From Promethearchaeota archaeon (GTDB lineage: Archaea; Asgardarchaeota; Lokiarchaeia; Sigyniarchaeales; SOKP01), in the NCBI GenBank assembly GCA_004524535.1, contig SDNY01000111.1, positions 1 through 11,353 on the forward strand: a DNA stretch of 11,353 nt. Direction: 5' to 3'. The position numbers were made by a program, and so were the translations under genes. Shown in pieces: positions 1 to 11,353 of the stretch. The notes beneath the pieces are model-generated. The model was not told where the DNA came from, ran no database searches, and saw only the letters and a list, made by a program, of their open reading frames with translations. Each line of letters begins with the position of its first letter. Position 1 is the stretch's first letter.

Positions 1-851
1 GGTTTTTGAATTTTAATAGGAAGATCCAAATTTTCAATTCCTTCGGCAAGTAATTTTGCATTTTTATGGTCTTCCTCGAGTCTTTTAATCCATTTTGGTT
101 CAAGAGCTACTAAACCAAAAGAAGCGATTATTCCTGCTTGTCGCATACCACCTCCTAATATCTTTCGAAATTTTCTTGCCTTCATAATTAAACTCTTTGA
201 GCCTGCAACAATTGATCCTACAGGACATGAAAGTCCTTTAGACAAACAAAACATCACACTATCAACATGTTTTGTAAATTCAGTTACCGGCATATTAATT
301 CCAATCGCAGCATTAAATATTCTTGCACCATCTAAATGGAACTTTAAGTCATTCTTTTCAGCAAATTGTTTCATGTTCCGTAAATCCTCAGGTCTAATAA
401 TTGCTCCTCCATGATAATTATGAGTATTTTCAGCACATAAAAGAGTGGTAGGTGCTTCATGTGCATCTTCCTTAATATGGATTAATTTTTGAAGTTCATC
501 GAGCAAGGGAACCCCTTTCTTTGATGGATATCTCTTAAATTTTAATCCAGCCACTCGAGTCGCACCATCTAATTCATGTTCATAAATATGACTAAGCTCT
601 TCCAATAGAATTTCTTCTCCAGGATAAGTGTGTGATAATAATGAAACGAGATTACCTTGTGTACCCGAAGTAACATATAACGCTGCTTCCTTACCCATGA
701 TTTTGGCAGCTTTTTCCTCTAACTCATTAATAGTCGGGTCTTCTCCATATACATCATCTCCGATTTTTGAATTATCTAAAGATTTAACCTTTTCCCACAT
801 TTCAGGAGAAGGTTTTGTTATTGTATCTGACCGTAAATCAACTATTTTCAT
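1..851 (-). CDS. ltaE: Low-specificity L-threonine aldolase (PLP-dependent), 3' end beyond window
   Basis: Not in the ORF track. Translated by hand from ATG at 851-849: MKIVDLRSDTITKPSPEM...GDDVYGEDPTINELEEKAAKIMGKEAALYVTSGTQGN...ENTHNYHGG...HLDGARIFNA...FCLSKGLSCPVGS...RKILGGGMRQAG. These are LtaE hallmark motifs, including the PLP-binding Lys in SKGL. The frame stays open to position 1. Confidence 0.95.
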   Translation of the reverse strand, partial: MKIVDLRSDTITKPSPEMWEKVKSLDNSKIGDDVYGEDPTINELEEKAAKIMGKEAALYVTSGTQGNLVSLLSHTYPGEEILLEELSHIYEHELDGATRVAGLKFKRYPSKKGVPLLDELQKLIHIKEDAHEAPTTLLCAENTHNYHGGAIIRPEDLRNMKQFAEKNDLKFHLDGARIFNAAIGINMPVTEFTKHVDSVMFCLSKGLSCPVGSIVAGSKSLIMKARKFRKILGGGMRQAGIIASFGLVALEPKWIKRLEEDHKNAKLLAEGIENLDLPIKIQK

Positions 852-869
852 AAATTTTGTCCCTAATTC

Positions 870-1238
870 TTATGATTTTAAAACAATTGTTATTGCTCTA
901 GTTAGACGGACCACATCCATTACTTTTCCTTTTTCAACAGTAATTTGTTCCCTACTTATAGCATGAGTGAAATCCCCGCGTCCCTGACAAATATTCACAA
1001 TGGAATTATTATCACCTGTCATAACAATCCCAGGATTAGAGGCAGCTCCATTAATTAGTTTTGCCTTTCTCTCTTTAATTTCTACATAAAACGGATCTTC
1101 ATTATCTAGATTAAATTGAAAAGTCATTTCCCAATCGATATCTTTTCCCGCAACATTAGTAATAAAAACTTGCTGTGCTTTCTGAATACTATTCATTTTT
1201 TCAATGATTTTACTTAAATTTTCGCTTGCGATGCCCAT
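870..1238 (-). CDS. Stand-alone SCP2 sterol/lipid-binding domain protein
   Basis: 122 aa with an SCP2-like pattern (TFQFNLDNEDPFYVEIKERKAKLINGAASNPGIVMTGD...GRGDFTHAISREQITVEKGKVMDVVRL). A GAGGGGGGTG RBS-like motif lies just upstream, and the gap to the DUF35 gene is 2 nt. Confidence 0.8.
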   Translation of the reverse strand: MGIASENLSKIIEKMNSIQKAQQVFITNVAGKDIDWEMTFQFNLDNEDPFYVEIKERKAKLINGAASNPGIVMTGDNNSIVNICQGRGDFTHAISREQITVEKGKVMDVVRLTRAITIVLKS

Positions 1239-1240
1239 AA

Positions 1241-1738
1241 TTACACACCCCCCTCATATTCTGGTTTATTAATCCATGTTTCATACTCATCTTCAGGTAC
1301 AAAGAAAAAATCTGTCATTTTTCCTTCTCTTTCTTTCAAAAAGACAGCCTTCACAAAACTGCCCTTCTTAACTTTCGATGGTACTAAGTTTTCCGAGAAA
1401 ATCCCTTGAAGTAATGCAGTGTCGGCCCCATCCAATTTAACATAAGCAACTCCGTAAGGAATAGCTTTTATAAAAGCTGAAGTGGTATACCACACAATGG
1501 TACTCACTTCTATCGTCCCCGTTTGTTTCATTTCAATCCAATCGGCAGGTTCGTAACATTCAGAGCAATTTATCCTAGGAGGCATCCATGTTTTTCCACA
1601 TTTAGTACATTTAGTCCCTAATAGTTTTTTATTATTTTTTAGCTCAATAAAGAACTTCGATTGACTACCCATAGTATATTTGTATTGAATGATGATCTTG
1701 TCTCTTATTTCGTGTGCTTGAAAATTTTCTCCACTCAT
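1241..1738 (-). CDS. DUF35-family Zn-ribbon + OB-fold protein (ChsH2/BbsA-like thiolase partner)
   Basis: Zinc ribbon CTKC-x10-CSEC (GTKCTKCGKTWMPPRINCSEC) followed by an OB-fold segment PYGVAYVKLDGADT. It overlaps the thiolase stop by 4 nt (ATGA) and has a GAGGAGGGG RBS upstream. Confidence 0.92.
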   Translation of the reverse strand: MSGENFQAHEIRDKIIIQYKYTMGSQSKFFIELKNNKKLLGTKCTKCGKTWMPPRINCSECYEPADWIEMKQTGTIEVSTIVWYTTSAFIKAIPYGVAYVKLDGADTALLQGIFSENLVPSKVKKGSFVKAVFLKEREGKMTDFFFVPEDEYETWINKPEYEGGV

Positions 1739-2994
1739 GGCTTTTTCAACCCCTCCTCATTTGCCATTACAATAATTGCGGCATAAGCAGCTCCCGGGCC
1801 TCCAATTGAATGAGATATGGCCCGACCTTTTTCGATTCTTACCTGATGTTTACCAGCTTCCTCTCTAATTTGTAGAGCCGCTTCTCCAGTACTCATGATT
1901 CCAGTTGCTCCCACAGCATGTCCACATCCGATTAATCCTCCCGAGGGACAACATGGCAATTCTCCATCTAACCAAGGACCTTCTCCTGATTTTTCGAATG
2001 AGTTTTCAATCCAAGGACCGCCCTCTCCAAATGGTACAAATCCCAATTCTTCATAGGAAATTACTTCTTGTCCCGAAAAAGCATCATGAAGCTCAGCAAC
2101 ATCAATTTGATTCTTTATATTATTATAATCAAGTCCCGCCATTTTATATGCTACTTTGGCGGCTTCGATATTTGAATAAAGTCGTCCAATGCTCTCTCTA
2201 TTTCCTATAAAACAGTCCGTATTCGCAGCACCGACTCCCGTTATCCATATAGGTTTTTCTATTCCTAGTTCTTTCACTTTTTGTTCACTCGCTAAAATTA
2301 ATGCGGCAGAAGCCTCAGAATAAAGACAGCAATCTAGCATTTTAAATGGATAACAAATAATCCTTGAGTATATAACATCTTCAACTGTTATTTTCATTGG
2401 AGATTGAGCTTTTGGATTAAGCATCGCATTCCCATGATTTTTAACGCTGACAAATGCCATTTGCTCTTCTGTTGGATTACCAAATTCTTCATAATGAGCA
2501 TTCACCATTGATACATAAGAACTTGCTGCCATCATACCCATAGGATATTCATATGTCATATCTGCGGAGTAAGCAATAGCATTTAGTACTTCAGGTGTCG
2601 TTGTTCCCGTCTGTTCATCATAACAATCATTGCATTTCTCTAAACCAATGCATAAACATAAATCTGTAAGTCCTGAAGCTACTTCCGCATAAGCCATTCT
2701 AACTGTATAACCTCCAGTTGCACCACCAGTAGCAATACGGGTTCCCGGTTTATCATTCATGCCTAAATAAGAGTTAGTAAAAATATCAGGCATAAATTGG
2801 CGCTCAAATAACTCATTGTATATTCCATATACAGTTGATTGTAAATCTTTATGTGAGATTTGCGCGCCATTTTTGTTTGAATCATCCAAAGCCAGTTTTG
2901 TTGCATCATAAGCCAGTTCAAAATAGGTTTTGTCAAGATATCTCGCTCTAAAAGGAGTAATACCTACTCCGATTATAGCTACTTTATTTGGCAT
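1735..2994 (-). CDS. Thiolase-family protein (SCP-x/Ltp-type clade) lacking the canonical nucleophilic cysteine
   Basis: 419 aa with N-terminal KVAIIGVGITPF, VKNHGNAMLNPKAQ, DVAELHDAF and SGGLIGCGHAVGATG motifs. The usual ACASG nucleophile loop reads ATGGATGG. Confidence 0.93.
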   Translation of the reverse strand: MPNKVAIIGVGITPFRARYLDKTYFELAYDATKLALDDSNKNGAQISHKDLQSTVYGIYNELFERQFMPDIFTNSYLGMNDKPGTRIATGGATGGYTVRMAYAEVASGLTDLCLCIGLEKCNDCYDEQTGTTTPEVLNAIAYSADMTYEYPMGMMAASSYVSMVNAHYEEFGNPTEEQMAFVSVKNHGNAMLNPKAQSPMKITVEDVIYSRIICYPFKMLDCCLYSEASAALILASEQKVKELGIEKPIWITGVGAANTDCFIGNRESIGRLYSNIEAAKVAYKMAGLDYNNIKNQIDVAELHDAFSGQEVISYEELGFVPFGEGGPWIENSFEKSGEGPWLDGELPCCPSGGLIGCGHAVGATGIMSTGEAALQIREEAGKHQVRIEKGRAISHSIGGPGAAYAAIIVMANEEGLKKP

Positions 2995-3259
2995 TTTATT
3001 TCCTACATTTTTTGATTTTTTCTATTATTTAATTTATAATTAATTCAATTAATTATGATTAAATCTTGATTACACTTAATAATATTTAATCTTTTCAAAA
3101 AAAGGTAAAAATATATCAGAATATTCAAGAAATTTGATTATTATCTTTTTATAAAATATTAGAAATTAAGGATAATAAATTATTATTTTTACTTAAATAA
3201 TAAGAGTTTAATTAGTTCATTAAAAAATAAAGATCATAGAAAAAGAAAAGAATTAGATA
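2995..3259. promoter_or_regulatory. Divergent AT-rich promoter region containing a 21-bp inverted repeat (3036-3056)
   Basis: Intergenic between the divergent thiolase and methyltransferase starts. ATAATTAATT-C-AATTAATTAT is a perfect 10-1-10 dyad. Individual TATA boxes cannot be assigned in such AT-rich DNA. Confidence 0.5.
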
Positions 3260-4354
3260 ATGAAGACCATTCATAGAATTTATTATAAGAATTCAAACAA
3301 TATGAGTGAATTAGAAGAAGATTCCGTTGATTTAATTATAACTTCGCCTCCCTATCCTATGATTGAAATGTGGGATTCTATATTTTCATCATTAAATGAT
3401 AAGATAAAAGAATCTCTTGATGATGGAGCTGGAAAAAAAGCTTTTCTTCTAATGCATGAAGAAATGAACAGGGTTTGGAAAGAATGTGCGAGAGTTCTAA
3501 AGCCTGGCGGGATCGCATGTATTAATATTGGAGATGCAACGAGAAAAATAAATAATACCTTTCAATTATTTCCTAATCATGTGAATATAACGAGTTATTT
3601 TCAGAATAACAATTTTATATCATTACCATGCATTTTATGGAGAAAACCAACAAATAGCCCCAATAAATTTTTAGGGTCAGGAATGCTCCCACCTAATGCT
3701 TATATTACCCTTGAACATGAATATATTTTAATTTTTAGAAAAGGCAATAATAAGAGAAAATTGGAGCCAAAATTAGATAATAGATATAATAGTGCTTATT
3801 TTTGGGAAGAAAGAAATAAATGGTTTTCAGATGTTTGGATGGATATTAGAGGAACTGCTCAAAATATTAAAAATAAAAACAATAATGGTGAGATAAGAGA
3901 ACGCTCAGCAGCATTTCCCTTAGAACTCCCATATAGATTAATTAATATGTTTTCAATTTATGAAGATACTATATTGGATCCATTTTGGGGTACAGGAACT
4001 ACTACTTTTGCGGCAATAATATCTGCAAGAAATTCTGTGGGTTATGAATTAAACTCTCAATTTAAAGAATTATTCGAATCATCATTGAAATCGGCTATAG
4101 AAATAAATAAAATGTATAATGAAAGAAGATTTCAGGAGCATATAAAATTTATAAAACAACATAAGAAAAATGGGAAAGATTTTAAATATAAAATTAATAA
4201 TTACAATTTACCAATTGTAACAAAACAAGAGGAAAACATTAAATTCTATTCGATTAAGGATTATAATAAAAATGATGAAAAATATGTCTTTCGATATGAA
4301 GAATATCAATTTGAACGAAAACCAAAATTTATTCAGTCACGTCTTATACCTTAA
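3260..4354 (+). CDS. Type II DNA methyltransferase, beta class, probably N4-cytosine (M.MjaI/M.MthZI/Zim-like, CTAG)
   Basis: Motif IV DLIITSPPY is N-terminal and motif I ILDPFWGTGTT is C-terminal (beta order). SPPY is typical of m4C enzymes. SPPYPMIEMWD and GSGMLPPNAY resemble archaeal CTAG methylases as I recall them. It lies next to an MjaI-like nuclease. Confidence 0.92.
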   Translation: MKTIHRIYYKNSNNMSELEEDSVDLIITSPPYPMIEMWDSIFSSLNDKIKESLDDGAGKKAFLLMHEEMNRVWKECARVLKPGGIACINIGDATRKINNTFQLFPNHVNITSYFQNNNFISLPCILWRKPTNSPNKFLGSGMLPPNAYITLEHEYILIFRKGNNKRKLEPKLDNRYNSAYFWEERNKWFSDVWMDIRGTAQNIKNKNNNGEIRERSAAFPLELPYRLINMFSIYEDTILDPFWGTGTTTFAAIISARNSVGYELNSQFKELFESSLKSAIEINKMYNERRFQEHIKFIKQHKKNGKDFKYKINNYNLPIVTKQEENIKFYSIKDYNKNDEKYVFRYEEYQFERKPKFIQSRLIP

Positions 4355-4508
4355 ATAAGGAGCTTTTGTTAAAGAAAAATATTCAATAACAAAAAAACAG
4401 TTAAATTTCTTAAATTTAATAAGAATTAAATTAAATCTCTTCTGAATATTATTTAAATAAGAGAAAAAATCAAAAAATCATCAATTTTCATTAAGAGTGA
4501 TTAATAAA

Positions 4509-5144
4509 ATGCCAAAAGAGTGGATATTAAACAGCGTAATGAATCGTTTTCAATTAAATTATAAACGTAATGTCGGCGCTGTTTCGGAACAAATTAGAAA
4601 ATGTTCACCAAAAACTATAGAAGAATGGAAAAATTACTACTTTAAAAACGTAAAATCCAAAAGACATATAGAAGATTTGGGTAGAAAGTTATATATAAAA
4701 ATTACAGAAGTGATTTCAGCTGAAGTTGAAAGTATTACAGAAGAAGACTGTATTGAATATATGTATAACATGGTGATAAATAGAACTTTTGATGGGTATA
4801 TGACTGAAATTAAGACTATTTATGGTCAACTTGAGAAAATACTTGGAGTTAAAATTGAACCCGCACCAGATAAATGGGATAGGTTATTCAATGTAGATTT
4901 CTACATTAAAATAAAAGATAAATATATTGGACTCCAAGTAAAACCAGCGGGTGATGTTAGTCATATCCCTCAAATATTTAAAGAACGGAAAATACAAGCG
5001 AATACACATAAGGAATTTGAGCAAAAGTATGGAGGGAAAGTTTTTTATATAATATCCATCAAAGAAAATAAAAAAAAAGTAATACAGAATAAAGAAGTTA
5101 TTGATGAAATTAGAAAAGAAATGGAAAGATTGAAAAGTAGTTAG
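4509..5144 (+). CDS. MjaI-family type II restriction endonuclease
   Basis: PD-(D/E)xK-like core DRLFNVDFYIKIKDKYIGLQVKP and N-terminal KEWILN...RNVG...EEWKNYY, matching my recollection of RE_MjaI proteins. It is downstream of the MTase. I prefer ATG 4509 over GTG 4497 because GAGTGA (4495-4500) fits an archaeal RBS. Confidence 0.8.
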   Translation: MPKEWILNSVMNRFQLNYKRNVGAVSEQIRKCSPKTIEEWKNYYFKNVKSKRHIEDLGRKLYIKITEVISAEVESITEEDCIEYMYNMVINRTFDGYMTEIKTIYGQLEKILGVKIEPAPDKWDRLFNVDFYIKIKDKYIGLQVKPAGDVSHIPQIFKERKIQANTHKEFEQKYGGKVFYIISIKENKKKVIQNKEVIDEIRKEMERLKSS

Positions 5145-5165
5145 TAAATCTACTATTTTTATTTT
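5142..5165 (+). terminator. Possible terminator after the endonuclease
   Basis: TAGTA-aatc-TACTA short stem followed by TTTTTATTTT directly at the stop codon. Confidence 0.3.
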
Positions 5166-5243
5166 AAAAAAAGTATAATAATCTTAATCTCAAGATATAT
5201 AATAAGATAATTTTTTTATTAGAAGTTCTAGTGGCAAAATTAT

Positions 5244-5778
5244 ATGTCAAAAGACAGAAAAAAATTAGAGCATAGTACGGGAAATAATTTAAATTACAAA
5301 GAGTATTTTAAAATCGGATTGGAATATTTTGAGAAGGAAAAATATGAAGAATCAATACGAAACTACAATCTAGCAATAGAACTAAATTCTAATAGACCAA
5401 ATATTTGGACAAATAAAAGTCTTGCTTTAGCTAAATTAGAAAGATATGAAGATGCCAATATTAGTGCTGATAGAGCAATTAGATTAAACCCAGAAGATTA
5501 TATCGCATGGAATATAAAGGGTTTTTCTTTAAAAAAAAAGGGGTCAGAAACAAAAGGCGATTAAGTGTTTTGATAAATCCATCAAATATAATCCAGATTT
5601 TCTTAATGCTTATCATAATAAAGGAAATACATTATTTGAACTCGAAAAATATGAAGAAGCTTTAGACTGCTTTGTTTCTGCAATGAATCTTGACCCCGAA
5701 AACAAATACTTTCTAATGATGACTGGAAATATATATGATAAACTTATTAGGTATTTACAATTTTGTAGAGAGAATTAG
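5244..5778 (+). pseudogene. Tetratricopeptide-repeat protein (4 TPRs, 177 aa if restored) interrupted by a 1-nt frameshift
   Basis: ORF 5244-5564 has two TPRs and the start of a third. The +1 frame from 5542 continues GQKQKAIKCFDKSIKYNPDFLNAYHNKGNTLFELEKYEEALDCFVSAMNLDPENKYFLMMTGNIYDKLIRYLQFCREN to TAG at 5776-5778. The shift falls in A9G4 (5531-5543). Confidence 0.85.
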
Positions 5779-5800
5779 GAATAATAAGATAAGCACAGAT

Positions 5801-6232
5801 TTATTCTTTAATCTTTAAGAGATAATTTTCTATTTCTCTTTTGAACTCAGAATAAACCGCAGAAATATCGTCCATTAGTGGTTTTAATTTTTCCTCATCA
5901 ATTAAAAAACCATATGCATGCGTGAAGAAATGACGAAAAAAAAGATATTTGCCTATTTTATCAATAGTCTCTTTTTTCATTAAGTTATTTTCAATAACTA
6001 AATTCAACAAATCTTTATGCCACGTAGGTGACTCTGGGATTGATATGTTTTGATGTAAAAGGAGTTGTTTTAAAATATTTTCCATATCTGTATAGATATT
6101 TTGAAGAAATGCTCCAATTCCTACAAGAACTACGAGTTCTTTTGTTGCTTTATTTTTTACTTTTTTTAACTCAACTAAAACTTTTTCAATATTTTCAATC
6201 TCTGCAAGAATCTTATTTTTAACGCTAGCCAT
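5801..6232 (-). CDS. hepT: HEPN/DUF86-type (HepT-like) ribonuclease toxin
   Basis: Contains the R-x4-H-x-Y motif (FRHFFTHAYG) and a PESPTWHKDLL segment. Start placed at ATG 6232 (MASVKNK), giving an 8-nt overlap with the MNT stop. The ORF-track start at 6247 is probably too long. Confidence 0.88.
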   Translation of the reverse strand: MASVKNKILAEIENIEKVLVELKKVKNKATKELVVLVGIGAFLQNIYTDMENILKQLLLHQNISIPESPTWHKDLLNLVIENNLMKKETIDKIGKYLFFRHFFTHAYGFLIDEEKLKPLMDDISAVYSEFKREIENYLLKIKE

Positions 6233-6494
6233 ATAAAACCAATCCATCTTCCTCTATTAATTTATTGAATGAACAATCTATATTTAGGTCAATAATATCA
6301 ACTGGTTTAGATAAATCTCTATATAATTCCCAGCAAAAATCAAAAAATAATTTAGGAGAGATACCCTTTACACCGATATCTATATCTCGTGCATCGGTTC
6401 TCTCTTTGGAGGAACCGAAGAGAATAACTTTTTCTATTTTATATTTTTTCGCATATTTTAATATTGTATTCTTATCTTTTTCGGATATCATCAT
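6225..6494 (-). CDS. mntA: Minimal nucleotidyltransferase (MntA-like) antitoxin
   Basis: 89 aa with VILFGS-x8-DIDIGV and C-terminal KPVDIIDL...LIEEDGLVLY. It is directly upstream of and overlaps the HEPN gene. Confidence 0.9.
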   Translation of the reverse strand: MMISEKDKNTILKYAKKYKIEKVILFGSSKERTDARDIDIGVKGISPKLFFDFCWELYRDLSKPVDIIDLNIDCSFNKLIEEDGLVLYG

Positions 6495-6645
6495 ATATCA
6501 TATCTTTTTTAATATATATTTAGCTTTCGGTGTGCATTGAAAATTAGATTATCTTTTCCAAATCTTATTCGATTGAGACTTTTTATCATATTATTTTTAA
6601 ACGATAATGTTATTATTATAGTTTTTTAATTTCAAAACCTTAATT

Positions 6646-6659
6646 ATTACTATAGTAAT
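6646..6659. promoter_or_regulatory. Perfect 14-bp palindrome, candidate operator
   Basis: ATTACTATAGTAAT, about 40 nt upstream of the NMO start, in the divergent mntA/NMO spacer. Confidence 0.35.
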
Positions 6660-6698
6660 TTCAAAAAATCAATAATTTTGATATTTTGGTAGAGAATA

Positions 6699-7721
6699 AT
6701 GATAAAAACGAGAATAACAGAAAAGTTTGGGATAAAATATCCCATTCTTAGCGCACCTATGGGTCCCTTTTACACTACTGAATTAACTATTGCCACATCT
6801 GAAGCGGGAGGGCTTGGAGTGCTAAGCCATGTTACATTACTAGGAAAAAATTCGATTAAAGATATGAAAGAGCAAATAGATCATGTTATAGAGAATACAG
6901 ATAAGCCATTTGGTGTTAATATTAGAACAGCGCGAGTACAAACTGATCATAAAATATTATTGAGAAAGATAGCTGACTGGCGTAATAAAAATCCGAAACT
7001 AAGAGAACAATTGATTTATGGACTAACTAGTGCTGGTGGACCTAGACTGGCTGGTAAAGTATGGAAGAAATCTGCTCCCGATATGTTTCATTTTCATGTA
7101 GGACCAGCTTTATGGCTTGTTGACAAGATTGTTGATTCGGGATGCGATGGTATTGTTGCTACGGGCACTGAAGGTGGAGGGCATCAGAGCTATGAAGGTA
7201 TAAGTACATTAGTTCTAGTACAACAAGTAGCTCGTAAATATCCAGATAAATTGATGGTAGCTTGTGGGGGGTTTAGTAGCCCAGAAGGTGTTGCGGCAGG
7301 TTTAGCTATGGGTGCAGATGCAATTGCTATGGGAACTCGATTTATTGCGTCAAATCAAAGCGAATTTCACCCTAATTATAAAGCACTTATTCCTCCTGCG
7401 ACTGCCAGAGACACATTGCTTACAACAGGCGGTTTCGGTCCTATACGTTTGCTAAAAAACAAATATTGCATAGAGCATGGAGAAGTAATTTCAAAACAAG
7501 AAAAAATAGCTCAAGAATTAAGTTATGATGTAGCTGGATACATTGATGACTTAAAGAAATATATGATTGTGTATACAGAGGGAGATGTGGAAAATGGTGC
7601 TATCCCAGTAGGACAAACCGTTGGTTTGATTGATTCGATATTAGATGTAGATGATATCATATCAGGATTTACGAAAGAAGCAGAAAAGATATTAAAAAAC
7701 CTATGTTCAAACATAACTTAA
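6699..7721 (+). CDS. Nitronate monooxygenase / FabK-like FMN-dependent oxidoreductase
   Basis: Motifs TRITEKFGIKYPILSAPM, SEAGGLG, TDKPFGVN, TGTEGGGH (catalytic His), ACGGF, AMGADAIAMGTRFIAS and GQTVGLI. Confidence 0.92.
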   Translation: MIKTRITEKFGIKYPILSAPMGPFYTTELTIATSEAGGLGVLSHVTLLGKNSIKDMKEQIDHVIENTDKPFGVNIRTARVQTDHKILLRKIADWRNKNPKLREQLIYGLTSAGGPRLAGKVWKKSAPDMFHFHVGPALWLVDKIVDSGCDGIVATGTEGGGHQSYEGISTLVLVQQVARKYPDKLMVACGGFSSPEGVAAGLAMGADAIAMGTRFIASNQSEFHPNYKALIPPATARDTLLTTGGFGPIRLLKNKYCIEHGEVISKQEKIAQELSYDVAGYIDDLKKYMIVYTEGDVENGAIPVGQTVGLIDSILDVDDIISGFTKEAEKILKNLCSNIT

Positions 7722-7753
7722 GATATAGTATATCTTTTTTCCTTATTTTTTTT
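7720..7753 (+). terminator. Hairpin plus T-tract after the NMO gene
   Basis: AAGATATA-G-TATATCTT dyad (7720-7736) overlaps the stop codon and runs into TTTTCCTTATTTTTTTT. Confidence 0.45.
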
Positions 7754-7781
7754 AATTAAATATGTTCATTATTAGGGTATA

Positions 7782-8051
7782 ATGCCAGAAACAACACCGA
7801 ATTTAAGAAAAAAGATTAAAGAATTAATGAATTTAACATATAGAGCAATAACTGATTTATCTAAGTGTAAATCTTGCGGAACATGCGTAAAATTTTGTCC
7901 ATTAAAAATCAGAGAATTCAATTCTGAAGGAAAGGCTATTACTATAAAAAATGATAAATCTTGTGGAGGTTGTTCCGTTTGTTATAAAAGATGTCCTCAA
8001 AACGCTATAAAATTAATTTCTATTAAAAAAGATATAAATATTCAGAAATAG
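7782..8051 (+). CDS. 2x[4Fe-4S] dicluster ferredoxin
   Basis: Two CxxCxxCxxxCP motifs (CKSCGTCVKFCP and CGGCSVCYKRCP). The start could instead be the internal Met (MNLTYRA). Confidence 0.9.
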   Translation: MPETTPNLRKKIKELMNLTYRAITDLSKCKSCGTCVKFCPLKIREFNSEGKAITIKNDKSCGGCSVCYKRCPQNAIKLISIKKDINIQK

Positions 8052-8140
8052 GTTTTAACACTTTTTATAATTTTGATAATAATATAAAATTAAAAAAAAA
8101 GAAAATAATCGAGAGAATCTCCTAATCTTCTCCAGAGCTT

Positions 8141-8434
8141 CTACTTTTTTGGGGGTAGAATTTCAATTTCCATCGCACTAACGTTACTCTTCGTACCGTC
8201 TTGGTTAGTAATTTCTTCAGTGTCTATTTTTACTTCACCATAGTTAGATCCTTTTATAAAATTGTTTTTAAGAATTTCTGCAACATCTACGGCTTTCGAA
8301 ATTGATCTTCCTCGTGCAAGCAATCTGACTGGTCGATTTTCGTTAATAATTACCATAGCAGCGAGCACATAATTCATACTTTTCTTTCTACCAATAAATA
8401 CTCTTGAATCGTCTTGCGGTTTTTTTTTAGCCAA
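8141..8434 (-). CDS. albA: Alba (Sac10b-family) DNA/RNA-binding protein
   Basis: VFIGRKKSMNYVLA, ARGRSISKAVDVAEI and SNVSAMEIEI are Alba signatures. I prefer TTG at 8434 because GGTGA (8444-8440) lies 5 nt upstream. The alternative start is ATG 8446. Confidence 0.93.
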   Translation of the reverse strand: MAKKKPQDDSRVFIGRKKSMNYVLAAMVIINENRPVRLLARGRSISKAVDVAEILKNNFIKGSNYGEVKIDTEEITNQDGTKSNVSAMEIEILPPKK

Positions 8435-8511
8435 AATAATCACCATTTTCCCGTGTTAGGTTTAAAATTTTCTTAATTCTACTTTAAGTTCTTATTCTTT
8501 TCTCTCTTATC

Positions 8512-8529
8512 AATTATCTTAAGATAATT
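8512..8529. promoter_or_regulatory. Perfect 18-bp palindrome upstream of alba, candidate operator
   Basis: AATTATCTTAAGATAATT is its own reverse complement and lies in the crotonase-alba spacer. Confidence 0.45.
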
Positions 8530-8632
8530 ATGTAAATTAACTTAGATTTTGATTTAAATTTTATTAAAAAAGTACAAAGACATTTAAAATAGTATATCTG
8601 GCAAAAAATTAATACTTTTTAGTGGTAAATTC

Positions 8633-9454
8633 TTATTTTCCAATAAAAATTGGATCGCGCTTTTCTTTTAGCGCTTTTAAAGATTCTCCAAAATCTCTGC
8701 TGATAATCGTTTTAACCCATCCTTTATTCTCTAAATCTAATTGTTTTTCAATGATTTCTCTAAAATAAGCATGCATTGTTTTTTTCATTAATTTTATAGA
8801 TACACTTGGTCCTTTCGGAGGAATCAATCTTAAAGCTTGCTCTCTTGCAAATGGCATTAACTCATCGGGTGGTAAAACCTTATTTATTAAACCGAGTTTC
8901 TCCGCATCTTGAGGTGATATTTTATCACCAAAATAAAAGAGTTCTTTAGCTTTACTGAATCCTACAATTAGAGGTAAAAGAAAAGTAGTAGCAAAATCAG
9001 GCATAACAGCTCGTTTTATAAAATATAACCCAAACCAAGAATTTTCTGAAGCATATGAAAGATCCGCACAAATAACGGGAAGTGTAAAACCACCTCCAAC
9101 AGCAAGACCGTTTATCGCAGCAATCACGGGTTTAGGGAAATCCCAAAATTTTAAACATAATTTTTTCGAAGCCATATCTCTTAAGTCTATTTCTTTAGCA
9201 TATTCTTGAGGAACTTCCTTTCGCACATCTTTAGTAAAATATCCTCCAGAACAAAAAGCATTTGCCTCTTCACAGCCAGTTAGAATCATGACTTTAATTT
9301 CTCGATCTTTCTGAGCAAGGTCTAAAGCGTACCAAAGTTCTAATAAAGTAAGAGGAGATAAAGCATTTTTCCGCTCAGGTCGATTTAAAATAACGGTTAC
9401 AATTCCATTTTCTTCTTTTTCAAATAGGATATCCTTGAAATCTTCACTTCTCAT
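8633..9454 (-). CDS. Enoyl-CoA hydratase/isomerase (crotonase) family protein, PaaG-like active site
   Basis: Motifs VILNRPERKNALS, AFCSGG, PKPVIAAINGLAVGGG, AEKLGLINKV and EKRDPIFIGK. Confidence 0.93.
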   Translation of the reverse strand: MRSEDFKDILFEKEENGIVTVILNRPERKNALSPLTLLELWYALDLAQKDREIKVMILTGCEEANAFCSGGYFTKDVRKEVPQEYAKEIDLRDMASKKLCLKFWDFPKPVIAAINGLAVGGGFTLPVICADLSYASENSWFGLYFIKRAVMPDFATTFLLPLIVGFSKAKELFYFGDKISPQDAEKLGLINKVLPPDELMPFAREQALRLIPPKGPSVSIKLMKKTMHAYFREIIEKQLDLENKGWVKTIISRDFGESLKALKEKRDPIFIGK

Positions 9455-9505
9455 AACCTTAAAAAATTATAATGAATTATGAATCTTTCTTATGAAAAGA
9501 AAGCG

Positions 9506-10171
9506 TTATTGATCTTTATTCTCTAAATCAATAAATTTCCAGATTTTAGTTATTTGTAATGCTGCCCATAGGATATAGCCGTAAACAATAATTTTTTGTG
9601 TTATTGGATTATATTGAATGAAGATTCTTAATATTAATAAACCAACGATTATCGAAAAAACAAAACCAACAACGGCGTATATATTGCTGTAATCTTTTTT
9701 TAGCAGTATAGCTATTGAATAAAAAAATATAGCCCCTGCGAAGGATAAAAAGAAATACGTAGCCGAAAATGCGTGTTCAGAAAGATGTGTATTGCCGGGA
9801 AAGATTCCTACTCCCATTAATAAAGGTGATGAAATAAGACCCAATAAAGAACCAATATAACTAAAGAATTTCGTTATTATATCATCATTAAATATAGTAG
9901 TCATAACAATCCAAAAAAAAATTAACGACGCACCTGTCGCTACACATGTAACAGCAAATAAAACGCTCGAAATTATGTTATTCGACCCAGTTCTTACGTT
10001 AACTGTTGTCCCTAAATAACTAATATAATCTTCTGTAAAAGAATAGCCGTCAGGATAAAAGAATAGTGCTGCTATGATTGTTATAATTATAAATTGCATA
10101 CCTCCTAATAAAGCAATTATACAGCTTAATCTTTTCCATGATTTTAAATCATCTAATTTTAATCCAGCCAT
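9506..10171 (-). CDS. Integral membrane protein, DUF998-like
   Basis: About six hydrophobic segments with YPDGYSFTEDYISYLG and GVGIFP...H motifs typical of DUF998. I prefer ATG 10171 over GTG 10180, where GTGA may serve as the RBS. Confidence 0.7.
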   Translation of the reverse strand: MAGLKLDDLKSWKRLSCIIALLGGMQFIIITIIAALFFYPDGYSFTEDYISYLGTTVNVRTGSNNIISSVLFAVTCVATGASLIFFWIVMTTIFNDDIITKFFSYIGSLLGLISSPLLMGVGIFPGNTHLSEHAFSATYFFLSFAGAIFFYSIAILLKKDYSNIYAVVGFVFSIIVGLLILRIFIQYNPITQKIIVYGYILWAALQITKIWKFIDLENKDQ

Positions 10172-10182
10172 TAAAATCACTG

Positions 10183-11353
10183 TTAAAGATCCAATTCTTT
10201 TATATTACGTCTATTTTCACTAATTTTCTCAGGATTTAAATCATACAGGATCCAAAAAAATAAAGCACCAATAAGGATAAAAATCATAGGAATTAATGCT
10301 GCGTGTATATAAATTCCCCATATGGCGAGATCTGTTTGAGTATCTGCTCCTTCCACAAACCCTGTGAGTTCATGAACTATGGCAAAACTTAAAACTTGGA
10401 TGATGAGCCCAAGACGACCAAAAAATTGTTGAATTCCTATATATGTGCCTTCTTCGCGTTTTTTGTATCTTACAATAGATTCATCTATTACATCCGAAAA
10501 AACAGGAAATATCATAGACCAAAATCCTCCTAATGCTATTCCCCATACAGTCATAGCGATAACAAGGGACCAATATGCTTTTATAAATAGTAATGGGAAT
10601 GCAAAAACACCCAATAATATGGCTGAAATTAGCATAACTTTACCATTATCATTTGTTTTCTTTGCTAACTTTACCCATAAAGGAATTGAAATTATTGTTC
10701 CTATTAACAATCCAGCCATAATAAATGTAGTAAATCTTGCTTTCTGATATTTTGATTCAACTGCAAATCTCACCACAAATGGCAGAGATGCCTGGAGAGA
10801 ATTTATTATAACATAATACATCGTGTAGATAATCATAAAAGCTATGAAAGATTTTTGTTTAAAAGCTAGTCTCATTGATTTAAAGAAGGATTCTCTTTTA
10901 ACTTGTTTTTCATAGGTTGTTAGGTAAATATCAACCGTCTGTTGATCATCACGATGACCTGGTATTGCCAGTAACATCGTAGCTATAGTTATTACCATTA
11001 CTATTAATCCTTGAATTATATATGACTGCAAATCTTCAAAAGTAATAATTAATGGAGGTAAAATCGCTCCCAGAGCAGTCCCTATGAGACCTAAAGGAAT
11101 GTAAACAGCAGCAGCAGTTCTTCGTTCCTCTATTGAACCAAATTTATCGGGGAAAAGAGATTGAAAACTTACAAAATAAATAGAATGAAATGTATCAAAT
11201 AAACACGTAGTAAACGTAAGCCAAGCAAAAATAATCCATGCGCCCCCTACAGGATCGATGGATGGTGGAAAAAAAACAAGAAAATAGCAAAATCCAAGAG
11301 GAAATCCCCCTAAAAGAAGCCATGGAAATCTTCTTCCCCATTTTTTAGTGAAC
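10183..11353 (-). CDS. MFS transporter, GPH/MelB (MFS_2) family, 5' end beyond window
   Basis: The frame is open upstream of the ORF-track start to the window edge: FTKKWGRRFPWLLLGG...SLFPDKFGSIEERRTAAA. The C-half has FSDVIDE...RYKKREEGTYIGIQQF. Both are GPH signatures. Confidence 0.92.
   Translation of the reverse strand, partial: FTKKWGRRFPWLLLGGFPLGFCYFLVFFPPSIDPVGGAWIIFAWLTFTTCLFDTFHSIYFVSFQSLFPDKFGSIEERRTAAAVYIPLGLIGTALGAILPPLIITFEDLQSYIIQGLIVMVITIATMLLAIPGHRDDQQTVDIYLTTYEKQVKRESFFKSMRLAFKQKSFIAFMIIYTMYYVIINSLQASLPFVVRFAVESKYQKARFTTFIMAGLLIGTIISIPLWVKLAKKTNDNGKVMLISAILLGVFAFPLLFIKAYWSLVIAMTVWGIALGGFWSMIFPVFSDVIDESIVRYKKREEGTYIGIQQFFGRLGLIIQVLSFAIVHELTGFVEGADTQTDLAIWGIYIHAALIPMIFILIGALFFWILYDLNPEKISENRRNIKELDL

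Follow-up and report, generated by a model that had tools for sequence, protein, structure and literature searches.

The best matches of the thiolase-fold protein analyzed here among solved structures are archaeal thiolases, namely PFC_04095 of P. furiosus (7YVY; E 2.4e-42) and the acetoacetyl-CoA thiolase of M. thermolithotrophicus (6ESQ/6ET9; E 6.2e-39 for 6esq), with 6esq_A also being the top match by fold. The protein shares with these systems an SCP2-type thiolase fold, a DUF35 partner gene and the active-site His of the GH-x-x-GATG motif, and with 7YVY also the HDAF motif. However, the 6ESQ and 7YVY enzymes contain a nucleophile Cys where the protein described here has Gly91, and the family to which this protein belongs (hereinafter, the Cys-less family) differs from them by an invariant Asp123-Cys124 followed by a longer loop. 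Furthermore, the 6ESQ/6ET9 system occurs with or without HMG-CoA synthase, whereas the operon considered here encodes no HMG-CoA synthase and includes a gene for an SCP2-fold third subunit.

Archaeal mevalonate synthesis is built around thiolase/DUF35 pairs and so, according to a recent preprint, is fatty-acid synthesis; these pairs are numerous in Asgard genomes, with an average of 3.8 ketothiolase/DUF35 pairs per genome (10.1101/2024.07.05.601840). The same preprint describes a ketothiolase/DUF35 fatty-acid synthase complex in which S. acidocaldarius Saci_1121/1120 are combined with a reductase and a dehydratase (10.1101/2024.07.05.601840). The feature in common with the present system would be the role of DUF35 as an adaptor through which another protein is brought to a thiolase-fold dimer; the difference is that Saci_1121 is an active Cys thiolase with enzymes as partners, whereas the protein described here is Cys-less and has a lipid carrier as its predicted partner.

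A Gly at the nucleophile position, along with the thiolase fold and a DUF35 partner, is common to the present system and to the steroid side-chain aldolases Ltp2-ChsH2(DUF35) (6OK1) and Sal-Shy(DUF35) (9MYR). CtSal is reported to have Gly at the thiolase nucleophile position and to be incapable of thiolysis, the hydroxyl of its substrate being in contact with the Gly89 backbone; an equivalent Gly is proposed for TcLtp2, and HDCF, YDCF, YDCY and YDHF are given as equivalent motifs (PMC12329534). The initial annotation compared the archaeal protein with such Ltp2-type retro-aldolases, but Ltp2 is farther away than the archaeal thiolases (6ok1, E 1.9e-18 versus 2.4e-42), and Ltp2 and Sal occupy ranks 47 and 49 by fold. 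The catalytic Tyr of Ltp2 and Sal (YDHF/YDCY) is replaced by His303, the Cys or His two residues further on (Cys304 in Sal) by Ala305, and the second catalytic residue of Ltp2 is Tyr344. With His and Ala at these two motif positions, the protein does not belong to the Ltp2/Sal family. In addition, DUF35 is the C-terminus of a MaoC hydratase in the Ltp2/Sal systems but a separate protein here, and the host is an anaerobic archaeon with nothing that ties it to steroids.

Two other groups of relatives are pertinent. ST0096 of Sulfolobus tokodaii (4YZO; E 6.6e-39, fold rank 2), for which we know of no assigned function, likewise is an archaeal protein of the thiolase fold without the nucleophile Cys; it differs in that the aligned residue is Ser instead of Gly, the motif reads HDMA instead of HDAF, and the chain is shorter (373 aa). 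The SCPx/SCP2-thiolases (zebrafish 6HSJ, E 3.3e-35; trypanosomatid 3ZBG and 4BI9) and TbSLP (5AB4-7) belong to the same thiolase subfamily. SCPx is a thiolase fold fused to an SCP2 domain, whereas in the present system the SCP2-like protein is separate, highly divergent and predicted to dock via a family-specific motif, and the enzyme lacks both catalytic Cys.

Operon organization and genomic context

The window, that is, the entire stretch of 11,353 nucleotides that was analyzed, contains the operon and several neighboring genes (Table 1).

Table 1. Genes of the window that are considered in the text
Gene	Positions	Strand	Characteristics
Thiolase-fold gene	1735..2994	minus	419 aa; nucleophile position Gly91
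DUF35 gene	1241..1738	minus	165 aa; C4 zinc ribbon + OB fold
Divergent SCP2-fold gene	870..1238	minus	122 aa
PLP-dependent threonine-aldolase-like gene (GntG/LtaE type)	3..851	minus	Pfam Beta_elim_lyase 6e-90; NCBIfam GntG 330.9 bits, cut-off 230
NMO/FabK-like FMN oxidoreductase	6699..7721	plus	Pfam NMO 2.3e-37
2x[4Fe-4S] ferredoxin	7782..8051	plus	Pfam Fer4 families
Crotonase-type enoyl-CoA hydratase	8633..9454	minus	Pfam ECH_1 2.3e-52

The coupling of the three operon genes noted in the initial annotation agrees with the ORF coordinates: the start of the DUF35 gene overlaps the stop of the thiolase-like gene by 4 nt, and the SCP2-like gene follows on the same strand after a gap of 2 nt. A scan of genome contigs kept the best 80 of 310 relatives, all of the Lokiarchaeia type, and 79 loci were used. 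The order thiolase-like, DUF35, SCP2-like is found in every one of these 79 loci that reaches far enough: the DUF35 gene follows the thiolase-like gene in 74, the other five ending before it, and the SCP2-like gene is present in 71, the other eight ending before that gene. The same three-gene order recurs in an unrelated metagenome locus (L095). RNA contigs from runs X19 and X20 cover 7/30 and 5/30 bins of an orthologue at low depth, which is too little to infer transcription of the operon or its level.

The threonine-aldolase-like gene, located 18 nt downstream of the SCP2-like gene on the same strand, may be co-transcribed with the operon in this genome; it is a variable neighbor, present within 6 kb in 11 of the same 79 loci (best 80 of 310 relatives). 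The NMO/FabK-like oxidoreductase and the ferredoxin are the ancestral divergent neighbor of the operon. Among these 79 loci, an NMO flavoenzyme is encoded within 6 kb in 40 and a ferredoxin in 13, and in the nearest locus (L013) the NMO gene is 225 bp from the thiolase-like gene. We infer that this pair is a candidate for an enoyl-CoA reductase or dehydrogenase acting in one pathway with the operon. From its proximity alone, the crotonase-type gene would be a candidate hydratase of that pathway; crotonase clusters near the operon are represented in 6, 5 and 4 of the 79 Lokiarchaeia loci, and an acyl-CoA synthetase gene lies within 6 kb in 27 (best 80 of 310 relatives for both).

A metagenome scan with a Thermoplasmatota member of the family yielded 5 loci, of which 2 were of sufficient length for their gene content to be read; with so few loci beyond Lokiarchaeia, the Thermoplasmatota and bacterial contexts are based on very small numbers. 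ACAD and MaoC genes adjoin the operon genes, as they do in the Ltp2 and Sal systems, in two of five divergent loci (L092 and L108, as opposed to L095, L107 and L109). The gene order in L092 is acyl-CoA synthetase, MaoC, ACAD, Cys-less thiolase-like, DUF35, acyl-CoA synthetase, and in L108 the thiolase-like/DUF35 pair is flanked by MaoC-like and ACAD genes; by analogy, these two contexts appear to match the ChsE/ChsH/Ltp2 logic. None of the annotated neighborhoods includes a gene for a 3-hydroxyacyl-CoA dehydrogenase or an SDR, which is weak evidence. The absence of HMG-CoA synthase noted in the initial annotation holds for the window, but elsewhere in the genome, on C165, an HMGCS-like/DUF35 fusion is encoded together with a Cys-bearing thiolase.

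Active site and conservation of the thiolase-fold protein

The thiolase-fold protein matches the Pfam families Thiolase_C_1 (1.2e-23) and Thiolase_N (3.6e-06), and its AlphaFold model (pLDDT 82.6) retrieves 6esq_A as the best Foldseek match (E 4.9e-30, TM 0.83/0.89); the His of the G-H-P/A-x-G-A-T/S-G signature is present. None of the three operon proteins scores above the curated cut-off of any NCBIfam family. For the thiolase-fold protein, the best score is 293.7 bits against a cut-off of 420 (PRK06064), and the scores for PRK06365 (288 against 695), AcCoTHIOL_METTL (228.7 against 600), the lipid-transfer family PRK08256 (176.7 against 436) and BbsB (136.7 against 750) are lower still. The label 'acetyl-CoA acetyltransferase', under which the protein appears in public annotation, should not be used for it.

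In phmmer alignments to solved thiolases, the loop RIATGGATGG, which the initial annotation took to replace the thiolase nucleophile loop, is indeed opposite KIEAACASGG of 7yvy, so that Gly91 occupies the position of the nucleophile Cys, which in thiolases lies at the N-terminal end of helix N-alpha-3; the same residue is opposite the nucleophile Cys of 6esq. The family alignment consists of 109 rows, namely the query and 108 of the 120 best homologues (those of at least 380 aa, the 12 shorter ones being left out), with 52-91% identity, and includes Asgard, Thermoplasmatota and some bacteria. Gly-Gly at positions 90-91 is present in 109/109 rows; this replacement of the nucleophile Cys throughout the family excludes a classical thiolase, in agreement with the initial annotation. 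Both active-site His are retained: HDAF (303-306, with His303 and Ala305) is found in 108 of the 109 rows, with one gap, GHAVGATG (358-365) is intact in 107, and His359 is present in all. The retention of these two motifs had been noted at the outset, but HDAF has Ala where SCP2-type thiolases usually read HDCF, and the second catalytic Cys is therefore gone too; the acid/base Cys of thiolases, which is found either in this motif or in a C-x-G sequence close to the C-terminus, is missing both from this motif and from the C-terminal loop SIGGPG. HDAF coexists with a nucleophile Cys in archaeal thiolase relatives, namely in 7yvy and in 18 of the 130 nearest cluster representatives. Gly at the nucleophile position is found in 35 of the 130 nearest full-length representatives, nine of which display the same Gly/His/Ala/His pattern.

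A distinct feature of the Cys-less family is Cys124 of the EKCNDC segment, which is present in 107 of the 109 rows and is preceded by Asp123 in at least 98%, whereas the remaining ten Cys residues are all variable, including Cys121, Cys222 and Cys223, the other Cys of the EKCNDC and DCC segments that the initial annotation had pointed out. Only 4 of the 130 nearest cluster representatives have Cys at this position, 7yvy has Ala and 6esq Val, and the Cys-bearing thiolases lack it; in the alignment to solved thiolases, an insertion of 7-9 residues specific to the Cys-less family follows immediately. In the AlphaFold model Cys124 lies in a segment with pLDDT <50.

The Cys-less family is sharply set apart and very slow-evolving: upon clustering at 50% it collapses to one representative, the next relative scoring 317 bits versus 821. 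The orthologues in the 79 Lokiarchaeia loci are 84-93% identical (tblastn; best 80 of 310 relatives), which points to strong purifying selection. The genome also encodes six Cys-bearing thiolase-fold paralogues and two further Cys-less ones (C146:7688-8818 and C146:8824-10068) in which the HD and GH motifs have been lost too. In a tree of 11 paralogues from this genome and 12 family members, the Cys-less family falls outside a 100/99 clade with all six Cys-bearing paralogues, and the Cys-less label requires at least two changes; given these changes, the long branches and the arbitrary root, the tree affords no usable statement on origin. A search of the available literature for a described Cys-less archaeal thiolase/DUF35 system found none.

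Partner proteins and the predicted complex

The DUF35 partner named in the initial annotation is borne out by a zf-ChsH2 match above the cut-off (26.4 versus 23.2 bits in Pfam hmmscan) and by the zinc-ribbon Cys44, 47, 58 and 61, which are invariant in 17/17 aligned sequences. The C4 zinc ribbon is followed by an OB fold (OB_ChsH2_C, 25.6 bits in hmmscan, with a cut-off of 27.1, and 27.5 bits in a six-frame search). The protein is free-standing rather than the C-terminus of a MaoC hydratase; the longer fused DUF35 forms that were found are three proteins of 307-326 aa with PF01796 alone and no hydratase domain, a blank that is weak evidence.

The assignment of the third protein to SCP2, also made initially, is weak by sequence: the score against Pfam SCP2 (PF02036) is 16.1 bits, below the cut-off of 21.3 (E 0.037), and hmmscan at E 0.01 reports no SCP2 domain. 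The SCP2 alpha/beta fold is nevertheless substantiated by the AlphaFold model (pLDDT 95.6), for which Foldseek retrieves 44 PDB matches at E<=0.001. SCP2 proteins head this list with TM 0.58-0.75, including 3bn8 (E 1.3e-07), 2cx7, SCP2 of mosquito and human, and UbiJ-SCP2; a profile search against PDB also finds 3cnu (E 0.0024). The protein contains an invariant G-x-G-D-F-T-H-x-I-S-R-E motif (residues 86-97).

To our knowledge, DUF35 is bound to the thiolase-fold dimer in all solved thiolase/DUF35 assemblies. Modeling of the thiolase-DUF35-SCP2 complex, which the initial annotation had recommended, predicts an interface in which the SCP2-like protein sits on a joint thiolase/DUF35 surface, with a score of 0.74 compared to 0.00 for the best of three controls. 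Among 157 solved complexes, 116 score at least this high, as do 2 of 215 mismatched pairs; these counts hold roughly for this model because it used its own alignments and three chains. The runs share at least 90% of the contacts, with partner pLDDT of at least 89, and the predicted contacts involve the invariant 86-97 motif of the SCP2-like protein, residues 205-216 of the thiolase-like protein, and residues 81-94 and 117-121 of DUF35. According to this model, the three operon proteins probably form one complex.

Possible reactions and wider context

We tentatively propose, with somewhat less than even confidence, that the operon encodes an acyl-CoA complex of three proteins whose C-C chemistry proceeds via an enolate and without thiolysis, a retro-aldol reaction being the most likely form. 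The thiolase-fold dimer, the DUF35 zinc-ribbon/OB protein and the SCP2-fold protein on their joint surface would function as a single complex, in which the thiolase-fold subunit would bind acyl-CoA, and His303 and His359 would stabilize the thioester enolate. Without a nucleophile Cys, the acyl-enzyme, the intermediate that thiolases require, would not form; instead, the C-alpha to C-beta bond of a 3-hydroxyacyl-CoA would be broken (or made) in an aldol-type reaction, with acetyl- or propionyl-CoA and an aldehyde or ketone as products and the SCP2-fold subunit holding the hydrophobic tail or the product. The nearby acyl-CoA synthetase, flavin oxidoreductase (ACAD, or NMO with ferredoxin) and hydratase (MaoC or crotonase) could supply the 3-hydroxyacyl-CoA. 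That the pocket is conserved in Asgard archaea, in Thermoplasmatota and in bacteria speaks for a functional ligand site. The non-thiolytic C-C cleavage envisaged in the initial annotation is consistent with the loss of the Cys, the Gly as in Sal and the ACAD/MaoC context, but the catalytic Tyr of Ltp2 and Sal is missing; no replacement acid/base pair was identified for the Tyr and the Cys/His lost from the motif, and this, together with the family-wide conservation of Cys124 and the closer similarity to true archaeal thiolases, speaks against an aldolase. Likewise, the dedicated lipid carrier and hydrophobic substrate that had been postulated fit the SCP2-fold subunit, but nothing points to a steroid or hopanoid in particular.

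An inactive thiolase-fold subunit has a precedent in PhlA of PhlABC, and it is conceivable, even if unlikely, that the present protein is a non-catalytic pseudo-thiolase in a complex that binds, sequesters or passes on acyl-CoAs or lipids, or else scaffolds or regulates enzymes. Both classical catalytic Cys are absent without an identified replacement pair, the lipid-carrier subunit is integral and conserved, the six Cys-bearing paralogues could provide catalysis, and in S. acidocaldarius, according to the preprint, the DUF35 scaffold recruits further enzymes (10.1101/2024.07.05.601840). However, the active-site His and the glycine loops are invariant across phyla, which is unusual in a dead site, whereas the other Cys-less paralogues in the genome did lose the corresponding motifs; furthermore, the operon contains one thiolase-fold gene, so that no catalytic partner is encoded alongside.

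The retention of the enolate-stabilizing His pair after removal of the nucleophile would also suit other oxyanion-hole enolate chemistry, such as decarboxylation of malonyl-type or 3-carboxyacyl-CoA, or hydrolytic cleavage of 3-ketoacyl-CoA to a free acid, which the acyl-CoA synthetase neighbors could re-activate, and acetyl-CoA. We consider this improbable: the annotated neighborhoods include no carboxylase or source of a carboxylated substrate, an SCP2 partner fits a substrate with a long hydrophobic tail better than malonyl-CoA, and the Cys-less TbSLP, which does decarboxylate malonyl-CoA, is reportedly so slow (kcat 0.005 per s) that its authors suggest an aldolase (PMC12329534). Judging from its conservation and rarity among relatives and from the adjacent insertion, Cys124 may serve as the nucleophile or acid/base residue at a new location, in which case the protein would still be a thiolase or acyltransferase with the thiol moved to the remodeled loop after the EK strand. 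This is the least probable of the readings considered here, given that the Gly at the old nucleophile position is itself invariant, as in aldolases, and that, with the model unreliable around Cys124, nothing puts this residue near His359; we know of no enzyme of the thiolase superfamily with a nucleophile from such a loop.

The Cys-less family appears to have lost the thiolase nucleophile while the pocket is otherwise retained, and to have acquired a lipid carrier of its own. If the protein is an aldolase, as we tentatively favor, Ltp2/Sal-type chemistry would not be confined to bacterial steroid catabolism but would also operate in anaerobic archaea, and would bear on lipid handling in relatives of the eukaryotic ancestor; if it is inactive, the system would clearly exemplify a pseudo-enzyme and a carrier conserved as a complex. 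A more specific form of the aldolase reading, which we view as distinctly doubtful, is that the enzyme cuts 3-hydroxyacyl-CoAs that cannot be oxidized to the 3-keto form, for example tertiary alcohols derived from 3-methyl-branched isoprenoid acids. This would provide anaerobic Asgard and Thermoplasmatota archaea with a thiolase-free and dehydrogenase-free route for shortening isoprenoid or bulky lipid chains, the SCP2-fold subunit holding the chain. In the reverse direction, with the hydratase encoded nearby and the ferredoxin-linked NMO reductase, an aldehyde would be extended by acetyl-CoA without an uphill Claisen step and without ATP.

A separate observation, possibly more important than the operon itself, concerns hairpin inserts of 29-30 nt that contain stops, which were noticed in orthologues of the thiolase-like gene and in four core genes of this genome. 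The interrupted genes include cdhD, cdhA and a ligase. A search of the available literature for Asgard mRNA introns found none. Two versions of a genome-wide screen for such inserts gave 32 and 104 candidates, three of them convincing by eye, with one more found by another route; because the genome is AT-rich, the screen is noisy, and these numbers are not a count. One metatranscriptome contig hints that the inserts are cut at the RNA level.

Organization and conservation of the three-gene unit

The genome to which the window belongs as contig C58 (3.66 Mb in 198 contigs, 99% complete by marker genes) carries a tightly packed operon of genes for a thiolase-fold protein, a DUF35 protein and an SCP2-like protein. 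The labels on public relatives of its proteins (Promethearchaeota, Promethearchaeia, Hermodarchaeota and the like) mark the genome as that of a Lokiarchaeia-type Asgard archaeon. We compared 79 related loci on genome contigs, all of the Lokiarchaeia type, drawn from the best 80 of 310 relatives. Across these loci, the thiolase-like gene is 84-93% identical (tblastn) and is accompanied by DUF35 as the next gene in 74 and by the SCP2-like gene in 71; each of the five loci lacking the former and the eight lacking the latter stops short of the expected gene position. The identical gene order is found in a metagenome locus, L095. In a survey of 301 sampled genomes of the phylum (threshold E<=1e-100), matches were detected in 50, of which 46 belong to the window's own family (68 genomes in the sample); most of the other sampled families yielded none with the window query at this threshold. 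In one related locus, L050, the whole unit is present in tandem, and for L046 and L064, two copies occur in one assembly.

In the window, the operon is flanked by an A+T-rich island that is missing from the nearest locus, L013. Without the island, the operon is divergently adjacent to genes for an NMO/FabK-like flavoenzyme and a ferredoxin, and the island separates the operon from this ancestral neighbor. Of the 79 loci from the best 80 of 310 relatives, 40 encode NMO within 6 kb of the operon, 27 an acyl-CoA synthetase cluster, 13 ferredoxin, only 11 threonine aldolase, and a few crotonases. The adjacency in the window of threonine aldolase, an aldehyde-forming enzyme, to a putative acyl-CoA aldolase is suggestive, but the gene recurs in no more than those 11 loci. 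Among the divergent members of the family, L092 has, in this order, genes for acyl-CoA synthetase, MaoC, acyl-CoA dehydrogenase (ACAD), a Cys-less thiolase-like protein, DUF35 and another acyl-CoA synthetase; L108 has MaoC-like and BKACE genes upstream and ACAD directly downstream; L107 is accompanied by acyl-CoA synthetase; and L109 has no informative neighbor gene. No 3-hydroxyacyl-CoA dehydrogenase was seen in any annotated neighborhood.

Coordinates of the operon, its surroundings and the hairpin inserts (L, related loci in other genomes or metagenomes; G000, the window's own genome, with its contigs as C)
Feature	Location	Strand	Remarks
Threonine-aldolase-like gene	window 3..851	minus	GntG/LtaE-type PLP; 18 nt downstream of SCP2-like gene
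SCP2-like gene	window 870..1238	minus	122 aa; 2 nt after DUF35 gene
DUF35 gene	window 1241..1738	minus	165 aa; 4-nt overlap with thiolase-fold gene; Pfam ChsH2-type zinc ribbon and OB fold
Thiolase-fold gene	window 1735..2994	minus	419 aa; Pfam thiolase N- and C-domains
Island	window 3031..6650		3.6 kb; 25-27% G+C
N6/N4 DNA methyltransferase	window 3260-4354		in island
MjaI-type restriction endonuclease	window 4497-5144		in island
TPR protein	window 5244-5564		in island
HepT/nucleotidyltransferase toxin-antitoxin pair	window 5801-6494		in island
Tandem three-gene units	L050 491-2600; 2808-4947
DUF35/thiolase-fold cluster	C146:7425-12731
Inserts in L064	1519-1548
Inserts in L097	752-781; 1327-1356
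Inserts in L098	871-900
Inserts in L099	1388-1417; 1196-1225
Inserts in L100	1409-1437; 1217-1246
Inserts in L101	537-566; 645-674; 759-787; 1171-1200
Inserts in L046, L050, L062, L089
Insert in cdhD	G000:C8 near 3059		halves match profile positions 130-277 and 279-433
Insert in cdhA	G000:C100 near 12007		halves match profile positions 8-62 and 62-761
Insert in acetoacetate-CoA ligase gene	G000:C74 near 9893		halves match profile positions 28-320 and 320-654
Insert in HMGCS-like gene	G000:C165:60413-60502		part of HMGCS-like/DUF35 fusion

Active site and affinities of the thiolase-fold family

The initial annotation held that the nucleophilic cysteine is replaced whereas the HDAF and GH(A)VGATG motifs are kept, and this observation extends to the entire family. 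In phmmer alignments with solved thiolases, Gly91 occupies the nucleophile position, with RIATGGATGG opposite KIEAACASGG of the Pyrococcus furiosus enzyme (7yvy), HDAF opposite HDCF of the Methanothermococcus thermolithotrophicus enzyme (6esq), and GHAVGATG opposite the GH-x-x-GATG of the latter. The family alignment consisted of 109 rows, namely the query and 108 of the best 120 database homologs (at least 380 aa; 12 shorter fragments were dropped). These homologs are 52-91% identical, are assigned by their sources to Promethearchaeota, Helarchaeota, Thermoplasmatota, Methanomassiliicoccales, Nitrospirota and Planctomycetes, and are mainly named "thiolase family protein" or "acetyl-CoA acetyltransferase". 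Gly-Gly at 90-91 is present in all 109 rows, HDAF in 108 and GHAVGATG in 107. Without the nucleophilic cysteine, the protein is ruled out as a classical thiolase.

No curated NCBIfam model matches the protein at or above its cut-off. The nearest solved proteins are archaeal thiolases and ST0096, a thiolase-like protein of Sulfolobus tokodaii (E 2.4e-42 to 6.6e-39), in which serine rather than glycine takes the nucleophile position; the steroid side-chain aldolase Ltp2 is far more distant (E 1.9e-18). Likewise, the top fold match of the AlphaFold model (pLDDT 82.6; below 50 at 122-126, 132-154 and 214-222) is 6esq_A (E 4.9e-30, TM 0.83/0.89), whereas Ltp2 and the related aldolase Sal come in at ranks 47 and 49.

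Clustering of the library at 50% identity reduces the entire family to one representative (821 bits), with the next protein at 317 bits and 47% identity. From the other 149 among the matches listed, we compared 130 representatives of at least 340 aa, in which the nucleophile position is occupied by Cys in 68, Gly in 35, Asp in 8, Ala in 5 and Ser in 4. Taking together the nucleophile, the first and third residues of the HDAF-type motif and the GH histidine, the patterns among these matches are Cys/His/Cys/His (46 of the 130), Cys/His/Ala/His (18), Gly/Tyr/x/Asn (11) and Gly/His/Ala/His, that of the operon's family (9). Given these residue patterns, the family appears to derive from an HDAF-type archaeal thiolase by replacement of Cys with Gly; it is one among several Cys-less lineages.

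The window's genome itself encodes 11 thiolase-fold paralogs, six with the cysteine and five without, along with seven DUF35 matches; a mevalonate-type cluster on contig C165 contains an HMG-CoA synthase (HMGCS)-like/DUF35 fusion adjoining a Cys/HDCF thiolase. The paralog tree sets the family apart from all Cys-bearing paralogs and supports no finer reading. A second cluster, on contig C146, consists of two adjoining Cys-less thiolase-fold genes, both also devoid of the HD and GH motifs, between two DUF35 genes, and is followed by a convergent gene for a 473-aa paralog with TGGATGG and HDAF. Clusters of this type adjoin the operon in L034, L039, L065, L075, L079, L081, L085, L086 and L091.

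The predicted complex and its putative chemistry

The identification of the third gene product as SCP2 is borne out by its fold, although the Pfam SCP2 score, 16.1 bits, is below the cut-off of 21.3 and the protein has no Pfam match at E 0.01. The AlphaFold model (pLDDT 95.6) has SCP2 proteins as top-ranked structural neighbors, with 44 matches at E<=0.001, and a profile of 17 orthologs retrieves the SCP2-like protein of Archaeoglobus fulgidus, 3cnu (E 0.0024). The pairing of thiolases with DUF35 proteins is textbook knowledge. In a three-chain prediction, the SCP2-like protein scored 0.74, whereas the highest of three controls scored 0.00; 116 of 157 solved complexes attain this mark, as do 2 of 215 mismatched pairs, counts that apply only roughly here because the prediction was run on three chains with alignments of our own. 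Contact agreement between runs was at least 90% and partner pLDDT at least 89. The predicted interface involves the invariant G-x-G-D-F-T-H-x-I-S-R-E motif of the SCP2-like protein (residues 86-97), residues 205-216 of the thiolase-like protein, and residues 81-94 and 117-121 of DUF35, many of them invariant within their families. Since no solved thiolase/DUF35/SCP2 complex was found among the structures searched, the predicted contact is unlikely to reflect memory of a similar complex.

That the His pair and the glycine loops are retained, and conserved in different phyla, speaks for a functional acyl-CoA site with an enolate-stabilizing role; beside this, a non-catalytic carrier or scaffold appears rather unlikely. 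The best single guess, offered tentatively, is a retro-aldol (or aldol) reaction, the former as proposed in the initial annotation, because of the glycine at the nucleophile position, the DUF35 partner and the ACAD/hydratase context without a dehydrogenase. Glycine occupies this position also in CtSal, according to PMC12329534. Counting against the aldol reading are the absence of the catalytic Tyr of Ltp2 and Sal and a conserved cysteine, Cys124, for which this reading does not account. Of the alternative cysteines named in the annotation (in EKCNDC and DCC), Cys121, 222 and 223 are variable, whereas Cys124 is conserved in 107 of the 109 rows, as the only one of eleven, next to the invariant Asp123. 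Both residues are peculiar to the family; the Cys124 position is taken by Ala or Val in solved thiolases, and by Cys in only 4 of the 130 nearest representatives among the matches listed. A thiolase whose reactive cysteine has moved to Cys124 has a slight probability, and some other enolate chemistry at the retained site a low one.

Stop-bearing hairpin inserts

The thiolase-like gene of the window is uninterrupted. In ten loci from other Lokiarchaeia genomes, its orthologs contain one to four inserts of 29-30 nt with stop codons, located after nt 379, 457, 541 or 924 of the 1260-nt gene; two of the inserts are 29 nt long and frame-shifting. All share a central hairpin, its loop measuring about 5 nt, which at site 379 is kept by three differing sequences with compensatory changes. 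Removal of the inserts restores a clean full-length frame in three of six copies and leaves a single stop exactly at the junction in the other three; in L099 and L100 this stop disappears when the cut is displaced by a few bases (by a script test), L101 being judged by eye only. At sites 379 and 924, the flanks form an outer helix that is followed by a 3-nt bulge and a helix of 4-6 bp, much like one half of the bulge-helix-bulge signal recognized by the archaeal splicing endonuclease; the picture at the other sites is less distinct.

Four core genes of the window's genome have stop-bearing hairpin inserts of the same kind, with a stem of about 9 bp and a 5-nt loop; in cdhD, cdhA and the ligase gene, the two halves match adjoining positions of one NCBIfam profile. 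In the literature searched, no Asgard mRNA intron was found, and the introns described were the cbf5 mRNA intron of Crenarchaeota and tRNA introns of Asgard archaea. We consider the inserts candidate mini-introns of Asgard protein-coding genes; the alternatives are ribosomal bypassing and gene decay. A hint of removal at the RNA level comes from a 151-nt contig in the metatranscriptome run X19, which tracks the thiolase-like gene as far as the 5' border of insert 924 and continues with 14 letters that equal the start of the sequence following insert 379 in L097, the product expected from a circularized middle exon; being a single contig of depth 2, it is only a hint. The window's genome encodes two EndA-family proteins and one RtcB. 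In the duplicated units of L050, L046 and L064, the insert at site 924 is found in the second copy.
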